DNA from: Glaucostegus cemiculus
Taxonomy: Eukaryota
Direction of reading: 5' to 3'
Assembly: GCA_976551045.1 (NCBI GenBank)
Contig: CDPCPM010000367.1
Span: 1,364,001 to 1,428,000 of the forward strand
Length of the DNA stretch: 64,000 bases
Shown: positions 1 through 64,000 of the stretch, piece after piece
Numbering within the stretch: the first letter of the stretch is position 1
Layout: every line of letters begins with the position of its first letter
Translations under genes and position numbers: made by a program
The notes under the pieces: model-generated
Seen by the model: the letters and a program-made list of their open reading frames with translations, nothing else
The model's database searches: none
What the model was told of the DNA's origin: nothing

Positions 1-42
<42 letters not shown>

Positions 43-184
43 TGAATGTGCCCCTGTTCCCGTCCACCTTGTCCCGCGCACTGTGTCTGTATCCTACAAT
101 AAAGTTCTCCTTGGTAGCAGACCAGATCGTGTCCAGAATCCTTAATACTCTTGAGACTCGCACGAACCGTTTCCGGGAACAACG
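1..184 (+). mobile_element. 3' end of an LTR (truncated by window edge), including a (TG)n microsatellite at 1-40
   Basis: (TG)n, then AATAAA at 98-103, then cgtgtccaga..ttgagac..gaacc..ACAACG. This is colinear with the 3' end of the solo LTR at 8967-9517. Confidence 0.6.
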
Positions 185-344
185 TCCCATGTTGATTTTG
201 CCTGTTGATATTTTTGAAGTGTCCTACTGTGACATTACCATCCAAACTACTTTACTTGGAATCCTTGGCACAAACAAGAAATAAAGGGACTTTCATCCTA
301 ACCATCTGAACTTGTTTTCAACATAATGTAAGACTATAAAGACG

Positions 345-455
345 GTACAAGGCAGGAACGGGATATTGAGTGTTGAGGATCAGCCATGATCTCAAAATGA
401 CGGAGCAGACTCGAAGGGCCGAATGGTCTACTTCTGCTCCTATTGTCTATTGTAT
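345..455 (+). mobile_element. CR1 LINE 3' end fragment
   Basis: gatcagccatgatc..gagcagactcgaagggccgaatgg..ctgctcctattgtctattg, the same tail type as the CR1 ending near 61700. Confidence 0.7.
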
Positions 456-1699
456 TCCTCCCTGTTCAACCAGCTGGAGCTCATACTTTCTCATTTCCAT
501 GAAACTGTGCCAGTTACAATGGCAACACTGAGGGTATCTATATTGCTGCAGGAATCAGAAGTACATTCCATCCAATGAGACTTTGAAACAGACTTTGTAG
601 ATTTGGTCTACAGTGAGATGCCTCATGAAGTATCATCAGCCACAGCTGGAAACTCTTATCACAAAGTGTAAACCTTTGCCATTATGCCATGGGGCCATAT
701 TATTACCAAGGTGGATTTAAACAAAAGCTAGTATTCAACCTTTTAAAGCTTAATGCACAGCATTAGAACAATAATAATTCTCCAAGGCAATCCCTATTTT
801 TGATAGAAAGAAAAATGTTTGCAGAAATGACAGTTTATTCACAAAGGCATTATCAGAATAATATCTTTAAGACAAGTGGCCTTTCAAGGAGAATTGCTTG
901 GAATTCATCTCCCTGAGACAATACACTTGTGGTTCAATACAAGCTGCCAATACACAATGTTTTCATTTTGTTGCTTCTACGTTCAGTGATCATACTACAA
1001 GTCTATCAAAATTACCTGTTTTAATTACATGGATTCACCTAAGGTTGAATAATTGCAGTGCACAGAGCTGACATGAAATGTCAATGCTGCAGCAAACAAC
1101 ACATGCATGGATGTTTTCTTTAAACCCAGTGGCTAAATGTGTGTGGCAGGTAACTCACAAGAAATAATGTGCAGTCAAGAATGATGGGTTTCATAAAATC
1201 CAGAGGCAATATGATGCCAATGTCAGTTTAATTAAGAGGGCTATAGCAAACAAAAAGAAAACGGCAATTTTATTTAATATAAGTTGAGCCCAGAACGAAA
1301 ATAAAACTTCTGAATTTCACACTCAGGAGATGTGACATTAAGCAAGAGTTTTATGCTTGAGTTAGAAATAATGCTATGTCCACAGGTTGCCATTGCAGAG
1401 GATTGTTTGAGCGTCTCCATATTGATCCCTTTTATTGGATATTGTGCTGTACAATATTTTAAAGAAAAGCTGAAGTTCTGGATTCATCCGGTTATCTTTG
1501 AAGTACAGCCACATTGTGGGCTAGTTTCTCATGCATGCTAGTTTTAGTGGAGTAGTGGGAATAAAGCAGGGAACAACATCCCATGTTCAACTCCATATTT
1601 AACAAATTAAGAAAAATATGATCTGAAAATAAATATACAGGGACCGAAGGAAAGAAAAACTCAAGGTTATATGATTAATTTTTGCAAGTTTTGTAATGT

Positions 1700-2900
1700 C
1701 TAAATTATTAATTTGGATAAAATATTAAAACCTGCCAATTGGATCAAATTAGGGGAATGGAAAATTGCAGTTGATTATAAAAGGCCGCAAGAGTATTTAA
1801 CCATGGGAGTATAGTGAACAGCAGCAGTTGCTATTCAATGTTGAAAATTTTGAATAAATATATTTTGGAAATGAGAACAGTAAATGAAAGCATGCTTTAC
1901 ATTTTAAGGTTTTAATTGAAGTCAAATATAGATGAATCTTATGGGTCAGATACCTCTCTTAAAATGGCAATGTCATAAGAAGGATTACAAGTGCAATGAG
2001 GTTACACTGAAATTGCACAAAATATTTGTCTATGCTCGAGTATAGAACTTTTTGCTAACTCATTAAATGAGAACAAGGTGCACCACATTGTAGCAGGGGA
2101 ACCACCAGTATGTTTGATGTAGGTAAACAAGGGGCAGTTGCACATAACCCTTAAAGGACTGAGTCATTTAAAATAATTGCACCTGGAGTAGAAGCTGGCA
2201 AAATATAAATAGGGGTTAGAGGGATGTGGGCCTTAAAATAAAGTGGAAGTTGGAGGAGTAAAATGGGTTTAAAAATTGGGTTATTCAAGTATTGCTACTT
2301 GGAGGTGAAAGGAGAGTCCTGGATGGTGTCTGCTGTGAGATTTCTAGCAGAGATTAGCCTAAATGAAGAAAGTAATTAGGAATTTAGTGCAGTCTATCTA
2401 AGTTTAGTATGCAGCTGAAGGGGAATTAAGTGTATGCCACTAAAGAGTGGTAAATAATTTAACACCTCAAATTCTGGACTAACAGTTACATGAGGAAAAA
2501 CTGTAACCTTAGTAACAGGTGTGGAACTAGACTCACCAAACTGAGGGAGGTGTTGCAATATGAAAATGCCACGCATTTAAAAAAAAATGGAGGGAGCAGA
2601 GGGTGTTATTCCTCTGGTAAGAGCTCATTTAAAAAAAGAATGCTGGAGTCTCATATAATGAGGCTGTGCTCAATAGGTTTGCAAATAAGTGACCATGTTA
2701 TAGTTGATTTATCCAGGCCTGAAAGTAAGTAGTAATGGCTGGAACCTTGAAACCATAAAGAAGGTGAACTATAAGATCAGAATCTACCAAGGAGAAAAGT
2801 CTGAGCAGATAAACCCATGAGGTTCTGAAGCCACAAGGAGAAGTTATTGCAAAAACAATTGGAGGGGCCTTAAGCGCCAAGAAAAAAATATCTGAGATCA
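1700..2900 (+). mobile_element. Possible highly decayed LTR-retroelement pol remnant
   Basis: Short motif-like translations only: GEWKIAVDYKR near 1750-1785 (RT-like W..VDY) and HVIVDLSR near 2690-2720 (integrase-like VIVD.SR). No continuous frame. Confidence 0.25.
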
Positions 2901-5900
2901 CATTGACATCATCTTGACATCTAATGATATCCTTATCTTTAGTCATCATCACCACCAACACCCCACCTTCACCAGTACAATTAAAAGGCTTGTTTATTAT
3001 AATCTTCTAATTCAAAAGGCTCTGATTCAGAAGAGTATGGCTCCTTTAACGATATTCCTATAATATTCTTAACTTCACCTGAACCAGAATGAGATACGAA
3101 ACTGGATTCAAGACAAGTGGACCTGAAAAAGGATGGGATCTGAAAACTGAAGGGCATACTGTGTGGTCTTGCTTTCTGAAATGTGGTTGGAACTAGGATT
3201 AGTCATATCTCTTTGTTGCTAAGAATGTGAAGTAGAAAAATAAAACTTGTATATTCAGTAGTATGTTACCAGGGATAAAGTGTTACAGCCATCAGAAAAG
3301 GCAGCAAGTTAATTCTTGTGCTGAGATGTGGATTTGATCAGATAAATGCCTTCAGGAACATGCCAGGTTCCTTTGGTAAATGGTGATTGATTGCGGTTGG
3401 GATAATGACACAAATGTAAGATATTTACAAAGGATTCAAACAAGAAGAGGTGATATGGATCCTCACACAAAAGGACATTAAAACATGATATTGATTCTGT
3501 TTGAATCATTGCTCACATGGGCTTTAAAAAGCAATTAGGCAGATACTTGAACAAATGGGGATACACAGTTATTATAGGTGTGGGCTAAGTGGATGAATTT
3601 CTATGTGTAAGCTTGAATTATCAATTGTACCTAAACAACAAAAACGGGTGAGCTGTAGACTGAATTGTCAATATGAGTTGGTTTTACATCTAAGTCAAAA
3701 ATCATTCAAGCTCTTGTCCAATGTGAAATTCATCACCAGCTGTTGCTTTGGATAAAATATGCAAGTTATATATTAGTTCCTCACAATTTTTGTCTGGTGT
3801 GGTTAGCTGGCAGCTTACCTGAAGTGATGTGACTGCAAAGGTGAAAAATGTTAGCATGAGAAAATTGATGTTTGAAATAGCAAACGTAAAAAGACAATGA
3901 ACAACTGACATTGAAAGTGATGAAAATGAGAGAGAGAGGAAAGAAAGGTTTGGAAAATCGGATTCACAGTGTATCATGGAACACTTTTTATTTTCAGAAA
4001 ATGAAACACATTAAATTATCTGATAGATTTAGCTGTTGAATAAATATTTACCACTTTAAAGGAAAATTCTCCTGGAGGGCAATGTGAATAAATGAAGCAT
4101 TGTAAACTGAGCGGAAGTATGATTGCTGAGGACATGAGCTTAAAAGAGAGATCCTAGTACCACACTACTAACAATACCTTCACTTGACTCATTTAAGATT
4201 TTCTTACTCTGGAAAAAATACTTGCTCAAAGGCCATCATTCAGAATCTAATAAATTTAATGTGGAGGTAACAAGTTAGAAATGTTTGAATCCTTATGCAG
4301 GACGCAATGGTACCTTTACTGCTGGAACTGCAGGAGAAGGGAGACTATTGAAGGAAATGTAAGGTTCTGGAGCTTTGTTGTTTTCTTTTTTTTATATATG
4401 TAAGAGACTGCAAACATTCAAAATTATGTAAAGGGTCAGAAAATATAGTCATGTGTAAAGGGTGGATTTCTGTTAGATGACCCCATCCTATTTCTATGAG
4501 TTGGATTTAATTATATATTCTGAATGGATTTAGAAGGCTTAAGTGAGATTCTGTCCCATTTAGAGGAGGAAAATAGCATGCTGTACCCTAATCTACACTG
4601 AACTGGGACCACTTTTAAAAGGGGCGGTAGTTCTCAAGGTTATCAGGGTTCAAATATGTGAATTGTCTTTGAAAGATATCCAGGCACTCAGACAACTAAT
4701 GGACAAGGGGTTTGTGCCTGAAAATCCTAAAAGTGTATCCTCTAAACTGTAGGTGGGCATCAGCATGTGACTAGTGAGAGATGGTGTAAACTCCAACCAT
4801 ACTCTTGTGTTCACAAGTTCACAGCTGTAACCAAGACTTAGTTCATTGTTATTCTGTGTCACTTTAAGGAAGATAAATGTAAAATAACAAACTCATTACC
4901 GTAGATGGACAATACAGCCTTTGGATGCATGTGTGTTGAATTATACATTTAACATTTCCAGTTAATCAATAAGCATTTGTTAATGAAAATGTAGTTTAAG
5001 CTCAGAGGTATTGGCCTTTGCTTCAGGATTTAGATTATGCTTTGAATGTTTGATATAAGATTAACTGGAGATTACAGAGCTCTGCAGAAGGTAGTCATAA
5101 ATACTTGGGTGCCAACAAATTGATTTGTTTTCATTTTTAATTCTTTTATATAAATTCATTCTTGGATTTCTGAGACCTTTTGTGATTAGAGCATGTTTCC
5201 TCAGCATTTATTAACATTTTACTGCTCAGGTTCCTTCTAATACTTTTGAGTCATTATTTGTACACTGATTGTAGAAATCCCCCTCTGATTCTGCTGAAAG
5301 AATAAGTGGTCAATTGAAAATGAAGTTTTCTATAAGAATGGCTGTGATTTTCCAGTAAGGGCAGAGTTAGTGACATGCAATATAAATCTTGCCATCTAAC
5401 AGGTTGGTCTCACTGTTGCTCATGTCTCTGTTTACCCAGTTGTGGGCTAACCACGGGCCAGCAGAAAACCACGGTTGTCAGTGACAGCTTTTAAATAATC
5501 TGAGTTAACACAGTGATTACAGTTTTTCAAACTAGAAAACAAGGGCATTTTAACGTCCCACATTTGTGAAAACTTCGGGCATGCCTCAAGGTGCTGTTTC
5601 AATGCAAGATTATTTTATAAAGATAATACTATTAACGAGTGAGAACATTGCAAGAAGAGATGCTAATATCTAAGGAAGAATTTGACTATGCTTTTCTGGA
5701 CTCATGTGCCATTGAATTAAAACAAATATCTAAGATCCAATAGTACCCGAATAACTTGAATGGTGCAGTTTTGAAATGATTAAAGATGTATGATTGACAT
5801 TGCATCAAAAAGTACATGCAGCAGCAAATGTTAAAACTATGAGTTAATACTAATAATGGACTGAACATCTGGAATTATGGCAGTTAATCCCATATCGTAC

Positions 5901-6060
5901 ACATTGCTTCCTGAAAGTATCTTACTTACAGCTCCATAATCCAGGCTTGTGGGAATACAGGTGCCACAGAAGTGACTTGCATGCATTTATCATCTGTTCC
6001 ACAAGGGTTTCCAATCGCATGATGTATCTACCCTCAGTAGCGGACAATGCATAGCATATT

Positions 6061-8560
6061 ATAGAACATAAAACATTACAGCACAGTACAGGCCCTTCGG
6101 CCCACAACGTTATGCCTACATTTTGTCCTATTCTAAGAGCTAATGCTTCCCTCCCACATAGCCATCTGTTTCTCTATAATTTATGTGGCTGTCTAAGAGT
6201 CTCTGAAATGCCCTAATGTATATGCCCCCACAACCTCTGCCAGCAGTGTGTTCCATGCACCCACCACTCTCTGTGTAAAAAAACTTACCCTTGGCATCCC
6301 CCTTATACCTTCCATCAAATCGCCTTAAAATTATGCCCCCTCATGTTAGCCATTGTTGCCCTTGGAAAAAGTCCCTGACTGTCCACTCGATCTATGCCTC
6401 TTATCATCTTGTACACCTCTATCAAGTCACCTCTCATCCTCCTTATCTCCAAAGAAAAGTCCTAGCTCACTCAGCCTATCCTCATAAGACATGCTCTCCA
6501 ATCCAGGCAACATCCTGGTAAATCTCCTCTGCACCATCTCCAAAGCTTCCACATCCTTCCTATAATGAGGCGACCAGAACTGAACACAGTACTCCAAGTG
6601 TGGTCTGACCAGAGTTCTATAGAGCTGCGACATTACCTCGTGGCTCTTGAACTCAATACCCTGACTTAATGAAGGCCAACACTCCATATGCCTTCTAAAC
6701 AACCCTATCGATCTGCGCAGCAACCTTGAGGAATCTATGGACGTGGACCCCAAGATCCCTCTGTTCCTCCACACTGCTAAGAGTCCTGCCATTAACTGTG
6801 TATTCTGCCTTCAAATTCAATGTCCTGAGGTGTATCATTACACACTGTTCCGGGTTGAACTCCATCTGCCACTTCTCAGCCCAGCTCTGCATTCTATCAA
6901 TATCGTGTTGCAATCACTGCAACCTTCCACACTATCCATAACACCACCAACCTTTGTATCATCAGCAAACTTACTAACACCCACCTTCCACATCCTCATC
7001 CAAGTCATTTTTAAAGATCATAAAGAGCGGGGTCCCAGAACAGATCCCTGCGGAACACCACTGGTCACTGACCTCCAAGGAGAATATGCTCATCTACCAC
7101 CACCCTCTGCCTTCTCTGGGCGAGCCAATTCTGAATCCACACAGCCAAGTTTCCCTGGATCCCATATCTCCTGACTTTCTTAATGAGCCTTTCATGACTA
7201 ACCTTATCAAATGCCTTACTAAAATCCATGTACACCACATCCACTGCTCTACCTTCAATGATGTACTTTGTCACATCCTCAAAGAATTCAATCAGGCTCA
7301 TAAGGCACAACCTGCCCCTTACAAAGCCATGCTGACTGTCCCTAATCAGCCTATGCTTCTCCAAATGTCCATAAATCCTGTCTCTAAGAATCTTCTCCAG
7401 TAATTTGCCCACCACTGAAGTAAGACTCACTGGTTTGTAATTTCCACGGTTATCCCTACTCCCTTTCTTAAACAAAGGTGTTCCTTGATCCTACTCACCA
7501 AGAACTTCTCATGCCCCCTTCTAGCTCTCTTAAGTCCATTCTTAAGCTCTCTCCTGGCTACCTCATAACTCTCCAGAGCCCTGTCTGATCCATGCTTTCT
7601 AAAGCTTCTTTCTTCTTCTTGACAAGATGTTCTACATCTCTTGTCAACCACGGTTCCTTCACTTTACCATCCTTACCCTGCCTCAATGGGGCAAACCTAT
7701 CCAGAACCCCATGCAACTACTCCCTAAACAACCTCCACATTTCCGCTATACGCTTCTCCAAGAACATCTGTTCCTAATTTAAGCTCCCAAGTTCCTGTCT
7801 AACAGCATCATAATTTCCCCTCCCCCAGTTAAATACTTTCTCATATTGTCTAATCCTATCCCTCTCCAAGGCAATGGTAAAGGTTAAGGAGCTATGGTCA
7901 CTATCTCCAAAATGCTCTCCCACTAACAGATCTGAATCCTGATCAGGCTCATTGCCAAGTACCAAGTCCAGAATGGCCTCTCCTCTAGCTGGTCTGTCCA
8001 CATACTGTGTCAGGAATCCTCCTGGATCCCTGACACAGTATGTGGACAGGCCAGAGGTGCCAATCAATATTGGGGAAGTTGAAATCACCGTGACAACAAC
8101 CCTGTTATTTTTGCACCTCTCTAAAATCTGCCTCCTGATCTGCTCCTCAGTGTCTCTGCTGATGTTGGGAGGTCTGTAGAATACTCCCAATAGAGTGATT
8201 GCTCCCTTCCTGTTTCTGACTTCCACCCACTCTTACTTAGTAGGTACTCCCTCTAGGGCATCCTCCCTTTCTGCAGCTGTGACACTGTCCCTGATCAGCA
8301 AAGCCACTCCCCCACCTCTTTTACCTCCATCCCTGTCCATTTTGGAACACCTAAGCCCCAGAGTATCCAGCAGCCATTCCTGCCATTGCGACAGCCAAGT
8401 CCCTGTAATGGCCACCAGGTCGTAGTTCCATGTACTTACCCATGTTCTGATTTCATCAGCCTTGTTCCTGATACTTCTTGCATTAAAGTAGTCACACTTC
8501 ATCCCATCCAACTGACTGCAATTTTGCCCTTTCCAATGCCTATCCTTCCTCACAGTCTTT
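6061..8560 (-). mobile_element. CR1 LINE, 5'-truncated and frameshifted (APE endonuclease, RT, 3' tail)
   Basis: ORF fragments [43 protein letters not shown] and LVRPHLEYCVQFWSP. The 3' tail reads agaacata..cagcacagtacaggcccttcggccc on +. Internal deletions relative to the intact copy. Confidence 0.93.
7994..8049. repeat. Perfect 21-bp inverted repeat inside CR1
   Basis: ctgtccacatactgtgtcagg (7994-8014) and cctgacacagtatgtggacag (8029-8049), 14-nt spacer. Confidence 0.95.
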
Positions 8561-8966
8561 CTACACTCTTCATTAAGATGTGGTTGTCATGGCCTTCTGT
8601 AGGAACAGGAATACGTGGTGGGTATTTCAAGATGTCTTACGGTTGATAATAAACCTTTAGATGTTTCAACAACAAAAGGAAGTATTTAAGAAAAAAATAT
8701 TTCTTTACATAAAATGGCAGAGACCCTACAATTTGTACTTACTGAAGTTGTTTCAAGTTTGCGTTAGCATAATCCACTGTTCAGAATTCAAATCCCTGCT
8801 TCTGATGACCTTAGGAAGCTTTTGAAGTATGATTCTTTAACTGGTAATGTGCATGCTAAAGCAGTCAATGTTCCTTTGCATCTGCATTGCAAGTTCAGCC
8901 TGAATATGAGGGGTTTCTTTCCACCAGTCAGAAATGGGCTACAAACTAGTGCAAAATCTTCCCATC

Positions 8967-9517
8967 TATCGTATGAAAGGTCATGGCTGTCACGTGACAC
9001 CATTGAGCACTAGTCAAAGGTGACACCACTGTCAATCAAGGTCTGGCTCCACCCACTCATTAGATCACACTCTTGACCATTGGTTCCTGTACACTCCTTT
9101 CGTACCTGGCCATGACCTATTGGACCTGTTGAATTCCCTGAACTGGCTCCACCCAACTCTCCAGCACTGTAAAGAATGTCACGTGTGTGTGGTTCTCTCT
9201 CTTTTGATTGCTGCAGGAGCTGAAAGCACACCCAAAGGACTATTGGTAAGAGTGTGCACTTCTACAGGGGTTTGGGAGCATCCTGAGTAGATTCCCGGCA
9301 GTGTAGAGCTGATGCTTGTCCAGAGTCAGGGTGTTCAGGCATCGTATTTTGTTTTCCCTGATCATTTGTAAGCAGTTCTGTGTGTGTGTGTGTATCTGTT
9401 CCCATTCATTCTGTTCCCGCGTTTGTTTTTGTGATTAAATCGTTTTTAAAAAAATCTCCAAAGACCGTGTCCAGAGTCCTCTGCCTTTGAGACCCCAATG
9501 AACCTTTTCCCACAACA
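8967..9517 (+). mobile_element. Solo LTR (551 bp) with 5-bp target site duplication
   Basis: CCATC at 8962-8966 and 9518-9522. Termini TATCGT...ACAACA (decayed TG..CA). Internal ctggctccaccca repeat, ATTGG boxes, (TG)n, ATTAAA near the 3' end. Confidence 0.8.
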
Positions 9518-11214
9518 CCATCCAACTGGTTTATTTTGCTCTGATGATCATAGCTGGAGGATGAAGGTATTAATATGTACTCATTCCGTGAGATATGACT
9601 GTTTGTGTTTTACCAGTGACAGAAAGGTAAACTATACTCCAGCGGTAAAAGATGTACACATGTGATTGGTGGATTACAACAAATAAAGCCTTGTTTGAGC
9701 ATGTTAGGGTGGAGCATGCTCATTACAATCTTAGAGGTCAAAGGGGCCCAGTTTTTGACACTGTAAAGTGAAGAACAAGAGGCTTAATTCAACAGATTCA
9801 TCTCAATGGAAATTACAGATCATAGTTGTTCCAGCATCAATCCTTGAGAAATCTAATCAACATATCTCCTCACTCAGTACTCCTCTCCTGGCTGCTTTCT
9901 TCCCTTCATCCAGTTTCCCAGAAATTTCCAGAGTTAATTTCCTAAAACTGCAAGCGGATTTCTTATCTGCTGGGCCCTCATTTGGGAAATCAAAAATCTG
10001 CTACCCATAATTCATTCCTTCCCACTAATCACGGGGAATCCAGATTTTCCATGTGAGTTGATGGAAGTTATAGTTAATTAACAGTGTAGATAGAGATGAT
10101 TTTAGTATCTATATAAAGGCCATATTGGAACAGGAAGAGTCACACTATGTGCCTGCTCTGTATCAATGCAACAATGACACTGACTAAAACAGTCTGTAGG
10201 AGGAGGTTGAAGATTCCACTTGTAGATAGGTCAAGTGTTCTGCCTTGCAATTAATTCACTACTCCTTTTGAACCATTCAGCTCATAGAACAAATGAATGA
10301 ATCTAGTCTTTAAAGCTAACGATATTGTTGGAAAATAAATACATGATGTTTTGGGCTCCTTCAACAATGTTACATGCCAACAAAAAACAAAAACAAACAA
10401 AACCCCATACTGAGATTGGGCTGGAAACATATGTCACACCAACAAATCCTCTCCAGCCCCACAAAGTGAAAGATGTCTTGTTTAAAGCTGTGCAGAAAAT
10501 GGAAAATTACTTTAATGAAAAGACTTTAGAAATAGCTGAAATATTTAATTTTTGGACAGTAGGCCAGAAGCAGGGTTAGCATATTGTTTCATTAAAGAAT
10601 TTATCCTTGCATGTCAATTATTAGTACCTTTTTTTGGTTCATGCCTTATGTTTTGGTGTGAACTAGGAGGTAAACCAATTCAGTTAAACCTGTTGAACAA
10701 AAAACTTGACATTTGAGCTTGCTATGTCAATGGAAATAGTATTCATAAATTTTAGAGAATTTTGTAGCTGCCTAGTATAGCTCAGAGTTGTAGGTCAGAG
10801 TTGTAACAAGTGCAAAGTTATGAAATCAAGTCCAAAGTCTATTGCTGAGACAGGTTCAGTCAGTTGCTGTTTTTACAATAGCCATCACTCACCACAATCT
10901 TGCCAGTTTAGAACAGCTAAGTGATTTAGTTGTTAAAGGAAGCATAAGCTACATTGGAAAAATGTTTTCAGAGTTGCTTGAAAGGTATGACAATATGTTT
11001 CACTGCATCACAGGGTGCAATGCACATATTTGCATCAGATTAGATATAAAACTGATCCATTTCAAGCCCACATTGCTCCTATATGCTCTAAGCAGTTTAA
11101 CAGAAAAGGAACTCGATAGGTGAGAACAAAATCGTGTATTTGTGAAAACTGGTTGAAGTGAGAGGGACATGCCTGTATTGTTGTGCCTAAAGCAGACAAG
11201 ATGGTGTCACAATG

Positions 11215-11355
11215 GAGACACAAAAGATTCTGCAGGTGCTGGAATCTAGATCAACACACAACATGCTGGAGGAAGTCAGCAGGTCAGGCAGCATCTATTG
11301 GAGGGAAATGGACAGTTGACATTTCTGGTTAAGAAAGACCCTTCATCTGGAATGA
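11215..11355. mobile_element. Penelope-like element terminal fragment (dispersed family; other copies near 21050-21130, 28705-28805, 30080-30205, 36040-36080, 41840-41965)
   Basis: Recurrent tgctggaatct..tgctggaggaa.tcagcaggtcaggcagcatct..ggag motif found in both orientations across the window. The family assignment is from recall of fish repeats. Confidence 0.55.
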
Positions 11356-11939
11356 TGTTAGACAAGATAGTGTGTTGTGTGGAGGCTGCAAAGTCACAAT
11401 AAATCAAACAGTGATCTATATCCACACACACTTTGCACACAGGTATAACAGGAGTAGGGCCTGTTTCTGTGCTGTGTCTCTTTATGCCCTTGATAGAGAG
11501 TTGCACAAGACACTGCTGTTATAGTTAGAGGATGGTTGCTTGCAATAAACAATGTTCTCTTGTTGTCACTGCCTGATCTGAGTAATAGTGCTATCAGCAA
11601 CTCCAATTAAATTCACAGATATGTTTGTAATAACTACTCCATGACCATTTGATGCAGCCCTGCTTTGTGGGCAACTCAGTGTCTGTGATGGAAAGGCTTT
11701 ATATTCACATCCAAACATGCTCAGCCTCTCTTGGTGAAGTCAGGTACAGTATATGTTTGCTTTAATACCGGATCTTTCTGCATCAATCTTGCTACTTCCA
11801 CTGCTGTTACAGGATAATCACCCACAACTGCCTGCAGGATGTATAAAGCATGTCCTGTATTTTATATTCATGTTTCTGCAAACTAATCTCAATAATTCTA
11901 TTCGGATGTTTGATATTAAAAGTCATAATCATACTTGAA

Positions 11940-13450
11940 TGGGACGATGGCCCATAGCTGCATTCTAGAGGCTTCCATTGTGGGAGTGGAAGATTTGGGT
12001 CCAAGAATGGTCAACAGAGGGTTGTGTTCAGTGACCAGCATTAAGTGGTCTATCTAACAACAGCTGGTGAAATGTAGTAATCCCAAATGTAGTCGCCAGT
12101 TCAGCTGTCTCTATCGGATCATTGTTCTTTACACTCATTAAACACATGTAACACAGAGAAAAGGAGTCCTTCCTGTCCATTGTCCATTTTGTGGTTTCTT
12201 ACTGCTCCAATTCCATTATTAGATGCATTACACACAGGTTTCAGTGCATGGATGTAGTCATTGTGTGCCAGGAGGCACTTGCATTTAAGACTTGCTGAAG
12301 TCACATGCCATCTGGTCCTTCTCCCAATGCCATGGTTCATCCTTCAGCAGTTGGTGCATAGGTTGTAAGGCCTGTCTGAAACATACCATAATACTGGACC
12401 CTACAGAGGAAAGATTGAAGATTGGTGACATTTGTGTATGTTGTCAACAGCCTCAGCCTTCTCATCTTGTTGCAGACCACTTGTGTCTGCCCTCGAGCCC
12501 AAGTAATCCACTTCTTTCTGCACAAAGGCACCTCATAATTTACTCCTCATTAGGTTAACCTTTTGCTCATGAAGTTTCCTAAATAATTCCAAGCATTTGA
12601 AAGCTTCCTTTATGGCAGTAGAAAACAAAACACTATCTTGGTTGCATAGACAGCTTGAATTTCCTTTATGAAATTGATGGTGACCTGAAGTATTTTGAGT
12701 GATGACTTGATGCCATAAGGCAATTCAATATACGTCTAAAGCCCTGTAATGGGTGTTGTTTTTTAGATAATGTTGGCATTCTTTATCCATACTTAATTTG
12801 AACAAATTGGCAAAGATCTTGGACACTGTGAATTCAGCATAAAGATTAAGTGATGCAGACAAAGAGTATTGTGCAGATGAAGGTTATTTTGTAGTCCCTT
12901 GGTGCATCATAACAATGGATGTCATCCAACACACTATATCATTTGAGTTTATTCAAGACTTCTTCTACTTGAGCGTCCAGCATAAGTGATGCTGTTCTCG
13001 GCTTTCCGATGATTATTTTAAAGTTCAGTGTAATGTATTTATGAATCTGGTGTCCTTGAATTCTGATACACAAATCTTTGAATGGATCTATGCATTGATT
13101 CAGAAACTTATCGACACTTGTTTGCAAATTGCTCATATGAAATTCATTATTCCAGACCATCCTTAATTCTTTGAGTTGATCTTTCCCTAAAGTTCCTTTT
13201 CTGTAGTTATCAACTCTGGTATCTTTTTGACCATCAGATGAAATGTGATATATATTTTCTCAAGAGTTTTCATTGACCCACAAGAATGCCTTTAGATTCA
13301 GTGTGCTATTCACTGAAGGCACTTTGCTGAACATCTTGTTGTAGTATCTTTGGCCATGGTGGTTTTGGTGGTCGTGTCAACACACTGTCATTAACTTTCA
13401 CTGTAATTTTAAAATCACTACATTTATTATTTTTGTCATGGTGGCATACA
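11940..13450 (-). mobile_element. Decayed Ty3/Gypsy pol remnant (RT-RNase H)
   Basis: LLAHND..LKPVCNASNNGIGAV.NHKMDNGQE (RNase H, CDAS.YGIGAVL type), TNVTNLQSFL..VQYYGMF (RT thumb), VEEVLNKL and DYKIT (RT start). Many stops and frameshifts. Confidence 0.75.
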
Positions 13451-14049
13451 TGCTTTTAAAACTTCACCCTGCTCATTGGTTTCTGCATTGGATGATTTAT
13501 TTGTGGGTTTCTATCATCAGTGTTTGCCTTATGCTAAGGAACTGGCTTGGCAAACTGGGTCCATCCCCGCACACTGAGGCTATTCACTCTGTTTACAGTA
13601 AGGCATTTCGCTGCCCTAAACTGGCATATTTATACAGAGTGATCTCCATTACATTGGGAACAGCTTTTCATCACCTGTTTCATGCCAAACTTTCTCCTGC
13701 GACTCAGTCAGAGCTCCTGCCCTTGCTCCTGCTGTTGCTGTGTGACAATACACAACATCAACACTAACATTATGCACTGCCAAAACTCTTCTGACATTTT
13801 TAGAAACCAATTCCAGTGAATTTTCATGAACATGTAAATGTTAAATCTTGTGTATTAATAACATATTGAATTTGCTCATCTGTTCAACTACACATGACCT
13901 TATCCCACAGTGCATAGTGTAGGAGAGCCACAAAGTTACCCTGTTGTGACAAAGTTGTTAATGCCACTAAATAATCACTAATGCTGTTACCTGGTCTTTG
14001 TAACTTTCTGTGACCTTGGAATAGAGTCTGGAGTGAAGAAATTCCATTA

Positions 14050-17000
14050 CTTTTTATTAGTCAGACTTTTCAAACTTCACCCTAATATAGGCTCTCTTTA
14101 CCTGGGGGGAGAATTCTCCTGGCAGCTCCTCTGTCAAGCTCTCTAAGATTAGAAACATAGTTCTCATTTCAAACGGAGACAGTTATTAAGCAAATCAAGA
14201 CTATAAAATATGAAAATATCTAAAACCTCATTAATGAGTCATTGTCAGGGAATCATCTTTCTCTAGCTCCCACAACAAAACCAAAAACCTAATCTCTGCA
14301 TCATCAAAATGTATTCCAATAAGGGTTCTCAAATGACTGTACTCATTATATTTTTCCCTTCATTCAAATCCATGTGGGACATTGTTGTCTTCAAACCTAA
14401 TAGCAGCATCTAACACTGCAATCTCTCCATCTTTGCAGAAAATGTCAGGGATCCAAACCTTAACATATGTATCCTTGATTCTCGGTTCTTTAAAGGCAGA
14501 ACAGCCATATTTTCATCAATTTTATGAAGTGCCTGATTCTTCATTTTTAGCATGCATTTATCTGTTGGGAGATGTGATCTCACCACCAAAACAACTGCAC
14601 ATACTGTAGCTTCTACAAAATTTATTTGCATCTTGTCTCCCTACACCATGATAGGATATGTAATGGTTTTTAAGGGAATGAGAATAAATTAAGATTGTTT
14701 AATAGTAATTTAGTCCACTTGTCTGCTTTTCTAAAGTATTTGATTCCAATACCTTGGTGTGAGGTATGACCAGATTTCAAACTCCTGATCTTTCCAAAGT
14801 GCAGAATCATTATTTGACTCACTTAAGGATATGCTACTTTGAAATTAATCAACTTCTTTACACAGCTAAGACTTTTGATGTATCTGAAACATAGCAAATT
14901 CCTAGGTTTGCTGATTTTATCTTGCAAATTAATGCTTGTATAATCAAAAGAACTCATTATCAAAGGGCCTTTGGCATACCTAAAAGACATCATTTTCCTA
15001 ATTATAGCCGCAGGAATTTGTATTTCGAATTTAGGCAGACATAGACAGCTATCATGAATATTGGCATAACAGATTCCATTTAAAATACAGTCTGGGAGAT
15101 GCAGAACTATCTTAACAGCATTTCTCATCATGGAATCTGTTCTTACTAAAATGTTCCAAAAAGCTTTGATCAAAGTTAGATAATCATAGAACCTATGGAA
15201 TCATATAAATTCTTAGTATTTCTACATTTTGGGTGCATTCTACACTTATTCAGATTATTAGCCCATATACGTAGCATACCATTTGTCTCCAGTGAGATCA
15301 ATCCAGTGGGTCATGAGGAGCCCAAGAAAATTTGCAATCTCAGCAAGATTGATAAGGTCACATTTCTGTTTAACTTCCCAATTATCCAATTTATTATAAA
15401 TGTAAAATCTACACCTTGATATTCTAAAATACACGGTATTAGGTCATGACAATTTGAAAAGGATTGGGAATAAAGGTTCACCTTGCTTATTTTGAATAAG
15501 AATTGGATTATTTGATGGTCCTATACCATCAAAGACTTTATATGTTTTGCCTCATCACCAGAACTCACCAACAAGCGCCAAGACCTTGCTTGGCTGGTGG
15601 TGAGAGGAGATGTCCCTGTCAGATATTTCCTGTAAGGTCAGAATCTTACTCCCAACGCATGCTGCCCTCAGGACAGCTGCAGCTGTGATGAGGAGGAGAT
15701 TGTCACCCATTTCTTTGCAGACAGTGTATTTGCAAGTAGGGTTTGGAGAAGGATGCAAGGTGCCTTGTTGCGGTTGATCCTGAGGGCTCTCTGATCTATG
15801 GGCTGTTTCCAGGGACACACACACACGGGCATCAAGTCCTGCTGGAAGATCATCAACTCAGTGAAAGACACTCTTTGGTCTGCCCAAGTCTTGTTGGTCT
15901 TCCAATACAACAAGATGCCCATAAGGGAATGCTGCTGACTGGCACATTCCAGGCTGCAGGAGTATGTGTGCTGAGGGATGCACTGAAGCTCGGTGTAGTC
16001 AACGCAAAGAGATTGTGGGAAGGACTACAGTCTAAGGTCCTTCGGCCACTGGACATTGAGGGGCTAGGTCCGTTGTGGAAATCTCTCAAACAACCAAAGT
16101 TTGTATTACCCCCAAGAGGGTGCACATGAGTGGCAATGGTGTTATGTACATAAAAATGTGCTAACACTACTAATGTATAGAACCAATGACACTGTGAATG
16201 TATAGACAGAACAACACAATGAATGTAAAGAGCAATGCATTATTTTGTTTTTCTTTGATACTTCTATATTTTTTTATGAATAAAATTTATTTCTGAAATT
16301 AAAAAGTATGCTTTGGAACACATGTTACCAGTTAAAGCTATGAAGCACCTCTTGATTTGAAATTAATATATAATTAGGAAATTTTTATGGGCCACTTTAG
16401 GGGGAACTGAAGGCCTTAGCTAGATCTACAAAAACAATATACATCTATGATACTTGGCTCCATTGCTTCACTATATTCCTATTACAACCTGATAGTGCAA
16501 CAATCAAACCTTTCTGTCTAGAGTTAAACATAATAGCTAAGGACAAGTATTTAGTAATAATTTTGGTAAAGGCTCTTAGTAACAGTGATCCAATTGTGAT
16601 AGGTGTCCAGCTGTCAATGTTAAATAATTTCTCAAAATTATCAGCTTCAGAATAAGAACCATTTGATACCCTCAAATTGCATCAGGAATTATAATGATTA
16701 AGGTATAAGTTTGGCTACTTGTTGAACATCAAGTTTCCTCATATTTTCAACAGGAAGTTTCAAAGCCAGGAGATGTATCTGGGGCAATTCTAACCTCATC
16801 ACTCCCAATAGACTGGAGTAAATCCTCATTCTTGGTTCGCTTAAAAAAGGACTAAACTTCTCATATGGGATATATTACAATTATTTCAATATCCATTTTT
16901 ATTAAAAAGGTAATGTAATTCAAATTTAGAAATAGTCAAAGGATGTCAAGTCAAATAGTTCTTGTGTAATTTGTATGGCTAATTTCTCTTTATTCTTGTT

Positions 17001-17900
17001 ATGTATTTGAGTTTCCCAAAAATGTATTTTCTCTGAAAACCTTTTTCCTAACTCCCAAACTGATATTAGATTTCACAATATTCTTAAATGTGTTTGTTAG
17101 TTAATATGGCTTTACTAAAGCTATTTAGGATTAACAGTCTCTGCTGTTCAGAATTCTATTACATACTTCAAGACAGGTCACCAAGATTTCATTATTACCG
17201 ATAAACTGGAATTAACTTTATCATTGCTGAGATTTTGTTTAGGATGACTTAATTTATTTGACAATCCAGATATACTCTTGGAAGATCCTGAATGAACCAC
17301 CAAAGTTACTTGATAAATCTTTTTATCTTGCATTACTAATGAAATGTAACCTAGCACCAATATTATTATATTTTGGAGATTAGACTCAATTTAAATTAAC
17401 CCTACATCTATCTCTGATTCCACTGAATTCAGTAGCTCTATAATTATTTGATATTTGCTTGTTAATCTTGGTAGTAAGTTCTTAATTTACCCGAATGTTT
17501 ATGGTGCTGTATTTTTTAATACTAACAATAATTAATCCCAGCACTTGATCAGACTGATCACTTTATTTATTCAATTGAATCATAAAATTGTTGTTATAGG
17601 CAATCAGATGATTATGATGCTCTTGTTGACCTAATCCCATTATTATGCTAAGTATTTTATTACCTGGAGGAGGCTTCCGTCACTGCCCTACCCAGAGCCA
17701 GCACCTTTATCAGTTATGGTTGCTTGGATTCCCTATACCCTTAACAACATGGTAGTCTGTGGCATGGGATGTACCTGCTTTACTGGACTTGCAGCAAATA
17801 TCTTGCTTGCTACCATCAGGTCCTATATCTTAAATTGCTTTGAACAGGATTTGAGTATGATGTATCTAGTTTTGAAATTAGTGTGTTGAGGAGGAGGGAG
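14050..17900 (-). mobile_element. Decayed R2-like (RLE-clade) non-LTR retrotransposon: zinc fingers, Myb, RT, CCHC, restriction-like endonuclease; interrupted by a Tx1 fragment
   Basis: In order on the minus strand: CCKSSK..HATDYHVVKG (ZF), MGLGQQEHHNH (ZF), STINIRV..LTTKINKQIS (Myb), SWTPITIGSLLLRAFTKIIT..NSRQKGL..GC, IVFVDLAKAF, KQGEPLFPILF, AVKIVLHLP, WKDQEFEIW..QGIGIKYF, GRQDANKFCR, FKEPRIKD..WIPDIFCKDGEIAVLDAAIRFE (PD..D nuclease), FVVGAR. Confidence 0.85.
15520..16305 (+). mobile_element. Tx1-clade (L1-like) LINE 3' fragment nested in the R2-like element
   Basis: SPELTNKRQDLAWLVVRG.VPVR..CP..C..EEEIVTHFFAD..FASRVW (ORF2 C-terminal zinc-knuckle region), then 3' UTR with AATAAA near 16279 and an A-rich end. 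R2 RT motifs resume on both sides. Confidence 0.75.
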
Positions 17901-18337
17901 CAGAAAGTTACAAGGTAACATTGGTAGAAGGTGGAGTTGTAGATCCATGGCCAATTTCCCAAGAAGTAGATTCCCCAAAGAAGCAAAAGAGCAATCTGAC
18001 AATTATAGTCTTGACATTTAGATTGGCTAGTTGCTCAATCCTTTGGGGAGAGAGTTCCAAAATCTTTTGTATGAATATGTGTTTCATGATGACACTACAG
18101 AATTGCTTGGCTTGAAGATCATCTCTCCTGATTTTGGATTTTTCCACCATCAAGATCTTCTACTTGAACACTATTTTACTGCATTGGCTCCATATGCCTT
18201 GATTCACTTGATATCCAGAAATCAATTGATCTTTGGAATGAACTCAATGCCTGATCCTCCATAGCCCTCCAGGATAAAGAATTCCTTGATTTACCATCCC
18301 TACGTGAAAAGAAAATCTCTTCTTTTTTCTAAGTGGC

Positions 18338-18603
18338 TGTTGGATTCAACTGTTTTAAGTAGATTTTTAACATGTATAGTGTTTAATACACCTCAAGTGG
18401 CTGCACAAGGAATGGCTGCTTCCTAGCTTATTGGTTCGTCCATCAGTTGGTTGGTTTTGCCACAGGTATCTAATAGGTTTACTGATTGGACTATTGTTAA
18501 CTAAGGAGTATCTCTTATCTCAGGTATAAAGGGTATCCTTTTTTTGTTAATCACTCTCTTGCTTATCACCCTCTCTTGCTCTCTCCCCCCCCCCCCCCCC
18601 CCA
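18338..18603 (+). mobile_element. 5' part (U3/TATA) of an LTR, second copy of the family at 36262-41836
   Basis: Starts TGTTGGATTCAACTGTTTTAAG, contains GATTGG and TATAAA, then a pyrimidine tract and poly-C. Aligns in reverse complement with 36961-37227 plus 41811-41836. Confidence 0.7.
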
Positions 18604-18668
18604 AGTGTTACACTTCCTACGGTTGCAGAGGAAAATGCCAAGGATCTGGGAAGGGTGGATGAGGATTG

Positions 18669-18785
18669 AACATAGAACACTACAGCACAGTACAGGCCCT
18701 TCGGCCCACGATGTTGTGCCGACATTTTATCCTGCTCTAAGATCTATCTAACCCTTCTCTCCCACGTAGCTCTGCATTGTTCTAC
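18669..18785 (-). mobile_element. Short CR1 3' end inserted into a Penelope-like remnant (about 18605-18960)
   Basis: aacatagaacactacagcacagtacaggcccttcggcccacgatgttgtgccgacatt matches the 3' ends at 6061 and 53655. Confidence 0.75.
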
Positions 18786-19151
18786 GAGTGGACCAGGGAG
18801 TCACAAAGGGAGTGGACCCTGCAGAATGTGGAAAAGGATAGGGAGGAGAAGTTGTGGCCAGTGGTGGGATCTCACTGCAGCTGGCAGAAATGACAAAAAA
18901 TGCAGAGGCCTGTAGGGTAAAAGTTGAGGACGAGGGGAACTCTATCTTTGCTTCTCCATTCTCGTGTCCTTTTGCTATTAAAGGCCTTTGTGTACCTTCC
19001 TAAATATTGCTAGCAAAGTTCAGATGAGCTCATTTTCTTTGGGACAGAGGAGGCTGAGGGGAGACTTATGTGAATAGGAAGGATTGATCATGCTTAACAG
19101 AGAGCTCTCAACCCAAAGGACATAGATTTAAAGTATCTGGTAGGAAGATTG

Positions 19152-19452
19152 ATAAAATAAGATTAGTGACATGTAATCGAAACACACAGTGAGATACATC
19201 TTTTGCATAGAATGTTCTGGGAACAGCCCATAAGCGTCACCATGCTTCGGGCACCAATATAGCACGCCCACAACTTCCTAACCTGTACATCTTTGGAATA
19301 TGGGAGGAAACCGGAGCATCCAGAAGAAACCCACGCAGACACGGGGAGAATGTACAAACTCCTTATGGACAGTGGCTGGAATTGAACCCGGGTCGCTGGC
19401 GTTGTAAAGCGTTATGCTAACCGCTGCACTACCATGCCTGCCCCTACACTAC
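19152..19452 (-). mobile_element. tRNA-derived V-SINE inserted in an old + strand CR1 3' fragment (about 19020-19690)
   Basis: Head with A/B-box-like gcggttagc..gggttcaattcc, V-core ttctccccgtgtctgcgtgggttt..tgctccggtttcctccca, tail catgtcactaatc. Confidence 0.85.
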
Positions 19453-21804
19453 CGAAAAAGATTTTAACTGAGATGGTGGTAGAGGTCTGGAACTGACTGC
19501 CTGAAAGAGTGGTAGAGATCGTACAGAAACTGTATTTGCAAATGTACCTGAAGAACCATTACCCGCAGGGCTACAGACCTAGTTCTGAAGGTGGTATTAG
19601 ATTTGATATTTCTTTTTTGACTGTAACAAATATGATGGGCCAAATGATGACCTCCTGTGTCATTAATTTTCTAAAGATTCAATGATTCTAAGTCTCTGAT
19701 AATCTAGTTCATCTTTGGTGTATGATTATGACCTTGCTATGTACACTGGCCATACATGGTGTTATAAAAGGGACCACACCTAAAGTGCATCCAGTTCCTC
19801 AGCTCAGCATGATGGAGCTCAGCCACTTGGCCCCCATGAGTGACCTCCAGCACATTGTATGCATGAGTGTGTCAACCTGGAAGTGAGTACATGCTGAAGA
19901 GTCGAGTGGAAGATAGAAGGCAGTTTTCGAGGGAGCAGAGTCTGCCTCATTGCTTTCTGAACATACCATTGAAACATCTCTCAAGAAATTCATAATCTTT
20001 GGGAGATTAAGCCTTCTGATCTCTGGTTAGTTAAATGACTTTATTAATGATTTATGTCAAAGAGTTATTAATACTGAGGCTATTTTCTTTCATTAAAGTT
20101 TGCATGACATATTACTTCCAAGAACAAATTCAGTAACACATCCCTTAAAGTGTTTCTTTCCCATTTTTTCTGATGTTTATTAAGATTATGGAATATGCAG
20201 TTTATAACATACATTAAATGGGAATCTGTTTCCTCGATTGATACTGGACACCTGATATTAACATTCCTTCATCAGTGTTCCATGTAACTATTAAAGTCAC
20301 AGCAACATTTTTTCCACGAAACATCACATCAAATGTTTTGGATCATAAGTGATTCAGGCTAACCATGGTGTTAATGCGAAGGGTTTATCAAGGTTAATGC
20401 TGCATTCTTCACATATGTTGTTAGATGCTCTGGTACTCAAGCGTCTGGAAAACAGATCGTTAATAATAATTGAGAGATTCTGCCAAGCATTCAAAAAATT
20501 TAAGTTTTTTTTTAACCAGACACAGCTAACATTTAATCAGGATCACAATAAAATGGTGAAACAATATTCATGTCTGCATGATTTATGGTGAAAGCATTAA
20601 AGCAGGTGATTTGAAAATAGCTGCAATGCCAGAGAAAATGAAAATTTAGTAACTAAAACTGAGGCTCAGATGCTTTTAAATTCAGACTACAGAAGCAATA
20701 GTCTGAACCAGTGGGTGAATCTCGATTAAGTATAATTAAAATCAGATAGACACATTGTTCCTTTGTTTTTGTTAAAGTGGTGCGATCTAAGGTTTTTTAA
20801 AAAGGGCAGCATCACACAATTGCACATTGTATCCAGTAAGGATATCCAGCTATTATCTCCTATGACAGCACTGAGGACTTTATCTAGTGTGAATAAGAGT
20901 ATGCAATTTGCATTCTTGAGTCACGTTAAAAATCACAGGCTTGAAACACAGCATTTAAAATCTGATGAACACAATACTTCATCTTAAAAAAAATCTAATT
21001 TGTTGTAACAGTTAGTTTAAAGGAGAACAAAGTTACATTTTTAAATTAAAAAATATGAAACACTGGAAATACTCAGCAGATCAGGCAATATCTGTGGAGG
21101 GAGCAACAGAGTTAGGAGGTTGGATGACATTGGCCAGCTGCCATAGTGCAGGCTGAAAGTGTGGAAGGTGGCGCTCTGACCTCCCATTCACCTGTGACCA
21201 ATCACCTACCCCACAACCCCACCCTCACCCCACCATTCTCCTCCTGAGTCCAGGAGTCTGGACAGCTGGATGCACTTCACCCCTGGCTGCTCAGCTACAT
21301 GTCAGCCATAGTTGCCCCTATTCATTTGAAGAGGCCACTGAGGTTCACTAAAAAGTTAAGAGCCGCTCGGCTGCAAATGGCTTTCTTCTATTTTAATTTT
21401 AATTAATTTACGTAAGTTGATTGTAGTTTTACGTAAATTTATTTTTTTTAACGTTTTAGTTATTTAAATGTTTTACCGTTATTTAAATGACTCTGGTCAT
21501 TGCGACTTACAAATTGATAAAGGCTTTTGAGTCTAAAGGAAGTGTAACTATCCACAGCAGAGTTGTCAAAGTCGAGTTTATTGTCATATGCACAAGTGCA
21601 GGGGCAATGAAAAACTTATAGCAGAATCACAGGCACATAGCATATATTACCAACATTGTTTGATTGGTACCCCATCCACCAAATTAATCCTGCATTCCTT
21701 CCACAACTGGTCCACAGTGGCTGCACCTTCTACAAGATGCATTGTAGTTACTTGTCTCGTCTACTCTGACAGCAAACCCCCAAACCACAAGAAGGACAAG
21801 GGCG

Positions 21805-22020
21805 GTGAGTATATGGAATGAGCTGCCAGAGGAAGTGGTTGAAGCAGATACAGTAATATCATTTAAGAAGCACTTGAATATGTACATGGAGGGGAGGGGC
21901 CTGGAGGAATATGGGCCAAATGTAGGGAATTGGGACTAGCCAGGTAGACAACGTAGTTGGCATGGACTAGTTGAGCCAAAGGACCTGCAACTGTGCTCTA
22001 TTGCTCTATGGCTCTATGTG
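21805..22020 (+). mobile_element. CR1 3' end fragment
   Basis: tggaatgagctgccagaggaagtggttgaagcag (WNELP.EVVEA) followed by a ctgtgctctattgctctatggctctatg tail. Confidence 0.75.
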
Positions 22021-22059
22021 GACACTAATCTGAAAACTTTGTTAAATCTTTGGTTCAGT

Positions 22060-22420
22060 TGGAGGATGTGATTGGGGCTCTGGAAAGGGCGAGGGCACAA
22101 GTGTAGGCCTGCACTTCCCTTTTTTCTTGGGAAGGTACTACTGGAAAGGAGAGCATGTTTGGGGGATGTTTGAGGTGTGGATTCAATTGTGGTGGAGAAA
22201 ATTGTTCCTTCAGAATTCTAATAGGGGAGGTTGGGGAAGATATGTTTGTCTTCAAGCTGGAGGTGTGAAAATAGATCTCTGAGTATGGTGGAGTGGAAGG
22301 TGATGACAAAGGAAAGGCATTCATGATGGGAGATGAAGGGAAATGTGTGAAATGAGATGGGCATGGTTAAGACTCTTGTCCATTATGATGAAGGGGAATT
22401 CTCAATTAGAAGAGAAAAAC
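22060..22420 (-). mobile_element. Probable Penelope-like internal fragment
   Basis: Resembles 18790-18960. Decayed, purine-rich on the + strand. Confidence 0.4.
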
Positions 22421-22899
22421 AATCTCATTATAGAGAAAATAAATCAGAACAACAAAGCAGTAAAGTGAGAAAGAATATTTTTGGCACATACTGTAGATAT
22501 GAATTCAGTGTATGCACATACACTTTACTCTGAGTAAAAAAGCTACAGGCACAAATTTCGACTGCAGTTTAATTCAATAGCCTGATCCAATTTCTAGAAA
22601 CAGCTTCAGCCACAGCAGGAATGAGAGTTCAATTTAGTTTAGGAACAAGAAATTCAGGAGCCATTGAGATAGAATCTTGAAGTATCAGCAACCATTCACT
22701 TTTACTGTGAAGCAGCAGCATATGATCATGAAAAGCTTGACCTATTTGCTTAGAATGGGGAATAAGGTAGTTTATCATAGACTGCCAAGGGGGGAGAGGA
22801 GATCATTAATTCAGCTGTAGTCAAGACATTCCTGAAAGAAGTTTAAGGTAAAGTAAACCTTGATTTTTATTTTGTGTCATGAATTATGATGAGATTTAG

Positions 22900-23540
22900 A
22901 CAACGCATGGATTCAAGAGTCAGCCAAACTCTGCTCCACCTTTTAACAAGATCATAGCTGATCCTATGGGACATCCACTTTTCTACCCATTCCATCTATG
23001 GTCATTCCATTTAGTAGCTAAAAGTTTACCTTAGCTTTGAAAATACTCAACAGAAGACATTCCTCCTCATCTCTGTCCTAAACAGCTGACTCCCTTATCC
23101 TGAGACTATCCCTCCAGTTGTAGCCTCTTCAGCCAGAGAAAACATCCTCTCAGGGTCTTATCTGTCAATCACTTACAAATCTTGTATACCTCTTCCAAAT
23201 TCAATGAATATAGGCCAATTTTCCTCTTCATCTCAGAAGTTCATCTAGCTAAACCATGTTACACTATTTACAAGACAATTATAACCTTTCTTATATATGG
23301 ACATCAGAAAATGTATACCAAACTCCAGCATGGCCTCACCAAATTGCCATTCAATAACATACATATTTACTTTCTGTATCTCATGAACTAGAACACTGAA
23401 ATCTCTGTCTACATGCATTTTACTACTCTTTCACTTTTTAATAAAAAAATATTTATTTTTCCTAGCAAAGGGCATAACCTCATATTTTCCATAAGGTACT
23501 CCGTTAACCACTTGTCCATCTGCTAAATCTGTCTATACTG
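22900..23540 (-). mobile_element. Old CR1 3' fragment
   Basis: Decayed similarity to the CR1 tail and the C-terminal ORF2 region (accaaactccagcatggcctcacc). Confidence 0.55.
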
Positions 23541-24768
23541 ACACTTTTCCACATTTTCAGAGAAACGTATAAAAAATTAAAATAACATATCTAATATTAA
23601 TTTGAAGAAAATATTGTGATGTGGAAAATTGGAGGGGAAGCAGATTTAGAAGGCATGTGAAAAGTAGCAGCAGAGAATACAGAAAATAGTAAAAGGTTTG
23701 TGTATATGGATGATAGAGGTATGATTAAAATTTTGAGTAGTTTGTTGTGTTTTGCTTGTTTTTTCTAAACAAGGTGTGTTAATAAGAATAGATAGTAAAT
23801 GGGAAATTGGATCTGTTAGATTGACGAGATAAGAAAATAGCATTGGAATGATTGATCATTTCAAATTGGAAATGCAATAGGTTTAAGTGTAGATGGTTCA
23901 TCTCTTGTGGTAGATTGTCACTCCAGGCCTGGTGTTACATCATCTACTATTGGTACTATAGAAGCACTTTGGTTACTGAATTTTGTGCTTTTGATGTTGC
24001 TGTGGAAAAGAAGGTATGCTTGGGTGATAACACCTGGAATTGTTTGATGATCTACACCCATACAGAGATCAGCAACCATATCTACAAGTATTGTTGCAAC
24101 TAGCTGAAGGTGAACATGGGAATGTTTTCAGCTTTGTAAACTTAAGTATGATTTCTATTATTTGAAAGTACAGTTTTACCAACAGCAAAGTCAAATAATT
24201 TGCAATGTTATCAAATGCAGAATACTATTAATGATAAAGGCTTTGTACATGTGAAAATGTCTTGTGTAAATGTCTATTTCAGGGTCTATTTACTTCTTCT
24301 TTCTGATAGATGTTAAATTTTTGAAGAGCTCAATGGGCAAATGATGAACATATAAAAATATCACTGATTACATTTGCTCTGATATGAAAGTAGACATTTG
24401 AAGCTGTTTTTTTTTGTTGCAGAGTAACGCGGAAAAGTGGCTAAGGTTTAAACTATGCTAACTGTATATTAAGCATTTACAACTTGTTAGGTGAAGTACC
24501 ATGTGGCATCAATTGAAGATCAGATAGCATTTAGACACAACAGTCTAGAAATCTGTTTTGAAAAGTTGCATAAGCTTTTCAAACATGAGTTAGCTACAAA
24601 TTTAATGCCAACACTGGTCTGTGCAAGGCTAACAAAGCACTTTCAAATTTTAATGTTTGAAATTACTTACAGTTATTGCAGTGTAAAATGTATGTATTAA
24701 GTCAGAATGTTAGAAGCTTAAGGCTACATAATTGCTGAATATTCAACAGGAACACCACATAGTTCTAG

Positions 24769-25002
<234 letters not shown>

Positions 25003-28000
25003 TGACTATTCTAATGCATTCTCCATTTGTAATTCTTTTTCTTACGATATCATATACCTTTGTTGCGTTAATTAGTGTGGACACAGAAAGTGACATTGGT
25101 GTTGAAATTAAATAGTTCAAATTGTTTCCTCTCTGTTTTATTAGGGTAACTAAGTATATTTTTACACTGCCAGTCTTGCATCAATATAAAATGATTTTGG
25201 ATATGCAATTGGGCAATAACATAAAGGGACAATGAATCAAACTGGCATTTGAGTCTCAAGTGCACAAAGAATATTTTGAAGTGTGTAGTCTCACACCATC
25301 AGCAGTTTACAATTTTATGCAATAATAGTTCAAGTAAGGGAAGGCAACTTTTTTTAATAAGTGGCAGCCAAGAAATGTTTAATTAAAAAAAAACTTAAGG
25401 TGATAGGAGGCATTCAAACCCATTTTCATCAAACTACATGGAGATTATAGTTCTATGTTCAAGGATGGTTCAACAATGTTTTAACTCATGTTTGGCAACT
25501 GAATTGATGGTACCACCTGAAAATAGCTTCAATATTGGTGTATAACACTAAATTCTTATGGGGCTTTGTATCAGAAGAGGAGCCACACAATATTTACCAT
25601 ATTTGGAAGTGTGATCTCACTGACTACTCTGTAACCGTATGTTCATACATACTTAGATACCATGCTATAAATTGAGCAAGTAAGCAAAGTAGATTTTGCT
25701 GTATTACCAATGAGAATAAATACTGCTTTAATGTAAACACAAGCTCTTCTGCTTTTAGGTAGTAAAGGCTAGCCAATAAAATCTCAACTTTAGGTAATAT
25801 CACGGCCAATAAAGTCATAATTTCTGGTTAAGCCTGATCCTATCCGAATTTTCTGTCTAATAGGATCCAATTTCATTGTCGGATCAGACCCAATTTTATT
25901 TAGTCATAACCTAACACAACAGCATCTGTTATCCAGAAATAACCCACGCACGTGCTACTTGATCAAATACAAGCAGCAGCAGATTTTCTGAAGTAGAGGT
26001 TGTGAGTGTTTCTCAGCTCCTGCAGGATAAGTTCTTGCTACAAGATCCATTGGTTTTAGAATGGTTTTGCTCCCAGTGTGCTACTTGATTGCTGTGGTGG
26101 GACCAGGTTTGATGGTATTTCATTTGACAGCAAGGTTATATAATTGACTAATAGTTATTCACTGTAAGGCTCCTTTCTGTTTGCACATCCATGGAGCAGC
26201 AATCTGACCACAATCAGTCACCAAAAATCCATGCCTCCTGTTCCTTATCTTCATAACATATTATATTTGACTGATATGCATTCTCTGATGTATTTCACTT
26301 TGTTAAATTTGAGAACATCAAAATATCATCTTCATCCAGTAACTTGTTTGCTTTCAAGAAGATGCTGCAAGCATTTTGCAAGAGCTTCCGAACAAGTCAA
26401 TCAATATTACGATTGGAATTATTCATTTGCCTTATACTTCCAACAATTTAATTCCATCTTTTCCAAATGCAGAATTTTTTTGACCCGAGTTCTTAAAGGA
26501 TATAAACCTTGAAATTATTGTTGGAAACATTTGTAGATGACTGCTTCACCTAACCATTTCTTCTGTTTATCATCTTAACATTGGTGTTAAGCTATTTGTC
26601 TTTATGAACTGCACGCTAAAGTAACAATGCAGACATTTCATGAAACTTGGTAAGTACCTACTAATACATAGTAATTCTAGAGTATTGACCCACAGAAAGG
26701 AAAGCCACAGTGATACAGGAGTCCATGTCTAAACAACTGGGATCATATAAATTTAGAAAAGCTTAAAATCTAAGTAATAACAACTATGCTTTATACAATC
26801 AACTTAACTGTTTCCTTTCAATAATACACAATGTAGTTTGTGATATATATGGATTAAACATCATGTAAAAGAGGACAATAAAGTAGTTAAAACTGTCATA
26901 GTATTAGAATTTTGAAATGACATGTTTTCAAATACTCCAACAAATATTTTATATTTGAAAGAACCACCATTAAACAACACGGAATCTAATTTCATAATCA
27001 TTTTTGTCTTGGAACTGTTGCTCTAATGCATAACAGCTCAGGCACAAAGAGTAAATGCTAGCTTTTCCCTATTCAACTGGGGTTGATGCACCTGCGACCT
27101 CCAGTTACTATAAAAAACATAGAAATAATGGTTAAATGGATAGTGTGTGTCACAGTACTATGTTTAATGAGGAGAACAGGGAAAGCAAGCCTGTTGAGAT
27201 CTGCTCCTCTTAACACATCATCCAGAAACTTCAGGGACTGATGTTAACTGTAATACAGAATTTAACTGTTTCTGTGAATTAAGTAGGAACCATCTAAACA
27301 ATTGCACAGTTTGGCTTGGATTTTTCAAGATTGGCATTAAAAGAATTTATTTGGCATAATAATCAGGCTGATAGCTGAGACTTATCCCTGTTTTCCAAAA
27401 GGTGGTTGAAAAGCTTCAGCTAGAAGCTTGATAGTGCAGGTTGTGGTAAAGATGAGGTAATGAAGATGTGCAGTGCTCCTTCACTGCCAGAGAGCTGGCA
27501 ATCTTACTCCAGTACCTGTTCCAATTCAGGGCACAGAAAAACCCATTTAGCAAAAGCCGGGGTGCAAACCACAATTAGAGTGATTTATCACTGCCTTCCA
27601 CTTTGCTCAGATTATATCTCACATTTCTCTTGCCAGTGGAGACAGTAGATCCATAGCTGTAAAGTAATGGTCAGGCTTCACCCTCTCCATCCTTCCCACC
27701 CCCTCCAAGCCTTACCTTTGCTCATTGGAGCCAGTGTCCATGTAGGACAGCCTTTGTCTTCTGAAAGCTCTGCCCCCTATCCCCTATTGTTCGGCCTTCC
27801 ATATTTTTCCCACTTTTTCCAAAATTAAGGCCTCCTTGGCTTGTAGCTTAATGTTGGTAAACTTTGTTTCTGAACACACAGTGGTATGTGTAATATATCT
27901 GTGGCCAAATCTCCACAGAACAAAATTGATTGTGGCTGTTCTTTGCTTGTAGGTCATGTGTTTCATATGGACATTTTAGTTCTTGAGTATTTCATTTACA

Positions 28001-28336
28001 TCACCTGGCACTCAATATCACCCAGTAAAAGGTCTGTTTCATTTACAGTGTGAATGTCACAGGAACTATGTCAAAGATGATGCTGCCTATAAATTCAGAT
28101 TGGGAGTCATTTTGCACATAATGTAAAATTGGTTGATTTTTGTTTGATTGCATTATACATAGTGTTCCCAGTTTTGCTTTCCACAGGTGGAAATTGAAAT
28201 CAGAGGTTATAGGAACGACTTGTCTGTTAGGGTTGGTGTTAAACTGTAACAGTTGAAATTATCCACAATATCTATCTTTGGCTGCTCTACAGTCCAGTCA
28301 ATGTAGTACATTCCTGGAACAGCTTGCTCAGAAAAT

Positions 28337-28409
28337 GCTGACATAAAGTAAGGTTACAATGCCAACAGCATGAAAGTCTGATGGCATTGTAACGTTCCTT
28401 TATGTCAGC
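28337..28409. repeat. Long hairpin: 28-bp inverted arms with 2 mismatches
   Basis: gctgacataaagtaaggttacaatgcca (28337-28364) vs tggcattgtaacgttcctttatgtcagc (28382-28409). Weaker outer arms extend to about 28303-28437. Confidence 0.9.
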
Positions 28410-31409
28410 TTTTTCACCTTCTTCCAGAAATCTACTGTGCAAATATTGGGCTCCATAGACATTCCCATCTACATGTCATGGTCTTGATGGATGTGGAGAA
28501 AAGGCTTCAAGCTGTCACTGCATCTCCACTAAATGACCCCTCCAGAGATTGCAGGCAAGCAACTTGGGTAGCAATAAGACAAATTTTGCACTAGGTTTAT
28601 ACAGTATGTGGCTAAGAATGTGAGAAAGAAATGCCTGATTGAACTGAACACTTCCAACAATTTTCAGTTACATTAGTTGAATGATTCTTACAACTTCCAA
28701 TTCAGTTCTGATGAAAGGTCATTGACCTGAAATATCAACTGATTTTCTCTCTACAGATGCTACCTAACCTGTTGAGTATCTACAGTTTTATTCTGTTTTA
28801 ATTCCAATCCCATTAATTTTAGTATTGTTAACAAATAATGACAAGCGATTGCATTAATAATGTAACTGTATTGATGCAAGGAGGAATCCAAGTAACTTGC
28901 ATATGTTCTGGATTTCAAAACATATATCTCTAATTTTCATTTGTTGAATTTGGAACAAAACCAAAAATAATATTAGCAAGAGTTTTAATGCCTTAACCAT
29001 GTGAAGAATACACTTTACACTGATTTGAAACAGACAGATAATATAGAGAAATACTTGAAAATTGTCCTTATTGGGCAATATTAAGTAAATTTGACCTTCC
29101 TTATTACCAAGAGGCCTATTTCTACAAAATAGAGGTGACTTTCTGCAGAGCTTTCCCTTATCAGCATAACATCAAGAGAACCTGAATATAAGCTGGAGAA
29201 AGAGTAGGTGTCCATTCTTAGTCATTTATCACATACCTCATTGGTTCTGCGGATCTTCTAAAGTTACACGCAGCTGGACATGCCTCACCAACACTCCAGT
29301 GATTCTGTCCAAAAGCCACTTATCTGCAATGAAAGCACTCTGTGTACAAGCTCACAATGTAGGAAAGTAGGAAACTATTTCAGCTGATCTATTCTTTAAG
29401 TGAAATCTCAGCATTTTCTTCACATCAACTAATTGTACCTTGAATGGATCCTATGTTTTTATCCTCTCATGTCCTATCCTATTGATCACCTCTGTATGAA
29501 AAATCCTTCCTGACATTAATCCTAAATTGCATTTCCACTGTGCCTTTGTTCTAATGTTCTGGTCTGCCTTAAAATAGTGTTTCAATTTTACTTTCTACAG
29601 TTAATATCTTTTCTATTTCTGCAAAGTCCTCACTCATCCATCCCTTGCAAGATTAAAGCAACTTTATTTCTGGAAGCTTTCCCAGTCAACCCTGTGCTGA
29701 GGATTTCCGTCACACTGTCCTTGTCATCGGAATGTGCCCATTTCATCAATCTGACCAAAAATGAAAGCTCACAAGGTGTGAACATTGTAAGTGCATCATA
29801 TTTTGATAATTGTACCATTATCAATTTTTAAAAAATAATTTGATCTACAAAAATCATTAAGAACTGACTATATTTGAATTCCCCGAAGAAGTTCACTTCA
29901 TTCTTGCCTATTTTGCAGTATTTACATATAATATGAATACATAATGATCAGCATTGCTTACAGACTTGCAGCTATTGTTAATTGTACCCTCAGCCCTAAA
30001 TTAATAATCGGCCATTGCCTCCAAGTAATGCTTTATTAAAATTCCCAATCTATAACAACAAAGTAAGTAAAATTCAGAAAAAAACTGCAGATTTTGGAAA
30101 TCAGAAATAAAAACAGAAAATGCTGGAAATACTCAGCAGGTCAGGCAGCATTAGGAGAGAGAAGTAGAGAGAATATTCAGGCTAATGACCTCGTATCAGA
30201 ACTCTGTGCCATAGTTTGATATGAGTTTGCCTCTCGTGCTGGAATTAAGATACTCAGAAGCTTTTCAGCAATTCTGCTTCTGAAAACACATCTGCTGCAG
30301 ACATCTTGGTAAGTATTTGCATCCAGCAACCTCAGATAAATTTTTGAACTTTTAATGTAGAATTAGATTGATTTCCTCAAATTTTGGTTAGCTTACTTTT
30401 CTCAAAAAGTACTTTGTCTATTTTGCATCATTCACTTGCTAAAGTACTTTTCAACAACCCAGTGCTGAAGAACTTTTCAACCAAACTTCTTCATCAAGGT
30501 TGTTTCATCTTTGCGGATGAAAATAGTTCCCCACTACCTTCCTCTCCTGATGTTCCTGCCTCTGCTTGCTTCTTCTCCCCTTTTCTTTACCCTATCATTC
30601 CTGGCCTTTTCCCATTCTGTTTCTTTTCATCTCCTCCATTTCCTCTTCCTTTTCTTCATCCAGCTAATCTGTCATCTTCCTATGCTGCTAGTCTGAAAAC
30701 ATGTCTCCATAAGAAACACCATAAGAGATCAACTGAGACATTACTTTGAGTCTATTTAATCTTCATTTGCTACTGTTCTTCCCTTTGACAGACTCTTTGC
30801 CTCTGTATTATTTTTTCCCCAACTATTAATTTTATTTGCAAATTTTATCATTCTTTACTGGCTTCCAAATCCGAATCACTGATGTGCATCAAAAATTGTA
30901 CCGACCCCAGTGCCAACTACAAATGGCACTGCATTCCCACACCAACAGCATCTCCAAATAGGTGCTTTTTTTTTATGCCAATTTTATCCAGAAAGCTAAG
31001 AACTCATTGGTTCTAAACCGGATGGCAATATGTGGCTGTTCACATCGGTCTTCCCATAAAAGTTTGCTTGTAACTTTTCACAGTATTTTCCTCTTTTTTT
31101 CCAAGCTGCCATAAATGGCCCAATAAAGTTTATAGTCAAAGTAATAAAAGCACTGAATCACAAACCAAATAGTGTTGGACAGCCACATTTCAAGTGTACC
31201 TGGAAGTTAGTTGCATGATTTATTGATTACGTTCACCTATTTACAAACACATAACAAGAGTGGAATTTTATTGCATGTTGCTGTACTTTGCACCACAGTG
31301 ACACTCTTTGTAAGCAACTATAATTTATAGGTCATTTGGGAGAATTGTAAATCACCTGTTCTGGCCCTGATGTACAAATGAAAAGGATCAAAAAGAGAAT
31401 CATATTTAG

Positions 31410-31831
31410 TACAGCGTCTTTCATGGCCTCAAGTCATCCTGAAATACTGCCGTTTGCTTTCAAAGTGTACTTACTGTTGTAATGTAGTAAACAAGGCAGC
31501 TAATTTGCCCACTGCGAGTTTCCCCAATGTGATAATGGCCAGATGATCTATTTTTATGATGTTGATAGAGGGGTAAAAATTGGCGAGGACTCTGGGTTTA
31601 TGTCTACAGTTATTCTTTGAAATTGTGTTTATACAATTATTTCCATCCACCTCAGAGAGCAGAGAGGACTTCAGTTTATTGCCTCTACCAAAAAAGCTGC
31701 ATCTCCAATGGAGCCACACCCTCTCAGTACTGCACAAGTGTCAGCCTGGGTTTTTTATCTGAGTCTCTGGAGTGAGGAATTGAATGCTCAACTTCCTGAC
31801 CTAGGATGGGAAATGTTACCAGCTGAGCTAT
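31410..31831 (-). mobile_element. Deu-domain SINE (SacSINE1/AmnSINE1-like), old
   Basis: The minus strand reads tagctcagctggtaac head, then cctggccaat-like ..ccctctatcaacatc..atctggccattatcacattg..aaattagctgcc..tacattacaacagt, the Deu core as I recall it. Confidence 0.7.
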
Positions 31832-32530
31832 GGGGAGAACAACAGAGCAGTGTAATTGGAAGGTTTATCTTCAGCAATGAAATTGTCTTGCTACTTTCAC
31901 TCAGCTGCTAATGTTTTCTTCATTCTATAATTTGTAGCACATGTATAGGAAAGGCTTAGAGGGATGTGGGCCAAACACGGGCAAATAGGATTAGCATAGA
32001 TGGGCATCCTGGTCAGCATGGACGAGTTGGGCTGAAGGGCCTGTTTCTGTGCTGTATTACTCTATGACTTTAAAATTCAAGTTCAATTTCTTTATTTACT
32101 TTATCTCATAACCTAATTTTTTGTTTTGCTCCAATTGTTTCCCTTTCTTCCCCTCCCCAAAAATAGTACATCTATGACAGAGTCTCATCTATTTTTAATA
32201 TCTGTCATCATTATTCATGTTTATGTGAGCCTTCATGGTCAGAAGGATATCACAACCCAGTCCTCACTCCTTATCTAAGCGTAAGTCCACTTGCAGCAGG
32301 AATGATCGGCAATGCAGCCTGATCAATTATATTCTCATGAACTTGGATGTTAAGACATTTATAATCTTTCCTGGCTGAATGCAGATGCTTTTTTAAGCAC
32401 CTGAAGACATCATTTGATTTTAAAACTTCGACATACCACATGAATATTGAGGATCCAATATGATCTAAAAATTTAGCACCAACTAGAGATAAGATTTAAA
32501 ACTCGTACACCCTTCATTGTAAACTGCTGA

Positions 32531-33666
32531 ATTGGTTTATTATTATCACATGTACAGTGAAAAAAGTTGTTTTGTATGCCATCCATACGAATCATTTCAT
32601 TACAATAGTGCATTGAGGTAGTATAAGGGAAAACAATAACAGAATATGGAATAAAGTTACAGAGAAAGTACAGTGAAGGCAGACAATAAGGTGCAAGGCC
32701 CTAACGAGATCAATAGTCCATCTGATCGTACTAGGGGACCATTCAATAGTCTTATAACAACAGGATAGAAGCTGACCTTGAGCCTGGTGGTACATGCTTT
32801 CAGGCTTTTGTATCTTCTGCCCGATGGGAGAGGGATGAAGAGAGAACGTCCCAGGTGGGTGGGGCCTTTGATTATGCTGGCTACTTTACTGAGGCAGTGA
32901 GAAGTATAGACAGAGCCCATGGAGGGGAGGCTGGTTTCTGTGATGTGCTGAGCTGTGTCCACAACTCTCTGCAGTTTCTTGTGGTATCAGGCAGAGCAGT
33001 TACCGTACCAAGTCATTCTGCATCCAAGTAGGATGCTTTCTATGGTGCATTGATAAAAATTGGTGAGGGTCAAAGTGGACATGCCAAATTTCTTTAGCCT
33101 TCTGAGGAAGTAGAAGCATTGGTGAGCTTTCTTAGCCGTGGCATATACATGGTTGGACCAGGACAGGCTATTGGTGATGTTCACTCCTAGGAACTTGAAG
33201 CTTTCAACCTTCTTGACCTCAGCACTGTTGATGTAAACAGGAGCATGTGCACCATCTCCCTTCCTGAAGTCAATGACCGGCTCTTTTGTTTTGCTGACAT
33301 TGAAGAAAAGGTTGTTGCCATGACACCATGTCACTAGGCTCTCTATCATCTTCTGTGCTCCGATTCATTATTATTTGAGATTCACTGCACTACACTGGTG
33401 TCATCTGCAAACTTGTAGATGGAGTTAGAGCAGAATCTGGACACACAGTCATGAGTGTATAGGGTGTAGAGTAGGGAACTGAGGACGCAGCCAGTTTGGC
33501 ACCAGTGTTGAGGACAATCGTGGTGGAGATGTGACTGCTATACTCACTGATTGCAGTCTGTTGTTCTGGAAGTCAAGGATTCAGTTGCAAAAGGAAGTGT
33601 TGAGTCCAGGTCTAGGAGTTTGGAGATGAGTTTGCTTGGAATTTTAGTAATGAAGGCAGAGTTGTA
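32531..33666 (-). mobile_element. Rex1/Babar-type LINE 3' portion (RT C-terminus and 3' UTR)
   Basis: YKFADDT near 33400; WCHGNNLFFNVSKTKE.VIDFRK, VESFKFLGVNITNSLSWS, YFLRRLKKFGMS, TIESIL..WYGNCSA; LPSGRRYKSLK..TTRLK.SFYP..IRLLN. Confidence 0.88.
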
Positions 33667-34947
33667 GATTCAGCTTTTGGTTGGATAAACTCAATAAGAG
33701 GTTAGTAGAAATTGTCCTGTCCTTTTTATCCTTTGACAATGGTTTTATTCAAGTACTATTGCAAGAGATTAATTAAAAGTGATTGTAACTAGTGATAAGT
33801 TAGCATATGTATAAAGCAGATAGTGTTCTCTTTCTGTTTATTCCCTTTTCTTAACATTCTTTGCTACTATATGGTTATTCTATAACTGTTTAGAAAGTCT
33901 TGGAGCCTGAAGTCATATACATTCTCAAATGTGCATAGATTTCAATTGTGACTGCATTCAGGCATCCATTGTGATAAATAAATTTATAATATAATTGCAT
34001 CATTCATTAATTTTGTGTGCAATTACACCTTCTCACACTTATGACCAGTGATATCATTTACTACCATACTCCTTCCTGACAACGTCAGGCTAGTTTAAGT
34101 CAACCACCACAGATCTCATGATCCACTCTGACTGGAAGAAAGCAGCATATTGGAAGTTGTGTCATTCAATAGAATTGATCAGATGAAATTTCAAATTAAA
34201 TCAATTTGTCAAATTGCACAATCTGCTTCACAATGAATCTCTGATGACATCTGGACACAGACACAAAATAAGGTTAAAGCTGGAATCACAGTTCAATTGT
34301 TGCATAAAACCACAATAATTATTTGGCATTAAATATGTCTTTAAAAGAACAGAGATTACTCTCTTTACTATTTTAAGTGTAAAACGAATTGGCAGTGAGT
34401 CATATACTTCATTCACATGCTGGTAACTAAGGGCAATCCAAAATAGCATAGACGCTGTCACTAGTGTTATGATGACATGTACAATGTTCATGTTCTCAGA
34501 ATTCAGGCTGCAGTCATTCTGCAGAAGCGACTCTACATTGCTATAGCTATTGACTGAGAGGCAAAGTTAACAAAAAAAATTATCAACACCTGTAGAAAGT
34601 GTATGCTTTTGCTAAAGTTCAATATTTATTTCAGTAAGGTATAGTTTTACATTTCTATATCTCCCTTGATCTGGAGTGACTAATCAATATCAGACCTTCC
34701 TATTGCATCATTACCTGAGAACTGTACTTTTTCCTTAGCTTTGCATTACAGGATATTGACTATGTTCCTTCCCATGGCTCAAGAAGACCCAATTCCATTG
34801 TATCAGCAGTTCTTAAATATACTTATACAATTTCATTGGTCAGGGAATGACATAGAAGTTACCAAAGGTAACAATAATAATCCTCTATCAGTCAATCAGA
34901 AGGAACCCACCTCGGTACTCGTGTAGGGAATTTTCTCCAAGAATAAT

Positions 34948-35240
34948 TATAACAGTTAGCATAACACTACTACGGTGCCAGCAACCCAGGTACAGTCCCC
35001 CCCACTGTCTGTAAGGAGTCTGTACGTTCTCCCCATGTCTGCGTGGGTTTCCTCCAGGTGCTCCGGGTTCCTCCCACATTCCAAAGACATACGGGTTAGG
35101 AAGTTGTGGACATGCTATGTTGGTGTCAGAAGCATGGCAACACTTGCGGGCTGCCCCCAAAACACTCTACGCATAATATGCATTTCACTCTGTGTTTTGA
35201 TGTACATGTAACTAATAAAGATCTTATAAAGATCTTATAA
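34948..35240 (+). mobile_element. V-SINE
   Basis: V-core, then tail gatgtacatgtaactaataaagatcttataaagatcttata. Confidence 0.87.
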
Positions 35241-35289
35241 ATGATAAATTGCCCTTCCTCGAGCTTAAACTAATCAATGACTTTCTGTA

Positions 35290-35975
35290 GTGCTAACTTT
35301 TTATGTTTCACTTGTAGGCCCAGATCTCTTGTACTTCAACATTTATATTCTCACTTGCTTTAGTAATGATTTGTTCTTTTTTCTTCTGAAGTGGATAACT
35401 CACATCTTCCCACATCATACTCTAACTGCCAACTTTGTGCCCACCCTCTTAACCGAACCAGATCCTTATGCAAGCTACTTGTTTCCTCCTCATAACTTGC
35501 TCATTCACCTAACTTTTATACCATCATCAGATTTGTCTAAGAACACTCCATCCTGTTATCTCAATCATCAATATAGATAATAATAGTTAAGACCCCAGCT
35601 CTGATACTTGTGGACCCTACCACTTACTGATTGCAGGTCCGAAAATGACCTATTTATTCTGACTCTCAATTTCCTATTAGCCACTTCCTTATTCGTGCCA
35701 ATATATTACCCCAACCTTGTGCAGTAAATGCCTGGAGATCCAAATATACTACATCTATTCATTCCCCTTTATCCATCTTGTTTGTCATATCTTTAAAGAA
35801 CTCTAGCAGATTTATAGAACACTCTTTCCCTTTCATACAACCATGTTGATTAGCTTGATTGTTTTATGTGTTTCTAAATGGCCTGCTATTACATCTTTAA
35901 TGGATTCCAGCATTTTCCTGGCAACAGAAGTTATTACGACTTCCTGCTTTCTGTCTCCCTCCTTTCTTCAGTACT
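35290..35975 (-). mobile_element. Old CR1 RT fragment
   Basis: ANVMPVLKKGGRQKAG and decayed QHG/KGK/DLQAF-type motifs. Confidence 0.55.
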
Positions 35976-36427
35976 GGCATTACATTTGCAATAGCGGTGA
36001 ACCAAATGAAAGGTTCTGATGTAAAGGGATCGACCTGTCCTTTCTTTACAGATGCCTGAGTATTTCCAGCATTTTCAGTCCCTTGAAGGAAAACTAGGGG
36101 GAATATCTGACGTGATAAATTGATGTTTCCCCAGGCTGTGAAGTCTGTAAACAAGGGTCACAGTCTCAAAAATAAGGAGTCAATCCTTGCCAACTTTTGT
36201 CCCACCCATTCCCCTCACCTCTTTATACTGGACATCTGCCCTCTACTGTCTCAGTCCATTTTGTCGGATCTGGTTAAGTTTTGAATCCACAGGTTATTTC
36301 AGGAGTCCAAGAATGAATTGAAAACAACGTGGTGCTTCACAAAGTTTTACTGGAAAAGTTTAAAATGAAGAAACAGTCACAGAGTACGTGACACTAGGTT
36401 TATTACTAGGAGATGAGCTGAGACAAA

Positions 36428-36938
36428 GAACCATAGAGCCGTAGAACACTACAGCACTGAAAACAGGCCATTTGGCCCTTCTAGTCTTTGCCGAAACTTT
36501 ATTTTGCTAGTCCCATTGACCTGCACCCAGGCTATAACCCTCCAGACCTCTCCCATCCATGTATCTATCCAATTTATTCTTAAACTTAAGAGTGAGCCTG
36601 CATTTAGCACTTCAGATGGCAGCTCATTCCACACTCCCACCACTCTGAGTGAAGAAGTTCCCCCTAATGTTCCCCCTAAACCTTTTCCCTTTCACCCTAA
36701 GGCCATACCCTCTCGTACTTATCTCTCCTAATCTAAGTGGAAAGAACTTACTTGCATTTATTCTGTCTATACCCCTCATAATTTAGTAAACCTCTATCAA
36801 ATCTCCCCTCATTCTTCTATGCTCCAAGGAATAAAGTCCTAACCTGTTCAATCTTTCCCTGTAACTCAAGTATGAAGACCCGGCAGCATACTAGTAAATC
36901 TTCTCTGCACTCTTTCAATCTTACTGATATCCTTCCTA
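36428..36938 (-). mobile_element. CR1 3' fragment (subfamily distinct from the intact copy)
   Basis: VGVWNELPSEV translation; tail gaaccatagagccgtagaacactacagcac..aggccatttggccc. Confidence 0.85.
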
Positions 36939-37322
36939 AAGGATCTAAAATGAGCTAGGGCCAGTGGGGGGGAAGAGAGCAAGAGAAGCAAGAGAGAGAC
37001 AGGCAAGAGAGAGGTAGTATTTAACAAAAAAAATGACACCTTTTATACCTGAGGTAAGAGGTACTCCTTAGCTAATAATAGCCTAATCAGAAAACTTTTT
37101 AGATACCTGTGACAAAATTAATCAATGAGAAAATACATATTCACCTGATGGACAAACCATTATGCTAAAAAACAATTATACCTTGTACAGCCACTTGAGG
37201 TGTATTAAACGCTATACATGTTAAAAACAATGAACAATAGAACAATAGAACAATAGAACAATACAGCACAGAACAGGCCCTTCGGCCCATCAAGCTGTGC
37301 CATCCTACAAACATCTCCCAAA

Positions 37323-40300
37323 CTAACTCTTTCCACCCTCATATCCTACTATTCCACATTCTTCCATGTGCTTATCTAACAATCTCTTAAACCTGTCCAA
37401 CGTATCTACCTCCACTACCACCCCAGGCAGTGCATTCCATGCACCAACCACTCTCTGGGTGAAAAACTTCCCTCTGACGTCTCCCCTATACTTTTCACCT
37501 ATTATCTTAAAGGCATGCCCTCTCGTCTTGAGCATCTGCGCTCTGGGAAAGAGGCGCTGACTATTAACTCTATCTATTCCTCTCAATATCTTAAACACCT
37601 CTATCAAGTCCCCTCTCATCCTCCTCCTCTCTAATGAGTAGAGCCCTAACACCTTAAGCCTCTCTTTATATTCCATACCCTCCAATCCAGGCATCATCCT
37701 GGTAAAACGCCTCTGCACCCTCTCCAACGCCTCCACATCCTTCCTATAATGCGGCGACCAAAACTGAACACAATATTCCAAGTGCGGCCTAACTAGAGTT
37801 TTGTAAAGCAGCATCATCACCTCTCTGCTCTTGAACTCAATCCCTTTATTTATAAAAGCCAACATCCCATAAGCCTTCTTAACAGCCCTATCCACCTGCG
37901 AGGCAACTTTGAGCGAACTGTGGATATGAACCCCCAGATCCCTCTGCTCCTCCACACTGCCAAGAACCTTACCATTTACCTTATACTCTGTCCTGGAGTT
38001 TGTCCTCCCAAAGTGCACCACCTCACACTTCTCCGGATTAAACTCCATCTGCCACCTATCAGCCCATTTCTGCATCCTATCAATATCCCCCTGTAAGCTC
38101 CTACAGTCCTCCACACTATCTACCACACCACCGATCTTGGTGTCATCTGCAAACTTACCAACCCATCCCTCCACTCCTTCATCCAAATCATCTATGAATA
38201 TAACAAAGAGTAGAGGCCCCAGAACCGATCCCTGCGGGACTCCACTAGTCACAGCCCTCCAATCCGAGGGCACTCCCTCCACCATAACCCTCTGCCTTCT
38301 ACAGGAAAGCCAATTTCTTATCCACACAGCCAACCTCCCCTGGATACCTCGACCTCTGACCTTCTGAAGAAGCCTGCCATGAGGAACCTTATCGAACGCC
38401 TTACTAAAATCCATATACACTACATCCACCGCCCTGCCCTCATCAAGCTTCCTCGTCACCTCCTCAAAGAACTCTATCAGGCTCGTGAGGCAAGATCTTC
38501 CCTTCACAAAGCCATGCTGACTGTCCCTAATCAGTCCATGACTCTCCAAGTGCTCATAGATCCTGTCCCTCAAAATCCTTTCCAACAGCTTACCTACCAC
38601 AGACGTGAGGCTCACCGGTCTGTAATTTCCCGGACTATCTCTACTGCCCTTCTTAAACAAGGGAACAATATCCGCTACCCGCCAATCCTCCGGCACCATC
38701 CCCGTGGACAACGAGGACTCAAAGATCCTCACCAGCGGATCAACAATCTCCTCCCTCGCCTCCCGAAGCAGCCTGGGGAATATTCCATCGGGCCCCGGAG
38801 ACTTATCAGTCTTGATACTACTTAACAATTTCATCACCTCCTCCCTCTCTATAGCTACATACTCAAGAATATTACCCTTGTCAGCACTCACCGTCACATC
38901 ATCAAGGCCCCTCTCCTTGGTGAATACAGAGGAGAAGTATTCATTAAGTACCTCCCCTACCTCTGCCGCCTCCAGGCACATCCTCCCACCTTTGTCCTTA
39001 ATAGGCCCTACCTTTACCCTAGTCATCCTTCTGCCCTTCACATAAGAGAAAAAAGCCTTGGGATTTTCCTTAACCCTACGAGCCAACATCTTTTCATGTC
39101 CCCTTCTAGCTCTCCTCAGCTCTTTCTTAAGTTCCCTTCTCACTATACTATACTCCTCACGGGCCACATCAGAGCCTTGCCGCTTACACCTTACGTAAGC
39201 CTCCTTCTTCCTCCTAACCAGTCTTTCTACCTCTCTTGTCACCCACGGTTCCTTCACTATTCCATTCTTCCTCCGTCTTGCCGGAACATATCTGTCCCCA
39301 ACATCCTGTAAAACATCCCTGAACAACGTCCACATCTCTACAGTACACATCCCCTCAAAAAGGACTTCCCAATTTACACTCCCAAGCTCTTTCCTTATAG
39401 CCTCATAGTCTGCCCTACCCCAATTGAATATCTTCCTACGCTCCCTGCACTTATGCCTGTCCATGACAATTCTAAAGCTTATCGAGGAATGATCACTGTC
39501 TCCCAGAGGCTCACCCACTAGTAGATCTCTCACCTGTCCCGGTTCATTTCCTAAGACCAGATCCAACACAGCATTCCCTCTAGTCGGTTTGTCAACATAC
39601 TGCTCCAGAAATCCATCCTGGACACACTTAACAAACTCATTCCCATCCAAACCTCTGGCACTGAGCATGTCCCAGTCTATATTCGGGAAGTTGAAATCAC
39701 CCATTATTACAACCCTATTATCTTTGCTTCTGTCCAAGCACTGCCTGCCAATCTGCTCCTCTATATCCCTACTGCTACCTGGGGGCCTATAGTATACTCC
39801 CAGCAGCGTAACCACACTTTTCCTATTCCTCACTTCCACCCACACCGACTCGAAAGAGGATCCTTCCGCAAACTCAGCCCTTTCCGCAGCCGTAACATCA
39901 TCTCTGACCAATATCGCCACCCCTCCTCCTCTTCTCCCCCCCTCCCTATCCTTTTTAAAACACTGAAAACCAGGAATGTTCAATACCCACTCCTGCCCTG
40001 ACGACAGCCACGTCTCAGTTATGGCTACAATATCATAATCCCCCATACCTATCCAAGCCCTCAATTCATCACCCTTATTCCTAACACTTCTCGCATTAAA
40101 GTAAACACACTTTAACCCATCCAATTTAACCCTTTTATAGCCCTCATCCTGCCTCTCTCTCCCCAAAGCCTCATCACCTGCTCGATGCAACTCATCTCCA
40201 TCTTCAGTACACGTCGACGTGATCCTGCATACCTCCTCCTTTAAGCCATGTTGGTTTCCCTTGCCTTGCCTGTTTAGTTTATCCACCTTTTTACTATTAC

Positions 40301-40424
40301 TGCCTGTACACTGCTTCTCCTTCCTCAAAGCAACTCCATTTGTCAGATCTGCCTTTTCTGTAATCCCTACATCCTCTGACCAGCCCTCCTGGTTCCCAAC
40401 CCCCATCTCAACTAGTTTAAACAC
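37323..40424 (-). CDS. CR1 ORF2: APE endonuclease and reverse transcriptase (open from GTG at 40424, first ATG at 40406)
   Basis: YFNARS, ITETW, YYRPP, MGDFNFP, DSDH (APE); YRPVSLTS, DFSKAFD, GVPQGSVLGP, KFADD (RT); 1033 codons without a stop. Confidence 0.97.
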   Translation of the reverse strand: MFKLVEMGVGNQEGWSEDVGITEKADLTNGVALRKEKQCTGSNSKKVDKLNRQGKGNQHGLKEEVCRITSTCTEDGDELHRAGDEALGRERQDEGYKRVKLDGLKCVYFNARSVRNKGDELRAWIGMGDYDIVAITETWLSSGQEWVLNIPGFQCFKKDREGGRRGGGVAILVRDDVTAAERAEFAEGSSFESVWVEVRNRKSVVTLLGVYYRPPGSSRDIEEQIGRQCLDRSKDNRVVIMGDFNFPNIDWDMLSARGLDGNEFVKCVQDGFLEQYVDKPTRGNAVLDLVLGNEPGQVRDLLVGEPLGDSDHSSISFRIVMDRHKCRERRKIFNWGRADYEAIRKELGSVNWEVLFEGMCTVEMWTLFRDVLQDVGDRYVPARRRKNGIVKEPWVTREVERLVRRKKEAYVRCKRQGSDVAREEYSIVRRELKKELRRARRGHEKMLARRVKENPKAFFSYVKGRRMTRVKVGPIKDKGGRMCLEAAEVGEVLNEYFSSVFTKERGLDDVTVSADKGNILEYVAIEREEVMKLLSSIKTDKSPGPDGIFPRLLREAREEIVDPLVRIFESSLSTGMVPEDWRVADIVPLFKKGSRDSPGNYRPVSLTSVVGKLLERILRDRIYEHLESHGLIRDSQHGFVKGRSCLTSLIEFFEEVTRKLDEGRAVDVVYMDFSKAFDKVPHGRLLQKVRGRGIQGRLAVWIRNWLSCRRQRVMVEGVPSDWRAVTSGVPQGSVLGPLLFVIFIDDLDEGVEGWVGKFADDTKIGGVVDSVEDCRSLQGDIDRMQKWADRWQMEFNPEKCEVVHFGRTNSRTEYKVNGKVLGSVEEQRDLGVHIHSSLKVASQVDRAVKKAYGMLAFINKGIEFKSREVMMLLYKTLVRPHLEYCVQFWSPHYRKDVEALERVQRRFTRMMPGLEGMEYKERLKVLGLYSLERRRMRGDLIEVFKILRGIDRVNSQRLFPRAQMLKTRGHAFKIIGEKYRGDVRGKFFTQRVVGAWNALPGVVVEVDTLDRFKRLLDKHMEECGIVGYEGGKS

Positions 40425-41386
40425 TCATCAACCACCCAAGCATAACGTGTTGCCAGGATATTTGCCCCCCACCGGTTGGGGTGTAACCCGTCCTCTCTGT
40501 ACAGGTTCCACCTTCCCCAGAATAGATCCCAATTATCCAAAAATCTAAATCCCTCTGCCCTGCACCACTCTCTCAGCCACGTATTTAACTGCCTCCTCTC
40601 CCTGTTCCTAACTTCCCTATCACGTGGCACCGGGAGTAATCCAGAGATTACTACCCTTGAGGTCCTGGTCTTCAGCTTTCTGCCTAGCTCCCTGAACTCC
40701 CCTTGCAGGACCTCATCCCTCTTTCTACCTATGTCGTTGGTACCAACATGAACCACAACTACTGGCTGCTCTCCCTCCCGATTGAGAATCCGGGGAACCC
40801 GATCAGTAATATCCTGGACCCTGGCACCAGGGAGGCAACATACCATCCGGTATTCATGATCACTTCCACAGAATCTCCTATCTGTTTCCCTGACTATCGA
40901 GTCCCCTATCACCACTACATTACTCTTCACCTTCTTCCCCATCTGAGCAGTAGTACTGGTCATGGTGCCAGTGACCTGGGTACTTGTGCTTGGTCCCTGC
41001 AGGCTATCCCCCTCCACAGTTTCCAAAGTTGAAAACCTGTTACTGAGGGGAACAGCCCCCAGGGTGCCCTGCTCTACCCGCCTGTCTGCCTTCTTCTTCC
41101 TCTTCTCTCCCCTGACAGTCACCATTCTGTCTAATACCTGAGCTACAGAAGAGTCTGCTCTAAGGGGGGTGACCGTCTCCTGATGAACCGTATCAACATA
41201 GCTCTCTCCCTCCCGTATGCTGCGCAGTGTCTGCAGCTGCGACTCCAGCTCAACAACTCTGAGCCGAAGTTCCTCCAGCCACACACACTTGCTGCAGATG
41301 TAGTCAGTGTGGACCGCAGTACTGTCCACGACCTCCCACATCAAGCAGCTGCAGCATACAAGCCTGTCCTCCCCCTGACTGTCCAT
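40412..41386 (-). CDS. CR1 ORF1: zinc finger/coiled coil plus SGNH/GDSL esterase domain
   Basis: CCSC..CSKC, heptad LEELRLRVVELESQLQTL, VIGDSIV, VHVGTND and DGLHPN (Ser/Asp/His triad motifs intact); 324 aa. Confidence 0.95.
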   Translation of the reverse strand: MDSQGEDRLVCCSCLMWEVVDSTAVHTDYICSKCVWLEELRLRVVELESQLQTLRSIREGESYVDTVHQETVTPLRADSSVAQVLDRMVTVRGEKRKKKADRRVEQGTLGAVPLSNRFSTLETVEGDSLQGPSTSTQVTGTMTSTTAQMGKKVKSNVVVIGDSIVRETDRRFCGSDHEYRMVCCLPGARVQDITDRVPRILNREGEQPVVVVHVGTNDIGRKRDEVLQGEFRELGRKLKTRTSRVVISGLLPVPRDREVRNRERRQLNTWLREWCRAEGFRFLDNWDLFWGRWNLYREDGLHPNRWGANILATRYAWVVDECLN

Positions 41387-41810
41387 CTTTGACCTGGCTA
41401 AATCAGAACCACAAACTGTAATAGGCGACTAAGAAACCTTACCTCCACCTACTTACCAGATACTTACTTACTCTGCTTGCCCCTTCTCGCCGAAGCCCCT
41501 TGAGCCTAAGCCCAGGTCACTCTGCTCCCCCTCACTCAGCTGCCCGCTCCGACGCTGCCCGCTCTTTCGGCCGGCTGCCTTTTTAAGCTGCCCGCGCCGC
41601 GCCTGCGCAGACCAGCCCCCACTCAAGCACTTACAAACTTTTACAACCCTACTCAATTACCTGAAATAAACACACTAACCCTAGTTAATTCTACCCCTAA
41701 TGGAATCTAACCCTTACTCTTACGATCCAATAAAAAAAAAGATAGAAAGAAAAACACTTAACTGCCCTGAAGACCTCCGAAGCTTTCCGAAGTCCCCCGA
41801 GTCGCAAAAG
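41387..41810 (-). promoter_or_regulatory. CR1 5' UTR / putative internal promoter
   Basis: CpG-rich core at 41480-41620 with TGCGCAGGCGC (NRF1-like) and repeated gcgggcagc. Function is inferred. Confidence 0.55.
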
Positions 41811-42642
41811 ACTGCTTAAAACAGTTGAATCCAACAACATGAAAGGTCTCGGTCTGACATGCTGACTATCCATTACCCTCCACAGATACTACCTAACCCA
41901 GTGAGTTCCTCTGGCAGTTTGCTTTTTGCTCCAGATTCCAACGTTTGCAGTCTCTTACATCTCCAGAAGTGAAATGATATGTCTTCACCCAGAGAGTCAT
42001 AAATCTTTAGAATTCTCTAACCTAAGAGAGCTGTGGAGGCTCAATCACTGAGTATATCCAAGACACAAATCAATAGATTTCTGGATTTTCAGGGAAATAA
42101 ATTCATGTCACTTTCCCTCACTGAAGTAAATGGTGAGCTATTAATGTTATCGGATGGTGAAACTGGCACAAGTGGCCAAATAGTTCTTCCTACTTTTCTT
42201 TTTTATGCTCTTTCATTCCTTTATTCTCTCACTGTTGATTCTGCAGTCTCAGCAACAACTTGCATTTATTGTGTGGTAACAAACAATCTCTGGGCTGAAG
42301 AGAGTAGTGCAGCCACTTCCATCACATCCCACAGAAGATGATGAAACAGACCATAGGATCTAGGTGGTCTGCAACACATGGAAGAAGTGCTGCCAGTGCC
42401 CATTTTCCATGCCAGACCTGAGTACCACCTTCCAGCACTGAGTAACATCACCACCCACTGCCCGGCTCCCCTATTACCAGCTCTTAGAGCAACCTTTCCA
42501 TATGGAGCTGTGGGCAGTTCCCTACTGGGGGAGTTCCAGCAGAGGGAAGGGATTTGCACCAGGCTCCTAGCCCAGCAGCGGGGGCAAATAGAGATTCCTC
42601 TCAGCTTCCTGGCACAGTGCATAGCCCAAGCAGATGTTATTT

Positions 42643-42935
42643 ATAAGGTAAGATCTTTATCAGTCACATGTACATCGAAACACACAGCGAAATACATCTT
42701 TTGCATAGTGATTTTTGCGGGCAGCCCGCAAGTGTCACCACGCTTCCAGCGCCAACATAGCATGCCCATAACTTCCTAACCTGTACATCTTTGGAATGTG
42801 GGGGGAAACCGGAGCACCCAGAAGAAACCCACACAGACACGGGGAGAACGTACAAGCTCCTTACAGACAGTGGCTGGATTTGAACCCGGGTCACTGGCGC
42901 TTTAAAGCATTGTGCTAACCACTGTGCTACCGTGT
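42643..42935 (-). mobile_element. V-SINE
   Basis: Near-complete copy with B-box-like gggttcaaatcc, V-core and gatgtacatgtgactgataaagatctta tail. Confidence 0.88.
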
Positions 42936-43879
42936 CGAGTATGTACCTGTAATGACCAAGAGCACTACAATAAATCAACATCTAGTTGGGTTTGGCAATA
43001 TGAGGTCCCAGTATATCTCAAATAGATCCATGATTTTTCTTGTTGCAAGTTGACTTTATAAGAATTGCATTTATGGATATGAATTGCTCATTACGTATCT
43101 TAATAATTACTTGCACGTGAAACTATCATTGTTTACAATTGAGAAAAAAACAAAGATTTATCCAAATATGTAACATGCTTCAATGAAACATGTAGATTTA
43201 ATATAGCTTGTTCAACATCTTTCAATCTAAAAGGATAGTACAAAGAAATAAGTCAGGGTTGCATACTAGTGATCATTTTGATTCCTCACTTCCGATGAAG
43301 AGCTTCATCCACTAAGAATGGGTAACAGAAATTTTAGTGCTTGCAGCATAATCCTGCAGACAATAAAATGATAGGAATATCATACACATTGAAGGTCTAA
43401 TTTTCCATTAAAGCACCATTAATGGACAAATCAGAAAACGATCGCTTATTGTAACTGAGAAGCAAATGTATTGGAGTTGTGAGATTGAATTAAAATCTGT
43501 GAAAGCAGCATTCCTTTAGTGCTATACAGAACTGTCAGTCTCAATGATGTGCTCAAGCCTCCACTTGGAGCTAAACCTAAAGGGAAGATAGTGCAACACT
43601 CTAAAGGAGGTAGAAGACCAGAAGGGACAAAGGGCCACCGTGGTTGTATCAATACTGATGTGTCTATTTTCATGTACTGGAACCTTTCTTCCTGTTTCTC
43701 TTAGGAATATTTAGTTACAAGGCAGGAGGCCCGTCAGCCCAATGCCAATTCCTGACAGAGAAAGTCATTAGTTCCATTCCCCACCCCCTTACATAGCTAC
43801 CTATAGTCCTGCATCTTATTCCCTTTCATATGCCCATCAATTCCCACTTACCTATTCTCAAGCTAATTTACAACAGCCA

Positions 43880-44025
43880 TTTAACCTACATCCTTGAGAT
43901 ATGGGAGGTGAGCAGAGCACATGGTGGAAGTCCACACAGTCTGAAGGAGATTATGCAAATTTCATATCGGTAGCTCCTGAAGGCAAAGTCCCTGGAGTTT
44001 TGAGGCAGCAGTTCCGACTGCTGTG
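43880..44025 (-). mobile_element. Old decayed V-SINE
   Basis: tgggaggtgagcagagcacatggtggaagtccacacagtc resembles the reverse complement of the V-core. Confidence 0.45.
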
Positions 44026-45319
44026 ACGTGCTTGTATGATTGACAATACACCAGATGGCTGATGAATAAGCACAGTGATTTAAGGGCCTGGATTCTTTCC
44101 TATTTTGTATCTTTTGAGCATAATAGAAAACACCCCATTGAGACAGAACTCAGCCAATTTACCAGAATATAATAAATGGAGATAAATAAGAGAAACGAAC
44201 AGAGTCAAAAATTCCAGGTTTGGCACTTCTCAAATTACGTTAAATGATAAAATATAACTCTTGTATTTTTTTGTTCAATTGGTAGAACAAGTGTCATGAG
44301 AAAATACATTTTGAACCAGAAAACTAATGAGTTAATCACTGGGAGCACTGTACAGGTCTACAAACGTGTTGTACAAAGCAGACCCTTAAACTGTAATTGA
44401 AAAGTGGTTTTTTTCTCTTCCTTAATGAGAATGTGAAAATTGGGCAGAACTCCATGTCAGACTTTGGTGCCCTTTTGGGTTAAAAGGGTAAGAAAGTAAA
44501 GAAGTCAGAAATCAGAATAAAGACAAACAATAAATTTAGCATGAGACTGATTCTCTTGTTTGAAGCTCTTTAATTCGCAGAAGGCAACGTTATCAAATTT
44601 GGTACCTTATGAATTACAGTAGCGTCAGATTTTTGTTAGACTGTGGCTCATCTGTCAATATTTTGTATCAGGGTGAATTCTCATTTCCTTTAGACATCTG
44701 AGGGTGACAGCATAAATATTATTGCTTCATCAAACTGTATTGATGCCACTGAGGAAATGAAGTATTAGTGTTAGAGATCTAAAGAACAGCAGGGAACAAA
44801 ACATTGAGCTCTAGATAGTTCCAAGTGGATGCCATTCTAGCGGCAACTAATGACAGAGAATCATAATAACCCAACTCAAAAAAAAGGATACCATCAGGAT
44901 ATACCGTTGGAAAGATATAGTCACAAAAAACTCAGCACCTTCAAACTGATCCCAAATTTCCACCTCACGGTTGCCAGCAGGAAAATAGTTGCAGTTGTAA
45001 ATAAACTGGCCAAGAAGTGCATTGATGACCTTGCTGATACAAAGGTTCTTCCACCAATCAATACTGTGACTGATTAGGACCTTCACCGATAGTGATAATG
45101 AAAGAGAATGATTTAAAGTAAGCCTGTGTATTGAGGTAAAGATAAAGCCTTCAGACATAATTACTACTCTTTCAGATCACAGTGATGTCTGCTGAACTAA
45201 TGAAAGTAAATGTACACACAGTGGTAAATGCAAGGAATGAGTTTGACATGAAATGTCTTTCCAGACAATTCTAACAACATTTCAGGAAACATCATTGGCA
45301 TGTTACAGATACAAGCACA

Positions 45320-45885
45320 CATATTAGGAGCAGGAGTCGGCCACTCAGCCCCCAAGTTTACTCTTGTTCCTATTATGGTTGTCCATATGTACACCTTGCA
45401 AATAGTGTCAAGGCTGATCTGATTGTAACTTCAATTCCTGCATTCCCGTCTATCCACAGAAATTTTCTATCTGCTTTCTTATCAAGAATCCATCTGCCTC
45501 TGCTTTAAATATATTCAAAGGTTCTGCTTCTATTGTCCTTTAAGGAAGAGAGTACCAAAGACTCATGACCCTCTGAGAAAAAAAATCAATTTTTCTGTCT
45601 TAAATGAATGGCTTCTATATCTCAGAGTAACATTTAGTTCTAGATTCTCACCCAAGATTCTCCTCTTCACATCCACCCTTTCAAGAGTCCTCGGGATCTC
45701 ATTTGTTTCAATGAAATTCCTTTTCACAGTTTTAAACTCCAGTGGATACAAGCCCAGCCTGACCAATCTTTCCTCAGAAGACTACTAGCCCATTTCGGGC
45801 ATCAGCAGCACATACTTACCCTGAACTGTTCCAATGCATTGACATCCTTCCTCAAATAAAGATGCTGATACAGTACACATTACTG
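45320..45885 (-). mobile_element. Old CR1 3' fragment
   Basis: RLGLYPLEFK..KRNFIET..LERVDVKR translation; taggagcaggagtcggcca tail. Confidence 0.7.
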
Positions 45886-45989
45886 CAGTTTTATTTCTGC
45901 ATGTCCTTTATAAATCTGGCACCTGATAGACCACCTGCTCCAACTGTTTATCAATTTGGAATCAGCAGGAGTGAAATCTGTGTTTTTAC

Positions 45990-46127
45990 CTGTACTACAT
46001 CAATGCACTCTGTACTAACTCAGTGTAACTGCACTGTGTAATGAATTGACCTGTATGATCGGTTTGTAAGATAAGCTTTTCACTGTACCTCGGTACAAGT
46101 GACAATAATAAATCAATACCAAATACC
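45990..46127 (+). mobile_element. Rex1-type LINE 3' UTR end
   Basis: caatgcact..gtaatgaattgacctgtatg..ttttcactgtacctcggtacaagtgacaataataaatcaatacc matches the 3' end of the element at 32531. Confidence 0.7.
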
Positions 46128-46949
46128 ATGCAGTTGGGCCACTAGCAAGACCAATGAGCATCACCAATGAAGGCAAGAAACTAATATCATAGCAACCTTT
46201 TCTAACATAAAAGAACATTTCTTCTGCATTGTTTGGTAACAAATTAAAACACTAACATCTTGTAAAGTAGGGCTTTTGAACTATATTACAAACCAATGAT
46301 CAAAACAAGAAGCTGTTGTGTAAAAACATGAAAATTATGTTGTCATCTTACAGGTTTGCAAATCTTTTCTTAAAATCATTTTTTTTTTTGAAAATTAAAC
46401 TTTAGGCTGAGTCTATAATTTTTTTATGGAAAATTACAACTGGGAGGAGTAATTCCTTGATGCAACTCATTCAACAAAGATTACAATTGCAACCACAACC
46501 AATGTAAAACAATTCTTTGGGCCAATTGATTGTTCTAACAATTAGACTGAAAATCATTTTGTGCATTTTAGAAACTTGATTACCTCCATGAAAACAAATT
46601 CACCACATTTGAGCACTATTGTCTCAAATCCATTATGTGGGAAGTTAATCTTATTAAAACATTTAACATACTGTTTATTCTATGCCGTTCATTTCTTAAA
46701 CAACTAAACCATTATTAAATTCCCTTAGGATAGCAAATAGTCAGAAATGAAGATATTAATATTTAATTTACACTAAACTGTTGATAGATTACTAATTTCT
46801 GTCTTGCAGTTTTATATTGACATTGGGTACCTTCCCCAAAACAAGGAGTTTGGGTTTGAACTGAAGTCTATGCTTATTAATTACTGTGACAATCCCATCC
46901 AGGTTTTACAACAATCTTAAAAGAAGAACATTAAGCAATTTTGAAAATA

Positions 46950-47135
46950 TTGTCACTGGGCCCAAATCATGGAACCACCCATATACCACCCCACCCCACA
47001 ACAGCATTATTTGGAGTAAGTTCACAGGGACTGCAATGGCTGAGAAGGTGGTTCAATGCCACCTACTCAAAGACATTCAGGGATGGGCAATATATGGTGG
47101 ACTTGCCAACAATGCACTCATCCAGAAAAAAAAAG
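46950..47135 (+). mobile_element. Old CR1/L2-group LINE 3' end
   Basis: ggactgca..gaaggtggttca..ccacct.ctcaa..agggatgggcaat..cttgccaacaatgcactcatcc followed by an A-run. Confidence 0.5.
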
Positions 47136-48939
47136 TTTATATTATTCTGTTCTTGTAGGTTCTCTTGCTTTTTGCTCTTTAAGTCTTGCGTAGTCTTTGA
47201 AGCAAACAGCAGCTTTAAGGAAATTTCTCTGCAGTTTTATAAATATTTCGCAAAGATACCTTCAAATTCTTTCAAGACAAGCTTGCATAATTTGCAGTAT
47301 TACAGTGAGCAGCTCCTCCATTACCATTCTTTTGTAGTGTCTATCGACAATTATGGAATTAAACTAAATTTGTTTTCCTCTCCACTTGGAGAAGTGTTAT
47401 TTGCTTGCCATATTTAATTCTGATAATTTGCCCAGTGTAACTTCCATAGAGTCCCTCTGCTGGCCAGCTGAGCTCATGCCTGAATCAAGGAGTAAGCCTC
47501 TTTTCAATGTAAATTACGTCCTAATGATGTTGATTCACAATTTTCTGAAGGGTACATGCGCAGAATTTGCTGTCGGGTCTTCTCCATTCATTTGTCCTTA
47601 CATGCAGATCAGGAGACAGTCAGAGAGGCTTTGAATATTTTTCAGTGTGGCATAGAATGACAATCTCCCAGCTACACACCAGCCTATTCTCTGCTCAGCT
47701 TGTACTGCTTCACCTTCGGCCTGCCGCTCCTCCACAGGTTTCAGCCAGGGTCCCATTTTTTCTGATATCTGTAAAGCCAATGAGCTGCAGTGTAATGCTT
47801 ACCCAATCACACTTGCCTCTTTAGTGCCAAAGTGTTGGCCACCCTGAAGACAAAATTGACCTTGAGGAATACTTGATAACAATTTACAATCCATTGATTA
47901 TTCACAGGTCACTATGCATCTATCTAAGTGAAAATAGATAAATCTGAAACAATAAAATTCACTTTGATCCAAATTGATAATGAATGCAGATAATTACTTT
48001 ATGGCAACAACAGGCTAATGAGATAACAATCTACAACAGAACTAAGAGGCAGGGTTCAGTTTTCATTATTTCCTTTTAGCTATTAACAAGAGTTATGTGT
48101 TTCTAAATTTAGTGAAGTTAATTCATATCACAATATGTGGACAATTAAAGCAGTTTGGATGCAAAAATGAACAATCTATAAAATGGAGTTGGGGAGTGAG
48201 AGGTGATTGGGTCTTCATGCAGTGTAATTCATTCAGAAATCTAAAGCCATACACTGTGTTATTTCAATATAACATTTTACTTTGATATTAGATAAGAATG
48301 AATAGTAAAGCTTATGGGAACTTGGAAAGCAGCAACCTAAGCCTGTCGGCCAGCAGTTGTGTTTTTTTATTATTATGTTCCTGTTGTGTATGCCTTTTTA
48401 ACATAATGTATGTCTTTTTCAAGCAATGAAGCTGCTCACTACAGAACCTCATAAATATTGTAATGAGAAGACCTGATGAAGTCATTTGCAGCCTGGACTG
48501 AATTTAATAGTAAAGTGTACACAGTTTGCACAGTCCTGCAGCTGGCATTTAAAGCAAACTGTTGTGGCACCAAGGTTCCCAAGACAGTTCCATTTTATCC
48601 ATTTTTATTTTTAACGTTTCCTTGTGCAGCCCACAGATATAGATGTGCTCTCCCTGTCCCTGCCAGAAAAAAATTGGAATTCTCTAGCATGGGATTCTTT
48701 AGTCATAGTCCCCTCCACATCAGTGACTAAGGAGACTGCATCCTTTTACATTTCCAACCTAGGGACTTTCCATCAAGGGCAAACAGGGGAGCTGAGGTGT
48801 TGTAATGGTCAACAATGATTCAAGTGGGAATTTGCATCAGTTTGTAACAGAATTTGCATGCGGACATAAGCTTCTTCTTCATTACAAAGTGATCTGCAAG
48901 AGAGCCTGCAGTAGTTAATTTACTGGAGTAATATACAGG

Positions 48940-49265
48940 CACCTGGAATATTGAACTGGAGGCATGAGGGTGAATCCAAATCCAGCAGCTGAAAACAAAT
49001 TCAAGTAATCAAATAAATCTGGAGTTAAAAAAATTAGTCCTAATAATGATGACCATGAAAGTACTAAATTGTATAAATCATCCAGTTTACTGAGTCATTT
49101 GGGTAAGAGTGTCTGCTGTCCTTAGCTGGTCTGGTCTATAAATGAATTCAAATACATCCCCATGACATGGCCTGACAAGCCACCCAGTTCACTGTGGCAA
49201 TGAAAAGTGGACAATAAAAGTTGACCTTGCTAATGTCATCCACATCATGTGAAAGAATACATTAA
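48940..49265 (+). mobile_element. Old SINE sharing its tail with 46950-47135
   Basis: aataaatctgga..atgaccatgaaa..ctgctgtcctta.ctggtctgg..ggacaataaaa.ttgaccttgc..ccacatc.tgtgaaagaat. Confidence 0.5.
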
Positions 49266-52200
49266 GTTGGGGTGGGTGATAAAAATCATATCTTTGATCC
49301 CTATTTATATTTTCATTATAAATTCCTGTGCCCAGGCAGACTTGTGATGCTCACTAGCTAATAATGTGCAACTAAGAGTTTTAGTATAAATAGGGGGAGA
49401 GAGTCTGAGTGTTCTTTCACTTTACCATTGTAACTTTGGAAACCACTGCAAAATAGATTGAACAACTATTTTTGCCATTCATTTACCAAAGTTACAATGA
49501 TTCTACCCATATCCAAAAATCCGTAATATGTATATATATTGATAGGTAGTGAACATATTTAAAGTAACTACAAAGCAGTACAGGATAGTTTATGACAAAA
49601 AAAAAGAAACTAAATTCTGAGCTATAGCCCAAATATATCAAATACATTGCCCTGCAGGGCTTCAAGCTCCTAAGACAGAGATGGTTCTTACTATAATTCA
49701 TGCTGTTCAAGAGTGGAAGTGGGAATCTGGTTTTGGATAACCAAAGGATCCAGGTCTAACATCACAATATCATCTATAATTGATCTTAAAGTAGTTTCCT
49801 AGAAGCTGCACAAACAGCACTAGCATTGTTATTCTGGGTTCTTTTCAGTAACAGCTATAGAATTATTTCATTGGCAAATGCACTATTAAAATTATTCATT
49901 CTATTTTGTCGGTGAGCACTTTTGCAACATTTTCAAATGCAATCAAAACATTTATATTTTTACTGAGATGTGACAATACTGGGACAATGTAAATAATGGT
50001 TAATTCAACACTTTGACAGCTTTGAAATACTTTCCCACTGAGATTTTTTATAACCAGATGTTCATATATCCCTGAATTGTGTGTGTCTCACCATTTTTGC
50101 AAATAGTTATTGTTTATCCTATTACAGTTAACACTTGGTGATGAAAAGGAGGTCTAATTAGAAGATATAATTGTCATTTTGGGAAAGTGCACACCTGCCA
50201 TGACATTTGAGAATGACTGAGAAGGAGGAATATTTCTCTGGTTTGAGACAACGAAATGTGCCAGTGTTTCCTTTATGCCTATTTTCTTTCTAAGTGGCAA
50301 TTAGGAAAAACAATCTGGCCTGAAAAGCAAAGAGAATTTTCCTTTCAAGTTCCAGAAATATCAGATAGCATAAGTGACCAATAGAGAATTCCCTGCTATT
50401 AACTGGTAACTAACTATGTTAAAAGTGAATGGTCCCATGAAAATGGTAAGAAGTTACATAGAGTGAAAACACCATCTTAGGTTGATTCAGAATGATAAAA
50501 GTTTAACATTTTTGAACATTTTTTACTTGGAAGGCATTCCTAATTTGGTTACGATATCAAGATAAATCCCAATTTTTTCAGATTTAATTCATAACATTCT
50601 TGCAACCTCATTTTTGTTCTGATTCAAAGGAATACATGAAGATGGTTGGCTGGAGTAGAAATCAATCAGCATGCAAGATCACTGATGGCAGCTCTGTGTT
50701 GCCAACCCAATTGGTCCCACTTGCTTGTTCTTTCTCAACTGCCTGCTAGCATTTTTCTCATCAAATTGTTTTTATTGTTGTCATGGGAAACACTTATGGA
50801 GAAGACTAGTGTAACTGAATCTAGCCAAATGTCTAGAAAGAATCCAAAATTTGTAAAGCATAGCTTTTTGCAATGATGGCTACAAAGAAACAAAATAGAC
50901 CATTCAATGGATCTTGTTTAATATTCAATTTGTATCTGAGCACACAGCTTGTCTTGAATTGAATGATACCAGCATCTCTGTTTCAGATCTGTCTCATTCC
51001 ACCCCACTCATTTTAGATACATGTTTGGAATCCAATTAATTTTCTTGCTATTAAATCGATGGAGGTAACTTTCAACTTCAGGGATAGAAAATCTGTCTTC
51101 AATCAACCCTCCAGTTAAATACTCAACTCTTTTTCTCCAACTAACTTTGAAGTTCAAAGGTGGTTTTTCAAAGTTCCTCTTCAGTTTTAACTGGCGCACA
51201 ATTTGTCAGTAAATTATTTCCGTTCATCTTTATTGGTTGTTTTGGTTTGACACTCGACAGATAATGAAGGCAACGTGAAAGAATAATTATCTGAGTTGCT
51301 AGTTCACTATCATCTAATTTATACTTGCATAAAGTCAGATGTTTTGCTCTTTATTTATTACTAGGTTGTGTTAAGAAAACAAAAGTGAAAGTCCTATCTT
51401 TACTACTCCATCTAAGAAAAAAATTACATCCTAATCTATTTTAAAGACATTCGCAGTCTGTCAAAATGTACAACACTAGCATTTGAACCATGACTTATTT
51501 TTATGGAGTCATGGTGTAGAGCACAGAAATGAGCCCTTCGGCCCATTACATCTATGCTGACCTTATGCCCATCTACATTATCAACTTGCAATTTCTAAAG
51601 GTATAGCCAGTTGCCTCTGACACTTACCCTCCTGAGTTTGCTCTGAATGATCTGAGTGGGGTAAAACAAGTCAAGGTTCACAGAGCAGCACAACCTAGAA
51701 CTTCTTTAAAAGTTTGTGAAGATAGAGCAAATCCAAAAAGTAAAATAAAATGAGCAAAAGCAGTACAAATATTATTACATTGGACATAAAAACTATCAGA
51801 GCTCATAGGATGTAGAACATTACACAATACCATTCATTGGTATGACCTCTGAATTCTAACAACTTGCACAGCCTTAACGTTTAACTGTAATTTCAACTTG
51901 CATGTTGAATTCTTCCAATTCTAACCCTCAAAGCACTCACTCTGGTGATCACTTGAAGCACGTAGTTTACCTGAACAGGTAATCACTCCATCCACAGTTC
52001 CCTTGCAAGCTATGATTTAACTGTTATATATTATGCACATGTAGAGCTCTTTCAAGCTCCAGATGATTTTGAAAATAACACACTGATGATTACTCAGAGG
52101 GGTCTGTTGACGTTTGTATGGGGGATCAATCCAGTCCACATACTTTGCAAGTTGGCAACGTTTACCCAGAACCCTCCTTATTTTACAATAAAAAAATCAC

Positions 52201-52894
52201 ACCTGTGATAATTTGATTGCTGCGACCCCTCCTTCTTTAAGAGTACTATCTTTGTAAATTTGAGTTGTTCTCTGAATGAATCAGTCAAATTTACAAAAAA
52301 AAGGTAATTATCACCACAAAAAATAGAAAATCCATGGATATGTTAACATTCTGAAAGATTGCTGAATAGGTTTTACTCTCATGACAATTCTGATGTTTAA
52401 CACTTTCAAAGGCTTTTGGGGACAAATCCAGTTTTGAGTTGTAAACTTTGTTCATCAGTTAATGATGAACATGTAAAATTTTTGTTTCTACCAGATCCTT
52501 TCTCCATTGGTTCTACATTGGCAGCAGTGAGAGTTTGGGGTGGAGGATTGGGGAAGGGGAGTGAAAAGCATTGGGCTGGAGCCATGTGGACGGATAATTG
52601 CAGCTTAATTGGACAGGTATTCAAGATCAAGTGACAAAGTTGCTGCCTATTTGTACTTCCCTCCTCATGCTTCAGCTGGGGAGGTGGGAGTTTCACTTCA
52701 ACTACTCATTAAATGTAGTTACATAAAACTTTGGCCCACTTATAAAATAACAGTAAAAGGGAATAAGGAGGGATTTCTTCCTGATACAAGTGGCGGTCTG
52801 TTTGACTGGCAATAAAATTAGTCAATCCACAGGAATGAAGAATTTGGTAAGGGTTAAAGGTCCAATTCTTAATGCTTCATTTGGAAATAAGATT

Positions 52895-53168
52895 TTAATT
52901 TTAATTTTTAAAATTTAATTTAATTTTATTTTATTTACAGCGTGGTAACAGGCCCTTTCAGCCCTCCGAGTCCACGCCGCCCATTTTAAATCCCCAAATT
53001 AACCTACCCATACGTCTTTCAGAATGTGGGAGGAAACCAGAGCACCCGGAGGAAACCCACGCAGACACGGGAGAACGTACAAACTCCTTACAGTCAGCGA
53101 CGGGAATCGAACCCCGATCGCTGGCACTGTAACAGCGTTGTGCTAACCGCTACGCTATCATGCTGCCA
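52895..53168 (-). mobile_element. V-SINE with a CR1-type tail (HE1-like organisation)
   Basis: Same head and V-core as the other copies, but the tail is gggctgaaagggcctgttaccacgctgta followed by (AAATT)n. Confidence 0.85.
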
Positions 53169-53654
53169 TTGTATGTAAATGGATTGGCTGTCAGCAAATC
53201 AAATCAAAAGCCAGGCTTTAAAGATTAAAAATTTCAAGGTCCAATAGGATTCACTTTGACTCTTGGATAGCCTTTAAGCAGTTCTGGGTGTCCTTTTGTT
53301 GACAAGAAGGACTAAAACCTGACAGGAGAGATATGGCTGACCTAAAAGTTGTCTTAATACAGGAATTTCAGCCTTCTGGAATTCTCAAGGACTCTGTGAT
53401 GAATCCCTTGGAATTTTAACTGGGGCCCCAATTTGTGTTCACTTGGCACTCCAGTGTTTACATGGAGGACAACTGCTCGATCAGGTAGGCACTTTAACAA
53501 AGGGCAGTGTGGTGACTGCCAGCAAAATAACTAATATTCCCCTGAGAAACTCAGCTTTAAGAAGAATTAATTTAACCTGTTAACAAGGCTGTAGTGGAGT
53601 GCCTGTACTTTGATACTTTGTTACAGACTGTTCGTACAGATCAATTAATTACAC

Positions 53655-54842
53655 ATAGAACACTACAGCACCATAAGGCCTTTCAGCCCAGAATGTTGTG
53701 CCGACATTCTATCCTGGTCTAAGATCTACCTAACCATTCCCTCCCACATAGCCCCCTATCTTCCTATCATGCATGTGTCTATCTAATAGTCTTTTAAATG
53801 TCCCTAATGTATCTGTCCGACAACCTCTGCAGGTTGTGCGTTCCACGCATCCTCCACTCTCTGTGTAAAAAACTTACCCCTGACATCCCCCTTATACCTT
53901 CCACCAATCATCTTAAAATTATGTCCCCTCATATTAGCCATTGTTGCCCTGGGAAAAAGTCTCTGACTATCCACTTGATCTTTGCTTCTTATCATCTTGT
54001 ACACCATTATCAAGTCACCTCTCATCCTCCTTATCTCCAAAGAGAAAAGCCTTGGCTCGCTCAACCTATCCTCATAAGACATACTCTATAATCCAGGTAA
54101 CATCCTGGTAAATCTTCTCTGCACCCTCTCTAAAGCTTCCACATCCTTCCTATAATGAGGCGACCAGAACTGAACACAATACTCCAAGTGTGGTCTGACC
54201 AGAGAGCTATAGGGCTGCAACATCACCTCGCAGCTCATGAACTCAATACCTCGACAAAGACAGCCAACATTCCATACTCCTTCTCAAGAACCCTATTGAT
54301 CTGCATGGCAACCTTGAGGGATCTATGGATGTGGACCCCAAGATCCCTCTGTTCCTTCACACTGCTAAGAATCCTGCCATTAACCTTGTATTCTGCTTTC
54401 AAATTCGATCTCCCAAAGTGTATCACTTCACACTTATTCCATCTGCCACTTCTCAGCCCAGCTCTGCATCCTATCAATATCCTGTTGTAATCTACAGCAA
54501 CCTTCTACACTATCCACAACACCATCAACCTTTGTATCATCAGCAAACCCACCCTTCCACATCCTCATCCAAGTCATTTATAAAAATCACAAAGAGCAGG
54601 GGTCCCAGAATAGATCCCTGCGGAACACCACTGGTCACGACCTCCAGATAGAGTACGCTCCATCTACCACCGCCCTCTACGGACGAGCCAATTCTGAATC
54701 CACTCAGCCAAGTTTCCCTGGATCCCATGCCTCCCAACGTTCTGAATAAGCCTTCCATGAGGAACCTTATCAAACGCCTTACTAAAATCCATGTACACCG
54801 CATCCACTGCACTACCTTTATCAAAGTGCTTTGTCACATCCA
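53655..54842 (-). mobile_element. CR1 LINE 3' 1.2 kb, same subfamily as 6061-8560
   Basis: [39 protein letters not shown] and FFTQRV. Long nucleotide identities with 6061-7280. Confidence 0.93.
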
Positions 54843-57499
54843 CAAAGAGAAATTAACAGGGTTACATGCTACTGTGTCTTTAGGTGTAACTTGCACACAA
54901 ATTAACTTGTGCATGTGTGCTGGAGAGCCCTAAAATTATATTTTGTACTTAATAACACAAACATTTATACCAATGATATGTGACTATTATATGTTCAATT
55001 TTATGCTCATTTGTACACAAAAGGATTTGTAAATACAGGTTTTGAGAGAAAATTTAAAATTTGGCTTTCTCAGACAAGTCAAAATTAAGAAGAAAAAAAT
55101 GGCAGGAGGTTAAGATACTAATAAACAAGGCTTTGATGTAGCTTTCTTAAAGTGCAAATTATATGTAATTCATTGTTTTTCTTTTTTTATATCACATCTA
55201 TTCAATTGGAAAGTCTTTGATCCTTTTCCTGCTGTGAGCAGCAATATAAAACCAAGAGGCAGACAGAAGCAGTTAGTATTTGTTTGAAAAGACAAGTTGT
55301 ACCAGTTGTAGGAAGCAAATCTGATAAAGCTCCTGTTCTATTACGTTCACTCATAGTGAAAGAAAACATCTTGCCTATTCATATCCATACTTGCCTCATT
55401 AACTATTTGATGGGCCCACATTTGGAAAGATTGAAGAACTGCATGTTAGAAGTAGATGAATCACTTGGATCTTGTGATTGTAATGACAACAAAACTGTCA
55501 GTGCTCATTGGTGCACTGTGCAACTGACACCAATTTCTGGAGAATGCTTATGCACAATCAATTCCAGAAATCCAGAAAATGCTTTCAGTGATTCCCTGTT
55601 CCTTGACAGAGGTTGCTAATTATACCCTTATTCCACATAGTCATCAGAAATTAGTTATTTAGCTAGTGATCTGGAAACTAGTTCTTGCAGAAAATCCATC
55701 CCTCCCCCCCCCACCGCTGCGAACATATTACCTTGTTGAATGAGGTATACCAGTTTGTCAAGCTATTCGGAGAAATTCCTGCTCAGCAAACCCTTTGCAT
55801 CATTTTCCCTCATCCCAACTCCCACACCCCTACCAACAATAATATGTGCATGCTTTGTCATTCCCTAAGATAACTATCCCCAAATTCTGTGTTTATAACA
55901 ATTTTAATTTTTAATACTTATGGTACTACAAATATAACTTAAACTCATGTGAAGCTTCCAGTTTTTTATATTGTGCTTTGTAAAATCTTTAAGATGTTGG
56001 TTAGACATAGTGCATTATACTTGGTTTGCTCTCTGTGCGAATATGTTAATGTGACAGTCCTGCTTGATGACTTTCCTGTTGCTGATGATGGAAATGCTTT
56101 TGTTTTGCTGCTTACCTCAAAATTTAGATCATAGTTTTTTCTGTGGTATAATATTTTTGCTCTAGCACCATGATACATAACTGTGCAAGAACGTAAGTGG
56201 CAGTGTGAAGCAACTCATGTGAGAGTGAATTCTTTAGGCACCTTATGAGAGTGACTGATGTTACTGAATCTAATAATGTATTTACAGAAGAATAGAACTT
56301 ATATTCAAAACACAGTTCATGTGTGTCTGAAATGAAAGCAGGCCATCATCCCTGAGCAATTCATCAACCAGGACTGTGAGACCTTGGAAATGTGTTAAAA
56401 AAAGGAACTTGCAGAAGACCCAGATCTCACCACCCAGCATGATGGAAATGGAGGATAGAAAAAAATTTGGCTGAATCAGATTGGTGTGAAATGCTATGAG
56501 CAATGTTTTTTAAAGGCTGTTGAAAATCCATCGTGTGCTCGTCTGTGTCATCATCACTAGTTTCTACTGGCAAATTGGCCAACATTAGTGAGTTATGTTA
56601 TTCTTGCAGTTACACAGTGCACTCCGTGAAACAATGAGGCTAGATGCCATGTGACACTTTCCTTTTGATATCCACTATTCTATACTCAATTAAATTGCTC
56701 TTTGACAATATTAATCTTTTCCTGATTTAAATGTTATCTCTTGTTTCCTGAATTTTAAATTAAGAATCTTACTGTCTACATCACATAATTGGTGCAAATA
56801 AGAAAATAATGAAATCCTAATCAATTCAACTTTTACTCTCTAAACTTTATTAGTCTGTGTTTTTGTCTCCAATTGATGGCTTCTTGATATAGGGATTGAT
56901 TTTTTTCTTAAGGGTAGCATTGAGTCACTTTGTTTCTGAGTGTGAAATAGACTTGGTGCCGGTCAAATTGTGCACCTTAATGAATTTAAGCTCTAGTAAC
57001 AAATTCATTGCCTTATTTTCATTTCTCTTCTCCCCAACATACCATTTATTTAAAATATTTCTCAAACATCTTTACTTTCTCTCTGCTCAAGAAATTTTGA
57101 TTTGCTTGCCATTAATAATTAGCTTATACTTCTGGCAAAGAATTACAGCTAAATGGTGGAATTGAGGATTTGAATAAAGAGTCAATCAGATTGTCAATAC
57201 ATCAAAAACCTAAGATTGGTATATATGCTTCTCCCTGCTGCACTCAGGAAAAGGATAGATGATTCACAGTTTGCCTCTGTAATCATCATTCTTTGTATTA
57301 CGATGTACTCAAAAGCAGAATTTGTTTGACTTTATCTCAATTTCTCAGGTTTTTTTAAGAGAAGGGGGTTGCAATGCATTCACATGCAGGAAAAACCATA
57401 CTTCACCAATCCACTAAGGGCCTTTAGTGACCCAGGATCCCAAAGAAATAGAACTTCTATCAAGATTTTGAGAGTCAGTTTATGATCCCCTATCCTGAG

Positions 57500-57772
57500 C
57501 CACAAACTACTCCAGATTCAGTGTATATAGTTTCAGTTCATATTGATTTAATTTAATTTAATTTAATTTAATCTGCATATTAATTTAATTTTAATTTCCG
57601 TAGTTTTTAATGTTTAATGTTTTTTAATGTTTATTCTGTTAAGTGTGTCTGTGTGTCTCTGTTGGTTGTTATTCAATGGGACGAGCACCTGAGGAGGACG
57701 GTATCTCGCTCCTATGCATACTATGTATGTATATGGTTGTGACAATAAAACTGATTCTGATTCTGATTCTGA
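57500..57772 (+). mobile_element. LINE-type 3' end with AATAAA and (ATTCTG)n tail; (ATTTA)n inside
   Basis: gtgacaataaaactgattctgattctgattctgat at 57740-57772. Confidence 0.5.
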
Positions 57773-58272
57773 TAGAAACAGAAGAAAAAGGAGTAGTTAA
57801 AGCAGATCTTCGAGTCCATGTGATGGTGCAGTTGTAATTAATTTCTCAGTCATCAAACACAACCTTTGGATGGTAGCATTATGGCATTTATACAGTTAAA
57901 CATGAATAAATGGCAAACTAAATTGTTTTCTACTTGCCCATGACAATTGGATAAATCTGATGCCTGCGGTTCAATCATGGTAACCAATAGGCAGTCCATA
58001 TTTTCAACCTACATGATGTAAGCAATACCAGTAAAATTACCCATGCAGCCTTGTACAATTTACTGGTAAGTTTATAATAAGGGATTCAGTGGGGTAATCT
58101 TTAGATAAGTTGGGAGATGGAGCATCGGCAAGGCCCCCCTGATGCCATGAAGATTTAACTGCCAATGCTAACAGGAAGCCACTGCAGGTAGATCACCTAT
58201 TTGAAAGGCAGTGAGTCTGGTGGGGAGATGCTGTTGTTTAAAGACAGCTTGCACCACAACAATGGGCAATTG

Positions 58273-58866
58273 TGAACACAAACTACCCCTCTATTTCATA
58301 ATAATGCAAATATTTTGAATTTGAATATGGAATGTCCCTTGAAGAATTAATTTAAATGGAGGGAAAATGCATTAGGTAACATACAACTGGTAAAGCAATG
58401 TCCAGCTTCACATTTCTCACTCTCTTTGCACAATCTTGCTCTAGCCTCAGCATCAGAAATTGTTCTGATGCTACTTTTCGATGAATGACATCTCAGAGAA
58501 AAGGCATTCAATCTAAGTGGCCTTTGTTCACTTTTATGCTCCACACAAGGCTTCTTCTCTCCGACCTCATCTAATCCATTCAGTATATCTTTCGCCACAA
58601 GCCCTAAAAACAATACAGGACCCTCCTGCCCATACATAAGGGACACTTTAAACTGGACAGCAAGCACTTAAATTGAAAGTTTACATTAGTAGTTTTGGGT
58701 GCAAAATCAGTGATTTCCTCTTTTGATTATTTATATCCAATTATTGCAATATAACATAGCAGAGTTTTGAACAAAAACTACTCCTCTGTATTTAATAATA
58801 GTGCAGATATTTTGAATTTGAATATGGAATATCCTATACAGATGAAGAAATCATTTAAGTGGAGGG
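58273..58866 (+). repeat. Diverged direct repeat of about 95 bp (58273-58363 and 58768-58866)
   Basis: Shared tgaaca.aaactac.cctct, atattttgaatttgaatatggaat and atttaa.tggaggg. Confidence 0.8.
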
Positions 58867-59780
58867 GAGCATGAGTAATGCAGTAGATGCCATAACCATG
58901 ACTTCAAAGGAACTGAATTTTGAAATTACCATATAGTGTGTTTAGTGCTACTGAGGAAGTCAATTTCTAGGTAAATGCGATATGGTATATGTAATATGCT
59001 ATATTGTAACTTAAGTAGAGCACTGTAACTGATTTTACTTTGAGCACCAATGCTTTCCTGTTATCTTCTTGACAAGTTTTATGGGTGAGCTGCATCACTT
59101 GCTGGAGCTAAATGGATTTTGTTTTGAGTTACTATTATTAATTGCATTAATATAAATAGAAATCTCTGCAAGTTTTGCTCTAGAATATATATATTTTTTC
59201 TTACTTTTTATTATAGACTTTAATTAATCTATCTACTTAATAGATTGGATAAGTAATTTATACTATTCATGGAATGGAAAACCCTTAAAGAAAATCCTTT
59301 CCTGAGCTGCAGATGAGTAAAATCAATTTTTTCTGCTTTTTATCTTTAAAGACACATACACATTTCCTGAAAGTGTGACCACTAAGCACTGTGCCCTGCA
59401 CACCTTTGTCACACATCCAGACAAATGGTGAACTTGATGTTCCTGCTGAGTGCCATGTTAGCTTAAAAATAACACTGCTGATTGTCCATGCATTATAGAA
59501 TTTGCCCAGTTGTTTCTTCATTGGCTTGTACACCACTCAAAGGCTTAATCAGGCCTGTTTCTTTAATGTGCAAACAAGCACCAAATTAACAGACCTCCCA
59601 TTGCATTGGAGTTCCTTAAACTGAGAGCAAATGCAGATCACTGGCAGCTATTTGGTAGGAACTGGAAGATCTGGAAAATCGCAAATGTCACTCTACTCTT
59701 TAAGGGGGGGAAGCAAAAGACAGGAAATTATAGGCCAGTTAGCCTGACTTCAGTGGTTGAAAAGATGTTAGAGTCCATTA

Positions 59781-60370
59781 TAGAACATAGAACAGTACAG
59801 CACAGTACAGGCCTTTCAGCTCACAATGTTGTGCCGACCTATATAAACCTTCTCCACATTCAGTTTAGTCCCCTCTCTCCTTCACCTCCCATAACCATCT
59901 ATGTTTCTTTCAACCATGTGCCTATCTAAGAGTCTCTTAAATGACACTGTCATATTGGCCCCTTCCACCACACCTGGCAGTACATTCCAGGCACCCACCA
60001 CTCTCTGTGTAAGAAACCTAACTGACATCTCCCTTGAACTGTCCTCCACACATCTTAAATGGATGACCTCTGATATTGGCCATTACTGCCCTGGGGAAAA
60101 TGTGCTGGCTGTCCATTCTGTCAGTGCCTCTCATAATCTTGTATAGCTCTTTTCCAAAGACGAACAGGTTAGGAAGTTATGGGCATGCTATGTTGGTGCC
60201 GGAAGCATGGCGACACTTGAAGGCTGCCCCCAAAAAAATCACTACGCAAAAGATGTACTTCACTGTCTGTTTCGATGTACATGTGACTAATAAAGATCTT
60301 ATCTTATCAAGTCACCTCTCATCCTCTGTCGCTCTAAAGAGAAAAGCTCAACCTCTCCTCATAAGACATC
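59781..60370 (-). mobile_element. CR1 3' fragment nested in the + strand CR1, itself interrupted by a SINE
   Basis: tagaacatagaacagtacagcacagtacaggcc tail. After the SINE the sequence resumes with tatcaagtcacctctcatcct. Confidence 0.82.
60150..60307 (+). mobile_element. V-SINE 3' half
   Basis: ttccaaagac..ggttaggaagttatgggcatgctatgttgg..gatgtacatgtgactaataaagatcttatcttatc. Confidence 0.85.
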
Positions 60371-62016
60371 TGATTACTAAGGATGAAGTTTCGAGGTACT
60401 TGGAAGCTCATGATAAAATAGGCCAAAGTCAGCATGGTTTCTTTAAGGGCAAATCTTGCCTGACAAGTCTATTGGAATTCTTTGAGGAAGTAACAGGCAG
60501 GATTGACAAAAGAGAGTCAGTGGATGTTGTTTACTTGGAATTTCAGAAGGCCTTTGTTAAGTGCCACACGTGAGGCTGCTAAACAAATTAGGAGCCTGTC
60601 ATATTACAGGAAAGGTACGAGCATGGATAGAAGATAGGCTGACTGGCAGAAGACAAAGAGCGGTGATTAGTGATTTTCTTCAGGGGTCGGTGTTGGGTCT
60701 GCTATTTTTCACATTATATGTTAATGATCTGGATGACAGAATTGATGGCTTTGTGGTCATGTTTGCAGATGATGCAAAGGTAAGTGGAGGGGCAGGTACT
60801 GTTGAGAAAGCATGGAGTCTGCAAGAGGACTTGGACAGGTTGGGAGAATGGGCAAAGAAGACGCAGATGAAATGCAGTGTAGGGAAGTGTATGGTCATGC
60901 ATTTTAGTAGAAGGAATAAAGGCATAGACTATTTTCTAAACAGGGAGCAAATTCAGCAATCAGAGGTGCAAAGGGACTATGGAGTCCCAGTGCAGGATTC
61001 CCTAAAGGTTAGCTTGCAGGTTGAGTCAGTAGTAAGGAAGGCAAATGCAATGTTAGCATTCATTTCGAGAGGACTAGAATATAAAAGCAAGGATGTAATG
61101 CTGGGGCTTTATAAGGTGTTTTTCAGACCACATTTGGAGGATTGAGAGCAGTTTTGGGCCCCATATCTCAGGAAGGATGTGCCGGCATTTAGAAAGGGTC
61201 CAGAGGAGGTTTACAAGAATGATCCCGGAAGTGAAAGGATTAACATATGAGGAGCATTTGATGGCTCTAGTCCTGTACTTGCTGGAGTTTGGAAGGATGA
61301 AGGGGGGCTCTCATTGAAACCTATTTAATATTGAAAGGCCTGGAAAAGTGGATGTGAAGAGGATGTTTCCAGTAGAGGGAGAGTCTAGGACCACAGGGCA
61401 CACCCTCAGAATAGAAAGACATCCCTTTAGAACAAAAAAGAGGAGGAATTTCTTTAGTGAAAGGGTGGTGGATCTATGGAATTCATTGCCACAGACAGCT
61501 GTGGAGGCCAAGTCATTGGGTGTATTTAAAGTGGAGCTTGATAGGTTCTTGATTAGTAAGGGCGTCAAAGGTTACAAGGTGAAGGCAGGAGAATGCGGTT
61601 GAGAGAGAAAAATAAATCAGCCATGATCGAATGGCAGAGCAGACTTGATGGACCAAATGGCCTAATTCTGCTCCTATGTCTTATGGTCTTATGGTCTTAG
61701 TAGCTTTTTTTTTAACTCTTTCAATTCTCTATACTTGCTGTTCTGTCATCTCTTTGTCAGATTATCTCCAAAATAGGGTCAGTCCAATGTTCTTGGCCTA
61801 TAATTTTGAACAGACCTTCTTCATTTAGGTCCTTACAACTAGCAAGCAGAAAGAAACCTTGATCCAATGAATCTGAGGTGGATGCGAATGTTATTGTATG
61901 CAAGGTCAGCACATATCACCTGCACACCATGTCACACAGTAGCCCACTAACTCTGTTGCATTGAATGAAAGTGGGGATTCCTTGCATTGTCTGATAAAGG
62001 CCAGCTGCTGGTTTGA

Positions 62017-62181
<165 letters not shown>

Positions 62182-62379
62182 TGAGTTAATAAGTAATATA
62201 ATGTTCAAATGTGACGGCACAAGCACAGATATAATTAAAGGAGCTTTATGACAATTTAGTTTCCTTCCTTTAGCCAGCCATAAAAATTAAGGCTGAAAAT
62301 TGTTCACTGTAGGACATTTTCATGCACTTTCACACTGTGTATATGAACCACCAAATTACTCACTCATTTCATACAGGAA

Positions 62380-63970
62380 TTCTAATAGCAAACAGAAAAA
62401 AAACTTGATGCTAGCTGGATATGAAAGGTGGAAGGAGGTCAGGGTCTAAATTGGCTTGATAAGTTACCACACCATATATTTGTCAGCAAGATTGAAGGCT
62501 ATGGAATATAAGAGGCAGGAACAAAATGGATTAAAAAATTAGTTAAGCAATAAGAAACAGATTACAAGTGAAAGGTTGTTGTTTGGACTAAAGGGAAGCG
62601 TAGGATGGAGGTCCCTAGGGGTCGGACCACAGCTTTCCTTAATATTTAGTAATGATTTGGATTTGAGGAAACAGAGCACAATTTCCAGAGTTACAGGTGA
62701 TACAATGGCTGGAGGCATGGTGACCTGTGAGGAGGACAATGACGGACTTCAAGGAGATCTTAGTAGGCTGTTGGAACAAGCAAATAGATGACAGGTAAAT
62801 GTTCAATATGTGAAGAGTCCCATTTTGGTGAGAAGAATGAGGAGGGACAATATGAATGAAAGAGCATATGTGAGAACAGATGAATCTAGGAGTATATGTG
62901 TGTAGTTCAGTGGCACAACAGGTTGAGGAAAAGCTTTAAAAAAGTTCATTCAAGATCTCGTGCTTCATATAAAGAAACAGAGAGTACAAGTGCAGTGAAA
63001 GTTTAACCAGAACTTATAGATAAACAAAGGACTGCAGATGCTGGAATCTATGATGCTGGAGGAACTCAGCGGGCCAGGCAGCATCTGTGGAGAAAAGCAG
63101 GCAGTCAACGTTTCAGGTTAGGACCCTTCTTCAGGACTAAAGATAGGAAAAGAGGAAACCCAGTATATAGGAGGGAAAAACAGAGCAGTGATAGGTGGAC
63201 AAAAGAGAGAAGGCGGGGTGGGCACAAGGTGGTGATAAATAGATGCAGGTAAGAGATAGTGATAGGCAGATGTGGGGGAGGTGGGGAGAACAGATCCACT
63301 GGGGGATTGGTCAAAGGTAAGGAGAGAAAGGAAAAAACAAAGAGGTAGAAAAAAGAAAGAGCTAAGAGATATAAGAGAACTTGTGGATTGTCGCTCCAGA
63401 TTCCTGCATTTGCAGTCTATGCTGTCTCCTCTGGAGTACTGTGTCCAGTTCTAGGCACACTTCACTGTGGGTGCAGAAGATGTACAAAATTATGGGACCT
63501 TAGTTACTTGGATAGACTGGAGAAGCTGGGCTTGGACTCATTTGGAACAGAGAAGGTTGTGAGGAATCTGATTGAGGGAATTTAAAATTGTGAAGGGTAT
63601 AGACAGATAGATGGAGAGAAACTGTTCCAATTGGCAAAGGACTAAAGAATTAAAGGACATAGAATGTAGGTGATTGGCCAAAAATCAGAATTTACTTGTG
63701 AAAAAACTGTTTTAACATAACAAGTAATTAGGGTTGGGAATGCATTGCCAGGGGTAGCAGTGGAGCCAGAGCTGACTGCAGTGCTTGGAAAAGGAACTGG
63801 AGAAATATCAGAAAGGTAAGAATGGTCAGGGCTGGGGAGCAGGTGAGGGAGTGGGGAGCAGGGGAGCAGGTGAGGGAGTGGGACCAGCTGGATTATTTTT
63901 AAATGGGGCTAGTACAGGCTTTATGGGCTGAATTCTCTCCTGCATGGTAACCATTCTGTGGTTCTGGCTA
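62380..63970 (+). mobile_element. Very old CR1 RT/3' fragment interrupted by a Penelope-like piece
   Basis: LQGDLSRLLE, LEYCVQF and SYLDRLEKLGL; CR1-type tail tgggctgaa..tcctg..ccattctgtggttct. Confidence 0.65.
63020..63428. mobile_element. Penelope-like element ends in inverted arrangement
   Basis: ggactgcagatgctggaatct at about 63029-63050 and its reverse complement agattcctgcatttgcagtc at about 63398-63418 flank a purine-rich segment. Confidence 0.55.
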
Positions 63971-64000
63971 CTACTGTTAATGGTGAGTGATATGTTTTGT

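Follow-up and report, generated by a model that had tools for sequence, protein, structure and literature searches.

A long-dead lineage-A R2 retrotransposon outside the ribosomal RNA genes of Glaucostegus cemiculus: structure, age and probable origin

The window analysed here, a stretch of 64 kb of Glaucostegus cemiculus DNA, carries the heavily broken remnant of a long-dead R2 retrotransposon, which spans positions 17,800–14,140 on the minus strand. R2 elements usually insert only into ribosomal RNA genes. Sequence comparisons support the assignment of this fossil to R2 of lineage A, of the type found in cartilaginous fishes, and on balance we favour, by a modest degree, its interpretation as an ancient, dead, off-target copy of an elasmobranch lineage-A R2. 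No second R2 piece was found elsewhere in the window.

Three-frame translation of the minus strand between 18,200 and 13,900 displayed all motifs listed in the original prediction, in the order typical of R2 but scattered across frames and with many stops. Frameshift-aware alignment to shark R2 proteins, the check proposed there, was collinear over the reverse transcriptase (RT) and the 3' half. The order of a single R2 open reading frame (ORF), namely ZnF-Myb-RT-zinc knuckle-RLE, was recovered as a broken remnant (Table 1). A Pfam search with four fragments, stops being read as X, retrieved no family for any of them; annotation of such fossils calls for searches at the protein level.

Table 1. 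Features of the R2 fossil and its surroundings in the window.
Feature	Positions	Strand	Evidence
Candidate 3' junction: match to the 28S R2 nick site, 16/19 (11/13 on the downstream side)	13601..13619	-	motif scan
Putative 3' UTR, ~525 nt	13614..14139	-	spacing alone
W..QG.G, eroded zinc knuckle (GRQD..CR), RLE (EP..PD..D), GAR	14140..14790	-	phmmer vs PDB, frameshift-aware alignment
C-terminal part of RT and thumb (LHLP...IQIP..I.RK)	14868..15404	-	E 1e-22 to P0095
RT motif KQG.PL.P.LF	15447..15536	-	tblastn E 0.36 on its own, collinear
Left target site duplication (TSD) of LINE insert, 9 bp	15541..15549	+	partner at 16,307-16,315, 8/9 identical, by eye
Later insert: 5'-truncated 3' end of a high-copy LINE	15550..16306	+	contig pile-up; loose ends before 15,548
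N-terminal part of RT (W.PITIG, RQKG, VFVDLAKAF)	16321..16751	-	phmmer vs PDB, protein search, frameshift-aware alignment
Short pre-RT remnant (= P0094 457-481)	16977..17045	-	control tiles
Remnants of ZnF2 (CCHC), ZnF1 (C2H2) and the C-terminal Myb helix	17437..17796	-	translation, control tiles, profile
High-copy repeats (CR1-type 3' end by eye), 5' boundary of R2	18168..18560		contig pile-up, sequence
Internal coding exon, C2H2 finger	24823..24966	+	PF12171 E 2.3e-6; GPATCH8-named cluster, 0.94
Coding exon that follows in this gene (predicted end)	62050..62180	+	

The PDB matches, the best protein matches and the trees agree on the assignment to R2-A, as predicted originally. Three fragments, with stops read as X, were compared with the PDB using phmmer. 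Lineage-A R2 cryo-EM chains came first for the RT (E 1.6e-11), the thumb (E 8.9e-5) and the RLE (E 4.3e-4), and nothing but R2 chains appeared at E<0.5. The only significant matches of all three fragments were the vertebrate R2-A proteins TaGu (9nl3/9dou) and PlaMe (9nl2), both 28S-specific and intact. The R2Bm chains in the same library (8gh6 and 8ibw, which we take to be silkworm R2) were unmatched by these fragments at E<=1. The RT piece retrieved 83 protein matches with HMMER, and eight of the best ten were named shark proteins; in the frameshift-aware alignment, this piece is 46–48% identical to shark R2. None of the 34 candidates from a word-index search with the RT piece of 80 residues passed. 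Frameshift-aware scoring against proteins of at least 150 aa ranked P0095, P0094 (bamboo shark) and P0096 (turtle) at the top. P0094 agrees with R2-1_CPu over the part of its N-terminus that is visible in Table S2 of Hassan (2026; PMC13188248), where the cells of this element that can be seen hold 28S on both sides.

Trees were built from 53 rows (51 proteins picked by score and spread of named taxa, the fossil, and a CR1 element of the window as outgroup) or from 35 of these; five of the 58 candidate rows were left out as short or badly cropped. The anchors were P0094 (R2-1_CPu) and P0020 (PlaMe), and the rows included no named NeSL, R4, Hero or Utopia sequence. In every one of the five trees the fossil fell inside a clade of 14 members, made up of R2 from sharks, coelacanth and turtle, with FastTree support of 0.989–0.999 (three guides) and SH-aLRT values of 98.2 and 86.6. 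This clade adjoins the one that contains PlaMe (P0020, turtle R2), which thus represents a sister sublineage. The spot of the fossil within the clade varied with the guide protein, its terminal branch measuring about 1.5 substitutions per site, and in two of the five trees it branched outside every sampled shark member. In spite of its decay, the fossil is 30–38% identical to the R2-identified proteins of the tree set. The original prediction had proposed an RT tree as a check; the fossil nests with R2-A throughout, in trees without named NeSL, R4 or Hero rows.

The elasmobranch R2-A elements R2-1_CPu, R2-1_STig, R2-1_SAc, R2-1_HSa and R2-1_SCa, as far as their entries in PMC13188248 are visible, have the same domain order, belong to the same clade and share 35–48% identity with the fossil, which also has AT-biased amino acids like those of R2-1_CPu and a putative 3' UTR of compatible length. 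The fossil differs from them in being dead, fragmented and located outside the 28S gene, and in lacking the RT catalytic motif and a detectable ZnF3. A working definition of R2 includes the canonical site in the 28S rRNA gene (accessible text of Hassan, 2026; PMC13188248), and no extended 28S sequence accompanies the fossil. By descent the fossil belongs to R2-A, but it is not embedded in rDNA.

The remnants of ZnF2, ZnF1 and Myb lie in a single frame with stops and have lost part of their metal ligands. With two shark queries, P0094 and P0005, this stretch outscored all 136 control tiles, and with the turtle query P0096 only one of 69 tiles reached its score. It did not rise above the control tiles with two non-shark queries trimmed to their first 140–150 residues, one of which lacks ZnF1 and Myb and the other of which stops inside Myb. 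A ZnF-Myb profile ranked the stretch first in the window (E 0.011). The Myb remnant appears to consist of the C-terminal helix alone and is weak. ZnF3 gave background-level scores with four queries at the N-terminal end, and its absence may be due to truncation or decay. Of the N-terminal fingers, two left remnants and ZnF3 is undetectable. The short pre-RT remnant had a score reached by none of 162 tiles with P0094, and was at background with three other queries (42, 48 and 4 of 162 tiles).

About 80 RT residues, including the catalytic FADD, are absent between the KQG motif and position 15,404. From there to 14,158 the fossil aligns to the last residues of P0094 with 35–37% identity over ~400 columns and with 8–10 frameshifts, and the R2 ORF ends near 14,140.

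The RT is split by the 3' end of a LINE, presumably of the L1/Tx1 type, in an orientation opposite to that of R2; its zf-RVT match is weak (E 0.14). An insert had been predicted at 15520–16305. Its presence was confirmed, and the pile-up and TSD move its bounds to about 15,550–16,306. Upstream of the fossil, beyond the high-copy repeats, neither an R2 5' region nor upstream 28S was found. The search for a 5' continuation of R2 up to 21,500 yielded nothing above background, no 5' end and no Rfam match to a 5' ribozyme or UTR.

The fossil is antisense to a gene that, judged by its motifs, we assign to the ZNF804A/B-GPATCH8 family. No upstream exon of this gene was found within the window. The first exon in the window has an acceptor and no start codon, and the fossil is therefore likely to occupy an intron, as the original prediction had stated; the internal exons of the gene lie on the plus strand (24,823–24,966 and from 62,050).

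Copy number and age were assessed with contigs of four runs from four organisms at a minimum of 80% identity, contig depth not being equal to copy number and contigs attesting presence but not absence. Over 14,048–15,489, depth was at flank level in runs X5 (7.6–9.3), X6 (11.2–14.6) and X12 (6.7–7.4), and over the LINE insert it rose to thousands or tens of thousands. No pile-up of paralogs with at least 80% identity was seen over the element in any of the four runs, a threshold that misses paralogs as old as the fossil that decayed independently. One X6 contig crosses from flank into element (12,402–15,576) with 185 differences in 3,180 nt. Divergence was 5.6% in flank-containing and 6.1% in element contigs of X5; in X12 it was 7.6% in the flank and 7.6% and 7.7% in the element, while two short pieces on the 5' side reached 8.3% and 12.9%. 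Within the same runs, the element (6.1%, 7.6–7.7%) and the flank-containing contigs (5.6–5.8%, 7.6%) have diverged equally. Since single contigs cross the boundary at equal divergence, the insertion is orthologous and evolves like its flank. The 3' half is orthologous in three other organisms, and the insertion is fixed and was present before four or more organisms diverged. The 5' half (16,314–17,960) is mostly without contig cover in X5 and X6. In the same two runs, depth is slightly raised at 13,842–14,047, which could correspond to other 3' ends or to an unrelated low-copy repeat.

The survey for 28S sequence was performed with queries of 200 nt on each side of the nick, taken from locus L001, and with random tiles as control. 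The downstream query ranked 128th of 316 tiles against the 3' flank and the upstream query 64th of 316 against the 5' flank, so that both flanks were at background and decayed 28S sequence is not recognizable beside the copy; a query covering −30 to +100 ranked tenth of 316. Rfam reported no rRNA match in the whole window, and its six matches on the 3' flank at E<=10 were all under the gathering score and none was rRNA. The originally predicted lack of 28S on either side holds for extended 28S, but a 16/19 match to the target site is present on the 3' side (Table 1). The 18-mer given with the prediction has one match in the window at three mismatches, at 13,619–13,602 on the element strand. 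Matches like the 16/19 one are expected 0.02 times per window, whereas the 13-mer downstream of the nick, taken by itself, is present four times against 2.1 expected. This site is also the best match in the window of a 290-nt 28S profile, yet with E 6.1. Among 500 shuffles of the 1 kb following the ORF, 2–6 reached the score with nick-spanning queries and 7–22 with downstream-only queries.

The nick position lies ~525 nt past the ORF end. In the visible part of Table S2 (PMC13188248), 3' UTRs are 478, 500 and 565 nt long in three lineage-A sharks and rays, and by-eye counts gave ~215 and ~300 nt in two further ones. A target-like match where shark R2 3' UTRs would end is suggestive only, and we regard 13,619–13,601 as probably the true 3' junction. 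Part of its score is due to six bases upstream of the nick, for which plain off-target priming offers no explanation; they might reflect a 28S-like end of the 3' UTR, as reported for certain fish R2 in the accessible text of PMC5035012, or chance. Scans of viral contigs for the 28S motif gave no match. Shark R2 DNA was also sought in two metagenome scans, with 108 and 47 pattern matches, none of which was confirmed.

The RNA of R2 is transcribed together with 28S rRNA, and the R2 protein nicks its target and reverse-transcribes the RNA at the nick. The fossil would have arisen from a single priming event by this protein at a target-like site in a chromosome, or via a short 28S tail, which would have placed a near-full-length copy antisense in the intron with its 3' junction near 13,613. 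Decay would have followed because the copy, being outside rDNA, lacked its own promoter; its products would be the stops and frameshifts now seen, the loss of the RT catalytic motif and the entry of the LINE into the RT. The fossil is presumably functionless today. Against this reading, the junction match is short and spacing alone supports an R2 origin of the 3' UTR; relatives on long scaffolds in two sharks (see below) fit a leakier or dispersed family too.

Strays of rDNA-specific elements are known. Within the sections of Stage and Eickbush (2009; PMC2718515) at hand, extra-rDNA R2 is described in five Drosophila species, and non-28S R1 copies occupy sites with 4–9 bp of target identity and can have as many as 14 nt of downstream 28S attached. 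The Drosophila R2 strays are 1–2% diverged and recent, whereas the fossil is old, fixed and common to several species. For an avian R2 protein, the available text of PMC11371274 gives 0.1–1% off-target insertion, with primer-like sequence directly downstream of the nick.

The fossil could instead be an rDNA orphon, that is, an R2-bearing piece of 28S moved by recombination or circle integration, whose 28S flanks were later deleted, overwritten or decayed. We consider this unlikely, though it has some points in its favour. The target-like match exists, later repeats cover the 5' side, and the visible portion of Table S2 (PMC13188248) contains decayed R2 with diverged or short 28S flanks in three Gopherus rows as well as R2-1_SCa, which by eye has ~110 nt of upstream 28S only. 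The 200-nt 28S queries, no better than random tiles on both flanks, speak against it: the R2 ORF is still alignable, so that an equally old long 28S flank should be too.

The original prediction suggested that the fossil may come from an old R2-A subfamily of elasmobranchs whose target specificity was lost and which dispersed across the genome, a reading that we regard as doubtful. The absence of extended 28S at the fossil agrees with it. Gene models of the same lineage lie on scaffolds of more than 150 kb in 15 of 19 cases in Chiloscyllium punctatum and in five of ten in Scyliorhinus torazame, each of these scaffolds being of a different length and several models having changes in their catalytic motifs; in the white shark, one model maps to a chromosome of 137 Mb. 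The zebra shark protein P0223, located on a 50-Mb chromosome, was left out of the strays, as its start equals that of R2-1_STig itself. The position outside the sampled sharks in two of the five trees may point to a separate, extinct subfamily, and R2-1_CCar has no 28S cells in the visible part of Table S2 (PMC13188248). Flatworms possess the only two non-specific R2 families described in the accessible text of Kojima et al. (2016; PMC5035012), R2NS-1_SMed and R2NS-1_CSi. Like the fossil, they lie outside rDNA, but they belong to the D and C clades and have young copies, found at various sites and >98% identical to consensus. For the fossil, four runs show no multitude of similar copies at unrelated sites at >=80% identity, older paralogs being invisible in them, nor does the window contain another R2 piece. 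An ancient dispersed family may nonetheless exist, since equally old paralogs fall below 80% identity. By eye, the scattered shark pieces fall in subfamilies that also have 28S-flanked copies (P0091-type = R2-1_STig and P0089-type = R2-1_SCa, in the visible table cells), the AT bias is common to a 28S-inserted element, and a candidate target remnant is present at the 3' end. Judged by sequence, the closest relatives of the fossil with known flanks are 28S-inserted. The dispersed-family claim is thus not supported for this copy, with its 28S-inserted relatives and no paralogs of at least 80% identity, and survives in a weaker form, as a leaky lineage. The evidence leans towards a lone off-target copy of a family otherwise confined to rDNA, older paralogs being possible.

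That weaker form is that R2-A of sharks and rays kept its 28S niche and has long also inserted at many target-like chromosomal sites, which we put forward tentatively, as somewhat less probable than its negation. Hassan (2026; PMC13188248) sought 28S-flanked copies, and in the visible part of Table S2 there are 13 rows for Chondrichthyes, with 28S on both sides in eight of the nine lineage-A-type rows. No 28S-derived peptide occurs in the shark gene models, P0086 being the sole match, and from gene models alone the scattered copies may equally be products of off-target priming or orphons. Extra-rDNA R2 in sharks or rays is not reported among the literature matches listed, a scope that leaves most subscription papers outside. 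If the tentative reading is true, off-target insertions by a lineage-A R2 protein are naturally recorded throughout these genomes, and the fossil with its target-like 3' junction is one of the oldest entries. Lineage A is currently being engineered for gene insertion in humans. A lone dead stray matters little except as a fixed lineage marker; the lead worth pursuing is how many relatives lie on long scaffolds in sharks. According to a 2026 review, a binary label, site-specific or not, is probably too simple for R2, and genome copies may mislead (accessible text of PMC13580325); a census of shark junctions bears on such labels and on the off-target sites tolerated by lineage-A R2.

The host gene might have co-opted the fossil, or the 3' part of it, as conserved intronic sequence. 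This would fit its retention in four organisms but is very improbable, the element having diverged as much as the flank-containing contigs of the same runs. An origin from another RLE clade (NeSL, R4, Hero or Utopia), for which the trees held no named sequences, is largely refuted already and has next to no likelihood: the fossil nests among R2, with R2-1_CPu and PlaMe as anchors, at 30–38% identity, and retains a Myb remnant, the domain that separates R2 from Utopia in the accessible text of Hassan (2026; PMC13188248).

The original prediction had described the proposed family as unusually AT-rich. The GC content of the fossil is 33%, near the 37% of the 3' flank, and its CpG observed/expected ratio of 0.09–0.15 (3' flank, 0.19–0.22) is like that of other intron stretches (0.14–0.18); AT-richness was therefore rejected as a special trait. 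The GARP/FYMINK values are 0.16/0.38 for the fossil, 0.18/0.38 for R2-1_CPu and 0.22/0.30 for P0095, so that decay and an AT-biased ancestor are indistinguishable in this composition. Because the 28S-specific R2-1_CPu shares the amino-acid bias of the fossil, this bias is not linked to lost specificity.

The painted-turtle protein record P0096 comprises an R2-A open reading frame of 1,291 aa, in which the RT and RLE motifs appear intact. It is labelled at NCBI as a PDE3B isoform and is located on a 156-Mb chromosome. In trees with the RT of the CR1-type element from the window as outgroup, P0096 clustered with R2-related proteins from Gopherus (P0083) and coelacanth (P0097), adjoining the shark clade and separate from the turtle R2 PlaMe. 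This placement suggests that a second R2-A sublineage may exist in turtles, possibly outside rDNA.

Within the first 400 characters of the cells of Table S2 in PMC13188248 (Hassan, 2026), the downstream flank of the Gopherus row R2-1_GEv consists of ~200 nt of 28S followed by DNA which, translated by hand, resembles P0096 residues ~52–95. The same 28S end point is seen in the other two Gopherus rows of this portion of the table. Either a second R2 lies ~200 nt beyond the usual site on its downstream side, or rearrangement has turned the locus into an orphon.

Further R2 sequences come from sharks. The bamboo shark gene model P0010, on a 1.9-Mb scaffold, combines a piece of R2 RT with a receptor; judging from its Pfam domains, we take the receptor part to be vomeronasal type 2-like. 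In the same portion of Table S2 (Hassan, 2026), catshark R2-1_SCa, with a 663-aa ORF, has just ~110 nt of upstream 28S, preceded by non-rDNA sequence, and for white shark R2-1_CCar the table has no cells with 28S. These two R2 entries may in fact be strays.

The eukaryotic 28S R2 target site was also present in 16 stretches of prokaryotic genome records (L001–L016), which probably originate from contamination.

Other repeats in the window
Feature	Position	Strand	Remarks
CR1-type element, near-intact	37,323–41,428	−	open frames of 338 aa and 1,033 aa
tRNA-derived SINE	~19,150–19,440	−	identified by eye

Follow-up and report, generated by a model that had tools for sequence, protein, structure and literature searches.

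A deeply conserved U_UUA_AAC site at the ORF1-ORF2 junction of CR1 retrotransposons, best read as a signal for -1 ribosomal frameshifting

The window analyzed here, a stretch of 64,000 nucleotides from the genome of Glaucostegus cemiculus, contains a full-length and intact copy of a CR1 LINE on its minus strand (37232-41804, ends approximate), in which both open reading frames are open. All features described below lie on this strand unless stated otherwise. The 5' end at 41804 is shared by 21 of the 48 other copies compared, and the remaining 27 stop short of it, reflecting the frequent 5' truncation of CR1 copies in this genome. The 5' UTR (41387-41804) is followed by ORF1, which runs from the ATG at 41386 to a TAG (40412-41386) and encodes 324 amino acids that end in DECLN; its C-terminal part is an SGNH/GDSL esterase (Pfam PF13472, aa 182-307, E 2.2e-17), and its best named homologues come from rays and sharks. 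The ORF2 frame is open over 1033 codons (37323-40424) and encodes an APE-type endonuclease (PF03372, aa 109-312, E 6.7e-21) and a reverse transcriptase (RT; PF00078, aa 592-823, E 1.7e-33). The 3' UTR (37232-37322) ends in ATTGTTCT-type short tandem repeats, without poly(A). Two details of the 5' UTR were also recorded. A 226-nt unit (41579-41804) occurs in tandem, with up to four extra repeats, in the copies L304, L318, and L319, and such units resemble the monomer promoters of rodent L1. Four closely spaced GTAAG donor-like sites (41471-41442) lie just upstream of ORF1.

The combination of an esterase ORF1, an ORF2 with endonuclease and RT, and a tandem-repeat 3' end is that of the canonical vertebrate CR1, and the junction of the two ORFs matches that of consensus entries labelled CR1 in the available part of the supplement of PMC13343379. 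In an RT tree, which holds no named CR1 reference, the copies of this genome formed one supported group apart from the metagenome and teleost rows. A genome search with 201 nt of the junction returned 1160 candidates, and the 40 that were scored were 100% identical; these identical copies show that the family is young and are not independent evidence. The family is a mosaic: from about -670 to +230 around the junction (about 41090-40190) it is 82-93% like the copy L350, and the start of ORF1 and ORF2 are 84-94% like L358, as judged with the RT tree also compared. Older, broken LINE ORF2 fragments without ORF1 lie elsewhere in the window on both strands (6202-8547, 35165-36940, 53819-54849, 59672-61578, and 62455-63765). 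Within the variable middle of ORF1, a peptide motif, [VI]PLxN[RK][YF] (about 41050-41030, some 209 residues from the ORF1 end), is conserved, and it occurs twice in the L364/L365 family. CR1 ORF1 proteins are misnamed in databases: among P0007, P0001, and P0106, one is filed under Pseudomonas aeruginosa, probably owing to contamination, and others under ribosomal protein S24 or hydroxyacid oxidase isoforms, names that are probably gene-model artefacts.

The two reading frames meet in a very short space. The slippery heptamer U_UUA_AAC, the predicted -1 shift site, lies at 40415-40421 as an X_XXY_YYZ sequence in the phase of ORF1, and the ORF1 stop follows it directly (40412-40414; a TAG in this copy, and TAA or TGA in relatives). 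A TGA two codons upstream of the heptamer (40425-40427) closes the -1 frame, which is open from 40424, so that the overlap of the 0 and -1 frames measures 13 nt. An ATG in the ORF2 frame (40404-40406), in the context GAGATGG, lies 5 nt after the stop, and a GGGGG run occupies positions +11 to +15 after the heptamer (40400-40404). The first-pass annotation had described this arrangement, and its coordinates, the ORF1-phase heptamer, the upstream TGA, the 13-nt overlap, and the ATG at 40406 were all exact when the sequence was rechecked. Six heptamers of the form XXXYYYN are found in the 4391-nt stretch scanned, and one heptamer alone is weak evidence; the case that this one goes beyond chance rests on its being fixed at synonymous positions in all 11 families compared.

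These families were obtained by searching the genome with seven diverged ORF1 homologues and adding one metagenome locus, L031. Anchoring was based on the DGLH motif of the esterase, without use of the heptamer; 232 of 241 loci could be anchored, and 178 of them were distinct. Clustering at 80% identity gave 14 clusters, of which three singletons (L028, L200, and L296) were treated as altered copies of other families, being excluded from the count of wobble bases and merged into families for the counts of phase and Met codons. The 11 remaining families are 55-80% identical to each other; 10 come from one genome, and two rest on a single copy each. The conservation filter required a stop 26 codons after the anchor, which was present in 148 copies and missing in 30 of the 178. 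The heptamer is exact in 131 of the 148 copies and altered in 17, and both the altered heptamers and the missing stops are read as decay after insertion. In all 11 families, the majority state at the end of ORF1 is xxT TTA AAC TAR, while the residue that precedes the leucine varies by family (Cys, His, Ala, Gly, or Ser).

The three wobble bases of the junction are fixed in all 11 families. For comparison, the rest of the region (87 codons, less the last four and the three Trp codons) has an unchanging third base at 3 of 80 codons (2 of the 15 whose amino acid is invariant and 1 of the 65 variable ones), and the product of these class rates puts the chance of three fixed wobble bases at about 3e-4. 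In this region, TTA accounts for 14 of 100 Leu codons and AAC for 20 of 50 Asn codons. It is the RNA letters that are constrained, and not Leu-Asn. Two further lines of evidence were discarded. A protein-only test of the wobble T, in which the residue before LN lacked an NNT codon in 1 of 56 homologues, was unspecific, as positions -6 and -7 gave 2 and 1 of 56. The invariance of L161 and N162 in alignment A1 was circular, as A1 was built from LN-ending proteins.

The decamer could also have been kept for another reason, namely as a splice signal, through polymerase slippage, as an RNA-binding site, or for its C-terminal Leu-Asn, with ORF2 made from a spliced or edited RNA. The donor-like GTAAG sites of the 5' UTR, an AG that precedes the G-run in 8 of the 11 families, and the presence of the decamer in two shark 5' UTRs in the available part of the PMC13343379 supplement are what such an explanation can draw on. 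A need for Leu-Asn in the protein is unable to fix synonymous bases; three families, that of the window among them, do not have the AG; a pyrimidine tract is lacking; and stretches of three T and three A are presumably short for polymerase slippage. Taken together, we regard explanations of this kind as very unlikely.

The junction site is not confined to this genome. LN ends 56 of 105 ORF1 homologues, including named ones from rays, sharks, coelacanth, turtles, a frog, and a mormyrid, and it ends 48 of the 65 that have a tail of 22-28 residues after DGLH. Homologues with 24-residue tails from catfish, characins, and bichirs lack this ending and appear to be of the L2 type. At the nucleotide level, published consensus sequences from sharks to crocodilians bear the same junction site in the available part of the PMC13343379 supplement. 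Matches to TTTAAACTAR there lay at the junction in 17 of 20 cases, as judged by eye in the first 400 letters of each consensus; this search was conditional on the motif, so misses cannot be counted. The junction matches belong to the entries AllMis, CroPor, AmiCal, AquCat, CalMil, LatCha, HypSab, PriPec, ScyCan, SquAca, and AldAff, and PogVit_CR1-2 has the heptamer with a TGA stop; the labels seem to stand for alligator, crocodile, bowfin, bullfrog, chimaera, coelacanth, rays, sharks, and a lizard. The three other matches are the two shark 5' UTRs (SquAca_CR1-3 and SquAca_CR1-18) and an L2 element. A search of the same part of the supplement with codons for DGLH gave six CR1 rows, all with the site, although its terms had been chosen after those rows were known. 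In the accessible portion of the PMC4316615 supplement, the TTTAAACTAR search gave two matches, which by eye lay near the 3' end of ORF2 and not at the junction. Other genome contigs (25 loci) and viral contigs (5 loci) yielded distant esterases only.

Downstream of the heptamer, it is the -1 frame that continues into ORF2. Of the 148 copies, 110 have an endonuclease motif that could be located (38 do not), and in 97 of these it lies in the -1 frame counted from the heptamer. The distance from the heptamer to the catalytic Glu takes 14 different lengths among these 97 copies, ranging from 62 to 143 codons, and the stretch from the ORF1 stop onward (40116-40414 in the window) differs in length between families by whole codons. 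The -1 frame is open from the heptamer to the catalytic Glu in 86 of the 97, and stops occur in the other two frames (0 and +1) in 85 and 86 of these 86 open copies. In a comparison with a sister subfamily over 40116-40414, pN/pS came to 0.53 for the -1 frame, and to 0.74 and 1.64 for the two remaining frames; these values are based on small counts. Upstream of the heptamer, a stop interrupts the -1 frame after 1-6 codons in the majority of copies for most families, and in the classes listed this short stretch contains no Met. The -1 phase also survives the exchange of L350-type and L358-type segments in the window's family.

A start codon for ORF2 is not part of this pattern. Among the 86 open copies, 20 lack a Met all the way to the catalytic Glu; in 16 the first Met falls within the first endonuclease strand or at most 7 codons from it; and 50 have Met codons at nine different positions ahead of the endonuclease. 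The Met at codon 5, which corresponds to the ATG at 40406, accounts for 31 copies, all from the window's subfamily, and the 19 others are spread over eight other positions. The conserved AUG at or near the ORF1 stop that marks SART1-type coupling was not found in the 11 families compared. The first-pass annotation had set as its test that in related CR1s the heptamer and the -1 phase would be conserved at synonymous positions and the downstream ATG would not, and this is what is seen across divergent CR1 families.

In the competing model, a separate ORF2 protein of 1027 aa would start at the ATG at 40406, reached by reinitiation or leaky access. This ATG has a good context, is in frame 5 nt after the stop, and is present in the 40 identical copies scored, but it is restricted to the window's subfamily. 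In the sister subfamily its place is taken by GAG, and 17 copies of that subfamily lack any Met up to the catalytic Glu, while the Mets of other families lie at unrelated positions. As the main route, it is therefore highly improbable; it may be a secondary route in the window's subfamily but cannot be the mechanism of the family. Reinitiation could nevertheless contribute, given the good-context ATG in the youngest and very abundant subfamily and the Met ahead of the endonuclease in 50 of the 86 copies.

The missing AUG is no proof of frameshifting, because ORF2 of mammalian L1 is believed to be made independently of its AUG (PMC5009743, accessible part). An L1-like, unconventional termination-reinitiation was also considered, in which ribosomes that have terminated on ORF1, or others recruited by them, would start again in the -1 frame at a non-AUG codon near the junction, with the decamer and the GGGGG run as the reinitiation signal. 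ORF2 of both L1 and SART1 depends on ORF1 translation and is initiated unconventionally according to the available text of PMC2881922 and PMC5009743, and reinitiation of this kind would account for three observations: the stop is conserved, the linker is open, and a structured stimulator is lacking. It gives no reason, however, for an exactly phased X_XXY_YYZ sequence, including a wobble T two codons before the stop, and it leaves unexplained the in-frame TGA-C junction of related elements described below. We consider this explanation unlikely.

Several features of a -1 shift site are found together at the junction, with a heptamer in phase within a 0/-1 overlap and a downstream frame that is open and has no conserved start of its own. 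We take the junction to be a real and deeply conserved recoding signal, for which a site of -1 frameshifting is the best reading; that ORF2 is made there by a programmed -1 shift, as part of a fusion with ORF1 of low abundance, is in our judgement quite probable. On this model, termination at the codon after UUA AAC would be the usual outcome and would release an ORF1 product of 324 aa. In a minority of passages the ribosome would move back by one base (UUA/AAC to UUU/AAA), take CUA as its next codon, and go on translating across some 100 linker residues until it reaches the endonuclease and the RT. The product of this tandem slip would be a Gag-Pol-like fusion present in low amount, and the length of about 1354 aa predicted in the first-pass annotation was recomputed as 324 + 1030 = 1354 aa. 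Synonymous-site conservation, frame continuity, and the lack of a conserved AUG thus support its proposal of a -1 fusion of ORF1 to ORF2; we infer the slip, its efficiency, and the fusion protein from the sequence. Longer fused proteins were also sought in the databases and gave four matches, P0106 among them; P0106, P0035, and P0067 read xFKL at the junction, which fits the -1 frame, but these are single altered copies.

U_UUA_AAC is listed with the heptamers at which mammalian ribosomes shift most readily, and -1 frameshifting at it is well known in viruses. Most -1 sites have a hairpin or pseudoknot downstream, usually 5-9 nt past the shift site, and a minority have the element at 11-15 nt, including a linear protein-bound motif in arteriviruses; natural G-quadruplex stimulators were unreported as of 2016 (PMC5009743, as far as its accessible text goes). 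No conserved RNA structure was found at 5-9 nt downstream of the CR1 site in folding that excluded pseudoknots. Structure beyond that of shuffled sequences was not detected (z 0.03 for 45 nt, -1.69 for 75 nt, and -0.56 for 115 nt), a fourth folding window giving z -1.16. A common local fold was not found in the 11 families, whose folds differ, a G-quadruplex being chosen in one of them, and the element contains no canonical three-tier G-quadruplex motif. The G-rich stretch pointed out in the first-pass annotation is present, as the GGGGG run at 40404-40400; the stimulators it suggested, small stems (GGTT/AACC, ACCAG/CTGGT) or a G-quadruplex, did no better than shuffles and are not common to the families.

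What is conserved is the run itself. GGGGG at +11 to +15 is invariant in representative copies of all 11 families, while positions +3 to +10 vary, and a weaker conserved GGGA follows at +18 to +21. In most rows of the available PMC13343379 supplement, the heptamer and the G-run are 10 nt apart, and in some 6-7 nt. The strand is G-rich, with 12 runs of five or more G in the element, and part of the conserved run is a Gly codon; it may have been kept as a conserved peptide instead. Because the run is fixed at +11 without a common fold, at a spacing like that of the linear arterivirus case, a linear stimulator might be considered: the run, possibly with the adjacent stop, would act as linear RNA, bound by a protein or contacting the ribosome, and not as a local pseudoknot. 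This is the most speculative part of our reading, and is offered with low confidence.

Long-range pairing of the G-rich motif was scanned over 21 long copies. An upstream partner some 620-650 nt away, in the V-P-L-x-N-R-F/Y codons, ranked among the top four in most copies, but it is the Pro codon of a conserved peptide, and it is missing in L031 and in the only L142-family copy in which the motif could be located, both of which keep the G-run. No convincing compensatory changes were found for this partner, and long-range pairing is unsupported. Pairing with the 3' end of the element was inconsistent across families.

More distant esterase LINEs served as an outgroup, consisting of 79 metagenome loci (L032-L110) whose identity to the esterase is about 24-40%. 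An ORF1 stop could be identified in 76, of which 53 have TGA followed by C (27 TGA CTA and 20 TGA CCA). Where an endonuclease lies downstream (n = 55), it is in the ORF1 frame in 41 loci (34 open, 12 clusters at 80%), in +1 in 10, and in -1 in four; these last four, which mostly retain TGA-C, are probably decayed. The in-frame TGA CTA/CCA loci include L034, L035, L039, L041, L042, L044, L046, L047, L057, L079, L082, and L089, among others, and in L052 the junction is TAG GAT in frame. Fifteen loci had enough RT for a tree, in which they grouped together and separately from the CR1 copies of this genome, on long branches and with no named reference. UGA CU is a known readthrough context (PMC4207609, accessible part), and the outgroup junction points to a fusion product made by a second recoding route. 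Some outgroup loci have an ATG two codons past the stop, so reinitiation is possible there too. Given a second recoding route to the same fusion, the fusion becomes the more economical reading for CR1. It might further be proposed, tentatively and with the balance slightly against it, that esterase-type LINEs as a group make their polymerase as a Gag-Pol-like fusion by recoding, CR1 by a -1 shift driven by a linear G5 stimulator of a new kind, kept from sharks to crocodilians, and the distant lineage by UGA-C readthrough, which would mirror retroviruses.

The CR1 junction resembles several known systems in part. The shift site between pro and pol of BLV is U_UUA_AAC_UAG. A primer for BLV pol contains the same decamer, which the available text of PMC6712836 does not call a shift site. 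The U_UUA_AAC sites of retroviruses and coronaviruses share the heptamer, its phase, and the low-level fusion of a structural ORF to a polymerase (PMC5009743, accessible part); CR1 differs from them in being a non-LTR element, in having no conserved pseudoknot or hairpin at 5-9 nt, and in encoding no protease that would cut the fusion. The arterivirus nsp2TF site, according to the same text, is an analogy only: it too has a short, low-complexity linear motif 11 nt past the shift site in place of a structure, but that motif is C-rich, is bound by PCBP and nsp1beta, and directs a shift that is mainly -2, whereas the CR1 motif is G-rich and has no known binding protein. Among non-LTR elements, Dictyostelium TRE5-A and TRE3-A are also of the APE type and are stated to need a -1 frameshift for ORF2 (PMC5911963, accessible part), but belong to a different lineage with an unrelated ORF1 and target tRNA genes. 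Recoding has also been suggested for Paramecium LINEs (PMC5405496, accessible part). Human L1 and silkworm SART1 likewise have a bicistronic RNA and an ORF2 dependent on ORF1 translation, but the model for them is unconventional initiation or reinitiation giving separate proteins, with UAAUG in SART1 (PMC2881922, accessible part), whereas CR1 has no conserved stop-start overlap.

The words frameshift, slippery, overlap, and reinitiation do not occur in the available main text of PMC13343379, nor does frameshift in the available text of its supplement or in PMC3905857; the translation of ORF2 is not a subject of the PMC13343379 survey. No earlier description of a frameshift site in CR1 was found in the open literature covered, and one may exist elsewhere, for instance in subscription journals, Repbase reports, bioRxiv supplements, or the original chicken and turtle CR1 papers.

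In most vertebrates, elements of the CR1 group dominate among the retrotransposons (PMC13343379, accessible part). If CR1 makes its fusion by frameshifting, the N-terminus of ORF2 is mis-annotated, the ratio of ORF1 to ORF2 would be set as in retroviruses, and the esterase would be physically tied to the RT. A slippery site with a fixed G5 run and without a conserved structure would represent a new kind of natural stimulator.
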